A DNA stretch of 64,000 nt from Halodesulfurarchaeum sp. (GCA_042216015.1 JBDGUI010000011.1:1-64000), one strand, 5' to 3'; shown: positions 1 through 64,000, counted from the stretch's first letter. Notes: generated by a model not told the origin, from the letters alone. Made by a program: numbers and translations.

Positions 1-22
1 GGTTCGAATCCGGTCCCACGCA
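1..22 (+). tRNA. 3' end of a tRNA, probably tRNA-Leu (cut by window start)
   Basis: GGTTCGAATCCGG T-arm followed by TCCCACGC-A acceptor strand and a T-run. Matches my recollection of the haloarchaeal tRNA-Leu(GAG) 3' end; the anticodon is outside the window. Confidence 0.75.
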
Positions 23-215
23 TTTTCAGGGACTCTCGCCGTTGAGGGGCGCTTGGGCCCCGAAACGCGAGATCGCGGTCGGAAAGGCGGTCACCGGATG
101 CGAGCCCTGGAAATCGAATGGAGAGAGATTTCCTCCGGTTCGAATCCGGTCCCCCCGTCCCACTTTTTCTGAGCGGAGGGACCACACCCGCTCGAGAAAC
201 TGTGGAGAAAAAGCC
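23..215 (+). repeat. tRNA-trailer structured element, copy 1
   Basis: 17-bp direct copy of the tRNA 3' end at 137-153, inverted T-arm copy at 93-106, and blocks shared with the element downstream of tRNA-Val (ATTTTCAGnGACTCTC; GAGATCGCGGTCGGAAA). Confidence 0.8.
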
Positions 216-933
216 CGCTCGCGGTTGTCGCGGATCGGATGTGGTCGAATCCAATCTTCTGTGGACCAGAAGAGTCCCCTGCGGCTTCGTGACGACAGTT
301 TCGCTCAGATCTCCGCTGAAATAAAAAGCGAAACCGGGGTATCGGGTTTGAAAAATAGACCCAGCGGATTTTATTGGAAGACAGAGACCACCTACACATA
401 TTGCCACTCACCTGCCCACCGAGAACCCCCGCGGCCCGAGAGGACACTGCAAAGGACTGTTCTGGGAGTCATGAACGCCCTCGACGTGACGAAGACCGTC
501 GAACCGAAATGACTGATGGCGACGCTCCGCCAGTTCGGCGCGATCGTCTCGTTTTCGTCTCGGGGTCACGCTCTTGGCTCCCAGTCGTATTAGAGGGTCT
601 TCTCGGCCGGCGAGATGGCGGTGTTCGGCGTCGTGTTCGTCCCCGGGCGTCGGTGCCCGGTTGAACACGATCCTGATCCTCAAGCGCGACTACGTCACGC
701 CGGTCGAGGACATAAAGCGGGTCGCCGATCCCGTTCGAGCGCGAGTCAAAGCGCAGAGGCGAGGAGTTCGAGTTCGGCGACGCGAGTCGGGACGCCGAGG
801 GAGGGCCGACGGCCTCACAGGATTTGAGCGCCTGGGCGCCTCCATGGAGTGAGAATCGATTGCCACCGACGGGCACGGGTACGAGTAGCTCCCAAGCGGA
901 TTATTGAAATGGACTGATCCTATACGGGGGAGT

Positions 934-1446
934 ATGGCCAAATATTCCACCGGCGGCACTGACCGCGGTGGCGATGGCGGAACCTGTGAACTCTGCGGGA
1001 CCGCCACCGACGACCTCGAGCGGGTGACCGTGGAGGGGGCCACGCTCTCGGTCTGTGGTGACTGTGCCGCGCTCGGGGAGGGGCGGAGTGGGGAATCGAG
1101 TTCCGGGAACAGTGGCGCCGACGGACGGGAATCACGGGGGAAGCGGGCCGCCCGCAACACGGCAAAGGCGATGGACGCCGTCGCCGGGGATTCGACCCAC
1201 TGGGAGGAGGAGGGGACCGAGTACGAGACGGACCGACTCCCCTATCTCGTCTCCGATTACGGCGATCGCGTCCTCGGGGCCCGGCAGGAAGCTGGCTATC
1301 AGCGCGAGGAACTCGCTGACGAACTCGGCATCGACGAAAACGAGCTGCTCGCGGTCGAACAGGGACGGGCGACCTCCGCCTCCGTTGGGGGATCGGTCAT
1401 CCGCGCCCTGGAGACCGAACTGGACGTGGACTTGATTGAGGAGTGA
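934..1446 (+). CDS. aMBF1-like Zn-ribbon + HTH protein
   Basis: CELCG...CGDC Zn ribbon and C-terminal Cro/HTH_3-type helix-turn-helix (ARQEAGYQREELADELGI). Confidence 0.85.
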   Translation: MAKYSTGGTDRGGDGGTCELCGTATDDLERVTVEGATLSVCGDCAALGEGRSGESSSGNSGADGRESRGKRAARNTAKAMDAVAGDSTHWEEEGTEYETDRLPYLVSDYGDRVLGARQEAGYQREELADELGIDENELLAVEQGRATSASVGGSVIRALETELDVDLIEE

Positions 1447-1493
1447 TCCGGCGACCGACCCGTTTTTCACGAATCGCCGGCTTCCGCACAGGT

Positions 1494-2690
1494 ATGGCAG
1501 GCTCACGAGGCCCGAACGAACCCTCCATCACCCAGTTCGAGGCGACCGTCGAGGCAATCGAGGGCACTGACGTCCGACTCTCTGGCACCTACTTCTACCC
1601 GGAGGGAGGTGGACAACCGGCCGACCGCGGAACGATCGAGGGGATACCAGTCGAGGACGTGCAATCGAGAAACGGCGACGTGATACACACCCTCGAAACG
1701 GAGCCGGGCTTCGAGGCGGGCGAAACGGTCGGGGCGATCGTCGACGAGGACTTTCGCACCTACGCGATGCGAGCCCACACCGCGAGTCACGTGCTTTACG
1801 GGGCCGGGCGCCGCGTCCTTGCGGACGTCGGCTATGGGGGGTTCGACATCGGCGAGGAGAAGGTCCGGGTGGACTTCGAGACCTCGACGCACGTCGACGA
1901 CGATCTGCTCGTCGAACTCGAACGCCTGACGAACCGTGCCGTCTGGGACTCCCGCGAGGTGACCTGGGAGGAACTGCCACGCGAGGAGGCACTGGCACTC
2001 GACGACATCGCGTTCAACACCGCCACCGAGGAGGGCGTCATGGCCGAGGCCGATACCGTCCGGGTCGTGACCGTCGAGGGGTGGGACGTCGGAGCCTGCG
2101 GAGGCACCCACGTCTCGAACACGCGGGAGGTCGGGCCAGTTACGGTGCTCGACCGCTCGAACCCGGGCGAGGGGCTCACGCGGATCGAATTCGCGGTCGG
2201 TCCGTCGGGGATCGAACGACGGGCAACGGAGGGTCGCGCGCTCAGGCGCGCGGCCGCAGAGGTCGGCACGCAGATCGAAGACCTCCCGGCGGAAGTCAGG
2301 CGGCTCCAGTCGGAAGTCGAGACCCTCGAGACCGAACTCGAGTCCTACAGGGACGCCGCCCTCGCCAGGGAATTGGAGGCAATGGAGACAACCAGCGACT
2401 GGCAACTCGGCGTTCTCGATGGCTATGACGCCACCGACGTGGGCGACCGGATGCAGGATCTCGTCGGAGAGCAAGCACCGGTCATGGCCGTGACCGGGGG
2501 AAACGGCCGACCGTTCGTGGTCGTCGCGACGGACGGGTCAGTCGACGCCGACGAGGTCGTCGCAGCAGTCACCGAGGAGTTCGGCGGCGGAGGCGGGGGA
2601 GGCTCGACCTTCGCCCAGGGAGGAGGCCTCGACGCGTCTGCGGAAACCGTCCGTGACTTCCTCGCCGAGCTGGCCGAAAGTCGAATATAA
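1494..2690 (+). CDS. alaX: AlaX alanyl-tRNA editing protein with C-terminal DHHA1 (C-Ala) domain
   Basis: FYPEGGGQPAD, HTASH and CGGTH Zn motifs, C-terminal GGGGG..FAQGG; no aminoacylation domain. Confidence 0.9.
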   Translation: MAGSRGPNEPSITQFEATVEAIEGTDVRLSGTYFYPEGGGQPADRGTIEGIPVEDVQSRNGDVIHTLETEPGFEAGETVGAIVDEDFRTYAMRAHTASHVLYGAGRRVLADVGYGGFDIGEEKVRVDFETSTHVDDDLLVELERLTNRAVWDSREVTWEELPREEALALDDIAFNTATEEGVMAEADTVRVVTVEGWDVGACGGTHVSNTREVGPVTVLDRSNPGEGLTRIEFAVGPSGIERRATEGRALRRAAAEVGTQIEDLPAEVRRLQSEVETLETELESYRDAALARELEAMETTSDWQLGVLDGYDATDVGDRMQDLVGEQAPVMAVTGGNGRPFVVVATDGSVDADEVVAAVTEEFGGGGGGGSTFAQGGGLDASAETVRDFLAELAESRI

Positions 2691-2756
2691 TCCCCCCCGC
2701 GTACGGACTGACATGCACGAAAAGCGTCGAGAACCGGGCTCGCCGGGGTGGCCGTG

Positions 2757-2906
2757 ATGCCCTGGGGCGTCCACAGCGAGTACGGCGACGACGGGGGTCC
2801 GGAGGTCGAAATCGACGAGGACCAGGAGGACGTCGAGCGGGGCGAGGAGGGGGCGGAGCGAACCGAGTCCTTCGACGTCGAGGACGCGCTGTCCCGACTC
2901 GAGTGA
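2757..2906 (+). CDS. Small acidic hypothetical protein (49 aa)
   Basis: ATG..TGA frame MPWGVHSEYGDDGGPEVEIDEDQED...DALSRLE with haloarchaeal codon style (GAG/GAC); below the ORF-track length cutoff. Confidence 0.5.
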   Translation: MPWGVHSEYGDDGGPEVEIDEDQEDVERGEEGAERTESFDVEDALSRLE

Positions 2907-2943
2907 GCGTGTTTTTATGCGGTTCCGGCCCGGAGTGACGGGT

Positions 2944-3717
2944 ATGACCACCGTTGCGGACGTGCGAAACTGGCCCGGTGAGCGTCCGCTCACGATGCTC
3001 ACCGCCTACGACGCACCGACGGCCCGGATCGTCGAGGAGAGCGGCATCGACGTGATCCTCGTCGGCGACAGCCTGGGCAATTCGGTCCTGGGATATGACT
3101 CGACGATTCCGGTCACCCTCGAGGAGATGCACAGCCACACTGCCGCCGTCGTTCGGGCGACCGAGGACGTCCCGGTCGTCGCGGACATGCCCTTTCTCTC
3201 CTATGGCGCGGCCGAAGGCGAGAGCGTCGAAAACTGCGGGCGAATGGTCAAAGAGGGCGGTGCCGACGCCGTCAAACTGGAAAGTGGCCCCCATACGGTC
3301 TCGCTCACCGACCGGCTGACTGACATGGGGGTCCCCGTGATGGCCCACGTGGGCACGCGGCCCCAGCACACCCACCAGCAGGGTGGGCTCGGGAAGGCGG
3401 GGACCACACAGGAGGAAGCAGCGGAAATCGCGCAGATTGCGGCCGAGCACGAGGCTGCAGGTGCCTTCGCGGTCGTCGTCGAACACGTGCCAGCCGCCCT
3501 TGGGAGGGCCGTCACCGACGCGATCAACGTGCCGACCATCGGGATCGGGGCCGGGCCCGACACCGATGGCCAGGTGCTGGTCCTCGCGGACGTTCTCGGA
3601 TTGTCCGAGGAGATACCACCCTTTGCCGAGCGATTCGCTGACGTGGCCGGCGAAATGCGTGAGGCCGTCGAGGGCTATCGCGCGGCGGTTGATCGGGGGG
3701 CGTTTCCCCGAGACTGA
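2944..3717 (+). CDS. panB: 3-methyl-2-oxobutanoate hydroxymethyltransferase
   Basis: MLTAYD, ILVGDSLG, ADMPFLSY, AVKLE, IGIGAGPDTDGQVLV motifs. Confidence 0.97.
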   Translation: MTTVADVRNWPGERPLTMLTAYDAPTARIVEESGIDVILVGDSLGNSVLGYDSTIPVTLEEMHSHTAAVVRATEDVPVVADMPFLSYGAAEGESVENCGRMVKEGGADAVKLESGPHTVSLTDRLTDMGVPVMAHVGTRPQHTHQQGGLGKAGTTQEEAAEIAQIAAEHEAAGAFAVVVEHVPAALGRAVTDAINVPTIGIGAGPDTDGQVLVLADVLGLSEEIPPFAERFADVAGEMREAVEGYRAAVDRGAFPRD

Positions 3718-3808
3718 TACGGGTGGGGGAACGTCCTGAAGCGAGTCGAATTACAACCACACCGTTAATTTTGGCCCCGTCGCCTTCTGTGGGTTATTGA
3801 CCGCAAGG

Positions 3809-3820
3809 TTTATATATAAG
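3809..3820 (+). promoter_or_regulatory. TATA box of the small-gene/cdc48 operon
   Basis: TTTATATATAAG about 25-35 nt upstream of ATG 3845, consistent with a leaderless transcript. Confidence 0.65.
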
Positions 3821-3844
3821 TATAGATTACTCTGAGTTAGTAAC

Positions 3845-4096
3845 ATGCACACCAATGCGAAGCGGCTGTCGGAGGTCCCGGTCCGCCGGGAGGCGGCCGA
3901 AACCGGAATGCGAATCGTTGCGGACCTCGGGCCGGGAGCCGAGGACGCCACGGTCGACGTACTCGAGGACGTCGCAATCGTCGTCATCGAGTCGGGTGAG
4001 GGGGTCTCACAGTTCGAAATCGACCTGCCCGAAAGTGGCGGCGCGGACACGTTTATCACGAATGGTGTCCTCACTATCGAGGTGACAGAAGCATGA
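3845..4096 (+). CDS. Small Hsp20-like/beta-sandwich hypothetical protein coupled to cdc48
   Basis: IVADLG...[11 protein letters not shown] resembles alpha-crystallin strands; ATGA overlap with cdc48. Confidence 0.75.
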
Positions 4097-6381
4097 GCGA
4101 TCGCCGCAAACTCGTCGTCAAACCTCTCAAGCAGAAGCACGCCGGACGGGGACTGGCGGCCATCGATCGACGGGCGATGGAGGAACTGAATCTCGAAAAC
4201 GGCGATTACATCGTCATCGATGGGCCGAATCAGGGCCGGGCCGTTGCCCGGGTCTGGCCGGGGTATCCAGAGGACGAGGGCGACGACGTGATTCGGATCG
4301 ACGGGCGACTCCGCCAGGAGGCAAACGTCGGCATCGAGGATCGAGTCGAGATCGAAGCGGCGGACATGAAGCCGGCCTCCGCGGTGACCATCGCACTCCC
4401 CCAGAACCTGCGAATCCGGGGAAACGTCGAGCCGATGATCCGCGAGAAGCTCTCGGGTCGTCCGGTCACCACGGGACAGACCGTACACGTCTCACTCGGC
4501 CTCGGTGGGATGGCGGCCGTCTCCGGTCAGCAGATCCCCCTGAAGATCGCCGATACCGACCCCGACGGGACCGTCGTGGTGACGGACTCGACGGAGATCC
4601 ACGTCAGCGAGAAATCGGCCGAGGAGATCGGCACCGGGACCGAGCGACCGGAGACCCAGACCCCCTCGATCACCTACGAGGACATCGGCGGCCTCGACGA
4701 CGAACTCGAGCAGGTCCGGGAGATGATCGAGTTGCCGATGCGCCACCCGGAACTCTTCCAGCAGCTCGGCATCGAGCCCCCGAAGGGAGTGCTCCTCCAC
4801 GGCCCGCCCGGAACGGGAAAGACCCTCATCGCCAAGGCGGTCGCGAGCGAGATCGACGCCCACTTCCAGACGATCTCCGGGCCGGAGATCATGTCGAAGT
4901 ACTACGGCGAGAGCGAGGAACAGCTCCGGGAGGTCTTCGAGGAGGCCGAGGAGCAGGCCCCGGCGGTCATCTTCATCGACGAGATCGACTCGATCGCCCC
5001 GAAGCGTGGGGAGACCTCCGGCGACGTCGAACGCCGGGTCGTCGCCCAGTTGCTCTCGCTGATGGACGGTCTCGAGGAGCGCGGTGACGTCGTGGTCATC
5101 GCGGCCTCGAACCGCGTCGACGCCATCGACCCGGCGCTCCGTCGGGGCGGCCGGTTCGACCGCGAGATCGAGGTCGGCGTGCCGGACCGCGAGGGTCGAA
5201 AGGAGATCCTCCAGGTTCACACCCGGGGAATGCCCCTCGCCGACGCCGTCGACATCGACGAATACGCCGAGAACACCCATGGGTACGTCGGAGCCGATAT
5301 CGAACAGCTATCGAAGGAAGCCGCCATGAACGCGCTGCGGCGCATCCGTCCGCAGATCGACCTCGAGGCCGACGAGATCGACGCCGAGATCCTCGAGGAT
5401 CTCACCGTCAGTGACGACGATTTCAGAGAGGCAATGAAGGGGATCACCCCCTCCGGGCTCCGCGAGGTCTTCGTCGAGATCCCGGACGTCACCTGGGAGG
5501 AGGTCGGCGGCCTCGAGGACACGAAAGAACGGCTCCGGGAGACCGTCCAGTGGCCCCTGGAGTTCCCGGAGGTCTTCAAGCGGATGGACCTCGAATCGCC
5601 CCGCGGCATCCTGCTCTACGGGCCGCCCGGAACGGGGAAGACCCTGCTCGCGAAGGCCGTCGCCAACGAGGCCAAGAACAACTTCATCTCGGTGAAGGGG
5701 CCAGAACTCCTCAACAAGTACGTCGGGGAAAGCGAGAAGGGGGTCCGGGAGATCTTCGAGAAGGCCCGTCAGAACGCTCCGGCGGTGATCTTCTTCGACG
5801 AGATCGACGCGATCGCCGGCCAGCGGGGCCGCCAGATGGGCGACTCCGGCGTGGGCGAACGGGTCGTCTCCCAGCTCCTGAGCGAACTCGACGGCATCGA
5901 GTCCCTGGAAGACGTGGTCGTCATCGCCACCTCGAATCGGCCCGATCTGATCGACGACGCCCTCGTCCGACCGGGCCGACTCGACCGGCATATCCACGTC
6001 CCCATCCCGGACGAGGAGGCCCGACGGGCCATCTTCGAGGTCCACACCGAGCACAAGCCACTCGCGGAGAGCGTGGATCTCGACGATCTGGCTGCGCGGA
6101 CCGAGAACTACGTCGGGGCCGACATCGAGGCCGTCTGCCGCGAGGCGACGATGCAGGCGACCCGGGAGTTCATCAATAGCGTCGATCCCGAGGAGGCCAC
6201 CGAGAGCGCCGGAAACGTTCGGGTGACCGCCGAGCACTTCGAACACGCCCTGCAGGAGGTCTCCCCGTCGATCGACGAGGAGGTGAAGCGACGCTACGAG
6301 GAACTCGAGGAGCACTTCGATAAGGCCCGCCAGGAACCCAGCTCCGCCACCGAAGAGGGATTCGGTCGCACGTTCCAGTAG
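4093..6381 (+). CDS. cdc48: CDC48/p97/VAT-family AAA ATPase
   Basis: N domain plus two AAA modules (GPPGTGKT twice, IFIDEID/IFFDEID, SRH with [15 protein letters not shown]). Confidence 0.97.
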
Positions 6382-6445
6382 ACCGGCGCTTTTCGACGAC
6401 ATCGTCCTGGCCTTCGATCAGCCAGGAAAGTGGTGGATCGACCGA

Positions 6446-7204
6446 TCAATCGATTCGCTCGGCGGCGTCCCGGTCGAGGAGGGGATCGGCGTTTTCCGTC
6501 GGCAGGTCGACGATGTCATCGCGCCTGAGATCGTAGGACTCCGCGTCGACGCCAAAAATCTCGCCCACGTCGGTCCGTATCCGGACCGTCGTTCGATCGA
6601 CGTCCTCTTCTGAGTCACGCTCCGGTTCGGACGCTTCGGATTCGACCTCGTCCTCGAGATCCGCACCCATCGCGTCCGCGGGACTCGATCCCGTCGAATC
6701 CGTCTCGGATCCCGACGTGCTCCCCGGGTCCGATTCGGATGAAGGGTCGGGCACTCCGGAATCGGCGTCCTCCCCCGTCGAGTCGGCGGACCGTTCGTTC
6801 CCGTTCTCCGGTGGCCGGTCTCCCGTGAACTGATCGAGGACCGTGGCCTTGTTCGCCTCGATGCGAGAGACGAGATCCTCGTACAGGTCCTGCTCCTCCG
6901 CGGTGAGACCGGTCGTCTCGCCACCGGATCCCGTCGCCGAGAGGGTCGCCTCGTCGACCAGTTTCCCGATCCGGCGCTGGTAGATGGCCTCGGCGATGTG
7001 TTCGGCCGTCTCGATCTCCTTGGTGAGGTCGGTCACCGTCGCGGACCGAAACGGGTCTTCGGCCTCCGCGGCGGCCTCGGAGCGTTCCTCGCGCAGGGAC
7101 TGGATGTATTCGGCGACGTCCGCGTAGAAGGATTCCCGGAGCTCCTGCAGGCTGTCGGTCGAGCGCTCCGTTCGTTGTACCCGGCGTAGCTCCGATAGAT
7201 CCAT
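6446..7204 (-). CDS. ginS: DNA replication complex GINS subunit (GinS/Gins51-like)
   Basis: Helical A-domain (IYQRRIGKLV), acidic linker, C-terminal B-domain (VRIRTDVGEIFGVD..YDL); directly downstream of priS. Confidence 0.85.
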   Translation of the reverse strand: MDLSELRRVQRTERSTDSLQELRESFYADVAEYIQSLREERSEAAAEAEDPFRSATVTDLTKEIETAEHIAEAIYQRRIGKLVDEATLSATGSGGETTGLTAEEQDLYEDLVSRIEANKATVLDQFTGDRPPENGNERSADSTGEDADSGVPDPSSESDPGSTSGSETDSTGSSPADAMGADLEDEVESEASEPERDSEEDVDRTTVRIRTDVGEIFGVDAESYDLRRDDIVDLPTENADPLLDRDAAERID

Positions 7205-7206
7205 GC

Positions 7207-8382
7207 TCACTCCTGGGCCTTCTCGGCCCATCCACGGGCCATGAGGAAGATGCCCGCGTATTCCGGTAGTTGCTGGTAGCCCGGCCGAACACTAAGGCTT
7301 TCCCCGTCGAGTTCGACCGTTCGGTCCGCCGTCACGTCCACCCCGATCTCGTGGCCACGAAACGTCTCGGGGATCGCCTCCTGGAGCGGGTCGAAATCGG
7401 TGACTTCCTCGCGAGCCAGCGGCACGACGCGCAACCCGCTGCCTCCGTGCAGTGAACCGGGGAGCCGAATGAGCCGGTGGGTGTCGGTCGTGACGGGTTC
7501 GTCGATCGCCGAGGCGTCGGTCTCGACGGCCTCCTGGACCATCGCCCTGACCACCGGCAGAAAGGCCGGATGGACGTCCACGTTCCCGGCCATGACGGCG
7601 TCGGTGTTTCGCTCGAGGACCGACAGCACGGCCTCCGCCTTCGTCTCGCCGACGCCCTGAAACTCGGTGAGGCGCTCGATCGCCGCTTCCTCCTCGAGTT
7701 CGAGGAGTTCCTCGGTGAGGGCCTGAACCCTGGAGACGACCCGACGGCCCCACCCTCCACTCGTTGGCAGTGAGCGCCGGGTGGTCGGCGTCTTCCGCCC
7801 CCGGCCGGCGACCGGTTCCTCGGTGAGCAGGGACTCGAGGGAGAGCCCACTTCCCCGCACGTACTCCACGACCTCGCGACGCTGTTCCCGGTCGAGGGAC
7901 TGGATCGACGGGTCCCTGACGTGGACGTGATAGCCCCGACCACCTGAGAACGTGATCGAAAGGTCCTCGAACCCGAAGTCGCGTTCGAGTAGATCGAGCA
8001 ACCGGAGGAGGGCATCCTTGCAGGCCGCGAGCATCTCCGCGTAGGAGTTCTCCGTTGGATTTACCCCGGGAAGGTGATCGGCGTCGAGGTCGAAGACCAG
8101 ATCCGATCCGAGCCAGCCCTTCTCCTCCATCGATTTTGCACTCGGGTCCTCGTATCGACCGGCGGAGAAGTAGACGTGACGGGGGCGCTCGCGCTCGAGA
8201 AACGCCGCGAGTGAACCAAGGTCGTGGACCGACCGGTGACGGATCATCGTCGTCCCCGATCCGCCCTTCCAGGGGATGTATCCCCATTCGCGTGCCGTGG
8301 CGTCCGGGGGTTCGGCCGGCGGCTTCCGGCGATAGAAGTCCCGGAACCGTCCCCGGAGGTACGACCGCGTTCGCTCCTCCAT
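7207..8382 (-). CDS. priS: DNA primase small (catalytic) subunit
   Basis: REWG, LVFDLDAD, FSGGRGYHVH, IDEPVTTDTHRLIRLPGSLHG motifs. Confidence 0.97.
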   Translation of the reverse strand: MEERTRSYLRGRFRDFYRRKPPAEPPDATAREWGYIPWKGGSGTTMIRHRSVHDLGSLAAFLERERPRHVYFSAGRYEDPSAKSMEEKGWLGSDLVFDLDADHLPGVNPTENSYAEMLAACKDALLRLLDLLERDFGFEDLSITFSGGRGYHVHVRDPSIQSLDREQRREVVEYVRGSGLSLESLLTEEPVAGRGRKTPTTRRSLPTSGGWGRRVVSRVQALTEELLELEEEAAIERLTEFQGVGETKAEAVLSVLERNTDAVMAGNVDVHPAFLPVVRAMVQEAVETDASAIDEPVTTDTHRLIRLPGSLHGGSGLRVVPLAREEVTDFDPLQEAIPETFRGHEIGVDVTADRTVELDGESLSVRPGYQQLPEYAGIFLMARGWAEKAQE

Positions 8383-8460
8383 TGCCAGATCCGTAGTCGC
8401 GCCCGGCGTATAAGAGGTTTCGTCCACGACCCGGGCTTGGTCGGCCCGTTGTGGGCGATT

Positions 8461-8937
8461 CTACCGGCCGAGAAGTTCGGTGAGGCGCTCGATCAGGCGT
8501 TCGCTGTCCCCCAGCCGGAGGTAGTAGGCGTCCGCGCCGTCCTCGTAGTAGTCCTCGATTCGCCTGACGGTCTCGAAGCCGAGGTGTTCGTAGAAGGCGA
8601 GGGCGTTCTGATTCGAGACCCGTGCGTGACACGAGACGCCATTCGAGTTCTCGGCGATCGCGGCGATGAGCCGTTCGCCCAGTCCCCGACCCCGATACTC
8701 CGGGTGGATGCCGAGAAAGAGGATGTACCCGTCACCGCGAGCCGCCGCGAATCCCACCATGGTGTCGTCGTCGAAGTAAGCGTGGACGGTCGCCTTCCGG
8801 TAGGCGTCCGCGAAGAACCCCCAGCGCTGTTTGAGGAGTTCCTCGGAGTCCCGGATGTGCTCCTTGAGGTCCCACGCCTCCCGGAGGTGGTCGTCCTCCC
8901 CGGGCGGGACCGTGCGGCGTTCGAGCGTGACACTCAC
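8461..8937 (-). CDS. GNAT family N-acetyltransferase (RimI-like)
   Basis: HPEYRGRGLG motif A, N..A..FYEHLGF, YYEDGADAY; GTG start inferred. Confidence 0.9.
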   Translation of the reverse strand: MSVTLERRTVPPGEDDHLREAWDLKEHIRDSEELLKQRWGFFADAYRKATVHAYFDDDTMVGFAAARGDGYILFLGIHPEYRGRGLGERLIAAIAENSNGVSCHARVSNQNALAFYEHLGFETVRRIEDYYEDGADAYYLRLGDSERLIERLTELLGR

Positions 8938-9052
8938 TACTCGTGGGTATCCAGTCCCGAAACATAATTCCACCGCCCCCACGGAGGTTGCACATGGAAA
9001 TCTTGCCCGCGAAAATCCCGGAATCGGACCAGCGTCGGCCCCGAATCCGACC

Positions 9053-9469
9053 ATGACCGGACAGTACGAACTCAGGTCTCACACCGCCGATGTCGCCATC
9101 GAGGCGACCGCTCCTACGCTCGCCGGCGTGTTCGGGGCCGCCGCAGACGGGCTCGCGGCGGCCCACGTCGACTCGATTCCGGAGGGTGGATCGACGATCG
9201 AGGTGTCCGTGCGGGCCGAGAGTCCAACCGCCCTGCTCTTTGACTACCTCGACCGGCTGATTTACGTGCGGGACGTCGAAGGGGTGCTCCCCGTCGAGAA
9301 CGATGTCACCGTCCGGGAAGCGGGGACCGAGTGGGTCGTCGAAGGGACCGCCCGTGGCCTGCCACTCTCGGGCATCGCGGCCCGGGAGGTAAAGGCGATC
9401 ACCTACTCCGAGATGGTACTCGAAGAACGCGACGGCGAGTGGTACGCCTATTGCGTCGTCGATGTCTGA
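9053..9469 (+). CDS. Archease
   Basis: HTADV N-terminal motif, EVKAITY and C-terminal VVDV; upstream of rtcB. Confidence 0.95.
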   Translation: MTGQYELRSHTADVAIEATAPTLAGVFGAAADGLAAAHVDSIPEGGSTIEVSVRAESPTALLFDYLDRLIYVRDVEGVLPVENDVTVREAGTEWVVEGTARGLPLSGIAAREVKAITYSEMVLEERDGEWYAYCVVDV

Positions 9470-9525
9470 CCGATTGTGGGTCCGGACTGCCCAAACCTTT
9501 GTACGCGGGAATCCTATTTCGAGAT

Positions 9526-10986
9526 ATGACAACCTTCACAGCCGGCGACATCACCCTCGAGCGAGTCGCCCCGCTCACCTGGGAGATCGCCCAGGCGGGC
9601 GAGATGAACGTGCCGGCCCGAGTCTATGCCAGCGAGGCACTCCTGGAGGAGATCTCCGAGGACAAGACCCTCGAACAGCTTCGAAACGTCACCCACCTGC
9701 CCGGAATCTACGAGCCCGCCATCGCCATGCCCGACGCCCACCAGGGCTATGGCTTCCCCGTGGGAGGGGTCGCGGCCATCGACGCCGAGGACGGCGTCAT
9801 CAGCCCCGGAGCGATCGGCTACGACATCAATTGTGGGGTCCGGATGCTCCGGACCGATCTTACCCGCGAGGACATCGCGGGCAAGGAGGAGGAACTCGTC
9901 GACGCCCTCTTCGAGGCCATCCCCTCGGGGCTGGGAGCCGGCGGGGTCCTCCAGGGGACCTCCTCGACCATCGAGGAGATCCTCGACCGGGGCATGCAGT
10001 GGGCCCTCGAGGAGGGCTATGCCGTCGAATCGGACCTCGAACACTGCGAGGACAACGGCTTCCGCGAGGAGGCCGATCCGAGTGCCGTCTCCCAGGAGGC
10101 AAAGGACCGCGGTCGAAAGCAGATCGGAAGTCTGGGCAGCGGCAACCACTTCCTCGAGGTGCAGGAGGTGACAGCCGTCTTCGACGAGGACGTGGCAACC
10201 GCCTACGGGCTCAGCGAGGGGCAACTCGTGGTGCTCATCCACTGTGGCTCCCGCGGACTGGGCCATCAGGTCTGTACGGACTACCTCAGGGAGATCGAGC
10301 AGGAACACGCAGACCTGCTCGAATCGCTCCCGGACCGGGAACTCGCCGCGGCGCCCGCGGGAAGCGAACTCGGCGAGGCCTACTACGGGGCGATGAACGC
10401 GGCGATCAACTTCGCGTGGGTCAACCGACAGTTGATCGCCTACCAGACCAGACAGGTCTTCGCCGACGTTCTCGACCGGGACTGGCGGGACCTGGGCATG
10501 GAACTCCTCTACGACGTCGCCCACAACATCGGCAAGCGGGAGACCCACGAGATCAGAGGACGGAAACGGGACGTCTACGTCCATCGGAAGGGCGCAACCA
10601 GGGCCTTCCCGCCGGGCCATCCGGAGGTCCCCGAGCAGTACCGTGACGTCGGCCAGCCGGTCATCATCCCGGGCTCGATGGGCGCGGGCAGTTACGTTCT
10701 CCGGGGCGGGGACGAGTCGCTCGGACGATCTTTCGGGTCGACGGCCCACGGCGCCGGGCGGCTGATGAGCCGCACCCAGGCAAAACAGGAGTTCTGGGGC
10801 GAAGACGTGAAGGACGCCCTCGAGGAGGAGAGTCAGATCTACGTCCGTGCCCAGAGCGGAGCGACCATCGCCGAGGAGGCCCCCGGGGTCTACAAGGACG
10901 TCGACGAAGTGGTGCGGGTCTCGAGGGAACTGGGGATCGGCGATCCAGTCGTCCGAACCTTCCCCGTCCTGAACATCAAGGGATAG
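9526..10986 (+). CDS. rtcB: RtcB RNA-splicing ligase
   Basis: MPDAHQGYGFPVG, DINCG, GNHF, HCGSRG, HN, HRKGAT, HGAGR, YKD, C-terminal IKG. Confidence 0.98.
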   Translation: MTTFTAGDITLERVAPLTWEIAQAGEMNVPARVYASEALLEEISEDKTLEQLRNVTHLPGIYEPAIAMPDAHQGYGFPVGGVAAIDAEDGVISPGAIGYDINCGVRMLRTDLTREDIAGKEEELVDALFEAIPSGLGAGGVLQGTSSTIEEILDRGMQWALEEGYAVESDLEHCEDNGFREEADPSAVSQEAKDRGRKQIGSLGSGNHFLEVQEVTAVFDEDVATAYGLSEGQLVVLIHCGSRGLGHQVCTDYLREIEQEHADLLESLPDRELAAAPAGSELGEAYYGAMNAAINFAWVNRQLIAYQTRQVFADVLDRDWRDLGMELLYDVAHNIGKRETHEIRGRKRDVYVHRKGATRAFPPGHPEVPEQYRDVGQPVIIPGSMGAGSYVLRGGDESLGRSFGSTAHGAGRLMSRTQAKQEFWGEDVKDALEEESQIYVRAQSGATIAEEAPGVYKDVDEVVRVSRELGIGDPVVRTFPVLNIKG

Positions 10987-11028
10987 GAGAGCAGGGACCT
11001 TTTTGCCCGGTCGGCGTCGAGAGGGGGT

Positions 11029-11880
11029 ATGATCGACGAGACCGCCGAGGAGATCCGGTCGATGCGGACCCACAGTTCCTCGGTCGTCGCGGCAAACGCC
11101 GCCCACGCCCTCGAGGAACTGCTCGACCGCGAATACCCGAGCGTCGAGGAGTACCTCCGGGAACTCGAGCACAACAGTTCGGCGCTGCGCCGGGCGAACC
11201 CCTCCCACGCCTCGCTGGTCACCACCCAGCGCGAGATCATCGAGAGCGTCCGCTCGGCGAATCCCGAGTCCGTCGAGGCGGCCAAGGCCCGCACGGAGGG
11301 CGCCATCGAGGAGGTCGTCTCGACGATCGAGACCGCAAAACACCGGGCGGCGGAGTCCGCTGCCGAGCGCATCGACGGCGGGACGACGATCCTGACACAC
11401 GATTACTCCTCCACGGTGCTCGAGGCCCTCGAGGCCGCCGCTCGCGACGGAGCCCACCTCGACGTGTACGTCACCGAGGCACGGCCACGCCACCTGGGCC
11501 GCAAGACCGCCCGCGTGCTCGGGGCCATCGATCGGATCGAGACGACGCTGATTGTCGACAGCGCCGCCGGCCACTACCTCGCCGACGTCGACCAGGTGCT
11601 GATAGGGATGGACTGTATCGTCGATGACCTCCTCTACAACCGGGTCGGCACCTATCCGATCGCCGTGACCGCAGCCGATCGGGACGTCCCGGTGACCGTC
11701 ACCGGATCGAGCGCCAAGGTCGTCGACGGCGGCTTCCGCTTCGAGAACGACTTCAGGCCCGCGAGCGAGGTCATCCGCGAGCCGCCGGAGGGATTCGAGG
11801 TCGGCAACCCGGCCTACGATGCGACCCCGGTGAGATACGTGGATGCGCTGGTGACCGAGGAGGGAGAGACGACCGTGTAG
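11029..11880 (+). CDS. aIF-2B / ribose-1,5-bisphosphate isomerase-like protein (IF-2B family)
   Basis: LTHDYSSTV, VTEARP, IGMDCI, NRVGTY, NPAYDATP, LVTEEG. Confidence 0.88.
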   Translation: MIDETAEEIRSMRTHSSSVVAANAAHALEELLDREYPSVEEYLRELEHNSSALRRANPSHASLVTTQREIIESVRSANPESVEAAKARTEGAIEEVVSTIETAKHRAAESAAERIDGGTTILTHDYSSTVLEALEAAARDGAHLDVYVTEARPRHLGRKTARVLGAIDRIETTLIVDSAAGHYLADVDQVLIGMDCIVDDLLYNRVGTYPIAVTAADRDVPVTVTGSSAKVVDGGFRFENDFRPASEVIREPPEGFEVGNPAYDATPVRYVDALVTEEGETTV

Positions 11881-12046
11881 GAAGGCCGGGGGATCGGCGG
11901 GCGTCACTCGAGTGGGTCAGCACCGGCCTCGCCGCAGTGACCCTCGCGGGACTGGGCTACACCGTTACCTCCCTGTTCATGGCATACTGAGTTCAAGGAG
12001 AATCCCGGGCGACACTTTCCTTAGCCCCCCGCACGAACGAGAATCA

Positions 12047-12691
12047 ATGAGACGATCCGGCGACCTCGCTGCCCTGATGGGAAACACCCAGCTCAACGCG
12101 GTACTTGGCTGGGGGTTGCTCCTCGCGCTCGCGCTCGTGGGAGTCGAGAGCGCGCTCGATGGGGACTGGGTCTGGGTGATCGTCTCCGTCACGGTCGTCG
12201 TGCTGGGCGCAATCCCGCCGCTTTTCTTCAGGGACCCGGAGGTGATGCTTCCCTGGGAGGTGCTCGTGCTCGGGATCGTCCCGCTTTTCGCCCGAGGACT
12301 GTTTGGTGGCCTGATCGCCGACATCGCCGCATATCTCGGAGTGGCCGCAGTCGCGCTCGTCATCGCGGTCGATCTGGACGTCTTCACTCGGGTCCGAATG
12401 ACCACCGGGTTCGCCGTGATATTCGTTGGCGTGACGACGATGGCCACGGCGGGAATCTGGGCCGTGCTCAGATGGCTCTCGGACGTCCTCCTCGGGACGG
12501 CGCTGATCTACCCGAGCCCGCCTCCGGTCTCGCCCGCCGTCGAGGAGGCAGCCCTCGAGGCGCTGATGTGGGACTTCGTGGCCGCGACCATCGGCGGGAT
12601 GCTCGCCGGGACGATCTTCGCCCTTTACTTCCGCCGACTGGCCGCCGGTCGCACCCGCTTGCCACCGGACGTCGCGGAGGCCATCGAATGA
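12047..12691 (+). CDS. Multi-pass membrane protein, paralogous to the next gene
   Basis: About 6 hydrophobic segments; ATGA overlap with the next ORF. Confidence 0.85.
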   Translation: MRRSGDLAALMGNTQLNAVLGWGLLLALALVGVESALDGDWVWVIVSVTVVVLGAIPPLFFRDPEVMLPWEVLVLGIVPLFARGLFGGLIADIAAYLGVAAVALVIAVDLDVFTRVRMTTGFAVIFVGVTTMATAGIWAVLRWLSDVLLGTALIYPSPPPVSPAVEEAALEALMWDFVAATIGGMLAGTIFALYFRRLAAGRTRLPPDVAEAIE

Positions 12692-13356
12692 ACGTGCGGG
12701 ATCGGCTCTCTGTTAGCCGGCGCCGACAGGCCCAGCTCAGCCGGCTCATGCAGCTCTCGCTCGTCGGATTCCTGTTCGTGGGACTCTACGAGGTGGACGT
12801 CGGAATCGTGGTCAACTCGCTTTTCGGATTGGCCATCACGACCCTCCCAGCCCTCCTCGAGCGGGACTTCGAGATCCCAATGGACGCCGGGCCCACCCTC
12901 TGGATCACCGCGGCGGTGTTCCTGCATGCCTTCGGGACCATCGGGTTGCCGTGGATGGAGGTGAGCTTCTACCAGGCCGTCTGGTGGTGGGACCATCTCA
13001 CCCACGCGCTCTCCTCCTCGATCGTGGCCGGGGCTGGCTACGCGACGGTCAGGGGGCTTCAGACTCACACCAGGGGGATCACCCTTCCGCCGTCGGCCCA
13101 GTTCACGTTCATCATCGTGCTGGTGGTCGCCTTCGGCGTCGTCTGGGAGGTCGCCGAGTTCGTGCTCGCCGAACTGTCATTACTCCTCGGTTCCGAGCCG
13201 GTGCTCACCCAGTACGGGGTCGGCGACACGATGCTCGACCTCGTCTTCAACACGGTGGGAGCGGTCCTCGTGGCGACACTCGGCACGACTCGGCTCGCAC
13301 CGCTTACGTGGGCCATCGTCAGGCGGCTCGACGCGCGAGACAGGGGCGGCGCGTAG
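12688..13356 (+). CDS. Multi-pass membrane protein, DUF2238/YjdF-like
   Basis: FLH..G, WWDHLTH, WEVAEF, DTMLDL motifs in transmembrane helices. Confidence 0.8.
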   Translation: MNVRDRLSVSRRRQAQLSRLMQLSLVGFLFVGLYEVDVGIVVNSLFGLAITTLPALLERDFEIPMDAGPTLWITAAVFLHAFGTIGLPWMEVSFYQAVWWWDHLTHALSSSIVAGAGYATVRGLQTHTRGITLPPSAQFTFIIVLVVAFGVVWEVAEFVLAELSLLLGSEPVLTQYGVGDTMLDLVFNTVGAVLVATLGTTRLAPLTWAIVRRLDARDRGGA

Positions 13357-13388
13357 TTTTATCGGGATCGGCCCCGTAGGCCGATTCG

Positions 13389-13598
13389 ATGGTATACAAG
13401 AAGATAACCCTGACCGGAACGAGCGAGGAGAGCTTCGAGAGCGCCGCGGACGATGCCGTCGACCGAGCCGAGAAGACCCTCGACAACGTCAAGTGGGCGG
13501 AGGTCCTCGAGATGGGAGTCGAAATCGGCTCCGTCGAAACGCGCCAGTACCAGGTCGAACTGGAGGTCGCCTTCGAACTCGAGGAACCCGAGATCTGA
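13389..13598 (+). CDS. Dodecin (flavin-binding)
   Basis: [30 protein letters not shown]...YQV.LEVAF. Confidence 0.95.
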
Positions 13599-13625
13599 GG
13601 CGACTCGCGTGCCGTCCCCCAGTGC

Positions 13626-14906
13626 TCAGTCCTCCTCGAGACGTACGGCCACGCTTTCTTCGTGGGCATCGAGGCCCTCCGTCGCCGCGAGCGTCATGAC
13701 CGTCTCTCCGAGATCCACGAGCGCGTCGTGGCCGAGTCGCTGGACCGTCGTCGCCCGGAGAAACGTATCGACTGAAAGCCCACCGACCAACTTCGCCTGC
13801 CCTCCCGTGGGCAGGACGTGGTTCGTCCCGGTCGCATAATCCCCGGCGGCGACCGGAGTATCCGGGCCGAGGAAGACCGACCCGGCACTGTCGATTCGTT
13901 CGAGGGTGGCCTCCTCGTCTGCGGTCTGGATCGAGAGGTGCTCCGCCGCGTAGGCCTCCGCGAAGGTCGTCGCCTCCTCCATCGATCCCGCGACGAGGAT
14001 CGCCGACTGTGGTGCTGCGAGGGCGGCCTCGATCGTTTCGGCCCGGTTTCGCTCCTCGAGTTGCGCTTCGATTTCCTCACGGATCGACCGCGCGATCGCC
14101 TCGCTCAGTGTGACCGCGACGACCGAGGAGTCGGGATCGTGTTCGGCCTGTGCGAGCATGTCCGCGGCGACCGCCGCGGGGTCGGCAGTGTGGTCCGCGA
14201 TCGCGAGCAGCTCGCTCGGGCCCGCGAGGAAGTCGATTTGCACGTCGCCCTGGACTTCGGCTTTGGCCGCGGTCACGAACCGATTGCCCGGTCCGGCGAT
14301 CTTCTGGACGGAACCGACGCTCTCGGTGCCGTAGGCCAGCGCCGCGATCGCCTGGGCACCACCGATCTGGTAGACCGCATCGGCACCGGCGATCTCGAGT
14401 GCCGCAAGCGTGGCCGGGTGCAACTCCTCGGCCGGCGGCGTGGCCACCACGACCTCCTCGACCCCGGCCACCTTGGCCGGGATGACACCCATGAGGACGC
14501 TCGAGGGGTAGGCTGCGGTGCCCCCCGGAACGTAGATGCCGACCCGTTCGAGCGGGCGGAACCGCCGGCCCAGTTCCCGTCCCTCGAAGTCGGCTCGCCA
14601 GTCCGTTGGAACCTGTTCGCGGTGAAACGCCCGGATGTTCGCCGCGGCGTCCTCGATTGCGGTCCGCACCGCGGGATCGACGGCCGGTGTGGCTCCAGCG
14701 ACTCGGTCGGTGATCTCGATCGAATCGACATCCACGCCGTCGAAGCGGCTACTCAATTCCCGGATCGCGGCGTCCCCCTCCGATCGCACCTGTTCGATGA
14801 TCTCCCGGACGGTCTCCCGTTCGGCTGTAACCCCGGCGTCCCGGTCGAGAATCGAGCGCTCGCGCTCCGGGTCGAGGTCGGCGATGGCGAGTGGCGACAG
14901 TCGCAT
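13626..14906 (-). CDS. hisD: Histidinol dehydrogenase
   Basis: YVPGGTAAYPS, GGAQAIAALAYG, GPGN, AGPSE, QAEHD, EHL, GDYATGTNHVLPT. Confidence 0.98.
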   Translation of the reverse strand: MRLSPLAIADLDPERERSILDRDAGVTAERETVREIIEQVRSEGDAAIRELSSRFDGVDVDSIEITDRVAGATPAVDPAVRTAIEDAAANIRAFHREQVPTDWRADFEGRELGRRFRPLERVGIYVPGGTAAYPSSVLMGVIPAKVAGVEEVVVATPPAEELHPATLAALEIAGADAVYQIGGAQAIAALAYGTESVGSVQKIAGPGNRFVTAAKAEVQGDVQIDFLAGPSELLAIADHTADPAAVAADMLAQAEHDPDSSVVAVTLSEAIARSIREEIEAQLEERNRAETIEAALAAPQSAILVAGSMEEATTFAEAYAAEHLSIQTADEEATLERIDSAGSVFLGPDTPVAAGDYATGTNHVLPTGGQAKLVGGLSVDTFLRATTVQRLGHDALVDLGETVMTLAATEGLDAHEESVAVRLEED

Positions 14907-14987
14907 GGCTCAGCGTCCGTCGGCGGGAAGGAAAACGATTGGCATCCCGGACAGGAACTGGCCGCCCGAACGGGTCGATCGACCCCG

Positions 14988-15554
14988 CTACTCAGAAATG
15001 TAGGGGTTCTCCCGCCAGTCCACCCCACCGTCCTCGCCCTCGACCGCCTCGGCCGGTTCCTCGACGACTTCGACGGTGGCGGGGGTGGGCTCCCCGTCGA
15101 CGATCTTGAGGGGTTCGAGGGACCCGTCGACGGCGGTGATCGCCGTGAGCGTGCCCTCCGTCTCGAGGAGCGCGATGTCGGTCAAGACCGTGAACATCTC
15201 GTACTGCAATGCGGTGTTCTGCAGGACCGCCTCGCGGTCACCGCTGAAACTCGCCATCGTGACGAGTTCGCTTGGAATCTCCTCCTCGTCGTCGAGGGAG
15301 TTCCAGCGGCGGCCACGTGGGGGCTCCTCCTCGTAGACGCGCTTCTCTTCGATGCTCACCTTGAGTTGGGCCGTCGGCGTGTACTTGCCCACCCCGTCCC
15401 CGGCGGCGACGGCCTTGATGAGCAAGATGTTGTTTCGTCTCGTCCGCTCGAGCGACTCGATCTCCGGGGGGAGATCCGGGTCCTCGAGGTACGCCTCGAG
15501 ATCCTCGAGCGGGAGTTCGAACGACGCGGAGAGTCGGAATACCTGACCAGTCAT
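14988..15554 (-). CDS. Conserved haloarchaeal hypothetical protein
   Basis: Acidic 188-aa ORF with typical codon usage; no motif recognised. Confidence 0.8.
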   Translation of the reverse strand: MTGQVFRLSASFELPLEDLEAYLEDPDLPPEIESLERTRRNNILLIKAVAAGDGVGKYTPTAQLKVSIEEKRVYEEEPPRGRRWNSLDDEEEIPSELVTMASFSGDREAVLQNTALQYEMFTVLTDIALLETEGTLTAITAVDGSLEPLKIVDGEPTPATVEVVEEPAEAVEGEDGGVDWRENPYISE

Positions 15555-15701
15555 GTGTACCCGTTACCCCGAGGTCGGCTCTGGGCCTCAGAGCAATCGA
15601 GTGGTCATAGGAGCCCATCGCTTATATGGTCCCTGTTCGAGCGGAGCGATTTCCCGCCCCGCGATCGGAGCGTTGAACAGGCTCCCGCTTGACCGCAGGG
15701 T

Positions 15702-17162
15702 ATGGATCGGGGAGGGGCTGAAAGTCGGGGGTCCATCGGTCGGTTCCTGCTGGCCGCGAAATACCACGCAATGGAGACGCTCCATCAGCGGATCAAGAGC
15801 ACGGAGCGACTTCTCCACCTCATGATCGTCTTCGTGGTCCCGGTCATTCTGGCCGGGCTCACGTGGGCCTCGAATGCGATAAGCGTCCTGCCATTCGTCA
15901 TCTACCCGCCCCTCGCATCCGGGACGTACACGCTCTTTGCGGACCCGGAGAGTCGATACGCCGATCCAAGGCGGTTCGTCGGCGGCATGACGGTGGGTGC
16001 GCTCTCCGGATGGGCGGCGCTCAAATTTCTGACCATGTTCTGGTATGCAGTTCCGCCGGGATCGATGGAGGTCCACGCCGGGGCCACCGCGCTCGCGATT
16101 TCGCTCACGGCCGTATTCACCTGGGCGCTGGACCTCGAGGTGCCGACGGCGTTTTCGTCGGCGCTGCTCGCGCTTCTGGCCGGCACGAACATCACCTACG
16201 TCATCGCCATCGCGATCTCCAGTTCGATCGTGGCCATCGTCTTCCTCGGCTGGTACGAGCACGTCTACGAACAGCGAGCCGACTTCCTCTACCGGACGGC
16301 GACCAGTGACGACCGCGTGTTCGTGCCAGTTCGGGGGACCCCAACGGACGAGGAGACGGCACTCTTTGGCGCGCTCCTCGCAGCGGCACACGATGCAGGC
16401 GCAGTCGTGCTCTATCGGGCCTCCCCGCACGAACCGCTGCCCGACCCCGTATTCGAACGGCCGGTCGAGCGTTCCCTGTCACTACCCGAGACCCCCACCG
16501 ACGGAGCCGACGGGCTGGAAGTGGTCGGCCCCTGGACGGAGACCCCCGAAATTGGCCTGATGGAGCGCGTCAAGGCGGCAATCGAGGAGACTGTCGACGT
16601 TCCCACCGAAATCGCGCTCGAGCCCGGCGATCCGGAAAACCCGCGGACGGCGATCGACGCTGCTCGGCGGCTCGCTTGTGATCTCGTGGTCACCAGCCAC
16701 GAGGGAGACCTCTCGGATCCGACCCCCTACCTCGCTGGACTGTTCGCCGGCGACATCGACGCGATCGCCCTCCATCCCACCGACCTGGCCACGAGTTGGA
16801 GCCGCGTCCTCGTCCTCGTCCGGGACGCTGGACCGACCGCCCGCGCGATGGTCGACTTCGCCACCCGGATCGCGGCGACGCCCGAGCGGGTGAGCGTCGC
16901 ACACGTCGTCGAGGGACGACAGAGACGCCGCGAGGCCGAGACGATGCTCGCCGAACTGGTCGACTCGTTCGAATCGGACATCGAAACCCGGGTCGCGACC
17001 GGCCAGGTCGGGGAGTTCCTCGAGCGGAACAGCGACTACTACGATGTCGTCTTTATCGGGGCCAGTAGCGATCGGTCCGTGGCGTCCCGAATCCTCACCC
17101 CGCCGACGTTCAGGAACCTCACCGGGGTCGACGCCGACATCGCCCTCGTTCATCTCGGGTAG
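15702..17162 (+). CDS. HPP-family membrane domain fused to USP-like domains
   Basis: YPPLASGTYTLF and VPTAFSSALL transmembrane region, then two Rossmann-like USP repeats (VFVPVRG, VLVLVR...VVFIGAS). Start could also be 15771. Confidence 0.8.
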   Translation: MDRGGAESRGSIGRFLLAAKYHAMETLHQRIKSTERLLHLMIVFVVPVILAGLTWASNAISVLPFVIYPPLASGTYTLFADPESRYADPRRFVGGMTVGALSGWAALKFLTMFWYAVPPGSMEVHAGATALAISLTAVFTWALDLEVPTAFSSALLALLAGTNITYVIAIAISSSIVAIVFLGWYEHVYEQRADFLYRTATSDDRVFVPVRGTPTDEETALFGALLAAAHDAGAVVLYRASPHEPLPDPVFERPVERSLSLPETPTDGADGLEVVGPWTETPEIGLMERVKAAIEETVDVPTEIALEPGDPENPRTAIDAARRLACDLVVTSHEGDLSDPTPYLAGLFAGDIDAIALHPTDLATSWSRVLVLVRDAGPTARAMVDFATRIAATPERVSVAHVVEGRQRRREAETMLAELVDSFESDIETRVATGQVGEFLERNSDYYDVVFIGASSDRSVASRILTPPTFRNLTGVDADIALVHLG

Positions 17163-17220
17163 GGAACACGCGCCGAACCCGATCCGGTATCCAGTTACGT
17201 CTCCGGGCCAACGTCGATCC

Positions 17221-17412
17221 ATGTCAAGCGATCGGACCATGATCGGCGTTCACACGATCGACGCCGGCGGGCGAATCGACCTCGACGACGCCGTCTTCGA
17301 GGAGAGCAACCTCGAACGGGGCGGGAACTGCCTGGTCGTCGCCTCCACGGACGGGGGCATCAACGTGATGCCGGTAACGACAGGGTTCGAACCCACACCC
17401 AGCGGACAGTAG
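17221..17412 (+). CDS. Small AbrB/SpoVT/MraZ-like protein (63 aa)
   Basis: TIDAGGRIDL....EESNLERG..LVV pattern resembles swapped-hairpin DNA-binding domains. Confidence 0.55.
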   Translation: MSSDRTMIGVHTIDAGGRIDLDDAVFEESNLERGGNCLVVASTDGGINVMPVTTGFEPTPSGQ

Positions 17413-17467
17413 TCGGAACTGCCTTTTCTTCCACCCATCCTTCCCACCGCGCCGTTATTCTTCCCCG

Positions 17468-18010
17468 TCAGAAGAACCAGCCCGATTCAGAATCCGTGGC
17501 ATCCCCATCCTCGCTCTCGAGCCGGCCTTCGGCGGCCAGTTCGGCGTCGATCTCAGCCTGGGTGAAGTCGAAGAAGTGCTTCTCCGGGAGTTCGACGTCG
17601 AGTACCTCGAGCGTCGTCTGGTTTCCCTGGTTGTCGAAGGCCTTCCAGTCTCCCCACCCGTAGGGCGCGCCGACGATGAGGTGAACCTGGCCCTGTCCGA
17701 AGGTGGCGAGATCGGCGTCGCTGGGTCGGAGTGCCCCATTCGGATGGGAATGGACGGACCCCACTGAGCGCATATCGTTGGGCTTCATGTGCTGGCGGAC
17801 GGTTGCACTCACCGGGCCCGACGTCGTCCCCGGGATCACCAACACGTCGGTTATCACCTGTCCGTTCCGATCGAGGCCGAGCTTTGTGGCGTCCTCGGCC
17901 CGGAGAAAGCCCATGTACTCGTTCGGGTGGGTCTCCTCGCAGGCCTCCAGGGTGAACTCCAGGGTCTCCCTCGCGATGCCGAGGAGTTTCCTCGGGCGGA
18001 ACAGTCCCAT
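17468..18010 (-). CDS. JAMM/MPN+ (Mov34) metalloprotease
   Basis: HPNE followed by HSHPNGALRPSDAD (E-x-HSH-x7-S-x2-D). Confidence 0.92.
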   Translation of the reverse strand: MGLFRPRKLLGIARETLEFTLEACEETHPNEYMGFLRAEDATKLGLDRNGQVITDVLVIPGTTSGPVSATVRQHMKPNDMRSVGSVHSHPNGALRPSDADLATFGQGQVHLIVGAPYGWGDWKAFDNQGNQTTLEVLDVELPEKHFFDFTQAEIDAELAAEGRLESEDGDATDSESGWFF

Positions 18011-18065
18011 CACCTGCCAGTAGCCCGAGGAATTCCCTAAGCGTTCCGGCGAGTCGGTCGGTGGT

Positions 18066-19403
18066 CTATCCGGCCTGTGCGGCACCGGCGTCGACGACCC
18101 GGCCCAGAAAGAGGATGGTCCCCGTGGGTCGATCGCGGATCGCGAACAGGAAGGGGCGGTCGGCGACGAATTTGAACGTCTCCGCCGGTGCTGCAGTGTA
18201 ATTGATCACGACCCCCGTGGCCGCTGCGGCCGCCGTTCCGGTCTCATCGACCCCGATGTACGTGTCGTGGTAGACGTCATCGATGTAGAGCCGGTCCCCG
18301 CCGCCCTCGATGTCGGCCATGCCGGAGAAGTCGGCTGCCTGCGGGTCGAACGCCTGGTGCATCCCGAGGTCCCGAAGCGCCGGCTTCAATCCGTGCCCGT
18401 CGCCGAACTCGAATTTCGGGATCGCGATCGTCCCCTCCCGTCGCTCGAGCGAGTCGACGACGGTCGAGATCGTCCCCCCGGAAAGCGAGGCCTCGACGGA
18501 CTCGAAATCCCCAGGGGACGGCAGGAGAACGAGCATCGCCACCTCGCCGCCGAGGTACGGGAGTTCGACGGCCTGGGTCCCATCGACCTCGGCATAGGGA
18601 AGGGGATCGGTTCGGTGCATCATGGCCACTGCGGACGTGGCTCCCCGAAGCGAGGTGAAGGGGACCCGCTCGGTGTTCTCGGGGTCGAAGGGGTGCTGCC
18701 AGTTCGCCCTGAAGGAGACGGCGTTGGTCAGGACCAGCCGGGTGAGCGGGCCGATTGCACCCGCTGGAACCAACTCCTCGATCCGGTCCTCAGTCCGATC
18801 GGCGACCCAGTCGTTGATGGTTTTTCGGGCACGCTCCGGGTCGGCCGCGTAATCCACCTTCCTGAGCCCACCACCGTAGTGATCCCGAAGGAGTTCGAGG
18901 TACTCCCTCTCGAAGGGAAACCCAGCCTGCCCCCACACGGCGTTGAGGAGAGTGAGTTCGAACGGAATGGGATCGTCATCCGCCGCGTACTCCGTCGGAA
19001 GCTCTTCGGGATCGAGTTCCCGTGCACGGGCGTTCAGTTCCCGCTGCAACGCGTTGAACGCCCGGTGAAGTGACTCGTCCTCGAGGGAGTAGCGAAGTGC
19101 CTCGCCCATCTGGGCCCTGGTCTCCTCACGCGCCCCGGCATACGCCATCGCGAGGGCCGTCGTCACGCTGAGCGGGGAGACGAGACCGTTCTCGGCGGGT
19201 GTTTCTGCGGCCGTCTCCCGGTACAGGGCCGTCGAGAACGAGTTCGCATCGGCCACGAGTTGTTCGAGCGCGTCGCCGGCCACGTCCGGTTCGACCCGGG
19301 GCGCATCGGTGGGTTCGTTCCCCCGGGGACCGGGGGCCGAACACCCGGCGAGCGCACCGGCAAGCAGCGACCCGGAGAGAGCGAGCAAGCGGCGGCGGTT
19401 CAT
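18066..19403 (-). CDS. Serpin, Tat-exported lipoprotein
   Basis: NRRRLL..LAGC signal; SPLS, LVLTNAV.F.A.W, IPKF, hinge DETGTAAAAAT, F.ADRPFLFAI. Confidence 0.95.
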   Translation of the reverse strand: MNRRRLLALSGSLLAGALAGCSAPGPRGNEPTDAPRVEPDVAGDALEQLVADANSFSTALYRETAAETPAENGLVSPLSVTTALAMAYAGAREETRAQMGEALRYSLEDESLHRAFNALQRELNARARELDPEELPTEYAADDDPIPFELTLLNAVWGQAGFPFEREYLELLRDHYGGGLRKVDYAADPERARKTINDWVADRTEDRIEELVPAGAIGPLTRLVLTNAVSFRANWQHPFDPENTERVPFTSLRGATSAVAMMHRTDPLPYAEVDGTQAVELPYLGGEVAMLVLLPSPGDFESVEASLSGGTISTVVDSLERREGTIAIPKFEFGDGHGLKPALRDLGMHQAFDPQAADFSGMADIEGGGDRLYIDDVYHDTYIGVDETGTAAAAATGVVINYTAAPAETFKFVADRPFLFAIRDRPTGTILFLGRVVDAGAAQAG

Positions 19404-19540
19404 GCGAGAGATGAGGGGCCCGCGTATCAATGCCTGTCGGAGGGTCAAATCCCCATTGGACACTTCGAGTCCACCACGTGGGACTCGTGAGGCGATCAGC
19501 GATTTTAACTGCGGGCGCGGATTTCCTGTGAATCACCCGA

Positions 19541-20218
19541 ATGAATGCAGGTGCCTTCCGTCGCGGCCTGGGAGACGTCGCCCCGTTACTCCTCGGGATC
19601 GCCCCGTTCGGCCTCGTCACCGGGGTCGCCGCGGCCAGTGCCGGTCTCGACCTCGTGGTCGCGGTCGGAATGTCCGTGATCGTCTTCGCTGGCGCGGCCC
19701 AGCTGGCAGCCCTCGAACTCATCAGAACGGACGCCCCGCTCGTCGTCGTCATCGTGACCGCCGCGGTCATCAATCTCAGGATGCTCATGTACTCGGCCTC
19801 GATCGCACCGCACTTCCGGGACTTCGCGGCGAAGTGGAAGGCAGGACTCGCGTACGTGCTCACGGACCAGGCCTACGCCCTCTCGATCGCTCGCTTCGGG
19901 ACTGCCGAATCTGTCGACCGGCGTTCGTACTACCTCGGGGTCGCCGTCCCCATCTGGATCGTCTGGCAGATCGCGACCATCACGGGGGTCCTGCTCGGGG
20001 CCCGCGTCCCGCCAGTGTGGGGGCTCGAATTCGCCGTCCCCCTCGTCTTCCTCGCCCTGCTGGTCCCCGCCATCGAGGACCTCCCGACGTTCGTGGCCGC
20101 CGCCGTCGGGGGAACCGGCGCGGTGCTCGGGACCGGCTTGCCGCTCAATCTCGGCCTTCCCGTGGGCGCGACAGTTGGTATTGTGGCCGGGGCCGTGGCC
20201 GAATGGGTGATGAAATGA
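19541..20218 (+). CDS. azlC: AzlC family branched-chain amino acid exporter subunit
   Basis: MSVIVFAGAAQ, INLR..MYS, LTDQAYA. Confidence 0.93.
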   Translation: MNAGAFRRGLGDVAPLLLGIAPFGLVTGVAAASAGLDLVVAVGMSVIVFAGAAQLAALELIRTDAPLVVVIVTAAVINLRMLMYSASIAPHFRDFAAKWKAGLAYVLTDQAYALSIARFGTAESVDRRSYYLGVAVPIWIVWQIATITGVLLGARVPPVWGLEFAVPLVFLALLVPAIEDLPTFVAAAVGGTGAVLGTGLPLNLGLPVGATVGIVAGAVAEWVMK

Positions 20219-20550
20219 CGACGAGTTACCCACCCGTGCTGCTCTGGGTCGCCATCCTCGCCATCGGCCTGCTCACCTTCGGCATTCGGGTCTCGTTCAT
20301 CGCGCTGTTCAGCCGCGTGAACGAGATCCCACCCCGGGTCGAACTGCTCCTGCGATACGTTCCGGCGGCGGTCCTCGCCGGGCTGGTCCTGCCCGCCCTC
20401 GTGCCCATCGAGCCGGCGGGCGGCCCTGCACTCGACAAACTCCTTGCGGGCGCCACGGCAGCGGCGGTCGCCTGGCGGACCGAGAACGTGCTCGCGACCC
20501 TCGCCTTCGGCATGGGCACGCTCTGGGCCCTTCGATTGATCGGGCTCTGA
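20215..20550 (+). CDS. azlD: AzlD family subunit
   Basis: TFGIR, LRYVPAAVL; ATGA overlap with azlC. Confidence 0.9.
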   Translation: MTTSYPPVLLWVAILAIGLLTFGIRVSFIALFSRVNEIPPRVELLLRYVPAAVLAGLVLPALVPIEPAGGPALDKLLAGATAAAVAWRTENVLATLAFGMGTLWALRLIGL

Positions 20551-20610
20551 GTGGGTCGAGGACTGACCCCGGCCCACAGGTCTATCCTCCCGGAGCGCAA
20601 AGGCTCGAGT

Positions 20611-21210
20611 ATGCCCGACGACAAACGGGGCCGCGAGAAGCAGGCCAGGAACGCGGATCGGCGCCAGCGCGAGCGGGCTGTGGCCACGGAACTGGAGCGG
20701 AGGGACGACCTCGAGCCGGCCTTCGACGAGGGAGAACTCGCCCGTTTCGAGACACAACTGGAGGAACTCGAGTTCCCGGTCACGGGGACCGAGGTCGTCT
20801 CGGAGATGGGCCATCGCAAGCTCGACGGGATCGAATCGACCTACAGCGTCAGCGAACTCCTCCCCGCGATCGAGGGTGAGACCTATCCGGATCCCACCCA
20901 CGTCCGCAGGCAGGTCGAACGCCCGACGGTGGCCAAGGCGATGAAGCGGATCATCGAGGAGGCCGAGCGGTTTCAGGGGGCCGACCTGCGGGGATCGAAG
21001 CGGAAGGCCTACGAGAAGACGTTCCTCGAACTCGAGGCAATCGACGCCGTAGACGAGGACCAGGGGATCGCGGTCGTGCGTGAATGGATCATCGAACAGC
21101 TCCAGGAGGAGGGGGAACTGCCGGGCTCGCGGGCAGTTCGCCGACGCGGTGCGGATTTCTGCCGCGAACAGGGGTACGAGGTTCGATCCGACGAGTGGCT
21201 CGGCGCCTGA
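20611..21210 (+). CDS. Haloarchaeal hypothetical protein (DUF5789-like N-terminus)
   Basis: MPDDKRGREKQA... LEFPVT..E; acidic composition. Confidence 0.75.
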   Translation: MPDDKRGREKQARNADRRQRERAVATELERRDDLEPAFDEGELARFETQLEELEFPVTGTEVVSEMGHRKLDGIESTYSVSELLPAIEGETYPDPTHVRRQVERPTVAKAMKRIIEEAERFQGADLRGSKRKAYEKTFLELEAIDAVDEDQGIAVVREWIIEQLQEEGELPGSRAVRRRGADFCREQGYEVRSDEWLGA

Positions 21211-21254
21211 TCGGCATCCCCAACTATTTTTGCCCGACCCCGCAGGTGGTGAGT

Positions 21255-22487
21255 GTGGCCGCGTTCATCGCTCCCCAGACCGCCCTCGCGATCCTCCTCT
21301 GGGCCGCACTGGCCGTCTATGGTTTTTCATCCCTCTGGTGGCTCCTCGAGACGCTGATTCTCGCCAGAGGCTGGCGGCCCGACGAGCAGGAGGCGTGGGC
21401 CCTCGAGGACATCCAGGTCCGGATCCTGACCATCGACGCCGAGGAAGTGGTTCAATCGACGGTCGATGCGCTTCCGGAGGAAATTGCGGATGTCCGGATC
21501 ATCGCCGAGCGGGAGATCGACGTCGACGGAGCCACGGTCCACGTCGTCCCAGATTCCTTCGAATGTGAGGCCACAAACAAGGGGAGAGCGGTCGAGTGGG
21601 CCCGGCGGCACGTCGACTGTGAGGCCGAGTACGTCCTCTATCTCGACGAGGACACGATCGTCACGGACCTCACCGGACTTCCGGACGCCGATTTCGTCCA
21701 GTTCACGGAGAAGCCGATCTTCACGGGCTCCCGGCTGACCTACCTCGCCGAGATCTTTCGAACCGGGTACCAGTTCGAGCAGCTGGGATTCCACCGGCTC
21801 CGGTATCCGCTCTACGCCTGGGGTGGTGGCTTCGCCATTCGCCGGGAGATCGAGGAGGAACTCGGGTGGAACGTCGCCACGATCACGGAGGACACGAACC
21901 TGATCTGGCGGGCCGCCGACGCCTTCGAGCTGGAGTATCAGCTCGTCGATAGTCGATTCCGCAATCAGGCCCCGCCGACGGTCAGATCGATGCTCAAACA
22001 GCGACGCCGCTGGATGTCGGGGACCATCGCGGACGATCACCTGCTCCCGCGTCACTATCGGCCGCTGTACCTGACTCGCGTGGTTGCCTGGGCGTTTTCG
22101 CCCTTCGTTCCACTCCTGATCGTCGCGTCGTTCCTCCTTCCAGGAAGCGCTCCGGGGATCGAACTGTACGGACTCATCTCGACGGGGCTTTTGGGAATCC
22201 TGTTCGTCTACACCCTCTTCGGGGCGATCGCGTACCGGAAACATCCGCTTCTCTGGCCGGTCCTGCTGCTGTTGACGCCCGTGGCAGTGGTCCTGCACGC
22301 CGCCGGGGCGGTCTGGGGCGTCCTCAGCCCCGTCGAGGAGTTCGAGGTCACCGAGAAGGTGACACCCGAGACGATCGAGGCGGAAAACGAGGAGCTAGAA
22401 CCAGGAGCCCTCTCGAACCACGACGGAACCGACCGGCTCATCAGGAACTCCGCCGAGGAGTTCGACACCCACCTGTTCGAAGATTGA
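21255..22487 (+). CDS. Membrane glycosyltransferase family 2
   Basis: NKGRA, YLDEDT, TED and QRRRW motifs plus flanking transmembrane helices; GTG start approximate. Confidence 0.92.
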   Translation: MAAFIAPQTALAILLWAALAVYGFSSLWWLLETLILARGWRPDEQEAWALEDIQVRILTIDAEEVVQSTVDALPEEIADVRIIAEREIDVDGATVHVVPDSFECEATNKGRAVEWARRHVDCEAEYVLYLDEDTIVTDLTGLPDADFVQFTEKPIFTGSRLTYLAEIFRTGYQFEQLGFHRLRYPLYAWGGGFAIRREIEEELGWNVATITEDTNLIWRAADAFELEYQLVDSRFRNQAPPTVRSMLKQRRRWMSGTIADDHLLPRHYRPLYLTRVVAWAFSPFVPLLIVASFLLPGSAPGIELYGLISTGLLGILFVYTLFGAIAYRKHPLLWPVLLLLTPVAVVLHAAGAVWGVLSPVEEFEVTEKVTPETIEAENEELEPGALSNHDGTDRLIRNSAEEFDTHLFED

Positions 22488-22620
22488 TGGGTGCCGCGAC
22501 GAGGGGTGTCGCCACCGCTCGATCGAATCTCCCTCGAAGGATCACCCGATCCGGCGAGGCGGGCCGCTCCATTTGCGAGTGAAAAATACACCCGTGTCCT
22601 CGAGAATTTCCACCCGAGAG

Positions 22621-23709
22621 ATGCCACGAGACACGTTCACTCGTCGGCAGTTCCTCGAGCTCGGCGGCGTGGGATTGCTCACCGGCCTCGCGGGCTGTAG
22701 CTCGCCCGAAGCCGGCTCCGAATCGACGACCACGGCCCCGCCGACCACTGCCGGCCCCGACACGGACGATCGATCGAACTACACCGAGGTGTACCGGGAC
22801 ACCATCCCGTCGGTGGTGATGGTTCGAACTGAGCGCAGCCAGGGGACCGGATTCGTCTACGATCGATCACACGTCATCACGAACGCACACGTCATCGGCA
22901 CCGCCACGTCGGCCCAACTCCGATTCAACGATGGAAGCTGGGCCGTTGCCGAGGTGCGGGGCGTGGACCGACACAGCGACCTCGCGGTCCTCACGCCGGA
23001 TTCGCTTCCCGAGCCGGCCACGCCACTTCCGTCAAGCGACGAACCTCCGGTGGTCGGCACGGAGGTGCTCGCCATCGGAAACCCGTACAATCTGGACGGA
23101 ACGGTCACGAACGGGATCATCAGCGGGACGGACCGCCTGATCGAAGCGCCGAGCGGCTACCTGATTCCGGATGCGATCCAGACCGACGCGGCGGTCAATC
23201 CGGGCAATAGCGGCGGCCCACTGATGAACCTGGAGAGCGAGGTCGTCGGCGTCGTCAACTCGAAGCAGGGCGATAACATCGGCTTTGGCATCTCCGCCGC
23301 GCTCACCTGGCAGGTCGTGCCCAAACTCATCGAAACGGGCGAGTACGAGCACGCGTATCTGGGGGCCGCGTTGCAGAACGTGACCCCGACCGACGCCCGG
23401 GCCAACGAGTTAGACGTTCCACGGGGACTGATCGTGGTGCAAACGGTTGAGGGCGGCCCCGTCGATGGCGTCCTCCAGGAAAGTCGGGTGGGGATCGTCG
23501 ACGGCGAGCGGGTCCCGGTCGGCGGTGACATCATCCTGGCCGTCGACGGCAAAACCATGGAGTCCTTCGAGGACCTGGCGAGTTATCTCGCACTCCACAC
23601 CCGCCCCGGTGACTCGATCGCGCTTCGCCTCCTTCGGGACGGAAGCGAGCGGACCGTCGAGGTGACCCTGGGCACCCGTCCGGAGGGGTCCCGGAGCCCG
23701 CTCCAGTGA
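22621..23709 (+). CDS. HtrA/DegP (S1C) serine protease with PDZ domain, Tat lipoprotein
   Basis: TRRQFL..LAGC signal; TNAHV, DLAVL, QTDAAVNPGNSGGPL; C-terminal PDZ. Confidence 0.95.
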   Translation: MPRDTFTRRQFLELGGVGLLTGLAGCSSPEAGSESTTTAPPTTAGPDTDDRSNYTEVYRDTIPSVVMVRTERSQGTGFVYDRSHVITNAHVIGTATSAQLRFNDGSWAVAEVRGVDRHSDLAVLTPDSLPEPATPLPSSDEPPVVGTEVLAIGNPYNLDGTVTNGIISGTDRLIEAPSGYLIPDAIQTDAAVNPGNSGGPLMNLESEVVGVVNSKQGDNIGFGISAALTWQVVPKLIETGEYEHAYLGAALQNVTPTDARANELDVPRGLIVVQTVEGGPVDGVLQESRVGIVDGERVPVGGDIILAVDGKTMESFEDLASYLALHTRPGDSIALRLLRDGSERTVEVTLGTRPEGSRSPLQ

Positions 23710-23768
23710 ATCGTCCGACGGTCACGTCGGTGTCCCAGCACCACCGTCGATACCGGAGAGAGCGAGAT

Positions 23769-24806
23769 TCAGACCCCCCTGAGGATCGACGTCAGTCCGA
23801 CAGTCTCGGCGATGACCCACACGACGAACAGGAGGTACGCGACGAGGAGCGTGGACGACTCGAAGTCGGTGAGTGTTAAATTCGTCCGGAGAAAGCCGAA
23901 CAGCAGCACCGTGGCGAGCGTGAGCACCCCGAACATCGGGACGGCAATCGAGAAGTTGACGGGAACGCTGCCGACGAGGAGGACGCCAAGCGGAATCACG
24001 ACGAGCAGGTCGAAGGTGTTCGATCCGAGCACGTTCCCGAGACTGGTGACCCCCCGTCCATCGCGGGCCGACCGGACGCTCACGAGCGTATCCGGAAAAC
24101 TCGTTGCCGCCGCGATGATCGTGACGCCCGCCAGGAACTCGGGGATTCCGAACGTGTGACCGAGCGTTTCGACGGCCCGGACCAGCTGTTCGACGGCGAG
24201 GAGAATGACGAGCAGTCCGCCTCCCAATTTCAGCCACTCCCGACCGACGGCAACGTCTCCATCGACGGCTCCGGCCTCGTGATCGCTGACGTCCTGGTAC
24301 TGAATGAACAGGTAGAGGCCGTACAGCAGGAGTGGGATCGCCGCGAGCGGACGCGTGATTCGGCCGGCGAGTTCCGGGCCGTTCGGGACGGGAACGTAGA
24401 TGACGGCGAGCGCGAAGGTGACCACCAGGGCCGAGACGGCGACCATGTAGAACTGGGCCTCCTTGTAGACGACCGTTCGGTTCGACTCGAGCGGGGCACC
24501 GGAGAACAGCCCAGAGAGCGCGGGAATGACGAGAATGTTGAAAATCGCCGAGCCGACGATGGCCCCCACGCCCATGTTGAATACGCCCGCGAGCGCCGTG
24601 ATTATGACGCTCGCGAGTTCCGGGAAACTCGAACCGACTGCCACGACGATCGATCCCTGCACGACCGCCGGCAGGCCGTGGTGGGTCGAAAGCTGCTCGG
24701 CGGACTCCTCCAGCCATCCGCTGCCGAGCCAGATGAACCCGGTCGCGATTCCGATGACGAGGACGTTGACGGCCGTCGTGTCGGGGAGGACCCCGCCCAG
24801 GACCAT
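23769..24806 (-). CDS. Sodium:calcium antiporter (CaCA family)
   Basis: Alpha repeats GSSFPE...GSAIFN and ATSFPD...GNVLGSNTFD. Confidence 0.93.
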   Translation of the reverse strand: MVLGGVLPDTTAVNVLVIGIATGFIWLGSGWLEESAEQLSTHHGLPAVVQGSIVVAVGSSFPELASVIITALAGVFNMGVGAIVGSAIFNILVIPALSGLFSGAPLESNRTVVYKEAQFYMVAVSALVVTFALAVIYVPVPNGPELAGRITRPLAAIPLLLYGLYLFIQYQDVSDHEAGAVDGDVAVGREWLKLGGGLLVILLAVEQLVRAVETLGHTFGIPEFLAGVTIIAAATSFPDTLVSVRSARDGRGVTSLGNVLGSNTFDLLVVIPLGVLLVGSVPVNFSIAVPMFGVLTLATVLLFGFLRTNLTLTDFESSTLLVAYLLFVVWVIAETVGLTSILRGV

Positions 24807-25399
24807 GGTATCCACACACTCGCGGGATTGGAGAAAAGAAACCTTCGGTTACATCGGGGCGGACGACGGGCCACCCACTCGGTTTCAGGCCGTCCGATAA
24901 GACGCTTCGTCAATCGGATCCAGCGTCGCTCGAATGCCGGTAACCCGGCTATTCGGCGAGACGTAAGCCTTCGCCAGGACCCAGGAGCCGCTACCGGCAG
25001 TGGGGCCGGCACCATAGCAGTCGCACTCGGATTTTTGCTCGCATGGACGCGGTTTCACCGCGACCGAGAGGGCCGGCAGATACAGCCGGAGGTGACATCG
25101 TTTGCGGGTCGGGCCGTACAAATTGGGTACCGACAGGGGCCGCTCGTGGCTCATCGTCAATGCCCAACTCCACCCCAACGAAACTGAACCGTTTCTCGCT
25201 GATACCATCTCGACTTCACCGTACGACCGGTTCATTGCGCTCGATACGGCTGTCCGGGGCATCCGCGGCCCACCACGCCATTCGTCCGCCTCACCCTGGG
25301 CAGTTCATCCGAGTCGTCTCGGAGGTGACTCTCTCCTGCCAGATTTGGTCACCGACCATCGTCCCCATTGGGCGGGCTCGGCCATCAACTGCGACGGCT

Positions 25400-25625
25400 G
25401 GCTCTCCGTGTCCCGACCGGCATCGACCTCCTCGAGTGTCTGCCGGAAGTGATCTTCCGTCAGGACGACGTCTTCGACGTCGGATTCCCGCTGGTTTCGG
25501 CGGCCTGGTCGTGTTCTCTGACGGCACTGGTCGCTACCTCCCGGCGGACGGCCTCGATGTCCGCGCCAACGTCTCCCATCGTGTCGGCGGCCAATTCGTC
25601 GAGATCGACGCGATCGCTGCAGAGC
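25400..25625 (-). pseudogene. cdc48 remnant (C-terminal part of D2)
   Basis: [28 protein letters not shown], then a frameshift, then VEDVVLTEDHFRQTLEEV; aligns by eye to [26 protein letters not shown]...[13 protein letters not shown] of the intact cdc48. Confidence 0.85.
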
Positions 25626-25627
25626 GT

Positions 25628-25750
25628 TGTCGGGGACTCGAACGGCGGCGACCAAATCGTCTCATTGCTCGGTAGCGAACTCGATGGCCTTAGGGCACTC
25701 GAGGACGTGGTCCTCATCGACACGACGAACCGCCCGATCCTGATCGACAG
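25628..25750 (+). pseudogene. cdc48 remnant (D2 SRH region), opposite strand
   Basis: GDSNGGDQIVSLLGSELDGLRALEDVVLIDTTNRPILID vs intact [39 protein letters not shown]. Confidence 0.85.
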
Positions 25751-25812
25751 GTCACCCGGGGGCAGTTCGAACACTTTTGGCGATCCGGGACGAACCCGTT
25801 TCACGAGGTCAC

Positions 25813-26610
25813 AGGACCATACAGGTGGGAACGTGTGGTTACTCGTCCTACGACCCAGGGGACGGCTGGTAATCCCGGTATGACAGCAAGTTGCAGGCCT
25901 ATTCGGAGGCGTTTCCCGTCGGCGAACTCAATCGCACGTTCTACTCGCTTCCGAGGTTTCCACGGCCGAGGGCTGGCGAAACGAGGTCGAAGCCGATTTC
26001 GAGTTCACGCTCAAGGCCTGGCAGGCGATGACCCATCCGGGGGAAAGTCCGACGTGGAACGGAAACCGCGACGAGGTCGAAGACGATCGAACCGACGAGG
26101 TCCGCCATTTCCAACCCACCGATGCCGTGCGAGACGCGTGGGAAGAAACGAGGCGCCGGGCCGACGCACTGGATGCATCGGTCCTCGTCATCCAGACGCC
26201 GCCCGGGTTCGATGCCAGCGAGGAACACGGTTGTGGCTGTGAAGGACCCTTTCGGGTATCGACAGGGGCGAGTTGACCATCGCCTGGGAGCCGAGGGGCA
26301 ACTGGCTTGACGAGCTGGACCGGGTCGGCCGTCTCTGTCGGGATCTCGATCTGGTTCACGTCGTCGATATCTTTCGGGAGGAACCACGATCCGACCACGA
26401 CGTGGCCTACCTGCGCCTCCACGGCCGGAACGAACGACGATACGATTAGGACTACTCGTATGACGAGGCCGAACTCGAAACGCTCGTTTCACACCTGTGC
26501 GATCTCGAATCCGAGCACGAGACCGTCTATTGCCTGTTCAATACGTCCGACAGGTACACGGACAGCCCGGACGATCGAACTGGTTTCCGAGCGCTATTGG
26601 CCGAAAATCC
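25813..26610 (+). pseudogene. DUF72 (YecE-like) pseudogene
   Basis: IQVGTCGY, ELNRTFY, FTLKAWQ..TH, QTPPGF, WEPRG.W, YLRLHG, YCLFN spread over several frames; stops at 25870 (TAA) and 26447 (TAG). Ends approximate. Confidence 0.88.
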
Positions 26611-26712
26611 GGCCGTTCCATCGGCATCTGATGGATCGAAGTGGAATCTCCCGAAACACTACCCGAGCAATGTCACGAATTCGCCAATGTAGTGGAGAAA
26701 GTCCAAACTATG

Positions 26713-27050
26713 GACCTCTGAAAGGGGGCGGAGTTCGAGATGCTGGCAAGCGGGCCTGAAGTGAAAGCATCCGGCGACCGAGTGTTACCGAGACGCGTCG
26801 CGTCTCGGTCGCTAACCGGAACGCTTTGCGTTCTGGTGATGGTCCGAAGGACCCGGAATCGCGCGAGAGCAGGGCTCTCGCTGAGTCCCGCTCACTTCGT
26901 TCGCGGGACGGTCGCCGGTTCACTCGCGCGAACGAACGTGAGCGCGGGGCCGACGAACGACTAAGCGCCGAAGGCGCGCTAGAGCGAGGAGTGCTTTTGG
27001 TCGAGCTTTTACCGAGCGAGCCGCCGGCTCGCACAGTGTAAAAGGTCGAT
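26713..27050. repeat. Multi-hairpin intergenic element related to the tRNA-trailer elements
   Basis: Serial inverted repeats (GAGACGCG/CGCGTCTC, GCGAGAGC/GCTCTCGC, GTCCCGC/GCGGGAC) and a terminal GAGGAG-TGCTTTTGGTCGAGCTTTT...AAAAGGTCGAT module also seen at 40298-40367. Confidence 0.75.
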
Positions 27051-27281
27051 GTACGCCCGGAACACTAACTCCCGACGTCATCCCTGGCGGCGTGCCGCGT
27101 CGGCCGGGTAACCCTCGTGCCGGGCGTGTCTATCGCGTGCCGGGGTTCTCCACCGATCATCGCGCCCTGGTGGGCCGGCTCGGGTGGGGACTGCGGCACG
27201 CAGTGGGGGATAGGCCGGGAGTGCTGAAAAGGCTGTCCGCAAAGACCGGGATTCATAATCGCCCTCGTCGTACGACCACCC

Positions 27282-28241
27282 GTGACTGTCGACATCGCCG
27301 TTCTCAGACAGCAACTCCAGGGGCTCGACGAAACGGGGTACGCGGCCGCACTCGAATCCCGACTGCCCGACGCCGAGATACGAGTGGCTCGGACGCCCGA
27401 AGAGGAACGGGACCTGCGCTCCTCGGCGACGGTCGCCGCCGGCACGAATATCGACGCCGAGGCCCTCGATCGGGCCCCGAACCTCGAACTCTTTGCGTGC
27501 ACGTACTCCGGGACGGAGCACCTCCCGCTCGAGGCGCTCGCGGATCACGGCATTCGGGTCACCAACGGATCGGGGGTCCACGCACCGAACATCGCCGAGT
27601 ACGTGCTGGGCGGCATGCTCGGGTTTGCCCGGGGCTTTCCGCGGGCGTGGCGACAGAAGGAACGACAGGAGTGGCGGTCCTTCGAGACCCGGGAATTGCA
27701 GGGCAGTACCGTCACCGTCGTCGGGATGGGTGCCATCGGGCTGGCCGTCCTCGACCGCCTCGAACCCTTCGGCGTGCACACGATCGGTCTCCGCTACAGC
27801 CCGGAAAAGGGTGGTCCGGCCGACGACATCGGGGGGCTCGACCGGGAGTCCCTCCACGACGCGGTGGCCCGGAGCGAGTACGTCGTGGTCGCCTCTCCGC
27901 TCACCGAAACCACGGAGGGACTGATCGACGCCGAGGCCCTGTCGACGATGCCTCCGGAGGGGGTGCTGATAAACATCGCCAGGGGACCGATCGTCGACAC
28001 CGATTCGCTCGTCCGTGAACTCGAAACGAACCGCATCCGCGGGGCGGTCCTCGACGTCACCGACCCCGAGCCGCTCCCCCAGGATCACGCACTCTGGGAG
28101 TTGGACAACGTGCTCCTGACCCCCCATCACGCCGGGTTCACGCCGACGTACTGGGAACGACGGGCGGAGATCCTCGCGGAGAACTACCGACGGGCGCGGG
28201 AAACCGGAACCTTCGCGGACCTCGAAAATCAGGTCCTGTGA
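27282..28241 (+). CDS. D-2-hydroxyacid dehydrogenase
   Basis: GMGAIG, INIARG, LDVTDPEPLP, LTPH motifs. Confidence 0.93.
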   Translation: MTVDIAVLRQQLQGLDETGYAAALESRLPDAEIRVARTPEEERDLRSSATVAAGTNIDAEALDRAPNLELFACTYSGTEHLPLEALADHGIRVTNGSGVHAPNIAEYVLGGMLGFARGFPRAWRQKERQEWRSFETRELQGSTVTVVGMGAIGLAVLDRLEPFGVHTIGLRYSPEKGGPADDIGGLDRESLHDAVARSEYVVVASPLTETTEGLIDAEALSTMPPEGVLINIARGPIVDTDSLVRELETNRIRGAVLDVTDPEPLPQDHALWELDNVLLTPHHAGFTPTYWERRAEILAENYRRARETGTFADLENQVL

Positions 28242-28304
28242 GTCCGCGATCCCGATCTGTCACGGTGAGCCCCGGACCTGACTCGGTTGGTGTGCCGAGA
28301 TCTT

Positions 28305-29336
28305 CTACAGCCACCCTTCCTCGGCCAACAGCTCGCCATTGAGAATGCTCGCACCCGCGGCACCGCGGATGGTGTTGTGCGCGAGGGCATTGAACTGGAT
28401 GCCGGTTGCCGTCTCCTGGATCCCACCGACGGCGATCCCCATCCCCTCGCCGACCATGCGATCGAGGCGGGGCTGGGGGCGGTCCGGTTCGTCGAAGACC
28501 TCGATGAGCGGGGCCGGGGCCGAGGGGAGGTCGGCCGGTTCGGCCGCGGCGAGTGCGGACTCGATCTCCTCGAGAGTTGGATCGGTCCCGAACTCGACGA
28601 AGACGTTCTCGAGGTGACCGTCGATCGTGGGAATGCGGTTACACGAGGCGGTGACCGCCGCGCCGTGCCATTCGATTCCCCCCTCGGCGTACTGCCCCAA
28701 CAGTTTCCGGGACTCGTGTTCCATCTTCTCCTCCTCCCCACCGATGTGCGGGATCGCGTTATCGATGATCTCCATCGAGGAGACCCCCGAGTATCCGGCC
28801 CCGGAGACGGCCTGGAGGGTCGACACGTGGACTCGCTCGATGTCGAATTCGTCGAGTGCGGCAAGCGGAGGGACCATGGTGATCGTCGAGCAGTTCGGGT
28901 TCTTGACGAGCGCGCCGTCCCATCCCCGTGTCTCCCGCTGGGTCTCGAGCAGGGAGAGGTGCTCCGGATTCACCTCTGGAATGACCAGCGGAACGTCCTC
29001 GGCCTCGCGTTCGTTCGAGGAGTTCGAGGACACCACGTACCCGGCCTCGAGAAAGGCCGGTTCGACCTCGGCCGCGACGCCGGAGGGGAGCGAGGAGAAG
29101 AGCAGGTCCACGTCGTCCGGGATGGCCCCGGGATCGGTCCGGGTGACCGTTCGGTCCGCGATGGACTCCGGAATCGGGATGTCGACCCGCCACTTGGCAG
29201 CCGACCGGTAGGTCTCGCCGGCACTGTCCGAACTGGCAGTCAGGGCTCGGATCTCGAATTCGGGATGGTCCACGAGGAGCTGGATGAACCGCTGTCCGAC
29301 GGCGCCCGTGGCGCCGAGAATGCCGACCTGAATCAT
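28305..29336 (-). CDS. asd: Aspartate-semialdehyde dehydrogenase
   Basis: GATGAVG, PEVN, NPNCS, QAVSGAG, HNTIRGAAG. Confidence 0.97.
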   Translation of the reverse strand: MIQVGILGATGAVGQRFIQLLVDHPEFEIRALTASSDSAGETYRSAAKWRVDIPIPESIADRTVTRTDPGAIPDDVDLLFSSLPSGVAAEVEPAFLEAGYVVSSNSSNEREAEDVPLVIPEVNPEHLSLLETQRETRGWDGALVKNPNCSTITMVPPLAALDEFDIERVHVSTLQAVSGAGYSGVSSMEIIDNAIPHIGGEEEKMEHESRKLLGQYAEGGIEWHGAAVTASCNRIPTIDGHLENVFVEFGTDPTLEEIESALAAAEPADLPSAPAPLIEVFDEPDRPQPRLDRMVGEGMGIAVGGIQETATGIQFNALAHNTIRGAAGASILNGELLAEEGWL

Positions 29337-29392
29337 AGCCGCGATTCGGGACGCTCGCCCTAAGCCCTTCTGATGGGAGACGGCTCGCTGCC

Positions 29393-29450
29393 CGGGGTTC
29401 GGTCCCTGCGTAACGGGGTTCGGTCCCTGCGTAACGGGGTTCGGTCCCTG
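29393..29450. repeat. 21-bp tandem repeat, about 2.8 copies
   Basis: CGGGGTTCGGTCCCTGCGTAA at 29393 and 29414, partial copy at 29435. Confidence 0.95.
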
Positions 29451-29487
29451 TAAAAATCCGCCACCGACCGCGCCCGTCCCGGATCAA

Positions 29488-29667
29488 TCAGTTGAGTTTG
29501 TGGGTCACGTAGCCGGCGATCCGGTTGCGAACGCCCTTCGACTCGATGTTCGTCAGCTCGGTGACACTCTCCTTGTTGTGCTCGAAGTCCTCCGGCTGGA
29601 ACGCCTTCGGATAGCGCTCCAGAAGGATCTTCCCGGTCTTCTTGACGTAATCGGGCTTGATGGCCAT
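29488..29667 (-). CDS. rps17e: 30S ribosomal protein S17e
   Basis: MAIKPDYVKK...DFEHNK...SKGVRNRIAGYVT (59 aa, absent from the ORF track). Confidence 0.95.
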   Translation of the reverse strand: MAIKPDYVKKTGKILLERYPKAFQPEDFEHNKESVTELTNIESKGVRNRIAGYVTHKLN

Positions 29668-29778
29668 GTCGCCGTGTACCGGCCGGCCGGGTTAAAACCA
29701 TTCGTTCCGGATCGAGCCGTGCCGCAGGTTCCCAAGCGGCTCCCGACGCTCCGCCAACACTGGTCCTCCGGACCCCGG

Positions 29779-30516
29779 TCATTCGAAGTCCCAGGATCGG
29801 ACCGCCCCGAGGACCCGCTCCAGCACGTGGGGGTCGTCACTGGGACGGCCCACGCTGACGGCGTCAGCCCCGTATTCGAGGTACTCCCGTGCGGTCTCCC
29901 TGTCTCGGACCCCGTTGTTGGCGATCACGAACGCCTCCGTCCGGTCGACGATCTCCCCCACGACCGGTTCAGAATCCATCGCGTCGACGTGGACGATGTC
30001 GGCCCCCGCCGAGTCGAGCACGGAGCAGACCTCGGTGAGGTTTACCCCCGGAACCTCCGTTCGGACCTTCACGCTCACCGTCGCGCCTGCTTCCCCCGCC
30101 ACCCGCACCTGCTCGGCGAGTCGATTTGGATCTCCGAGCAGCGCCTGACCCGCCCCGATCGCGGTCATCTCCTCCTGTCGACAGTGGGCGTTGATCTCGA
30201 GGATCGCGTCGTGCTCCGCACAGATTTCGGCGGACCTGCGGAGCGACTCGTTCTCGATTGCCCGCACGTTGAGACCGGCTTCGACGTCGGCATCCGCCAG
30301 TTCTCCGAGCTGGTCGTTCACGAACGCGAAGGGATCCGGGGGGAGAAACTCCGTCCGGTCCCGGACCGTGACCAACTTCCTCGCGGCATTCCGGGTGTCC
30401 CCATCGAGAGCGATCCCGCCCAGAAAGGCCATGCCAACCCACGGCTCGGCGTCCCTGGCCCACTGGGCGTCCGATCGACCACTCAGACTCGAAATCGCGA
30501 GCCGTGGCTGAAACAT
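29779..30516 (-). CDS. tRNA-dihydrouridine synthase-like TIM-barrel flavoprotein (MJ0144-type)
   Basis: EINAHCRQ, GAGQALL, SVKVR, HVDAMD, IANNG, GADAVSVGR. Confidence 0.88.
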   Translation of the reverse strand: MFQPRLAISSLSGRSDAQWARDAEPWVGMAFLGGIALDGDTRNAARKLVTVRDRTEFLPPDPFAFVNDQLGELADADVEAGLNVRAIENESLRRSAEICAEHDAILEINAHCRQEEMTAIGAGQALLGDPNRLAEQVRVAGEAGATVSVKVRTEVPGVNLTEVCSVLDSAGADIVHVDAMDSEPVVGEIVDRTEAFVIANNGVRDRETAREYLEYGADAVSVGRPSDDPHVLERVLGAVRSWDFE

Positions 30517-31505
30517 CAGGCCACCTCGAGCGCCCGGGCGACCGCCCTTCCAACCCGGGTCGCATCAGCCTCCGTCTCGATCGCCGTGTCGGTTCGGACC
30601 GTCGGGACGGCCAGCTCGCTCGCGTCGGCCGAATCGAGGACGAAGGCGTCGACGAACGGGAGCGCCTCCGCGACGCCCGACGTCGAGGCCGGATACCCTT
30701 CGGCCTCCATGAGTTTCGCCGCCGGTCCCGAGAACACGCGATCCTCGATGAAGGGCGAGACGGCGACGACATTCGTCTCGCGGAGGGCCTCACGAACCCC
30801 GTCGAGGGCCAGCATCGGTCCGATGCTCGTGATCGGATTGGCCGGTCCGATCACGACCGGCTCCGCCAACGCCTCGAGCGTGGCTTCCGACGGACGTGCC
30901 CGGGCTGAACCGCGGAACTCGACGCGCTCGACGGCCGGTTCACCACCACGGGCGACCCAGAACTCCTGGAAGTGCATCGGTCCCTCGGGCGTGTGAACGA
31001 TGCTCGCCACGGGGTCGTCACTCATCGGGACGAGATCCACGGTGAGGTCGAAGGCGTCCCCGAGCTGGCGGGTGACGGCAGTGAGGGACTGGCCCTCCTC
31101 GAGCAGACTCGTGCGGAACAGGTGAACGGCCCGGTCCCGATCGCCGATGTGCAGGAACTCCGGGACCGCCGAGAACCGTCGCCACCGGGCGATTTCCCGG
31201 CCGGCCGTCTGGGCCGGCTCCGGAAGATACGTCGGGCCGTCCGCTCGTTCGAGTTCCTCGGCAAGGGCGATCAGTTCGTCGTGGGTGCTCGAGGTGTCGC
31301 CGGCCCGACCCCACCACCGCTCGCGATCCAGGCGATCGCTCCGTCCGTAGAGAACCGAATCGACGTCCGGGCAGACGAACAGGCCGCCGAGTTCGATGTC
31401 GTCACCGGTGTTGGCGATCACGGTGATCGTCTCGGGGTCGAAAACCGGGTCGGTCCCCCAGAGGAGTTTCGGGGTCCCGGTCCCGCCGGCGAGAACGGTC
31501 GGCAT
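30516..31505 (-). CDS. cofD: 2-phospho-L-lactate transferase (F420 biosynthesis)
   Basis: [47 protein letters not shown]. Confidence 0.95.
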
Positions 31506-31782
31506 ACACCTGCGAAGGCTGGCCCCGGAGTAAACTCTTGTGCAGGCGGTCGAGAGCCCGTACGGATGCCACGTCATCCGACCCCATCCATCTCCAGAAA
31601 CTGGCCGCCTTGACACGACCCGACGACTGGACGGCCTGCCATCGGCCGGTGATCTACGTCCCCCGACGATCCGACACCTCCCGGCCAGCCACCCCCAGAC
31701 GACCGAACGGCCACACACCCAGGTGGCCGGATGATCCCTCACAACCCGACGTTTTTGTGCGAACGCGACGAACTCGCTCGCA

Positions 31783-33033
31783 ATGATCACGATCAAGGAC
31801 AGCGTCCACGACCACATCGAGGTCGATGGCGTGGGGGCTGCCCTCCTCGAGACGCCGCCGGTCCAGCGGCTCAGGCGGGTGAGCCAGTTGGGGACCGCAT
31901 CGCTCGTCTATCCCTCCGCGAATCACACCCGCTTCGAGCACAGCCTCGGCGTGTACGCACTCGCCACGCGGGGACTCGAAACCCTGGGCATTCGGGGGAC
32001 GGACGCGCGTACCGTCCGGGCTGCAGCCCTGCTCCACGACGTCGGGCATGCCCCCATGAGCCACACCATCGAGGAGTTGCTCTACCGTCGAACGAACCGC
32101 CATCACGACGACGTCGGCCACCTGATCGAGTCGGGCGAGATCGCGTCGATTCTCGAGGACCACGGGATCGACCCTGACCGGGTGGCGGCGCTCATCGCCG
32201 GAGAGGGGCGTCTGGGGCAGTTACTGGCGGGCGAACTCGACGTCGACCGCATGGACTACCTCGTCCGGGACGCCCATCACACGGGGGTCCCCTACGGAAC
32301 GATCGACATCGAGCGGCTGCTCCGGGCACTCCGATTCGTCGAACGGGATCTCGTCCTCGCGGAGGGGAACGTCCAGACCGCAGAGAGTCTCCTCCTCGCC
32401 CGGGCGCTGATGAACCCGACTGTCTACAACCACCACGTCGCCCGGATCAGCAAGACGATGCTCCAGCGGGCCACCCATCGGTTGCTCGAGTCGGGAGCGG
32501 CCACGGCGAGCGAGGTGGCCCGGATGGACGATCCAGCCCTTCGGGTCGCACTCAGAGACGTCGAGCGAGCGGCCCCGCTCGCCGAGCGACTCGCCGAACG
32601 GCGGCTGTACAAGCGGGCCATCTGGGCGGAGTACGGTGACGTCGGCGAGGACCGGGCGTCCTCGCTCATCGAGGCCGAACCCGAGACGGTGGGGCACACC
32701 GAACAGGAAATCGCCGATCGGGCCGGGGTCGGCATCGACGAGGTGTTGCTCGACGTCCAGGGTCCACCGATCATGCAGGAGTCGACGACGAAGGTGATCG
32801 TCAACGGGGAGATTCGGGAACTCACCGACCAGTCGACGCTCGTCGGCGCCCTCGAACGGGTACAACTCGAACAGTGGCGGCTGGGCGTCTACGCACCGGC
32901 CGAGCTGAGCGAGGCCGTGGGGCAGGCCGCCGCGGCCGTGCTCGGGCTCGATCTCGAGGGGGGTCGCATCGCGGAAACCGACTCGCCGGGGCGATATGCC
33001 TCACTCTCGGACTTCCGGGGAGGGGGACGATGA
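31783..33033 (+). CDS. HD-domain phosphohydrolase (dNTPase/SAMHD1-like)
   Basis: [36 protein letters not shown]. Confidence 0.92.
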
Positions 33034-34055
33034 TCATCGAGGGGCAGATCCTGACCGGTCCGGAGTTCATCGTGAGGGAGGGACGCGTCGTGGTCGAGGA
33101 CGGGAGGATCTCGGCCGTCGAGGAGGCCGACGTCGAAAGCGAGGACATCGTGTTCCCGGCCTTCGTGAACGCTCACGCACACGTCGGTGACTCGATCGCG
33201 AAGGAGGCCGGTCGCGGTCTCGATCTCGAGGCTCTCGTCGCCCCGCCGGACGGGCTCAAACACCGACTCCTCGCCGAGGCCGGCGTGGAGGAGCAGATCG
33301 CGGCAATGGAGCGCTCGCTTTCGTTCATGCAACAGAGCGGGACGGGGACCGTCGTCGATTTTCGCGAGGAGGGCATAGCGGGGGTCAAAGCGCTCCGGCG
33401 AGCGGCCGAGGGCCTCGACATCGAGGCCCTCGCGTTCGGACGGGGGGATCCAGCCGTGCTGGAGATGGCCGACGGCTTCGGAGCAAGTGGGACGAACGAC
33501 GGCGACTTCGAGGCGGCACGAGCGGCCGCCGCCGGGGCGGGAAAGCCGTTTGCCATCCACGCCGGCGAGCAGGATGCCTCGGATATCGACGCCGCCCTGG
33601 CCCTCGAACCGGATCATCTCGTCCACATGGTCCATGCCGACCGGGAGCACCTCGAACGGGTGGCGGACCGGGGGATTCCGATCGTCGTCTCCCCCCGCTC
33701 GAATCTCGTCACCGGCGTCGGACTCCCGTCGGTGTCCACACTCCGCGAGTACACGACCGTCGCGCTTGGAACCGACAACGTGATGCTCAACAGCCCTTCC
33801 ATGTTCCGGGAGATGGAGTTCCTCGCGAAGTGCTGTGACCTTCCAGCCCCTGCCGTTCTCGAGATGGCAACGCGGGCCGGGGCGAGCGTGGCGAACCAGC
33901 CCGGGGGCACCATCAGGACGGGCGAACCGGCCCGGCTGGTGGTTCTCGACGGCGATACGGACAACCTTGCGGGGTACCGGGACCCGGTTCGGGCGGTCGT
34001 CCGCCGGGCCGGCAAAGCCGACGTGAAGCGAGTCCACCTCCCCGGGAACAGTTAA
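33030..34055 (+). CDS. Amidohydrolase family protein (deaminase-like)
   Basis: NAHAHVGD, IHAGE, LVH, PRSN, LGTDN; ATGA overlap with the HD gene. Confidence 0.9.
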   Translation: MIIEGQILTGPEFIVREGRVVVEDGRISAVEEADVESEDIVFPAFVNAHAHVGDSIAKEAGRGLDLEALVAPPDGLKHRLLAEAGVEEQIAAMERSLSFMQQSGTGTVVDFREEGIAGVKALRRAAEGLDIEALAFGRGDPAVLEMADGFGASGTNDGDFEAARAAAAGAGKPFAIHAGEQDASDIDAALALEPDHLVHMVHADREHLERVADRGIPIVVSPRSNLVTGVGLPSVSTLREYTTVALGTDNVMLNSPSMFREMEFLAKCCDLPAPAVLEMATRAGASVANQPGGTIRTGEPARLVVLDGDTDNLAGYRDPVRAVVRRAGKADVKRVHLPGNS

Positions 34056-34081
34056 GGGGCGCCCGGACCCAATCCCTGCCA

Positions 34082-34549
34082 ATGAGCCTCTACGAGCGGA
34101 TCGTCGTCCCGACGGACGGGTCGGCCTCGAGTCAGCCGGCGATCGATCACGCCGTCGATCTCGCGGCGGCCCAGGACGCCACGATTCACGGGGTCTACGT
34201 GGTGAATCTCTCGAGTTTCTCCGGCGTCCCCACCGAGGGGTCCTGGGAGGGCGTGTCCGCGGCCCTCGAACGCGAGGGCGAGGAGGCCCTCGAAATGGTC
34301 GAAGATGCGGCAGCGGTCCGGGAGGTCCCCGTCGAACTCGTCAGGCTGGAGGGGCGCCCGAGCCAGCAGATCGTCGAGTACGCAGATGATATCGACGCCG
34401 ACCTGATCGTCATGGGGACCCACGGCCGCGGCGGGCTGGACCGGTTGTTGCTCGGGAGCGTCGCCGAGCGGGTCGTTCGGGCCGCCTCGGCGCCCGTCAT
34501 GACCGTTCAGGGGCCTGCAGCGGGGGAGTCAGCGGAAATGCCGGAGTGA
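34082..34549 (+). CDS. Universal stress protein
   Basis: IVVPTDGS, DLIVMGTHGRGG...LLGSVAERVVR. Confidence 0.95.
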   Translation: MSLYERIVVPTDGSASSQPAIDHAVDLAAAQDATIHGVYVVNLSSFSGVPTEGSWEGVSAALEREGEEALEMVEDAAAVREVPVELVRLEGRPSQQIVEYADDIDADLIVMGTHGRGGLDRLLLGSVAERVVRAASAPVMTVQGPAAGESAEMPE

Positions 34550-34616
34550 TCGCATCGGAAACGGGGCACGGGTCAGGTGTCCGGACCGCGGAGCACGAAA
34601 CGGACCTGGGACCCGG

Positions 34617-35321
34617 TTACACTTCGCCGAACACGGGGACGGCTGCGCCGTTCGTCGCCAGCGTCGCGTCACTGCACAGTGTCAGCATCGTCAGCGCGAT
34701 GTCGTGGGGATCCACCCACCGCTCGAAATCGCCGCCGGGAATCATCTCCCGGTTGGCCGGGGTGTCGATCACGCTCGGCATGACGGCGTTCGCCCGAACG
34801 GAGCCGGCGTGTTCCTCCGCGATGGTTTCGGTCAGGAGACGAACGCCGGCTTTCGAGGCGCGGTAGGGGCCGTCGCCCTCGCCGCCGGAGAGGGACGCCT
34901 TCGCGCTCACGTTGACGATGGCCCCCTCGGCCGCCTCGAGGTGCGGGAGTGCGTGTTTCGACGCGAGGAAGGCGGTCTTGAGATTCACGTCGAGGACGTG
35001 TTCGTATGTCGAGAGGTCGGTCTCCTCGATCGGATCGCCGCCGGCCCAGGTCCCCGCCACGTTCAGGAGGAAGTCGATCCGGCCGTGCTCTTCGCTGACT
35101 GCCGCGACCAGGTCCTCGACGGAGGGCTCGTCGGTGAGATCGGTCGGATAGAAGTCGATCTCGGATTCTGTGACCGCCGCATCCTCGGCGGGTGGGCTCC
35201 GGGACGTCCCGGCCACGGTCGCTCCGGCCTCGAGAAACGCGGCCGCGACGTGACTTCCCAGACTGCCCGAAACGCCGGTCACCAGCGCCACACGGTCGGT
35301 GAAGTCGAAGTCGACGTCCAT
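34617..35321 (-). CDS. SDR family oxidoreductase
   Basis: TGVSGSLG, NVAG, YRASK, NAVMP. Confidence 0.93.
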   Translation of the reverse strand: MDVDFDFTDRVALVTGVSGSLGSHVAAAFLEAGATVAGTSRSPPAEDAAVTESEIDFYPTDLTDEPSVEDLVAAVSEEHGRIDFLLNVAGTWAGGDPIEETDLSTYEHVLDVNLKTAFLASKHALPHLEAAEGAIVNVSAKASLSGGEGDGPYRASKAGVRLLTETIAEEHAGSVRANAVMPSVIDTPANREMIPGGDFERWVDPHDIALTMLTLCSDATLATNGAAVPVFGEV

Positions 35322-35426
35322 ACGGGGCGATAGCACGGAACGGGGTTATATGCTCGGTTTCGGGGTGGAAACCCGTTCCGAAACCACTCTAGGTGAAGTG
35401 TTGGCCCGTTCCGTCCCGAACTGGCC

Positions 35427-36383
35427 TCACGGTTCGATGACGAGCTTTCCGACGAACTGGTCCTCGAGGACCGCGCGGTGGGCCGCCGGGGCGTCCTCGA
35501 GGGCGTACGTTCGGGCGATTTCGGGTGCGAGATCCCCGGACTCCAGCAGGTCCGCGAGCGCCTCGAGAATCGGGGTGTAGTCCGGGGTGTTGAACATGCT
35601 CATCAGCACCAGCGAGAGGTCCTTTCCCCTCGCGGCGGCAACGTCCGAAAAGCCGGCTGCCGGCTCCGAATTTCCGATGCCGACCACGCGGGTACCCACG
35701 TGTGCGACGTCGGCGTCGAACTGGAGGTAGTCGTCCAGTCGATGGTCGAGGATCACGTCCGGACGACCGGCCTCGATCACCGCCTCTCCGAGGTCCTCGC
35801 GACCGTAATCGAGGGGATGGTCCACGCCGAGTTCCCGGAGCCGGTCGTGGGTTTCCGGGCGCGCGGTCCCGATCACCTCGCTTCCGGCCGCCGCGGCGAG
35901 CTGGACGGCCACGTGGCCGACGCCGCCGCTCGCGCCGTGTACCAGACAGGTGTCACCGAGCGAGAGCGAGGCGTGGTCGATCAGGGCGCGCCACGCGGTG
36001 ACCCCGACGAGTGCGACAGCGGCGCCCTCCCGGGCGGAGACCGAGTCGGGCAGATGCGCGAATCGGTCGGCCGGCCCGACGGCGAACTCCGCGTAGGTCC
36101 CCTGTCGGTCGTTGCCGAGTCCGGTTCCGAAGACCCGGTCTCCGACCTCGAATTCCGTCGCGTCGGGGCCGACGGCCGCCACGGTCCCCGCCACGTCAGC
36201 CCCCGGAATCATCGGCAAGCCGGCGGGGGTGTACTCGCCCGTCCGGAAGTAGGTGTCGACGGGATTGATCGCGGCCGTCCCGACCTCGACGAGGATCTCA
36301 TCGCCCCGGGGTTCCGGTCGGTCGATGGACTCCACGGAGAGAACGGAGGGATCGCCATATTCGTGGTACCGAACGGCTCGCAT
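35427..36383 (-). CDS. qor: NADPH:quinone reductase (zeta-crystallin/MDR family)
   Basis: INPVD, PGADVAG, HGASGGVG, GKLVI. Confidence 0.9.
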   Translation of the reverse strand: MRAVRYHEYGDPSVLSVESIDRPEPRGDEILVEVGTAAINPVDTYFRTGEYTPAGLPMIPGADVAGTVAAVGPDATEFEVGDRVFGTGLGNDRQGTYAEFAVGPADRFAHLPDSVSAREGAAVALVGVTAWRALIDHASLSLGDTCLVHGASGGVGHVAVQLAAAAGSEVIGTARPETHDRLRELGVDHPLDYGREDLGEAVIEAGRPDVILDHRLDDYLQFDADVAHVGTRVVGIGNSEPAAGFSDVAAARGKDLSLVLMSMFNTPDYTPILEALADLLESGDLAPEIARTYALEDAPAAHRAVLEDQFVGKLVIEP

Positions 36384-36471
36384 GCCACCCCATGGGGGCG
36401 CCGGCCCGATAAATACCCATCCCGACGTGCCCGACCGTGGGTTTAAGCGCGCTCCGCCCCCCGATTCGAGC

Positions 36472-37614
36472 ATGCGACTGCACGAGTTCAGGGCGAAGGA
36501 GGTCTTCGAGGCGGCGGGGATTCGAACCCCCGACTCGGCCGTCGTCGAGGACGCCGAGTCCGCCCTGCAGGTGGCGGACGAACTGGGGTACCCGGTCGCG
36601 GTGAAGGCCCAGGTCCCGGCTGGAGGGCGGGGGAAGGCGGGGGGAATCGTCCTCGTCGAGTCCGCGACCGAACTCCGGGACGCCGTGCCGGACATCCTCG
36701 ACATGGAGATCGAAGGCTACCCGGTCGAGACCCTGCTCGTCGAGGCGGCCGTCGACGCCGAACAAGAGCTCTATCTGGGGATCACGATGGATCGCAGCGA
36801 GCGACGGCCGGTCGTCATGGCCTCCGCGAGCGGGGGCGTCGACATCGAGTCCGTCGCCGCCGACACCCCCGAAGCGATCGGTCGCGTTCACGTCGATCCT
36901 GCCTTCGGGCTGCACCCCTACCAGGCCCGCAACGCGGTCTACCGCGCCGGAATCGATCGCGAGATCGCCGGCGACGTTGCCGGGGTCCTCCAGACGCTCT
37001 ACGGTGTCTGGACGGAGAGGGACGCGACCGACGCCGAGATCAACCCCCTCATGGTCACCGCGGGGGGCGAAGTGATCGCCGCCGACGCCGTCCTCAACGT
37101 CGACGACGACGCGCTCTTCAGACAGCCCGACCTCGCCGGCATGGACGCCGAGAGCGGTGGGAACGAACTCGAACGGCAGGCCGAGGAGTCCGGGTTCGAA
37201 TACGTTCGCCTCGACGGGTCGGTCGGCGTGCTTGGAAACGGCGCCGGGCTGGTCATGACCACCCTCGACCTCATCGATCACTTCGGGGGCTCGCCGGCGA
37301 ACTTCCTCGACGTCGGCGGCGGTGCTGACGCCGAACGGGTGGGAGCCGCCCTCGACGTCGTCTTCGGCGATCCCAACGTGAAGGTCGTCCTGATCAATAT
37401 CTTCGGGGGCATCACCCGGGGGGACGAGGTGGCCGAAGGGATCAACGAGGCCCTGGAGGCGTACGAATCGTTGCCGGTTCCCGTCGTGGTTCGGCTCGCC
37501 GGGACGAACGCCGCACTCGGGCGCGATCTCCTGACCGATGCCGTCCACACCGCAGCGACCTTCGAGTCGGCGGTCAATCGGGCCGTCGAACTGGCCCAGG
37601 GAGGTGACACGTGA
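36472..37614 (+). CDS. sucC: Succinyl-CoA synthetase beta subunit
   Basis: MRLHE, KAQV.AGGRGKAGG, EINPL, NGAGL, ANFLDVGG, NIFGGI, RLAGTN. Confidence 0.97.
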   Translation: MRLHEFRAKEVFEAAGIRTPDSAVVEDAESALQVADELGYPVAVKAQVPAGGRGKAGGIVLVESATELRDAVPDILDMEIEGYPVETLLVEAAVDAEQELYLGITMDRSERRPVVMASASGGVDIESVAADTPEAIGRVHVDPAFGLHPYQARNAVYRAGIDREIAGDVAGVLQTLYGVWTERDATDAEINPLMVTAGGEVIAADAVLNVDDDALFRQPDLAGMDAESGGNELERQAEESGFEYVRLDGSVGVLGNGAGLVMTTLDLIDHFGGSPANFLDVGGGADAERVGAALDVVFGDPNVKVVLINIFGGITRGDEVAEGINEALEAYESLPVPVVVRLAGTNAALGRDLLTDAVHTAATFESAVNRAVELAQGGDT

Positions 37615-38480
37615 GCATACTCGTCGACGCGGACACCCGGGTCGTCGTCCAGGGAATCACGGGATCACAAGGAGAGTTCCACGCCGAACAGATGCTCGAG
37701 TACGGAACGAACGTGGTCGCGGGCGCGGTCCCGGGCCGGGGCGGTCAGACGGTTGGGGGGGTTCCGGTCTACGACAGGGTCGAAGCGGCCGTCGAGCAGG
37801 AAGGGGCGGACGCCTCGGTCGTATTCGTCCCGCCAGCGTACGCCGCGGACGCGCTCTTCGAGGCCCTCGATGCGGAACTCGACCTGGTGGTCGCGATCAC
37901 CGAGGGGATCCCCGTGCACGACGCGGTGCGGGTGTACAGGCGCGTCGAGGAGGTCAAAACGCGCCTGATCGGACCGAACTGCCCCGGCGTGATAACCCCG
38001 GGAGTGGCTAAACTCGGCATTCTGCCGGGAGAGGTATTCCAGCCTGGATCGGTCGGTGTCGTCTCCCGGTCGGGAACGCTGACCTACCAGATCGTCGAGA
38101 ACCTCACCAACGAAGGACTGGGGCAGTCCACGGCGGTCGGAATCGGGGGAGACCCAATCGTCGGTACCGGATTCCAGGAGGTACTCGCCGCCTTCGAGCG
38201 GGATCCCGGCACTGACTCGGTCGTGCTGATCGGGGAGATCGGCGGCGAGGAGGAAGAGCAGGCGGCAGCCTACATCGAGCGGGAGATGGACACCCCCGTG
38301 GTCGGCTTCATCGCCGGGCGAACCGCCCCGCCGGGCACTCGGATGGGCCACGCGGGCGCGATCGTTTCCGGATCGGGCACCGGAACGGCCGAGAGCAAGA
38401 TCCGGGCCCTCGAAGCCGCCGGTGTTCCGGTGGGGAAGACTCCCGGCGACGTCGCGTCCCTCCTCGGGGATCTGGAGTAG
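37611..38480 (+). CDS. sucD: Succinyl-CoA synthetase alpha subunit
   Basis: [36 protein letters not shown]. Confidence 0.97.
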
Positions 38481-38554
38481 GGCTTCCTCCGCTCTCCCCC
38501 CCCCCAGTCTTCCATCCCTGACCGTCAAGCGGGCCCCGCCGTATCGGCCGAGGA

Positions 38555-39301
38555 CTACCGCTCACGGCGGGCGTAGACGATCTCGATCGGACGATCGAGA
38601 ACGGGATCGCGGTCGGGCTCGGCGGGAATCCGTTCGAGTTCGTCCGGTCCTCGCGTGGCGCTTGCGGCCAGTACGAGCGCGTCGAGAATGTCGTCCGTCT
38701 TGGACCCGGCGACGACCGGGGCATAGGACGGTTTCGTGAGCGTGTCGACGGCCTCCTCGTAGGCGGCCACGAGTGCCGGATCGACCGCTTCGAGGACCGC
38801 CAGACGGGCTTCGCGCCCTGCCTCGGTCCCCTTCGGCGCCGCGATGGGTTCCCCGTCGTTCAGGCCCGCAAAGCAGAGCTCCGGATGGGCCTCGAGGATC
38901 TGGTCCTCGCGGACCTCCTCCGTGAATTCCCGGAGGAACACGTCGAGTTCCCGGATCCGAGGCACGATCGCCCAGACCTGGTTTTGCACGCCGAAGTCCG
39001 CCGGCTCCTGTCGAGCCTTGGCCTCCTCGATGTTCGGAGCATAGACCGCCTCCCGGGTCGGCGTGAGAAAGACGCTCGCCTGTCGTCCCCCACCCAGTAT
39101 CGATTTGGCCGTCAGATCGGGGGCCCGTTTGCCGGACGTTTGGAGTCCGATCGGGACGTCGACGAGAATCGTCGTGGCATCGCGATGGGGGTGCCAGAGG
39201 TTCAGAATGGTCGGATAGAACTCCACCGACCACGCTCCCTCGTCGCGGATTGCGGCGACCCACCCGTTCCCGGCCCAGTCCACGCCGACACACGCTGCCA
39301 T
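38555..39301 (-). CDS. DUF429 family predicted nuclease (RNase H-like fold)
   Basis: VGVD..GW, VDVPIGL, EAHPE, DDILDA motifs. Confidence 0.85.
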   Translation of the reverse strand: MAACVGVDWAGNGWVAAIRDEGAWSVEFYPTILNLWHPHRDATTILVDVPIGLQTSGKRAPDLTAKSILGGGRQASVFLTPTREAVYAPNIEEAKARQEPADFGVQNQVWAIVPRIRELDVFLREFTEEVREDQILEAHPELCFAGLNDGEPIAAPKGTEAGREARLAVLEAVDPALVAAYEEAVDTLTKPSYAPVVAGSKTDDILDALVLAASATRGPDELERIPAEPDRDPVLDRPIEIVYARRER

Positions 39302-39373
39302 GATCGGGTTGGTGGATTCCAGCCACTTAGCTGAGTTGAACCGGGAAAATTGCCAGAGAGGGTCGACGAATCG

Positions 39374-39607
39374 TCAGTCCGACATCGAGTACGACGGGGC
39401 CCGCTCGACCCGTTCGGCGGAGTCGCCGTCACTCCCCACTGCGGGTGCGTTGACGAAGAGTGCGTGGCCCATCAGTCCGATTGCGAGAAGGCCTCCGGTC
39501 GAAATCGCCAGCGGGACTGGAAGGCCAGCGACGTGGAGACCGCCGCCGATACCGAGCAGGACCACCGGAATGAAACCGAGGACGTAGTCGTAATAGGTAG
39601 CCATCAT
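39374..39607 (-). CDS. Small two-TM haloarchaeal membrane protein
   Basis: YYDYVLGFIP...GHALFVNAP; AT-rich promoter-like region upstream. Confidence 0.75.
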   Translation of the reverse strand: MMATYYDYVLGFIPVVLLGIGGGLHVAGLPVPLAISTGGLLAIGLMGHALFVNAPAVGSDGDSAERVERAPSYSMSD

Positions 39608-40118
39608 ATTCACCCGTGTCATAGTACATGAGATGGGTATATAATTCCTTTGGGAGGGTTAGCCAACACATTTACCTAAGTTATGAATCGGCCATACTGG
39701 GTTCCAGCGAATCCCGCAAACCGAGATCCCAGCCGATGACGATTCCGAGGATCAAAAACGGAACCGAAGCCCTCGCCATTGTGAGGTCCTGGAAGGTGAA
39801 TCCGGCTCCGAACCAACATCGCCGGCAGGCAATAAAGAATCGTGACACCGAGCCCGGTGCGACCGGCCTGAAGCGACGGGTGAGCGATCAGTGGCCCGCC
39901 AACGAGGAGGTAGAGCTCACGACCGAGAGGAACCCTCCCGCCCCTCACCACCGATCGGTCACAATCACCCATCTTCAAGACGGCGAGAACCTGGTCACTG
40001 CGAGTGCTCCGATGGAGCGTCTCGACCAGAACCGCCGGCGGGTTGAGCCAGGTATTCAATCGTTACCCGCCGACTATCGCCCAGTCCCCCGGGCCCCGCT
40101 CGGCTTTAAAGCTCGCGA

Positions 40119-40509
40119 GACCTCAGAAGGTACCGGGCCCCGTTTCAGGTGTGAGAAGCGCGAGGGTTCCCGGGCAGCAAAGCAAGACGTGGATGGATCG
40201 GGACGCGAATATTGTTCGCGGCGCGAACCGTCCAGCGGACCCGAGTGCCGCGATTCCCCGAGCGGAACGCTCGGGCCGAGGAACCCCCGAAGGGGGTGAG
40301 GAGGCTTTTGGTCCAGCTTTTGCCAGTGGAGCGAGCGTTAGCGAGCGGAACGCAGCAAAAGGTGGATGGGTCGGGGCGGATTCGAACCGAAATCACTTCG
40401 CTCGCAAGCTCGCTCGAGATAGGGCTCGAATCCGCCGCTCGATTTCCGACCGCGATCTCATCGCAGCGACACAGCAAGCTGATCGCTGCGAGGTGAGAGT
40501 CGCTGAAAA
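40119..40509 (-). repeat. tRNA-trailer structured element, copy 2, with distal hairpin module
   Basis: 24-bp exact copy of the tRNA-Val 3' end at 40366-40389, inverted T-arm copy near 40422-40436, 17-bp block at 40443-40459 identical (reverse complement) to 69-85. Left boundary approximate. Confidence 0.8.
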
Positions 40510-40584
40510 TGGGTCGGGGCGGATTCGAACCGCCGGACTCCTCCATGTCAAGGAGGTGTCATAGCCAGACTAGACCACCGACCC
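40510..40584 (-). tRNA. tRNA-Val(GAC)
   Basis: GGGTCGG..acceptor..CCGACCC-A; anticodon arm CCTCC-TTGACAT-GGAGG; T arm GGCGG-TTCGAAT-CCGCC. Confidence 0.97.
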
Positions 40585-40657
40585 TGGCGCTTGCACCCGA
40601 TGGTACCCGGTCGGAACAGTTGAAGGTTTCGAAACCGCCGATCGAAGGGCACGATTA

Positions 40658-40712
40658 CGAAAGCGTTAAGTAATGTACAATCCTGTTCATCAAGTACCGA
40701 AATAGTACATTG
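40658..40712 (+). promoter_or_regulatory. trpDFEG promoter with TRP-box-like (TGTACA) sites
   Basis: CGAAA BRE-like, TTAAGTA TATA, then TGTACA (40674), AGTACC (40693), AGTACA (40704). Confidence 0.6.
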
Positions 40713-40720
40713 GATTGGCC

Positions 40721-41725
40721 ATGAAAGCATATATCGAACGCGTCGCCGAGGGTGAGGACCTCACCGTCTCACAGGCCCGTGCCGCGGCGACCCAGGTCTT
40801 CGAGGACGCGACCGACGCACAGATCGGGGCACTTCTGGCCGGGCTTCGGGCGAAGGGCGAAACCGAGGCCGAAATCGCGGGGTTCGCACAGGGAATGCGT
40901 GAGGCTGCCCGAACCATCGATCCCGACCGGAATCCGCTGGTCGACACCTGCGGGACCGGCGGGGACGACTACGACACGATCAACGTCTCGACCGCCAGTG
41001 CCATCGTCGCCAGCGGGGCTGGGGTCCCGATCGCCAAACACGGGAACTACTCGGTCTCCTCCTCGTCGGGCAGCGCCGATGTCCTCGAGGAGGTGGGGGT
41101 CGAGGTCGACGCCGAGCCGCAGGCGGTCGAGCGAGCGATCGAACGGACGGGAATCGGGTTCATGCTTGCTCCCGTCTTCCATCCGGCGATGAAGGCCGTC
41201 ATCGGGCCCCGGCAGGAACTGGGAATGCGGACGGTGTTCAACGTCCTCGGTCCGCTGACGAACCCGGCAGGGGCCGACGCCCAGGTTCTCGGCGTGTACG
41301 ATCGCGATCTCGTCCCGCTGGTCGGGCGGGCGCTCGCACACATGCCCGTGCAACACGCGATGGTCGTACACGGCTCCGGACTCGACGAAATCGCGATCCA
41401 CGACGAGACGATCGTCGCCGAGATCGAGGGCGATTCCATCGAGGAGTACACCATCCACCCGTCGGATCTGGGGCTCACACGAGCAGGGATCGAGGCCGTT
41501 TCCGGGGGCAGCCCGGCCGAGAACGCGAGACACCTCAGTAGAATCCTCGACGGGACCGCCGACGGGGCGATGCGAGACATCGTCCTCGCGAACGCCGGGG
41601 CAGCCATCTACGTCGCAGGCGAGGCAACCTCCCTCTCCGACGGGGCCGAGGCAGCCGCCAGGGCGATCGACTCCGGCAACGCCGAGGCGAAACTCGCCGA
41701 CCTGAAGGGGATTCCGGCGGCCTGA
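40721..41725 (+). CDS. trpD: Anthranilate phosphoribosyltransferase
   Basis: DTCGTGGD, NVST, KHGN, GSADVLE, RTVFN.LGPL.NP, LDE. Confidence 0.98.
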   Translation: MKAYIERVAEGEDLTVSQARAAATQVFEDATDAQIGALLAGLRAKGETEAEIAGFAQGMREAARTIDPDRNPLVDTCGTGGDDYDTINVSTASAIVASGAGVPIAKHGNYSVSSSSGSADVLEEVGVEVDAEPQAVERAIERTGIGFMLAPVFHPAMKAVIGPRQELGMRTVFNVLGPLTNPAGADAQVLGVYDRDLVPLVGRALAHMPVQHAMVVHGSGLDEIAIHDETIVAEIEGDSIEEYTIHPSDLGLTRAGIEAVSGGSPAENARHLSRILDGTADGAMRDIVLANAGAAIYVAGEATSLSDGAEAAARAIDSGNAEAKLADLKGIPAA

Positions 41726-41726
41726 C

Positions 41727-42359
41727 ATGGTCCGCGTGAAGATCTGTGGGCTCACCCACGGGGACGACGTGCAGGCGGCCGTCGAAGCGGGCGTCGACGC
41801 CGTCGGGGCGATCGTCGACGTGCCCGTCGAGACGCCCCGAGCGGTCTCACCGGAGAGGGCTGCGAGGCTCTTCGTGGAGGTGCCGCCGTTCGTCAGCACC
41901 GTCCTCGTGACCATGCCGGAGACCGTCGCACGGGCACGGGAACTCGTCGAGACGGTCCGTCCCGACGCGATCCAGATTCACGAGGGGCTCTCCCCTCCGG
42001 GGGTGGCGACACTCTCCGAAACCGGGGTCGAAACGATCGCGTCCGTGAACCTCGACGAGCCCGCTCTCGAGGAATACGCCGAGGTAGCTGACGCCCTTCT
42101 CGTCGACTCCAGCGACGAGGACGGGGCCGGGGGAACCGGACGGACACACGATTGGAACGCGACGCGGGACTTGGATCCCCTCGAGGCACCGCTCGTCCTC
42201 GCTGGAGGCCTCACCCCGGGAAACGTCGAGACGGCCGTCGAGCGGGTGGAGCCCTACGCGGTCGACGTGGCCTCGGGGGTCGAGCGTGCACCGGGTCGAA
42301 AGGACGCGGCCCTGATGCGCCAGTTCGTCGACCGAGCCCGGGCGGGGGCTGTCAGATGA
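41727..42359 (+). CDS. trpF: Phosphoribosylanthranilate isomerase
   Basis: VKICGLT, QIH, GGTG..HDW, LAGGL, VDVASGVE. Confidence 0.97.
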   Translation: MVRVKICGLTHGDDVQAAVEAGVDAVGAIVDVPVETPRAVSPERAARLFVEVPPFVSTVLVTMPETVARARELVETVRPDAIQIHEGLSPPGVATLSETGVETIASVNLDEPALEEYAEVADALLVDSSDEDGAGGTGRTHDWNATRDLDPLEAPLVLAGGLTPGNVETAVERVEPYAVDVASGVERAPGRKDAALMRQFVDRARAGAVR

Positions 42360-43927
42360 CCGAGTTCGGCGTCTCCCGGGCCGAGTTCGCCGATCTCGTC
42401 GCTGGGCCCGATCCCGTGGTCGCCCGGGTCGCTGCCGAACTCCCGGTGGACGTCTCGCCCCTCGCGGCTGCGGTCTCTCTCGAGGATCGGAGCGAGTACG
42501 GCTTCCTCCTCGAGAGCGGCGAGAAAACGGCCGCGAGCGACCCGGCCGACGCGTTTTCGGCCGGTGATTCCACCGAGCGTCACGCCCGATTTTCCTTCGT
42601 TGGCTACGACCCGGACGCGGTGATCACCCTCGACGCCGACGGCGATTCCATCGAACGGCTCCGAAACTCCGCCGCGGCCGACCTCGTGAAGCCGGGAGAC
42701 GGCGACGTTCTCGACCGGCTCCGGGGAGCACTTCCGGACATCGAACGCCGTGGGTTTTCCGATGGCGACCGGCAACTCCTCTCCGGCGGGGTCGTGGGAT
42801 TTCTCGCCTACGACGCCGTGTACGACCTCTGGCTCGCCGAGGTCGGCCTCGAGCGACCCGATCGCCGGGTGCCGGACGCCCAGTTCGTCCTCACTACCCG
42901 AACCCTCGTCTTCGATCACGCCGCCGGGACGGTCTCGCTCGTGTTCACCCCGGTGGTCCGGCCAGGTGACGATCCCGACGGGGTGTATGACGAACTACTC
43001 ACCGAGGCCAGAACGGTGGCAGAACGGTTGGCCTCGACAGACGAGAAACCGGCCACGGTTGGTGGCTTTCGACGGACAGACGAGCGGGCTGGCGACCGCG
43101 AGACCTACGAAGACGCCGTCAAGGCGGCCAAACGGGCCGTCAACGATGGCGAGGTCTACCAGGCGGTGATCTCGCGCACCCGGGAACTCGACGGGGAGAT
43201 CGATTCCGTCGGGCTCTACGAGTCGATGCGGTCGGTCAACCCGTCGCCGTACATGTACTTGCTCTCCCACGGTGACCGCTCGATCGTGGGGGCCAGCCCC
43301 GAGACCCTCGTCTCCGTCGCGGGCCAGACGGTGTTGAACAACCCGATCGCGGGCACCTGCAAGCGAGGGTCGAGTCCCGCCGAGGATCGACGGCTGGCCG
43401 GGGAGATGCTGGCCGACGACAAGGAACGGGCCGAGCACACGATGCTGGTGGATCTCGCCCGGAACGACGTCCGGCGAGTGTCCCGGCCGGGAAGCGTCGA
43501 CGTCGAGGAGTTCATGCGCGTGCTGAAATATAGCCACGTCCAGCACATCGAGTCGACGGTGACGGGCCGGCTCCGGAAGGACCAGGACGCCTTCGACGCC
43601 ATCCGGGCCTGCTTCCCGGCGGGGACTCTCTCCGGTGCACCAAAGATCAGGGCGATGGAACTCATTCACGAACTCGAATCCGAGCCTCGGGGAGTCTATG
43701 GCGGCGGTGTGGGCTATATCTCCTGGCAGGGGGACGCGGACATGGCGATCGTGATCCGGACCGCGACGATCGAACACGGTGATCCTGACCGACTGCGGGT
43801 CAGGGCGGGGGCCGGTGTCGTCGCCGACTCGGATCCGGCAAGCGAGTACGCGGAGACCGAGGCGAAGATGGACGGCGCGCTAACCGCCGTCGAGGCCTTA
43901 GAGGCGCGGGGTGAACCATCGCCATGA
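42356..43927 (+). CDS. trpE: Anthranilate synthase component I
   Basis: LLES, NPSPYMY, GASPE, PIAGT, EHTMLVDLARND, PAGTLSGAPK. Confidence 0.97.
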   Translation: MTEFGVSRAEFADLVAGPDPVVARVAAELPVDVSPLAAAVSLEDRSEYGFLLESGEKTAASDPADAFSAGDSTERHARFSFVGYDPDAVITLDADGDSIERLRNSAAADLVKPGDGDVLDRLRGALPDIERRGFSDGDRQLLSGGVVGFLAYDAVYDLWLAEVGLERPDRRVPDAQFVLTTRTLVFDHAAGTVSLVFTPVVRPGDDPDGVYDELLTEARTVAERLASTDEKPATVGGFRRTDERAGDRETYEDAVKAAKRAVNDGEVYQAVISRTRELDGEIDSVGLYESMRSVNPSPYMYLLSHGDRSIVGASPETLVSVAGQTVLNNPIAGTCKRGSSPAEDRRLAGEMLADDKERAEHTMLVDLARNDVRRVSRPGSVDVEEFMRVLKYSHVQHIESTVTGRLRKDQDAFDAIRACFPAGTLSGAPKIRAMELIHELESEPRGVYGGGVGYISWQGDADMAIVIRTATIEHGDPDRLRVRAGAGVVADSDPASEYAETEAKMDGALTAVEALEARGEPSP

Positions 43928-44571
43928 AGGTGCTGGTCGTCGACAATTACGACTCCTTCACCTACAACCTCGTCGAGTACATCTCGGAGAGTCGATTGCC
44001 GGACGGAAGCAGACCCGAGACGGCCGTCGTGAAGAACACGGTCGGGCTCGAGCGGATTCGGGCTGAGGACCCGGACGCGATCGTCATCAGCCCCGGGCCG
44101 GGACACCCGAAAAACGATCGCGACGTCGGGGTGTCGGCGCCAGTGCTCGGGGAGGTGTCCAGAACGGTCCCGACGCTGGGGGTCTGTCTCGGGATGGAGG
44201 CGGCCGTTTCGGTCCACGGCGGACGGGTCGGCCCCGCCCAGGAGCCGGTTCACGGAAAGGCTGCCACGATTGCACACGACGAGCGCGGGATCTTCGACGG
44301 CATCGGGCAGGGGTTTCAGGGCGGTCGGTACCACTCGCTCATCGCACTCGACGTACCGGACTCCTTCGAGATCTCGGCCCGAACGGAACGCGACGACCGC
44401 CGAATCCCGATGGCGATTCGCCACCACGAATATCCGATCGTAGCCGTCCAGTTTCACCCGGAGAGCGTGCTCACCGCCGTCGGCCATCAACTCGTCGGAA
44501 ACTTCCTCGCGGCCGCTCGCACGGATCGACTTCCCGCGACGGAGGAACCGGCAGCAAAAGCCGAGTTCTGA
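43924..44571 (+). CDS. trpG: Anthranilate synthase component II (glutamine amidotransferase)
   Basis: DNYDSFTYNL, SPGPG, GVCLG, RYHSL, QFHPES. Confidence 0.97.
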   Translation: MKVLVVDNYDSFTYNLVEYISESRLPDGSRPETAVVKNTVGLERIRAEDPDAIVISPGPGHPKNDRDVGVSAPVLGEVSRTVPTLGVCLGMEAAVSVHGGRVGPAQEPVHGKAATIAHDERGIFDGIGQGFQGGRYHSLIALDVPDSFEISARTERDDRRIPMAIRHHEYPIVAVQFHPESVLTAVGHQLVGNFLAAARTDRLPATEEPAAKAEF

Positions 44572-44804
44572 GCCGTTTGGATGTATTGGGAGCGAGGGGA
44601 ACCGATTCCACTTTCGGTCCGCTGGGAGTAGGCTTATACTGGTCCCACCGTTACCCGAGTAGTGGTTACACACCCGCCAGGCGTGGTCTTGTTCCGCGCC
44701 CCCCAGGCGGGAAACGAAACGTATCAGCCGGCGTGGGGCCAACCCGGCACTGGACACATGCACATGGGACATTCGCGGACAGATCTGACACTGGAGGTAT
44801 CGAG

Positions 44805-47800
44805 ATGAGTACGGAACCGACCGGAGAGTACACGTTGCCCGTCAAGCGGGTCACTGGAGACACCCTCGAGGATCGACTCACCGAGAACGCCTATCACAAC
44901 ATCCTCCCCGCCCGGTATCTCAAACAGGACGCCGAGGGCAATCTCGTCGAGGACCAGGAGGATCTCTTCGTTCGCGTCGCCCGAAACATCGCACTCGCGG
45001 AGGCGCCATACGAGGCCGCAAAGCGGGATCTCGAGGTCACCGTCCGGCCGGACCAGATCAAACCGGACCACCCCCGGCGGGACGAACTGAGCGCGGATGT
45101 CTTCGGGGAGGGAACGACCGTCGAAGACGGCGTCGAGACCGAACTCACGCCGGAAAACGTCAATAAGTTCGCTTACGGGACCGTCGTCCCCGAACTCCCG
45201 GACCCGATCGGGGACCACGTCGCGGAGATTGCAGACGAGTACGAGGAGTTGATGTCGTCTCTTTCGTTCATGCCGAACTCCCCGACGCTGATGAACGCGG
45301 GGAACGAACTCCAGCAGCTCTCTGCCTGCTTCGTCAACTCCCCGGATGACGACCTCGCTGACATCCACGAGACGGCAAAGGAGGCCGCCCTGACCTTCCA
45401 GAGCGGGGGCGGCATGGGGTATGCCTTCTGGAAGCTTCGCCCGTACGGCGATCCAGTGGGGTCGACGGGCGGCATCGCCTCCGGTCCCATCACCTTCATG
45501 CGAACGTTCGACCAGATGACCGAGACCATCGCTCAGGGCGGCACCCGCCGCGGGGCCCAGATGGCGGTCATGCGCATCTCCCATCCCGACGTCGTCGAGT
45601 TCATCCACTCGAAGAACAAGGATGTCTCCCTCGCTCACACCCTCAAGCTCAACGACCCCGACGATCCCACCTACACCGACTTCTCGGAGGCCCTCGAGGA
45701 GGCCCGGGAGTTGATCGACGAGGAGGGACGGGTTCCAGAACACCTCCGGAATGCCGTCGAGGGCCACCTCTCGAATTTCAACATCTCCGTCGGCGTGACC
45801 GACGGCTTCATGGAGGCCCTCGCGAACGACGAGGAGTACACCCTCACGAACCCCCGCACTGAGGAGCCCCACAACGCGACCGAGGAGACGAAGGAGATGT
45901 ACAGCCGGTATGGGCTTGGCGAGTACGTCGAGGTCGGCGAGGAACTGTCGCTCCCGGCCTCGGTCCTCTGGGATCGCATCGTCGAGGGCGCCCACGAGAA
46001 CGGCGAGCCCGGCGTGATCTATCTCGAGCGAGCGAACAAGGAACACTCCTTCGACGTGGAGGAGCATCCCGACCACCGGATGCTCGCCACGAACCCCTGT
46101 GTCACGGGCGAGACCTTGATCAGCACGGAAGACGGGCTCGTGCCGGCCGAAGAGTTGTACGAGCGGGGAGTCGCCCGGAACGTCGTCGTCGACGGCCGCC
46201 TGAGCAATGACACCGTCAAGGAAGCCAGCAGCGTCTTCAAGACGGGCGAGAAGGACGTCTACGAACTGACGACCGAAGAGGGGTACCAGCTCCGGCTGAC
46301 CGCCGACCACCGCATGATGACCGCGGACGGCTGGGTCGAAGCCCAGGATCTGGACCCCGGCGACAGCGTTCACGTCCAGAATCGAAAGGGTGTGTTCGGC
46401 ACCCACGGATCCGCCGAGGAGGGACGCGTCCTTGGCTGGCTCGTCGGAGACGGCCATCTCAAAGACGGCGAGGAACGGGCCGTTCTCAACTTCTACGACG
46501 AAGACGCCACGATCTCCGAGGAGTTCGCCGCGGACGTGAACGAGGTCGTCCGCGAGCCGCTCGGAAACGGCGGGTACGAGGTCGGCGTCAGCGAAATCGC
46601 CCGGTCCGACGACTATCGGGGCGCTCAGGCCGTCGAACAGCGCGTTCGCTCGAGCCGATTGTACGAATACGCCGCGGAGGCCGGGCTCGCCGAGGAGAAA
46701 TTGCAGGTCCCCGAGGCCGTCATGCGCGGGAGCGAGGAGATGGCCCGTGGCTTCCTCCGGGCACTCTTTACCGCCGACGGTGGCGTGCAGGGAACCGTCG
46801 AGAAAGGGGTGTCAGTCCGACTGACAAGTACCAGCACCGGACTGCTACGGGACGTCCAGCGCCTCCTGCTCAGCTTCGGCGTCTTCAGCAAGCTCTACGA
46901 GAACCGTCACGAGGCCGGCCAGCAGAAAATGCCGGACGGAAACGGCGGCACGGCGACCGACGACCGGCAGGCCGATCACGATCTGGTCATTTCGAAGGAC
47001 GGGCTTCTCGCCTTCCGCGAGGAAATCGGATTCCTCCGCGAGGACAAGAACGCGGCCCTCGACGACCGGCTTTCGGAGTACAGACGGGCTCCAGATAGCG
47101 AAACGTTCGAGGCGACAGTCGAATCCGTCGAGTACGACGGTCACGAACCGGTGTACGACCTGACCGAGCCGGACACCCACTCCTTCGTCGCCAACGGGCT
47201 GGTGTGTCACAATTGCGGAGAACAGCCCTTGGAGGAGTACGAGGCCTGCAACCTCGGGCACATCAACCTCTCGACGATCGTCGCCGAGGAACACCCGGAC
47301 TGGCGGGCGTGGTCGGCGGCGAACGAAGCCGGATACACCGACCAGACGGCGGCCATCGTCGCGTTCCTCGAGGAGGCCATCGACTGGGAGGAGTTCGATC
47401 GCCGCATCCGACTCGGCACCCGCTTCCTCGAGGACGTCGTCACGATGTCCGACTTCCCCGTCGAGCAGATCACCGAGACCGTCCGGGAGATGCGAAAGAT
47501 CGGCCTCGGGATCATGGGCATCGCCCAGCTGTTCGTCCAGCTCGGGATGCGGTACGGTTCCGACCCGGCAAACGAGGTCGCCCGCCAGCTCATGATGCAC
47601 ATCAACCACGAGTCGAAGCGCGCCTCTCATGACCTCGCAACCGACCGGGGGACCTTCACGGAGTGGGAGCACTCGAAGTACGCCGATCCGACCCGGTATG
47701 CGGAGTGGTTCGAGCATCACACGGGCGAGGACCCGGCGGAGTGGGCAGACGGGTATCCCATCCGCAATCACAACACGACCACGATCGCCCCGACGGGGAC

Positions 47801-49031
47801 GACCTCCATGGTGGGCAATACGACTGGCGGCTGTGAGCCCATCTTCAACGTGGCCTACTACAAGAACGTCTCCGACGACGTGCAGGGCGAGGAGATGCTC
47901 GTCGAGTTCGACGACTACTTCCTGCGAACTCTGGAGGCAAACGACATCGACGTCGAGACGGTCAAAGCCGAGGCGAAAGAGCAGATGGCCACAAACGAGT
48001 TCGACGGCGTCGAGGGCCTCTCGACGGTCCCCGACGCGATCGCCGAACTCTTCGTCACCTCGAGTGACCTGACCGGCAAGGAACACGCCTCGATCCAGAC
48101 CGCCCTCCAGGAGGGCGTCGACTCCTCCATCTCCAAGACGGTGAACTTCCCCCGAGAGGCGACCGTCGAGGAGATGGACGAGGTCTTCCGGTACATCTAC
48201 GACCACGGCGGCAAGGGCGTGACCGTCTACCGGGACGGCACCCGGTCGAAGCAGGTCCTCACGACCCGGGCCCAGAACGCGGAGTTCGCCGACATGGACG
48301 AGGAGGAAGCCGCCGAACTGATCGTCGAGCACATCGAGACCGTCTTCGGCAGCTTTGCTGATTTCATCGACCACGAGGCGGTCCTCGATCTCCTCGGCTC
48401 CGACCTCGAGGGCCTCGATACGCCCGATTACGCCGAGAAGCGATCCCGTCCCGACGCGCTCCAGGGCGTGAGCCAGCGCATCGACACCGGCTATGGAAAA
48501 CTCTACGTGACGATCAACGAGGACGAGCGGGGACGACCCTTCGAACTCTTCGCGAACATCGGGCACTCCGGTGGGTTCACGAATTCATTCACCGAGGCAC
48601 TCGCGAAGGTCATCTCGACCGCGCTGCGGTCCGGCGTGGATCCCTACGAGATCGTCGACGAACTCAAGGGCACCCGAAGTCCCAAGGTGGCCTGGGACAA
48701 GGGCGAGCAGATCAACTCGATTCCGGACGCGATCGGAACCGCGATGTGGCGATACCTCGAGGATCAGGTCGACAAACCCTATCCCCAGCAGGAGACCCTC
48801 GACGACATCGAGGGCGGGATCAGCGAGGGCCCCTCGAAGACCGTCGAGACGGAGTCCGAAACCGATGGCGGCAGGGCCACGACCGAAACCCCAGACGCGG
48901 AACTCGACTCGACCCAGTCCCTGATCGACGCTGGCGAGAGCCCGGAATGTCCGGAGTGTGGGTCGATGGACCTCTACTATTCGGAGGGCTGTAAGACCTG
49001 TCAGTCCTGTGGCTGGAGCGAGTGTAGCTAA
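44805..49031 (+). CDS. nrdJ: Adenosylcobalamin-dependent (class II) ribonucleotide reductase with intein
   Basis: PNSPTLMN, LSACFV, QSGGG, RRGA, NP|CGE, IAPTGT, DSSISKTVN, TVYRDG, C-terminal TSCPD-like domain and CPECG...C..C..C. Confidence 0.96.
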   Translation: MSTEPTGEYTLPVKRVTGDTLEDRLTENAYHNILPARYLKQDAEGNLVEDQEDLFVRVARNIALAEAPYEAAKRDLEVTVRPDQIKPDHPRRDELSADVFGEGTTVEDGVETELTPENVNKFAYGTVVPELPDPIGDHVAEIADEYEELMSSLSFMPNSPTLMNAGNELQQLSACFVNSPDDDLADIHETAKEAALTFQSGGGMGYAFWKLRPYGDPVGSTGGIASGPITFMRTFDQMTETIAQGGTRRGAQMAVMRISHPDVVEFIHSKNKDVSLAHTLKLNDPDDPTYTDFSEALEEARELIDEEGRVPEHLRNAVEGHLSNFNISVGVTDGFMEALANDEEYTLTNPRTEEPHNATEETKEMYSRYGLGEYVEVGEELSLPASVLWDRIVEGAHENGEPGVIYLERANKEHSFDVEEHPDHRMLATNPCVTGETLISTEDGLVPAEELYERGVARNVVVDGRLSNDTVKEASSVFKTGEKDVYELTTEEGYQLRLTADHRMMTADGWVEAQDLDPGDSVHVQNRKGVFGTHGSAEEGRVLGWLVGDGHLKDGEERAVLNFYDEDATISEEFAADVNEVVREPLGNGGYEVGVSEIARSDDYRGAQAVEQRVRSSRLYEYAAEAGLAEEKLQVPEAVMRGSEEMARGFLRALFTADGGVQGTVEKGVSVRLTSTSTGLLRDVQRLLLSFGVFSKLYENRHEAGQQKMPDGNGGTATDDRQADHDLVISKDGLLAFREEIGFLREDKNAALDDRLSEYRRAPDSETFEATVESVEYDGHEPVYDLTEPDTHSFVANGLVCHNCGEQPLEEYEACNLGHINLSTIVAEEHPDWRAWSAANEAGYTDQTAAIVAFLEEAIDWEEFDRRIRLGTRFLEDVVTMSDFPVEQITETVREMRKIGLGIMGIAQLFVQLGMRYGSDPANEVARQLMMHINHESKRASHDLATDRGTFTEWEHSKYADPTRYAEWFEHHTGEDPAEWADGYPIRNHNTTTIAPTGTTSMVGNTTGGCEPIFNVAYYKNVSDDVQGEEMLVEFDDYFLRTLEANDIDVETVKAEAKEQMATNEFDGVEGLSTVPDAIAELFVTSSDLTGKEHASIQTALQEGVDSSISKTVNFPREATVEEMDEVFRYIYDHGGKGVTVYRDGTRSKQVLTTRAQNAEFADMDEEEAAELIVEHIETVFGSFADFIDHEAVLDLLGSDLEGLDTPDYAEKRSRPDALQGVSQRIDTGYGKLYVTINEDERGRPFELFANIGHSGGFTNSFTEALAKVISTALRSGVDPYEIVDELKGTRSPKVAWDKGEQINSIPDAIGTAMWRYLEDQVDKPYPQQETLDDIEGGISEGPSKTVETESETDGGRATTETPDAELDSTQSLIDAGESPECPECGSMDLYYSEGCKTCQSCGWSECS
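46098..47213 (+). mobile_element. Intein with LAGLIDADG homing endonuclease (372 aa)
   Basis: Starts CVTGET, block B TADH, LAGLIDADG motifs LGWLVGDG and FLRALFTADG, block F VYDLT, ends VCHN followed by Cys+1. Confidence 0.96.
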
Positions 49032-49115
49032 CGTCTCGGCCGGGAGCCGTTCTCGATGCAGCTTGCGTGATCGATTCGGTGCGTATTTTTCTCGTTTCTC
49101 GGAGACCGGATTGAC

Positions 49116-49763
49116 TCACTCGACCGAGAGTCGATCGGTCGTCACTCGATAGAGCGGTCCCGCAAGCAACAACCCCGCGGCCAGGGCCCCGGTGAGGAGA
49201 AGGCGCCAGTCCACCGCAATCGCCCGAACCGAGAAGGCGTTCACCGAGTGACCGACCGTGACGGCCGCGATGGTCCACGGGAGTTCGCCGACCAGGGTCC
49301 CAAGCACGAAGGACCGAAGCGGGACACCGCCGAATCCCGCGGCCGCCGAGATGGCCTCGGCCGGGGTCGGTGCGAGCCGCGCGGCGATCATGCCCCGAAG
49401 ATCGCCGGCGGTCTGAAAATACCGCCGGCTCCCACCCGTGAACCACGAACCGATTCGGCCATCGAAGGCCAATCGGTGAGCGCCGAGGTAGGGAATGAAA
49501 CTCGTCGCGACCGCCCCGAGGAGGGCGATGGGGAGGCCGAGCGCGATGCCATAGCGGAACCCGGCCAGTCCCGAGAGCACGGTGATGGGCCACCCGAGGA
49601 ACGGTCGGAGTGTGTAGAGCCCCACGAGGAGAATCGGGAACCAGGGGCTGTAAAGAACGGCCACGACCTTTCGGATGACGGTCGCCGGTCGGAACAGAAG
49701 CGCCAGCGCGAGGAGCAGGAGCAAGAATGCCCCGAGGATCAATTGCCGCCGCGAGACCACCAT
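49116..49763 (-). CDS. TVP38/TMEM64 (VTT/DedA-associated) membrane protein
   Basis: Hydrophobic; RPFL.WP..LS.LAGF.YG, RLAP.P, F.LGT..GELP. Confidence 0.85.
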   Translation of the reverse strand: MVVSRRQLILGAFLLLLLALALLFRPATVIRKVVAVLYSPWFPILLVGLYTLRPFLGWPITVLSGLAGFRYGIALGLPIALLGAVATSFIPYLGAHRLAFDGRIGSWFTGGSRRYFQTAGDLRGMIAARLAPTPAEAISAAAGFGGVPLRSFVLGTLVGELPWTIAAVTVGHSVNAFSVRAIAVDWRLLLTGALAAGLLLAGPLYRVTTDRLSVE

Positions 49764-49817
49764 TACCACCGCTTCGTATCCCGGGCCTCTTGAGCGGCAT
49801 GGATCGGTTCCGATCAC

Positions 49818-49920
49818 CCGTTCCACCCGACTGGACTTCCTGCCGGAATTATCGTTTCACCCGGCTGGATACGGCCCGCAGAAACGTTCGTTTCATTCGA
49901 CCGGACACGGTCCCGCAGAA
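49818..49920. repeat. Degenerate ~35-bp tandem repeat, about 3 copies
   Basis: CCGTTCCACCCGACTGGAC..GGAA / TCGTTTCACCCGGCTGGATACGGCCCGCAGAA / TCGTTTCATTCGACCGGACACGGTCCCGCAGAA at about 49818, 49852, 49888. Confidence 0.7.
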
Positions 49921-49952
49921 GCTTTAATCTCGAGCCGGTCGAGCCGTCGAAC

Positions 49953-50312
49953 GTGCCGGACGACGACCGCGTCGAACTGGGGATCGAATTGCTCGCCCGC
50001 TTCGAGGACGAGGAACTGTCGGTCGCGGCGGCCATCGATCGGCTCGAGACGATCACGACCGATCCCCGGACCACCCGCGAGATTCTCGAACGGGCCGAAG
50101 CGAGGGGCCTCATCGAGCGAAAGGAGGGCCAAATCGTGCCCACTGGGGCGAATTACCTCAGTTTCGAACGCGAGGTCAAAACGAAGGAGGGCGATTTCAC
50201 GTGCCGCCGGTGTGGCGCCTCCCTGTCGACGGGCTATTTCATGACCTTCGAGTCCGGCGAACACGGCCCCTTTGGCTCCTCGTGCATTCGAAAGGTGACG
50301 GGACGGGAATGA
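49953..50312 (+). CDS. Haloarchaeal DUF5830-like protein with C-terminal Zn-finger-like motif
   Basis: CRRCGA...GPFGSSCIRKVTG; GTG start with TTTAAT upstream. Confidence 0.8.
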   Translation: MPDDDRVELGIELLARFEDEELSVAAAIDRLETITTDPRTTREILERAEARGLIERKEGQIVPTGANYLSFEREVKTKEGDFTCRRCGASLSTGYFMTFESGEHGPFGSSCIRKVTGRE

Positions 50313-50327
50313 AACCCGCACTGGGAG

Positions 50328-51230
50328 TCAGTCCTCGAGGAGCTCCCTGAGCGATTCGATCCGGGAGCGCTGTTTGGAGATGGCGGCCCGCTGGGACTCG
50401 ATGGTGGCCTCCTGCTCGTCGAGTGCCGCCTCGAGTTCGTCGAGTTCGGACTGGAGCGTCTCGGGATCGATGCTCGCCGCGGAGACGAAGACGACATCTT
50501 CGGAATCAGGTTCCCCAGCGGTTTCGGCACCAGCGGGGACCGTTTCGTCGTCGGTGGCCGACGCCTCGGCGGACGCGTCCCCCTCCTCCTCGGGAGACAC
50601 CGCCGCCTCGAAGGCCGCCTGATCCGGGACATCGTAGTACGCATAGAGCGCGTTCCTGGCGGTCTCCTCGACCTCCCTGAACCCCTCGTTCGGGGTCTTG
50701 ACCCGCTCGGTTCGGTCCGGGGTCTTCAACACGAGCTGTGAGGCCACGTTTCCCTGTTCGGTCTCGAGGCCCTGGATGTCGGCGAAGGGGACGGTGAGGA
50801 ACTCCTCGTCCCAGATTGCGGCCCCGACGTGCTTGATCAGCCGCCGGGTCGTCACCACGAGTGTCAGTTCACCGAACCGGAAGAACCCCTCCACGGATTC
50901 GTCGCCATCGATCACGCCAGTCTCGCGAAAGACCCCGGCGAGGATCGGTTCGAGCGCATCATCAAGGGCCGATCCCGGGACGGTGAGCGAGCGTTCACCG
51001 TCGGTCCCGTAATCGAGGGTGATGACCGTCTTCCGACGTTTCTCCGTCACGTCGATCCGCTCTGCCCCGTGCGGGTAGCTTTCGACCGATTCGTCGCTGA
51101 GAAACCCCTCCGAGTTGTAATGGATGGTCCGGGTGGGCGTCAGGAATAGCGCATTTTCACCCTTGAGCGGGACCCGATGGGTGACCGTCTCATCGCCGAG
51201 GGCCTCCTCGACGGCCGTCGGTACGTCCAT
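50328..51230 (-). CDS. Conserved haloarchaeal protein with two PH-like repeats and C-terminal coiled coil
   Basis: Repeated LFLTPTR/LVVTTRR units; heptad-rich LQSELDELEAALDEQ...LRELL. Confidence 0.8.
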   Translation of the reverse strand: MDVPTAVEEALGDETVTHRVPLKGENALFLTPTRTIHYNSEGFLSDESVESYPHGAERIDVTEKRRKTVITLDYGTDGERSLTVPGSALDDALEPILAGVFRETGVIDGDESVEGFFRFGELTLVVTTRRLIKHVGAAIWDEEFLTVPFADIQGLETEQGNVASQLVLKTPDRTERVKTPNEGFREVEETARNALYAYYDVPDQAAFEAAVSPEEEGDASAEASATDDETVPAGAETAGEPDSEDVVFVSAASIDPETLQSELDELEAALDEQEATIESQRAAISKQRSRIESLRELLED

Positions 51231-51322
51231 ACGGATAGGTCCCCCTCCCGTGTGATAAATTCGGCGGGTGAGCCGGTGGAGATACAAAGGTTTTAGAGGA
51301 GAACCATCTTAGCCGGTCGTGA

Positions 51323-51457
51323 GCCCGGGTGGCTTAGTGGTCATAGCGCCGCACTCATAGGGTTTCGAGCTTCGGTGTGGCACGCTCGCAGCTCAGGTCG
51401 ACCGAGCCTTGGACCTGGGACATGCGGAGGTCGAGGGTTCGAACCCCTCCCCGGGCA
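51323..51457 (+). tRNA. Elongator tRNA-Met(CAT) with intron (about 51360-51421)
   Basis: GCCCGGG...CCCGGGC-A acceptor; CCGCA-CTCATA-[62 nt]-A-TGCGG anticodon arm; GAGGG-TTCGAAC-CCCTC T arm. Intron is at the canonical 37/38 position. Confidence 0.93.
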
Positions 51458-51560
51458 TAAATCAAAACATTGACATTTTCGGCTTCGGATGGCATCGATT
51501 ACGTACCACGCCACGCAGAACGGGGCGGGCCATTGCTGGAAAGCTCGTTCGTTACTACCA

Positions 51561-52241
51561 TCAACGAGCAGTTGCCCGGGTTGCTGTTGCCTTGAACGAA
51601 GCGACGATCTGAGTTCCAGGATCAAGGCCGAGTTTCTCCTTGCTGTTTTCCGTCACCAGCGCGAATAGTGGAGACTCCGCACCCACGTCGAGAGTCACCT
51701 GAGAGATGACCTCACCTTCCTCGATATCACTCACCCGTCCATCGAATCTGTTGCGAGCACTCGTCGCATTTTCCGCGGGCACGTCTTCGGGATCGTGCAG
51801 GGTGACTGCATCTGCACGGAGACCGACCTGGACTGACTCCCCCTTGGCGGGGACGATGGCCCGTACTTCCCCAGCCTCCGTCTCGACGACGCCAAGTTCC
51901 CCGGTTCGGTCCAGGACAGTACCCTCGAGGACCGCCTCTTTTGTCTCTGCCACCGAGGAAAACCCAGTCTGGAGGCGTTCGAATGTGGCGAGTAACTCGT
52001 GGGCCTGGTCGGTGAGGGTGCTGCCGCCACCATCCGACCCGCCCCGCTGTCGTTCGACTAGCGTACCGAACGCTTCCTCCAATGCCGTCACCCGTTGGTG
52101 ACATCGAGAGTAGGAACGTCCGAGTTCATCGGAGGCCTTGTGGATAGACCCGATCTCATCGACTGCTCTCAGTAAGTTCGCGTCCCGCTCAGTAAACTCC
52201 ACGTCATCTGCCCGAAGTTGAGCAGCGAATCCTGCGTCCAT
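51561..52241 (-). CDS. modE: ModE-like regulator (HTH + TOBE/Mop domain)
   Basis: LLRAVDEIGSIHKASDELGRSY, RGGSDGGGSTLT, TSARNRF.G, ASFKAT. Confidence 0.9.
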   Translation of the reverse strand: MDAGFAAQLRADDVEFTERDANLLRAVDEIGSIHKASDELGRSYSRCHQRVTALEEAFGTLVERQRGGSDGGGSTLTDQAHELLATFERLQTGFSSVAETKEAVLEGTVLDRTGELGVVETEAGEVRAIVPAKGESVQVGLRADAVTLHDPEDVPAENATSARNRFDGRVSDIEEGEVISQVTLDVGAESPLFALVTENSKEKLGLDPGTQIVASFKATATRATAR

Positions 52242-52271
52242 ACGCAGTGTTGGCAACCAAGGAGCAAAACA

Positions 52272-52293
52272 GTTATGCCGAAGTCGAAATAAC
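52272..52293. promoter_or_regulatory. Putative ModE-type operator
   Basis: GTTAT-N12-ATAAC inverted repeat in the 58-bp divergent gap between modE and wtpA. Confidence 0.65.
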
Positions 52294-52299
52294 GGCAGT

Positions 52300-53358
52300 A
52301 TGTCTATGACGGAACAACGTACCCGACGTGCGTTTCTCGGCAGTGTGGGAGCGGCAGCAACGGTAGGCCTCGCCGGCTGTACAGGTGGCAATAGTGGCGG
52401 GGAAGGGGGCGAGAAAACGACAAAAAAGACCACGACGAAGTCGGTTCCCGGCGACGGCGACATGATGATCTTCCACGCGGGGAGTCTCGCGCCACCGTTC
52501 TCCGCTGCGGAACCAAAATTCGAGGAGAAGACCGGGATTCAGGTAACCCGCGAGCCGAAAGGGTCGGTCGCCTCAACAAAGAAGATCACGCAGCAGGGTC
52601 GGAAGGCCGACGTCCTCGGCGTCTCCGACTTCCGTCTTATCCGCGACCGCGTCCTCCCGAAGTACGGCAACTGGTACAGCATCTTCGCAACGAACGCGAT
52701 GTCGATCCAGTATCATGAGGACTCGAAGGGCGCCGACGACATCTCGAAGGACAACTGGGGGGAGGTTCTCTCTCGAGACGGCGTCACCATCGGACACGCC
52801 GACCCAGCCGTCGACCCCGGTGGCTACCGCGCGGTGATGAGCCAGCAGCTCGGGAAAATCCCGTTCAACGGGGAGCAGCTCTACGACGACGCGACCTATC
52901 AGAAGCTCCGCGAGAACTCCGTGGTGCCGACGGGAACAGAGACGAAGCTCGAAGGACAGCTCAAATCTGGGAAACTCGACTACGCGATCTACTACCAGTC
53001 CATCAGTTCGACCACGGACATGCCGTGGATCGACCTCCAGCCAGCGGTTGACCTCTCGAAAGCGACCACCGAGTACGCGAAACACTACGCGAAGGCGAAA
53101 GTCGAGACGGACTCCGGGACGTTCACGGGGGCGCCAATCGCCTATGGCCTCACCGTCCCCTCGGTCGCAGCGTCCCCCGAACTCGGCGCGCGCTGGGTGG
53201 AGTATTTCGCCACGAAGCCGGGGAAGCAGATTCTGAAGAACAAGGGCCTCCAGCCGGTCTCGCCCTTCGTCGTTCCCGAATCCGCGACGGACGCCGTTCC
53301 CGACCGCGTCATGAAGCAGGCGACCTCGAAGAAAAACCTGGGCCCGCTCGAGCTGTAA
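52300..53358 (+). CDS. wtpA: Tungstate/molybdate ABC transporter substrate-binding protein (WtpA-type), Tat lipoprotein
   Basis: TRRAFL..LAGC; FHAGSL, GSV, DPGGYR, ET.L, DYAIYY.S, PIAYGLTVP. Confidence 0.9.
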   Translation: MSMTEQRTRRAFLGSVGAAATVGLAGCTGGNSGGEGGEKTTKKTTTKSVPGDGDMMIFHAGSLAPPFSAAEPKFEEKTGIQVTREPKGSVASTKKITQQGRKADVLGVSDFRLIRDRVLPKYGNWYSIFATNAMSIQYHEDSKGADDISKDNWGEVLSRDGVTIGHADPAVDPGGYRAVMSQQLGKIPFNGEQLYDDATYQKLRENSVVPTGTETKLEGQLKSGKLDYAIYYQSISSTTDMPWIDLQPAVDLSKATTEYAKHYAKAKVETDSGTFTGAPIAYGLTVPSVAASPELGARWVEYFATKPGKQILKNKGLQPVSPFVVPESATDAVPDRVMKQATSKKNLGPLEL

Positions 53359-53394
53359 TCGACTGCCGAAGGTCGACCCACCATCCCACTATTC

Positions 53395-54351
53395 ATGTCT
53401 CTTCCCACGCGTACTGGCTATGAACGCATCGCGCTTCTCCTGGCGGTGATAACCGTGCAGATTGTCGCGTTCGCGCTCGCATACGCGATTGATCGACCGA
53501 CACTATACGCCGCGTTCATGGTAATCTCCGCGGTGGCACTAGCCTACGGAGCTGAAGGTGGTATTGCGGGGATGGCCGCAGCAGCACTCGGGACCGTGCT
53601 ACTCATCGCATTGACGTTCCCGCTGATGCTGTTTACCGCCCGACAGAACCCCTCGCTCGTCGTCGAGAAGCTCCTCGACCCCGAAGTCCACAAGATGCTC
53701 TACCTCTCGATCTATGCCCCGTTGCTTGCGGCCGTCTTCGCTCTTCTGACCGGAATCCCGCTGGCCTATCTCCTCGCGCGAGGCTTCCCTGGATCGGCGC
53801 TCGTCCAGAGCCTGGTCGACTTGCCGCTCGTCGTTCCTCACTCGGTCGCAGGAATCATCATCCTCTTTGGCTTCGGAAAGGGTGGTGCGTTTCCACAGCT
53901 CTCCATCCTCGGGACGATCGTGGGGGCAGTTCTCGCAATGACCTTCGTCTCCGCCCCATTCGCGGTGAACAGTGCCCGGGAGGCGTTCGAGACGTTGGAT
54001 CGACGAATCGAATACGCCGCCCGCATCCACGGCGCGAATTCGTTGAGTACGTTCCGACGAATCTCGTTGCCACTCGCTGCGCGTGGCATTCTCACAGGCG
54101 GCGTCCTGGCCTGGGCGCGGGCCGTCTCCGAGTTCGGCGCTGTCGCCATCGTCGCCTACACGGTCAAATTCTTTTATCCCCTGGCGGGGAAGAAGGTCTT
54201 CGGTGCGCACGCCCCGGTGTTCATCTATAAGAGCTACCTGACCGGGTCGTTGGCCGAGAGCGGCGCGGTCGCATTCATCCTGCTCGTCGTGAGTATCGCC
54301 ATCTTCGTACTCATTCGTAGCATCGCCCAGGACGGAGGGAAGGTCCTATGA
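53395..54351 (+). CDS. wtpB: Tungstate/molybdate ABC transporter permease
   Basis: DLPLVVPHSVAG, EAA-like loop EYAARIHGA, WARAVSEFGA. Confidence 0.9.
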   Translation: MSLPTRTGYERIALLLAVITVQIVAFALAYAIDRPTLYAAFMVISAVALAYGAEGGIAGMAAAALGTVLLIALTFPLMLFTARQNPSLVVEKLLDPEVHKMLYLSIYAPLLAAVFALLTGIPLAYLLARGFPGSALVQSLVDLPLVVPHSVAGIIILFGFGKGGAFPQLSILGTIVGAVLAMTFVSAPFAVNSAREAFETLDRRIEYAARIHGANSLSTFRRISLPLAARGILTGGVLAWARAVSEFGAVAIVAYTVKFFYPLAGKKVFGAHAPVFIYKSYLTGSLAESGAVAFILLVVSIAIFVLIRSIAQDGGKVL

Positions 54352-55289
54352 AACTCGACGCTGCCATCCGGTCCACATTCACCACCGAGGGAGCAGAACC
54401 CTTCGATGTGGACGCTTCCGTCGAGGTTGCAGAGGGCGAAACGCTCGTCATTCTCGGCCCGAGCGGGAGCGGGAAGACCCTCCTCCTCGAGTCGATTGCT
54501 GGCTTCCACCGCCACGAGGGTCACGTCCGCCTCGATGACCGTGATATCACCGATGCGCCACCCGAGAAGCGCGGTTTCGGCTTCGTCTTCCAGGACTACG
54601 GCCTCTTCCCGCACATGACTGTCCGCGAGAACGTCGCCTTCGGCGAGCAGTATCACGAGGACACACGCGATCCCGAAGAGCTCCTCGAGTCATTGGACGT
54701 GGTACATCTCGCCGATCGTTCGCCACCGACCCTTTCAGGCGGAGAGCAACAACGGGTCGCGCTCGCACGCTCGCTGGCGGTCCGGCCTGACGCGATGCTC
54801 CTCGACGAACCGCTCTCCGCACTCGACGTCCCCACGCGACAGGCGCTTCGTGACGATCTCGCCGAGTCACTCACGGACGTGACGAGCGTGTATGTCACAC
54901 ACAACCGAACGACTGCCCGGGCGATCGGGGACCGAATCGCCGTCATGCGCGACGGCGAAATCGTCCAGACCGGCACACCCACCGGGATCTTCGAGTCACC
55001 GGCAACTCCCTATATCGCACGGTTCGTCGGTGCGAACGTCCTTCCAGCCGCTCGGTTCGATCGCGATACAGAGGCTGTCGCCATTCGGCCCGAACACGTC
55101 GAGATAACCGCACCAGATGTTGGGAAACGGGCCACTGTCGAACGCGTCGCCCACGAGGACGCCGCCTCTCGCGTCGTCCTCGACTGGGACGGCGAGCGTG
55201 TCGAGGCATTTTCGACCGAACCGCCGACGGTTGGGACGACCGTCGGAATCGATTTCCCGGACGAGAACATCACAGCCCTCAGAAAGTAG
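54348..55289 (+). CDS. wtpC: Tungstate/molybdate ABC transporter ATP-binding protein
   Basis: GPSGSGKT, LSGGEQQR, LLDEP, VTH, C-terminal TOBE-like region. Confidence 0.9.
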   Translation: MKLDAAIRSTFTTEGAEPFDVDASVEVAEGETLVILGPSGSGKTLLLESIAGFHRHEGHVRLDDRDITDAPPEKRGFGFVFQDYGLFPHMTVRENVAFGEQYHEDTRDPEELLESLDVVHLADRSPPTLSGGEQQRVALARSLAVRPDAMLLDEPLSALDVPTRQALRDDLAESLTDVTSVYVTHNRTTARAIGDRIAVMRDGEIVQTGTPTGIFESPATPYIARFVGANVLPAARFDRDTEAVAIRPEHVEITAPDVGKRATVERVAHEDAASRVVLDWDGERVEAFSTEPPTVGTTVGIDFPDENITALRK

Positions 55290-55346
55290 CCCCCACAGCC
55301 CCAGGTGGCTGGATGAGAGTCACTTCGGACGGGTGACGGGCCCTGA

Positions 55347-55554
55347 TCAATCCGTCTCGACCATCACTTCGGTGGCTTTGATCACCGCGTTGACTTCCTC
55401 ACCCTCGGACAGTCCGAGTCGGTCGGCTGATCCACTCGTGATTGTGGCTGCGACGATCTGGCCGTCGCCCAGTTCGATTTCGACCTCCGCCATGACCCGA
55501 GGTTTCGACCGAGCGGACAGTCCCAGCGAGGTGATTCCGTGCACTCAATGGCAT
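55347..55554 (-). pseudogene. Molbindin (Mop/TOBE) gene with a frameshift near 55495
   Basis: MPLSARNHLAGTVRSVETS in one frame, VMAEVEIEL...ITSGSADRLGL..G..V.AVIKATEVMV in another; 208 bp total. Confidence 0.85.
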
Positions 55555-55666
55555 GTCCGAGTATAGCACCCGGACTCGAGTAAGGGTATCGCCAATCGAA
55601 TACGACCCCCTGCGATGAGCGGGTCTTCAGTTGGCGGTTGGCGATCCGGAACGAGGGGTACCCGTC

Positions 55667-56095
55667 TCAGGACCCCGTCTTGACGACGAGGGTGTCACCC
55701 AGGCGATCGCCGAGGCGCTGTGAGTCCCCCGAGAGCAGCATGAGGACGATCCCGACGGCGTAGAACACCGGAAGGCCGTCGACGATCCTGAGGAGGTTCC
55801 GCACCGCCGCCGATTTCGTGTCGCTCGTTCGGCCGTTCGATTTGACCACCGCAATGCCCATGACTCGCTTTCCAACCGTCTGGCCGCCCGCTCCTTCGAG
55901 GGCAATGAAGTACACCAGGCCACCGGCGCCGGCCAGCAATCCGGTCAACCCAATCGCCCGGGGAGCGATCATCGTGAGGAGTCCGAGGAGCAGTGCAGTC
56001 CCGAGGGCGATCACCACCCCGTCGAGGAGAAACGCGATCGCTCGCGAGAGGATGGAGGCGGGCTGTCCGTCGCGTCGTGGTTTCGCTCGCACCAT
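55667..56095 (-). CDS. RDD family membrane protein
   Basis: RAIAFLLD, GQTVGKR..G, RNLLRIVD, QRLGD...T.VV. Confidence 0.92.
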   Translation of the reverse strand: MVRAKPRRDGQPASILSRAIAFLLDGVVIALGTALLLGLLTMIAPRAIGLTGLLAGAGGLVYFIALEGAGGQTVGKRVMGIAVVKSNGRTSDTKSAAVRNLLRIVDGLPVFYAVGIVLMLLSGDSQRLGDRLGDTLVVKTGS

Positions 56096-56316
56096 GGACC
56101 GGCATGGCCCCGCCATGCGCGATAAACCCTCGCCTCTCGGGGCCGAAATCGAAGAGACGGGACGAGAAAGCTCGATGAATCGTTTCGAGCACGCAGCGTG
56201 GGCGATTAAATGACCTGAAACGAGCGCTCGCAGGTCGAACGTGGCTGAACTGATCCGAAGGTTCTGGACCCTATATGATCCCAGGACCCCACGGTTCAGG
56301 TGTGACGGTGTCCCCA

Positions 56317-56550
56317 ATGTCAACCCAGTCCTCCACCCCAGATTCGCCCCCGACCAACCCTCCCGGATCCGACATGCTCCTCCAGCCGGTCGAAGCCGCC
56401 GGCTTCTGGGCCGGCGTTGCACTGCCCTTCATCTACGTCCCCCTGATCCTCCGGGGTCTCGAAACGCCGACGATCCAGCTCACGGTCGGCGTGCTGATCG
56501 CCGCCCACGTCCTGGCACTCGTGCTCGGTCGCCACCACAACGCCGACTGA
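56317..56550 (+). CDS. Small two-TM haloarchaeal membrane protein
   Basis: AAGFWAGVALPFIYVPL...HVLALVLG. Confidence 0.75.
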   Translation: MSTQSSTPDSPPTNPPGSDMLLQPVEAAGFWAGVALPFIYVPLILRGLETPTIQLTVGVLIAAHVLALVLGRHHNAD

Positions 56551-56588
56551 GTGACGCCTTTTTGTCGGCTCCAGCAGTAGCCGGGGGT

Positions 56589-57560
56589 ATGGACCTGGCG
56601 ACAGTCCCGCTTGGCAGAACCGGCACCCGGGTCTCCGAGATCGCCTTTGGGACCTGGCGGTTCGGCCGCGAGGACGACTCCGGCGCGATCGAGATCGGAC
56701 GCGAACAGGCCCATCGCCTCCTCGACACGTACGAGGCCGCAGGGGGGCGATTCATCGACACCGCGGACATGTACGGCGATGGCCGCGCGGAGGAGTACAT
56801 CGGTGACTGGCTCGCGGAGCGTGATCGGGAGGACTTCGTGATCGCCTCGAAGATCTACTGGCCGACCCGCGAGGGGGACCCGAACGGGCGCGGGCTCGGG
56901 CGCAAACACCTCCGTCGCCAGATCGACCTGATCCTCGACCGACTTGGCACCGACTACGTCGACCTGCTCTACATCCACCGCTGGGACGACTCGACCCCTG
57001 CGGCGGAGTTCATGCGCACCCTGAACGACTTCGTTCGGCGGGGTTCGGTCAACTACCTCGGTGCCTCGACGCTCGAACCGAACGCGTGGAAGGTCGTGAA
57101 GGCAAACGAAATCGCCCGCCGTGAGGGCTACGAGCCATTCACGGTGGTCCAACCCCGGTACAACGCCGCAAACCGGGAGATCGAGGGGCCCTACCTCGAG
57201 ATGTGCCACGAATACGAACTGGGGGTCATTCCCTGGTCGCCGCTCGCTGGCGGCTTTTTGAGCGGGAAGTACACCCGAGGCGAGGAGCCACCACCGGGTT
57301 CCCGTGGGGCGACCGACAAGCAGTTCGTCGACTCCTACCTGACACCGGAGAACTTCGACGTGCTCGAGGAGATCGAGGCCGTGGCCGGGGAGATCGAGGC
57401 CACTCCGGCCCAGGTCAGTCTCGCCTGGCTGCTCCACCACGAGCAGGTCGTCGCCCCGATCGCGGGGGCCACGTCGATCGAACAACTCGAGGAGGACCTC
57501 CGGGCGACCCGGATCGAACTGGACGACGGGCAGTTCGAACGGATCGCGACCGCGAAGTGA
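56589..57560 (+). CDS. Aldo/keto reductase
   Basis: FIDTADMYG, IASK, DYVDLLYIH, PWSPLAGG.L. Confidence 0.95.
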   Translation: MDLATVPLGRTGTRVSEIAFGTWRFGREDDSGAIEIGREQAHRLLDTYEAAGGRFIDTADMYGDGRAEEYIGDWLAERDREDFVIASKIYWPTREGDPNGRGLGRKHLRRQIDLILDRLGTDYVDLLYIHRWDDSTPAAEFMRTLNDFVRRGSVNYLGASTLEPNAWKVVKANEIARREGYEPFTVVQPRYNAANREIEGPYLEMCHEYELGVIPWSPLAGGFLSGKYTRGEEPPPGSRGATDKQFVDSYLTPENFDVLEEIEAVAGEIEATPAQVSLAWLLHHEQVVAPIAGATSIEQLEEDLRATRIELDDGQFERIATAK

Positions 57561-58040
57561 TCAGACCCGCTCGAGGATCGTCTCCTCGTACTGGGTGTCA
57601 CCGATCGTGGTCCCATCGGTGTCGATGCGGGAGAACCCCCGGTCCTCGTAGAACTCCTGCATGTGGGAATTCGCCTCCAGGACGGTTGCACGGATACCCT
57701 CGCGATCGGCCTCGAAGTCCGCGGCGATCGCCTCGAAGAGTGCGGCCTCGACCCCCGCGTCCCGATGGGCCGGATCGACGTGTAGTCGGAGGATCGTACC
57801 CACTTGACCGGATCGATGGGCATGGACGAACCCGACGATGTCACCGTCACGCTCGGCGACTCGAAGGTCAGTCCCCGGATTCGAGAGTTCCATCCGGACG
57901 ACCGGGTCGCTGTACCAGTGATTCACGCCCGACTCGATCGTGTCCTCGTCCACCCGTCCCGCGTAATCCGTCCGCCAGGCAGCCTCGGCCACCTGCCGTA
58001 TCCCCGCGATGTCCTCCTCCGTGGCCTCGCGAACGTTCAT
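57561..58040 (-). CDS. GNAT family N-acetyltransferase
   Basis: VREAT..D, LHVDPAHRDAGV, N...FYEDRGF. Confidence 0.88.
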   Translation of the reverse strand: MNVREATEEDIAGIRQVAEAAWRTDYAGRVDEDTIESGVNHWYSDPVVRMELSNPGTDLRVAERDGDIVGFVHAHRSGQVGTILRLHVDPAHRDAGVEAALFEAIAADFEADREGIRATVLEANSHMQEFYEDRGFSRIDTDGTTIGDTQYEETILERV

Positions 58041-58065
58041 GCCACGAGATAGGCCGTCGACTCCC

Positions 58066-58998
58066 TTAGTCCTCCCGTCCCAGCACCTCGCCGAGGCCAG
58101 CCAGTTCCCGAGCGATCGCCTCCCGCTTGATGAGCCAGAAGCCGGCGAGGATGATCAGGAAACCGGCCCCAGTCCGCAGAGAGACCGATTCCCCGAGGAC
58201 GACCCAGCCAGAAAGCGCTGCCCAGATCGGGGCGGCATAGGAGACGAGATTGATCTCGACCGGCCCGAGTCGATCGAGAAGGTCGAAGTAGATGAGAAAG
58301 CCGAGCGCGCTGGAGACGATCGCGAGGTAGCCGAGCGCGGCGAGTCCCTCCAGGCTCCACGTGACGGTCCCGGCCCCCTCCCCAAGGCCGAAACTGATCG
58401 CGTGAAGCAGGAGTGCTCCGATCACCATCGACCACGCCTCCATCGTCTCGATCGGGAGACTCGCCTCGAACGTCGTGGCGAGCACGCTCCCGAGGGCGAA
58501 GCTCACCGCGGCCATGAAGACGAGGAACTCCCCGACCGTCGCCGTCTCGAGAAGGGAGCCGAGATTCGGCTGGGCGATGATGACGACCCCCAGCAGTCCG
58601 AGTGTGAGACCCAGGATTCCCGTCGTCGAGAGCGCCCGTCCCGGGAGCATGACCCGCGCGAAGCCGGTCGTGAGGATCGGACTCAGGCTCACGACCACGG
58701 CGGCGACGGCACTCGTCGTCGAGAGTTCGCCGACGAACAGGAAGGCGTGGTAGCCGGCGATCATGAACACCCCGCCGACGATGCTCAACAGCCACTCCGC
58801 GCGCGTTTTCGGCCGCCACCGGTCGACGGCCAGAAGGGCGTACCCGAGCATCAACACCCCTGCGAGGTCGTAGCGGAGGGCCGCGAACAGGACCGGGGCT
58901 TCGGCGAACGATTCGAGCCCGGCCTTGATCGCCATGAACGCCGTCCCCCAGATCGCCGAGAGGAAGAGCCACGACAGCACGCTTCGAACTCGCGACAC
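58066..58998 (-). CDS. EamA/DMT family transporter
   Basis: About 10 TM segments with IWGTAF.AIK and LGE motifs; GTG start. Confidence 0.92.
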   Translation of the reverse strand: MSRVRSVLSWLFLSAIWGTAFMAIKAGLESFAEAPVLFAALRYDLAGVLMLGYALLAVDRWRPKTRAEWLLSIVGGVFMIAGYHAFLFVGELSTTSAVAAVVVSLSPILTTGFARVMLPGRALSTTGILGLTLGLLGVVIIAQPNLGSLLETATVGEFLVFMAAVSFALGSVLATTFEASLPIETMEAWSMVIGALLLHAISFGLGEGAGTVTWSLEGLAALGYLAIVSSALGFLIYFDLLDRLGPVEINLVSYAAPIWAALSGWVVLGESVSLRTGAGFLIILAGFWLIKREAIARELAGLGEVLGRED

Positions 58999-59024
58999 GA
59001 CTCCGCAGTGGTGGGTCGGGACTT

Positions 59025-59543
59025 TCAGGCTTCCGTCTCGTCGGCGAGCGAAGCGAGTTTTCCCGTCTCCTCGAGGTACGTGAGGACGTCCTGTCGGGTG
59101 ATGATGCCGTCGACGAACCCATCGGTCGTCACCGGAACCCGGTTGACGTTCGGCTCCCGGCGGGCGAGGATCTCGATGACGGTCTCGATGCCCGTCTCCG
59201 GGGAGACCGTGACGACGTCCTCGGTCATGACGGAGCTGATGGGGTCACCCGCGTGTCGCGCGAGGTCGATCTCGATGTCAAGATCGCCGAAGGAGGCCTC
59301 GATCGCGTAATCGACCGGTTCGAGGAAGGGCGGGAATCCGACCGGGATCCAGAGCGTGCGATCGGCGGGCTCGAAGATGCCAACGAGGTCCCGCTGGGTG
59401 ACGATTCCCACCAGTCGACCGTCGTCGTCGACGACGGGAAACCCGTTGAACGGGCGACTCGACAGCTTCTTCAGGACGTTGCCGACCGATTCGTCGTGCT
59501 GTACCGTTTCGACGTCGGCGGTCATCAACTCGCGAGCCTTCAT
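59025..59543 (-). CDS. CBS domain protein
   Basis: ARELMT, GFPVVD..G.LVGIVT..D, VMT..V, GIITRQD. Confidence 0.93.
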   Translation of the reverse strand: MKARELMTADVETVQHDESVGNVLKKLSSRPFNGFPVVDDDGRLVGIVTQRDLVGIFEPADRTLWIPVGFPPFLEPVDYAIEASFGDLDIEIDLARHAGDPISSVMTEDVVTVSPETGIETVIEILARREPNVNRVPVTTDGFVDGIITRQDVLTYLEETGKLASLADETEA

Positions 59544-59615
59544 GTCCGAGCTATCGGACCCGTGGGTCAAGAGTGTTGGCGGGATATTTATGAGGGAACC
59601 CGGGCAAGGTGGCGT

Positions 59616-60233
59616 ATGGCCACGATGGGCCGGCCCCGACTCCGGGACCTCTTCGACGAGGCGCCGACGCCGCACATCGCCCACCCGCCCCACACCCACC
59701 GGCGGGACTATTACGTCGCGACGGATGGCTCCTTCGAGGCGACCGGGGCCGGTCTGGGCGTCATCATCGAGGCGCCCACCGGACGGCGAATCGAGCGCCT
59801 CGCCGTCCCCGACGCCGCGCCGGACAACAACGTCGCCGAGTACCGGGCCCTGCACCTCGGACTGGATACCCTGGCGGCCCGGATCTCCCATTCCGCGTCG
59901 GTCGGCATTCTCGTGGATCACGACGACCTCGCGAGCAACGTCAATGCCGCAGTTCTCGCCGGTCGAGACCGGGAGCTGGGCACGCTCGCGAACGTGAGTC
60001 ATCCACCGGGGACGGCCTCACACTGGCGTGGGATCCGGGCCCGGATCGCCGGATTCGATGCGGTCCGTGCCGCCGCCGTCTCGAGCGGGCAAAACCCGGC
60101 CCATCCGCTGGCGAACGCGCCGGCGGAGTACGCCCACCTCAACCGGGCCCCGACCGAATCGCCGACAGATCCGACTCCAGCCCCGGAAGGGGTGCCACCC
60201 CCCTCACGCGCCGATCGCCACGCGGGGGATTGA
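59616..60233 (+). CDS. RNase HI-like protein
   Basis: VATDGS, GLGVII, NNVAEYRAL, LVDHD, NPAHPLA. Confidence 0.85.
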   Translation: MATMGRPRLRDLFDEAPTPHIAHPPHTHRRDYYVATDGSFEATGAGLGVIIEAPTGRRIERLAVPDAAPDNNVAEYRALHLGLDTLAARISHSASVGILVDHDDLASNVNAAVLAGRDRELGTLANVSHPPGTASHWRGIRARIAGFDAVRAAAVSSGQNPAHPLANAPAEYAHLNRAPTESPTDPTPAPEGVPPPSRADRHAGD

Positions 60234-60234
60234 A

Positions 60235-62505
60235 CTACCCGGTGGGGGAGTTTCCCTGAGCGTCGACGACCGCGACGGCGGCCAGGTTCACGATGTCCTT
60301 GACCGTGTCGCCCCGCTGGAGCACGTGCACCGGCCGGTCCATGCCGACGAGCATGGGACCGGTCGCTTCGGCATCGCCGAGTCGCTGGAGGATCTTGTAG
60401 CCGATGTTTCCGGCCTCGAGGTTCGGGAAGATCAGGACGTTCGCCGGCCCGTCTAGGTCCGAGAAGTCATAGGTCCCCTCGAGCATCTCCTCGACGAGGG
60501 CCGTATCCGCCTGCATCTCCCCGTCGACGGGGTACTCGACGTCGCCACGCTCCCGGAGCCGTCTTGCGGCTTCGCGGGGCACCCGGCTCGACTCGTCCTC
60601 GACGCTGCCGAAGTCCGAGTAGGAGAGCAACGCCACCCGCGGTTCGACGTTGAATTCCCGGGCCAGCTCGGCGGTGTGGTGGGCGATCTCCTCGAGACAC
60701 GCCGCCGAGGGGTCCTTGTTGACCGTTCCATCGGCGATGAAGATCACGCGGTTCTTGAACGTGAGCATGTAAACCCCGCCGGCGAACCGTGCATCAGGGG
60801 CCGTTCCGATCACCTGGAGTGGCGGTCTGAGCGCCGAGGGATAGTGATAGGTCAGCCCCGTGAGCATGGCGTCGACCTCCCCCCGATCGACGAGGACACT
60901 CGCGAGGTAGTTCGGATCCCTCGTGACGAGGTCACGGGCCTCGTTTCTGGTCATCCCCTTGCGCTGGCGGAGGCTGTAGAGGTGATCGATCTGGTCGGTG
61001 AGGTCGGTCCGCTCGGGGTCGAGAATCGTGGGTTCGAACTCCAGTCCCAGCTCGTCGATCCGCTGGGTGATGGTCTCGACCTCGCCGATGAGCACCGGTT
61101 CGGCGATTCCCTCGTCGATCATCTGGTTGGCCGCACGGATGGTCTTCTCGTTTGCCCCCTCGGCGAGCGCAACCCGCTTCGGGTCGGCCGTTGCCTTGTT
61201 GTAGATGATCCGCATCATCTCGCGGGACTTGCCCAGTCGGGCCTCGAGGTCCTCGCGATAGGCGTCGAGATCCTCGATCTCTCGCCGGGCGACCCCAGTC
61301 TCCATCGCCGCCCTTGCGACGGCCGGGGCCACGTGAAGGAGCACCCGCGGGTCCAGTGGCTTCGGGATGACGTACTCCGGGCCGAACTGCAGGGGTTGAT
61401 CCCCGTAGGCCTGGACGACCTCGTCGGGGACGTCCTCGCGGGCGAGGGAGGCAAGCGCCGTCGAGGCGGCGACTTTCATCTCCTCGTTGATCTGTGTCGC
61501 CCGGACGTCGAGGGCCCCGCGGAAGATGAAGGGGAATCCGAGGACGTTGTTGATCTGGTTCGGGAAGTCCGACCGACCCGTCGCGGCGATGACCGTGTCC
61601 TCGCGGGCGGTCTTTGCCTCCCGGTAGCCGATCTCCGGGTCGGGATTGGCCATCGCGAAGACCATCGGATTGTCGGCCATCGACCGGACCATCTCCGGGG
61701 TGACGAGGTCCCCGACTGAGAGGCCGACGAACACGTCCGCACCGGCCATCGCGTCCGCGAGACCCCCCTCCGAAACATCCCGGGCGAAATCGGCCTTGTA
61801 CTCGTTCAGCTCGCCCGCCTCGGCCCGCCGCTCGGTGAGAATTCCCGAGGAATCGACCATCGTGACGTTCTCCTGAGGGACGCCGAGTGCGGTGTAAAAG
61901 CGAGCGGTGGCGATCGCACTCGCCCCGGCGCCGGAGATCACGACTGTCAGGTCCTCGAGGTCCTTTGCGAGAATCTCGGCGCCGTTCAGCAGTCCGGCCC
62001 CGGTGATGATCGCGGTACCGTGCTGATCGTCGTGGAAGACCGGGATGTCCATCCGCTCGCGGAGTTGCTCCTCGATCTCGAAACACTCCGGGGCCCGGAT
62101 GTCCTCGAGGTTAATCCCGCCGAAGGTCGGCTCCATGGCGACCACGGTCTCGACGATCGCGTCCGGGTCTGTGAGGTCCAGTTCCACGTCGAAGACGTCG
62201 ATGTCCGCGAACCGTTTGAAGAGCACTCCCTTGCCCTCCATCACCGGCTTTGCGGCGTCGGCGCCGATGTCGCCCAGCCCGAGAACGGCACTCCCGTTCG
62301 AGATGACCCCGACCAGGTTGCTCTTTGCGGTGTACGTGTAGGCGTCGGTTTCCTCGGCGGCGATCCGCTCACAGGGAGCCGCGACTCCCGGTGAGTACGC
62401 CAGGCTCAGATCCCGCTGGGTATTCGTCGGCTTCGTGGTGGAGATGGACACCTTTCCGGGCGGATCCCGGGCGTGATAGTCGAGGGCGTCCTCGTCGAGT
62501 CCCAT
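60235..62505 (-). CDS. maeB: NADP-dependent malic enzyme with phosphotransacetylase-like domain
   Basis: YSPGV, KPVMEGK, NLEDI, HDDQHGT, GAGA, NNVLGFP, then PTA domain with DGEMQ and GNIGYK. Confidence 0.96.
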
Positions 62506-62573
62506 GAAACACATTCCCACGTCCGGGGGCAAAAGTGTACCCGACGGGAGTCCATCCAGCTCGAATCCGGGCC

Positions 62574-62693
62574 CACCGGATCGTCGAGATCGGCCTCGCC
62601 GGGTCCACGAGATCGAGTACACCGGATCGTCGAGATCGGCCTCGCCGGGTCCACGAGATCGAGTACACCGGATCGTCGAGATCGGCCTCGCCG
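62574..62693. repeat. 46-bp perfect tandem repeat, about 2.6 copies
   Basis: CACCGGATCGTCGAGATCGGCCTCGCCGGGTCCACGAGATCGAGTA at 62574 and 62620, partial copy at 62666. Confidence 0.95.
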
Positions 62694-62733
62694 AATCAAC
62701 GAGACGGCAGAGACTGGATCGACCGACCGCCGC

Positions 62734-64000
62734 TCAGACGAAATCGCCGAGACCGGACTGGGCCTCGTCCTCGTCTTCGGCCGCCTCCTCGTCCCCGGTT
62801 TGGGTCTCCTCAGCGTCGGTGGCGGCTGTCCCCTCCTCGCTTTCTTCACCCGTTTCTTCCTCACCGGCTCCTGACACACTCTCCCCCGTCTCGACGGCCT
62901 CGGTCGCTGCCCCGTGACTGCCCGCGAATGCACCCCCGGAGTGTTCCACGGCCGCGCGTTCCAGCCGCTCTCCGGCGTCCTCGACGATCGACTGGACCTT
63001 GTTCGTGTCCTCGCCACTCCCGGTGACGAAGGCGACGTGTTCGGCCTCGAGGTCGTAGGCAGCCGTCATCGCCACCGTCAGCTCGCGGTTCGTGCAGTGG
63101 TGGGTCATCGCGGCGACGTACGGGAGGACGACCCGCCGAGCCGTGCCCATGCTCATCCCGCCGACCTCGGCGATCTTGCGGGCGACGTAATCCCGGGTTT
63201 CCCGGGTTCCCCGCGACCGACCGAGTTTGGACCAGTAACTCGGCGGGCCGTACCGGGTCCAGCCACTTTTCGTTCCCTCTCTGGCCGCGGCCACGCCGGC
63301 CGCGACGCTATCGGTGACGTAACGCCAGTAGCCGTACTCCTGGGTCGAGCGGACCCGTCCGAGCCAGCGGTCCCCAGTCGCGAGCGCGTCATAGGCCCGT
63401 GCCAGCTCGCGTCCCTCGTAGTCCTTCGGGACGTTGTCCTCGACCCAGTTGATCAGGTCGTCCGGGGTCTCATCGACGTCGTATGCCGTCTTCAGGGCGC
63501 CCTCGGCGTCCTCCTCCTTGAGCACCGCATCGAGGAAGGGAAAGATCCCCTCGCTTCGATCACGGTTGCCGGTCACCACGTCCCCGACCTCGAGGACCGT
63601 CGTCGTTTCCGCGAGTGCCTGCAGGTCGTTGATCGCCGAGCGGAGGTCGCCGTCGTTCTTCTCCGCGATGACAGAAAGCGCCTCGTCCTCGTACTCGATG
63701 CCCTCGCGTCGGCAGATGTCCCGAAGAACCGGTAGAATCGAGCGCTTCGAAACGTCGCGGAACTCGATGTCGCGGCAGGCGTTTCGCAGGCCCCGGGACA
63801 TCTCGTAGTACTCGTTTGCGATCAGGACGACCGGCTGGGTCGCCTCCTTCACGAGCCTGGTGATCGCCTGGGTCCCGCCCCGGTCGACGGTTCCATGCAG
63901 GTTGTCGGCCTCGTCGAGGATGACGAGTTTTCGACCGCCCGATCCGCCGCTGAGGGTGCCACTCCGGGCCGCTTCCCCGGCGACCCGGTCGACGATGTCG
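62734..64000 (-). CDS. rfcL: Replication factor C large subunit (5' part outside window)
   Basis: ILDEAD Walker B, PVVLIAN, GDLRSAINDLQ, WRY, acidic tail ending in PIP-box-like QSGLGDF. Confidence 0.95.
   Translation of the reverse strand, partial: DIVDRVAGEAARSGTLSGGSGGRKLVILDEADNLHGTVDRGGTQAITRLVKEATQPVVLIANEYYEMSRGLRNACRDIEFRDVSKRSILPVLRDICRREGIEYEDEALSVIAEKNDGDLRSAINDLQALAETTTVLEVGDVVTGNRDRSEGIFPFLDAVLKEEDAEGALKTAYDVDETPDDLINWVEDNVPKDYEGRELARAYDALATGDRWLGRVRSTQEYGYWRYVTDSVAAGVAAAREGTKSGWTRYGPPSYWSKLGRSRGTRETRDYVARKIAEVGGMSMGTARRVVLPYVAAMTHHCTNRELTVAMTAAYDLEAEHVAFVTGSGEDTNKVQSIVEDAGERLERAAVEHSGGAFAGSHGAATEAVETGESVSGAGEEETGEESEEGTAATDAEETQTGDEEAAEDEDEAQSGLGDFV

Follow-up and report, generated by a model that had tools for sequence, protein, structure and literature searches.

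Hairpin units carrying host-matched tRNA 3' ends form tandem arrays behind tRNA genes of Halobacteria and may be miniature insertion units

What are the two similar stretches that follow a tRNA-Leu gene and a tRNA-Val gene on one contig of a Halodesulfurarchaeum genome, and why does each of them contain copies of part of the tRNA that it follows? The DNA analyzed here (the window) comprises the opening 64 kb of contig C3 in a 1.68-Mb, 51-contig assembly (G000, 64.5% G+C). It was compared with the rest of its own assembly and with related genomes, among them two complete genomes, G002 and G011, from two different species of the same genus. One module lies behind tRNA-Leu(GAG), at 23-163 on the forward strand, and the other behind tRNA-Val(GAC), at 40367-40509 on the reverse strand (Table 1). 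The window opens inside the tRNA-Leu gene, and its start and the end of contig C2 overlap by 103 identical bases. In the long hairpin, H2, positions 93-106 pair with 137-150 in the Leu module, and 40436-40423 pair with 40388-40375 in the Val module. An earlier note on this DNA had described the two trailers as homologous from a common starting point and as sharing an identical 17-mer. All of the letters and coordinates that it quoted were present in the window sequence, both trailers began directly after the discriminator base, and the 17-mer was exact in both. Over their whole length, the two modules were identical at 79 of 133 aligned columns.

Table 1. Features of the two modules and of the tRNA genes they follow, in window coordinates
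Feature	Position	Strand	Remarks
tRNA-Leu(GAG) 3' end, T-loop to discriminator	1..22	+	remaining gene on contig C2
Module 1, T-rich leader	23..37	+	begins directly 3' of the discriminator base; 14/15 identical to the Val copy
Module 1, hairpin H1	29..76, limits approximate	+	predicted fold; compensatory changes in family alignment
Module 1, conserved 17-mer linker GAGATCGCGGTCGGAAA	69..85	+	exact copies behind tRNAs only
Module 1, 5' arm of long hairpin H2	93..106	+	inverted copy of tRNA-Leu T-loop and T-stem 3' strand
Module 1, spacer hairpin within H2	107..136	+	spacer class recurs in other genomes of the genus
Module 1, direct copy of tRNA-Leu 3' end	137..163	+	137-153 identical (17 nt), 154-163 decayed
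T-run (164-168) and terminator-like hairpin behind module 1	159..213	+	repeated trailer unit
tRNA-Val(GAC)	40510..40584	-	
Module 2, leader (40495-40509) and hairpin H1	40451..40509	-	inner limit approximate
Module 2, 17-mer linker GAGATCGCGGTCGGAAA	40443..40459	-	GGTCGG stretch complementary to Val acceptor 3' strand
Module 2, inverted arm	40423..40436	-	copy of tRNA-Val T-loop and T-stem 3' strand
Module 2, spacer hairpin	40389..40422	-	
Module 2, direct copy of tRNA-Val 3' end	40367..40388	-	exact, 22/22 nt
T-run and terminator-like hairpin behind module 2	40304..40366, approximate	-	

A third copy was found behind tRNA-Val(CAC) at the far end of the same contig, where it is ended by the contig end; it was identical to the Val(GAC) copy at 81 of 83 positions. 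Only three separate places in the whole assembly had the exact 17-mer, each immediately downstream of a tRNA (Leu-GAG, Val-GAC, and Val-CAC), and the leader motif was likewise confined to sites behind tRNAs. When up to three mismatches were allowed, the window contained four matches to the 17-mer against 0.91 expected. Since 2 of 100 shuffled sequences also reached four, it is the exact pair and its position next to tRNAs that carry weight, rather than the fuzzy count. Compared with shuffled sequences, tRNA-Val together with its module folded with z = -7.5 and the Leu module with z = -3.0. An Rfam search of the whole window returned two tRNA matches and no other family at the gathering threshold, and a search of 40150-40700 at E values up to 10 returned the tRNA plus matches at chance level only. 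A T-loop-like 11-mer at window position 36518 was considered as a further unit and rejected as a chance match; it sits in coding sequence. The tRNA-Met(CAT) gene at 51323-51457 on the forward strand contains a 62-nt intron and has no module downstream; it was found by Rfam, and by ARAGORN only in intron mode.

In the assembly as a whole, 8 of the 37 tRNAs had their own last 17 nt repeated within 500 nt downstream, compared with 1 of 37 upstream. Three more tRNAs (Leu-GAG, Val-CAC, and Pro-TGG) had copies that were ended by contig ends. Eight of the 37 tRNAs were less than 100 nt from a contig end (on C2, C3, C4, C8, C11, C13, C21, and C44), so the tRNA-linked repeats probably break the assembly.

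The earlier note had suggested a search behind other tRNAs, and further copies were found there in numbers far beyond two, as a class-wide family arranged in tandem arrays. In all of the arrays that were read, a unit started directly after the discriminator base and ended in a copy of the tRNA 3' end, and the units always lay on the tRNA strand, directly downstream of the gene. Within a unit, the leader, often a T-run, folds into H1 and is followed by a short linker, an inverted arm, and a spacer hairpin. The inverted arm consists of the T-loop and the T-stem 3' strand of the host tRNA, sometimes extending into the acceptor. A direct copy of the tRNA segment spanning the T-loop to the discriminator base flanks each unit at either end. 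A pattern of an inverted T-loop, 25-55 nt, and a T-loop gave 40 matches in 9 of the 12 genomes of the genus, and the reversed pattern gave none. G002 contained 45 units behind 23 of its 42 tRNA genes, from one to five in tandem, with the maximum of five behind tRNA-Ser(TGA); G011 contained 36 copies behind 23 of 43 tRNAs. Unit length in G002 had a median of 134 nt and a full range of 30-342 nt.

The proposed sharing of a scaffold by different tRNAs held up in the larger set. An alignment of 21 units from 8 genomes yielded 31 predicted consensus pairs, 14 of which showed compensatory double changes. The linker motif and H1 scaffold were found in 8 G002 units with 6 tRNA identities (the match at Lys being doubtful), and in G000 the scaffold was also present behind Gly, Pro, and Met. 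Trailers in G002 contained a purine-rich mini-hairpin motif, GA-RC-GNA-GY-GA, with a loop of three bases and G-A closures in tandem. DNA mini-hairpins are known to be unusually stable when a C-G pair closes a G-N-A loop of this size.

That both arms follow the host tRNA was borne out for many further copies, tRNA identities, and T-loop spellings, but for the inverted arm beyond the T-stem the match was only partial. At 21 of 42 loci, a host-specific 13-mer covering the T-stem 3' strand and acceptor recurred downstream of its own tRNA, compared with 49 of 1262 foreign pairings. An inverted T-loop was present within 85 nt upstream of 41 of the 45 direct copies, two of the 41 being segmentation artefacts. 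The T-loop spelling of the inverted arm was associated with that of the direct copy (unbiased two-by-two table with rows 15, 0 and 3, 6; Fisher p = 6e-4). A host with TTCAAAT had an arm with ATTTGAA, TTCAATT was accompanied by AATTGAA, and TTCGAAT by ATTCGA. Since TTCAAAT differs from its own reverse complement, the arm is a genuine inverted copy. Units behind His, Gly-CCC, Met, Lys, Ser, Arg, and Pro tRNAs each carried their own T-loop variant in inverted form. Beyond the T-stem, ranking by duplex energy placed the host's own tRNA among the top 3 of 39 in 14 of 41 cases, where 3.15 would be expected. A host-specific 12-mer from the inverted arm identified its own tRNA at 12 of 42 loci against a background of 14.7%, a test that was too loose.

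The units were not restricted to one genus. The hairpin pattern of inverted arm, spacer, and direct arm was found in 340 of 401 Halobacteria genomes sampled, representing 80 of 89 genera, and the reversed control was found in none; the figure of 340 is an upper bound because genuine tRNA-Ser(CGA) genes can fit the broad pattern too. Eleven of 12 sampled loci lay behind a tRNA with a matching 3' end. A narrower pattern matched 39 stretches in named Halobacteria records, and in 30 of 42 matches in such records a same-strand tRNA with a matching or near-matching 3' end was present within 450 nt upstream. The carriers included Haloarcula, Halorubrum, Natrinema, Halobacterium, Halosimplex, Halorientalis, Halomarina, Natronomonas, Halolamina, and Halodesulfurarchaeum. 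One genome, G196, contained an orphan unit with a Glu-type 3'-end copy. A matching tRNA was absent from the 20 kb to each side of it, and the closest tRNA-Glu, a divergent one encoded on the other strand, had its own unit of another type. Phage records searched by blastn with the Val module gave no match. The hairpin pattern gave 120 loci in viral contigs; judged by reading, many of these were genuine genes resembling tRNA-Ser(CGA), and others were unrelated to the units. The only haloarchaeal-looking module among them was behind a tRNA-Glu, and none was a virus-borne site. In four metagenome contig sets, the contigs recovered were all fragmented and the joints short-sided, as is typical of the tRNAs of other organisms.

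Comparison of orthologous tRNAs in G002 and G011 showed that the number of units was unequal at many loci (0 versus 2, 5 versus 2, 3 versus 1, and 2 versus 0). This difference between sister species indicates that units are both gained and lost. The earlier note had recommended comparing such loci for empty sites; no empty-site junction was seen. It had also suggested a mobile element that templates part of itself from the target, and nothing shows such copying.

The clearest case of exchange was at tRNA-Arg(TCT). The first 101 aligned bases, including a 30-nt intron, were identical in G002 and G011, as were the 20 nt upstream of the gene, and the T-arm that followed held the only differences, four in number and including a compensating pair. 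Downstream, G002 retained three copies whose T-stem 3' strand was of the G011 type; two of these were exactly the 3' end found in G011, and the inverted arm of the first G002 unit matched the new 3' end. Gene conversion between nearby direct repeats could be an alternative source of the swapped T-arm. In the Met, Arg-TCT, Leu-TAA, and Gly-CCC arrays, the inverted arm at several positions was that of the 3'-end copy upstream and not that of its own hairpin partner. These upstream-matching arms fit a unit that would bring both arms along, but counter-cases exist: at the Arg-TCT locus of G011 the inverted arm matched the distal copy and not the tRNA, and an automated test of 12 cases assigned 4 arms to the upstream copy and 3 to the downstream copy, with 2 ties and 3 weak results.

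Behind tRNA-Arg(TCT) of G011 there was also a Fic/DOC-family ORF (Pfam E = 3.6e-8) together with a small ORF, both situated between the inverted arm of a module and a partial tRNA 3'-end copy, and no integrase was found at this cargo locus. Fic/DOC homologues were found in 20 of 61 relatives; at 0 of 11 other loci was there a tRNA within 1.5 kb, and one locus had a lone T-arm copy. The homologues elsewhere are thus not linked to tRNAs, and there is no evidence for a travelling cassette.

The unit architecture, the tandem arrays, the host matching, the gain and loss between species, and the swapped T-arm with the old type downstream are established. The explanation that covers them best, with chances that we put at about even, is that the units are miniature insertion units that recombine at the block from the T-loop to the 3' end, supply a 3' end to the tRNA gene while displacing the resident one, and pile up in arrays. 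With the same degree of confidence, neither better nor worse than even, both stretches in the window may be assigned to a large family of insertion units that encode no protein and stand head-to-tail behind the tRNA genes of Halobacteria. A looped-out or circular unit would recombine with a tRNA gene, or with an earlier 3'-end copy, inside or next to the T-loop, either by site-specific recombination or through short homology. It would carry its own 3' end in and shift the resident 3' end downstream, and repetition would generate arrays. Only units with a 3' end that fits the tRNA would persist in the gene, which would result in host matching. The unit so defined would comprise a 3' end, leader, inverted arm, and spacer, and its long hairpin would be intact only in the looped-out or circular state. 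The attachment site would be this hairpin of inverted arm, spacer, and direct arm, and it might be recognised as a folded single strand, in the way that integron cassette sites and the CTX phage site are. The hairpin is read as an attachment site, and the arrays as stacked insertions, because inverted arms match upstream copies, as fits recombination near the T-loop. The circular intermediate, the crossover point, the single-strandedness, and the enzyme are parts of the scheme that we infer.

Neither an excised or circular form, nor an empty-site junction, nor a responsible enzyme was seen in the sequences examined. No recombinase gene adjoined the modules in the window, and none of the Phage_integrase matches in G000 was on contig C3. 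Genomes of the genus had 3-5 tyrosine recombinase matches each, and those that were placed sat at other tRNAs or elsewhere. Three tyrosine recombinase matches in G000 (C10:270-761, C17:33505-33960, and C21:21185-21742) were within a few kb of ARAGORN tRNA calls, and these may be ordinary integrated elements. Tests of strandedness were mixed, and a single-stranded form is therefore not claimed: the sense strand folded better than the antisense strand in 35 of 39 units, but the G-U pairs on the two strands were equal (74 versus 82), and the local-stem count gave 6 A-C and 0 G-T mismatches.

The units may instead be functional trailer RNAs, co-transcribed with the tRNA, cut by tRNase Z after each discriminator base, and serving as small RNAs, decoys, or processing or termination signals, a possibility that we consider rather unlikely but not slight, and one that is compatible with a mobile origin. 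The tRNase Z cut is proposed because the helix at the unit end imitates the acceptor/T-arm stack. The invariable position of the units on the tRNA strand directly downstream, the compensatory changes in the helices, the better folding of the sense strand, and the tRNA-like cloverleaf that ARAGORN sees in some units all argue for this explanation, as does the mini-hairpin motif, which in G002 trailers occurred 39 times in sense and 12 times in antisense orientation, at about 77 times its density in the G000 genome. There is also a precedent in a stable tRNA-His trailer of Haloferax volcanii, whose homology to the units is not established; northern blotting showed a 3' trailer RNA and a precursor, at about 60 and about 120 nt respectively (PMC3495736). 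On the other hand, unit number and order vary freely between sister species, which would be odd for a needed RNA, no Rfam family was matched, G-U counts were alike on both strands, and the local-stem count showed the opposite bias. Moreover, a T-run is a termination signal in archaea, and many units open with one directly behind the tRNA, so that transcription of the parts beyond it may be poor. In the work of Hölzle et al. 2012, tRNase Z reportedly failed to cut newly predicted tRNA-like elements of H. volcanii in vitro, which also speaks against the trailer RNA explanation.

Direct repeats of the 3' part of a tRNA, such as flank the units, are the classic mark of tyrosine-integrase insertion, according to the parts of two papers that were available (PMC4383910, PMC3119063). 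The units might accordingly be decayed attL/attR remnants of large integrative elements, proviruses or plasmids that entered tRNA genes and lost their insides. Tyrosine recombinases are present in the genomes, and the Fic/DOC gene in G011 lies between an inverted arm and a partial 3'-end copy, as such a remnant might. The sizes of the units are tightly clustered about the median, however, with one conserved layout and no spread of deletion products; an inverted arm and structure-preserving changes would be unexpected in scars, and one scaffold stands behind at least six tRNA identities. In five genomes all copies of the Val and Leu 3' ends were within about 300 bp of their own tRNA, with no kb-scale repeats, and in G002 the tRNAs within about 10 kb of recombinase genes were without units (coordinates compared by eye). 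The units do not mark the ends of large elements still in place, and descent from lost ones appears improbable. A similarly low probability is given to a local origin that involves no mobility, in which tandem duplication and unequal crossing-over would take place between 3'-end repeats, gene conversion from the tRNA would refresh the direct copy, and hairpin-templated correction of the palindrome would hold the inverted arm to the same sequence. Such events could account for the segment bounded by an 11-nt leader repeat by which the Leu-TAG arrays of G002 and G011 differ and for exact repeats of whole units inside arrays (the m2 = m4 type of Ser-TGA), and direct repeats about 130 bp apart favour conversion. 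They leave unexplained why nearly identical leader, H1, and linker scaffolds stand behind unrelated tRNAs, why spacer classes recur across families of the class, and why a foreign tRNA variant is present in the copies of some arrays. Chance similarity or an assembly artefact might be suspected in a window that opens at a contig break inside a tRNA, from an assembly in which so many tRNAs are close to contig ends, but the same units occur in complete single-contig genomes and the reversed-pattern control was zero in 401 genomes, and this explanation has hardly any probability left. Several known layouts were also sought in the arrays that were read and rejected: those of C/D-box or H/ACA guide RNAs, of bulge-helix-bulge introns, and of a primer-binding site complementary to the CCA end were absent, and a bridge-RNA-type guide was discarded since the arms pair with each other and not with adjacent target halves.

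If the units are miniature insertion units, integron cassettes are among the known kinds closest to them, all of which differ from them in some defining feature. In both cases tandem units stand behind one fixed site and each ends in an imperfect palindrome, which, as in attC, has conserved ends and a variable middle. Unpaired bases at fixed places are a further shared trait; in the present units they form a 2x3 internal loop and, across from the acceptor part, a bulge. Unlike an integron, the anchor is a tRNA 3' end and not attI, the arrays stand behind 23 different tRNAs in G002, no integron-type integrase is found alongside, and the units, about 95-160 nt long, are almost all without genes. 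The arms of the palindrome, unlike those of attC, are copies of the host tRNA, and single-stranded use is only proposed here. Recombination between a hairpin attachment site and a duplex target is expected to leave, at one end of the integrated form, an inverted and a direct copy of the target with a loop between them. The units share this arrangement with CTX phage and other Xer-exploiting elements that have a folded single-stranded attP, but their target is the T-loop region of a tRNA rather than dif, and they are without genes. We know of no single-stranded replicon for tRNA-linked units. Integrative elements that target tRNAs, among them those with the T-loop sublocation of tyrosine integrases, and their non-autonomous derivatives (CIMEs) also have a direct repeat from the T-loop to the tRNA end, replace the 3' end and displace the old one, and accrete in tandem; tandem integration of archaeal elements is mentioned in the available part of one paper (PMC8371274). 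They differ from the present units, which measure 100-150 bp, have a host-matched inverted arm, occupy more than half of the tRNA genes (in G002 and G011), and have neither flanking element genes nor a linked integrase.

Haloarchaeal MITEs and PATEs derived from IS200/IS605 are likewise short, gene-less, hairpin-forming, and repeated, but the units described here are strictly linked to tRNAs and their terminal inverted repeat is the host tRNA end. A Y1 transposase was found in 2 of 5 unit-bearing genomes of the genus and not in the other 3, two of which are incomplete. No tRNA-linked PATE appears in the part of the Haloquadratum PATE paper that was available, where only ordinary partial-tRNA prophage ends are described (PMC3119063). 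The t-elements of Haloferax and of plant mitochondria are similar in that a tRNA-like acceptor/T-arm helix placed on either side of another RNA could direct tRNase Z or RNase P, but in the present units the T-arm bases pair with the inverted copy and there is no T hairpin. The words "hairpin", "miniature", and "remnant" were absent from the available text of a review of archaeal tyrosine recombinases, and in that of a prokaryote-wide MITE survey tRNA was mentioned in a reference only. Literature searches, in the text portions they reached, gave no description of such tRNA-linked hairpin units, and the family, very common in haloarchaea, is apparently undescribed.

If the units are active, more than half of the tRNA genes in a whole archaeal class are sites of constant small-scale recombination that is able to swap the tRNA's own T-arm, and the units would be miniature mobile DNA of a new kind, whose attachment site is made of target sequence. 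This would be relevant to tRNA gene evolution, to genome assembly, as contigs break at the arrays, to the annotation of tRNAs and pseudo-tRNAs, and to the search for an enzyme that reads hairpins. A more far-reaching proposal, offered tentatively and with well under an even chance of being right, is that Halobacteria have an integron-like platform anchored in tRNA genes, in which hairpin units whose folded attachment site is an inverted plus a direct tRNA 3' end are inserted and excised at the T-loop by a putative recombinase, so that over half of the tRNA genes would have their 3' ends continually renewed and cargo genes would occasionally be captured; the hairpins, if released or read through, might also serve as RNAs. 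If the units are trailer RNAs instead, they are an abundant and unrecognised class of RNA. The question is directly testable because the haloarchaeal set is large and the organisms are cultivable and genetically tractable.

With regard to annotation, ARAGORN called some modules 'tRNA-Ser(cga)' with mismatched stems (one at 1470-1563 of its locus). They were rejected as genuine tRNA genes, given the mismatched stems and an RF00005 search of G002 that found no tRNA there, and modules of this kind are likely to be a source of pseudo-tRNA annotations. Two further kinds of unit were observed in trailers. A second repeated trailer unit, consisting of a T-run and a long hairpin closed by an A-run, was found behind many tRNAs of the genus, and was sometimes located inside arrays with a further 3'-end copy behind it. 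At three G002 loci there was another type of unit that ended in the T-stem 3' strand and acceptor only, preceded by a conserved GGGACT, and this type carried the purine-rich motif in antisense orientation.
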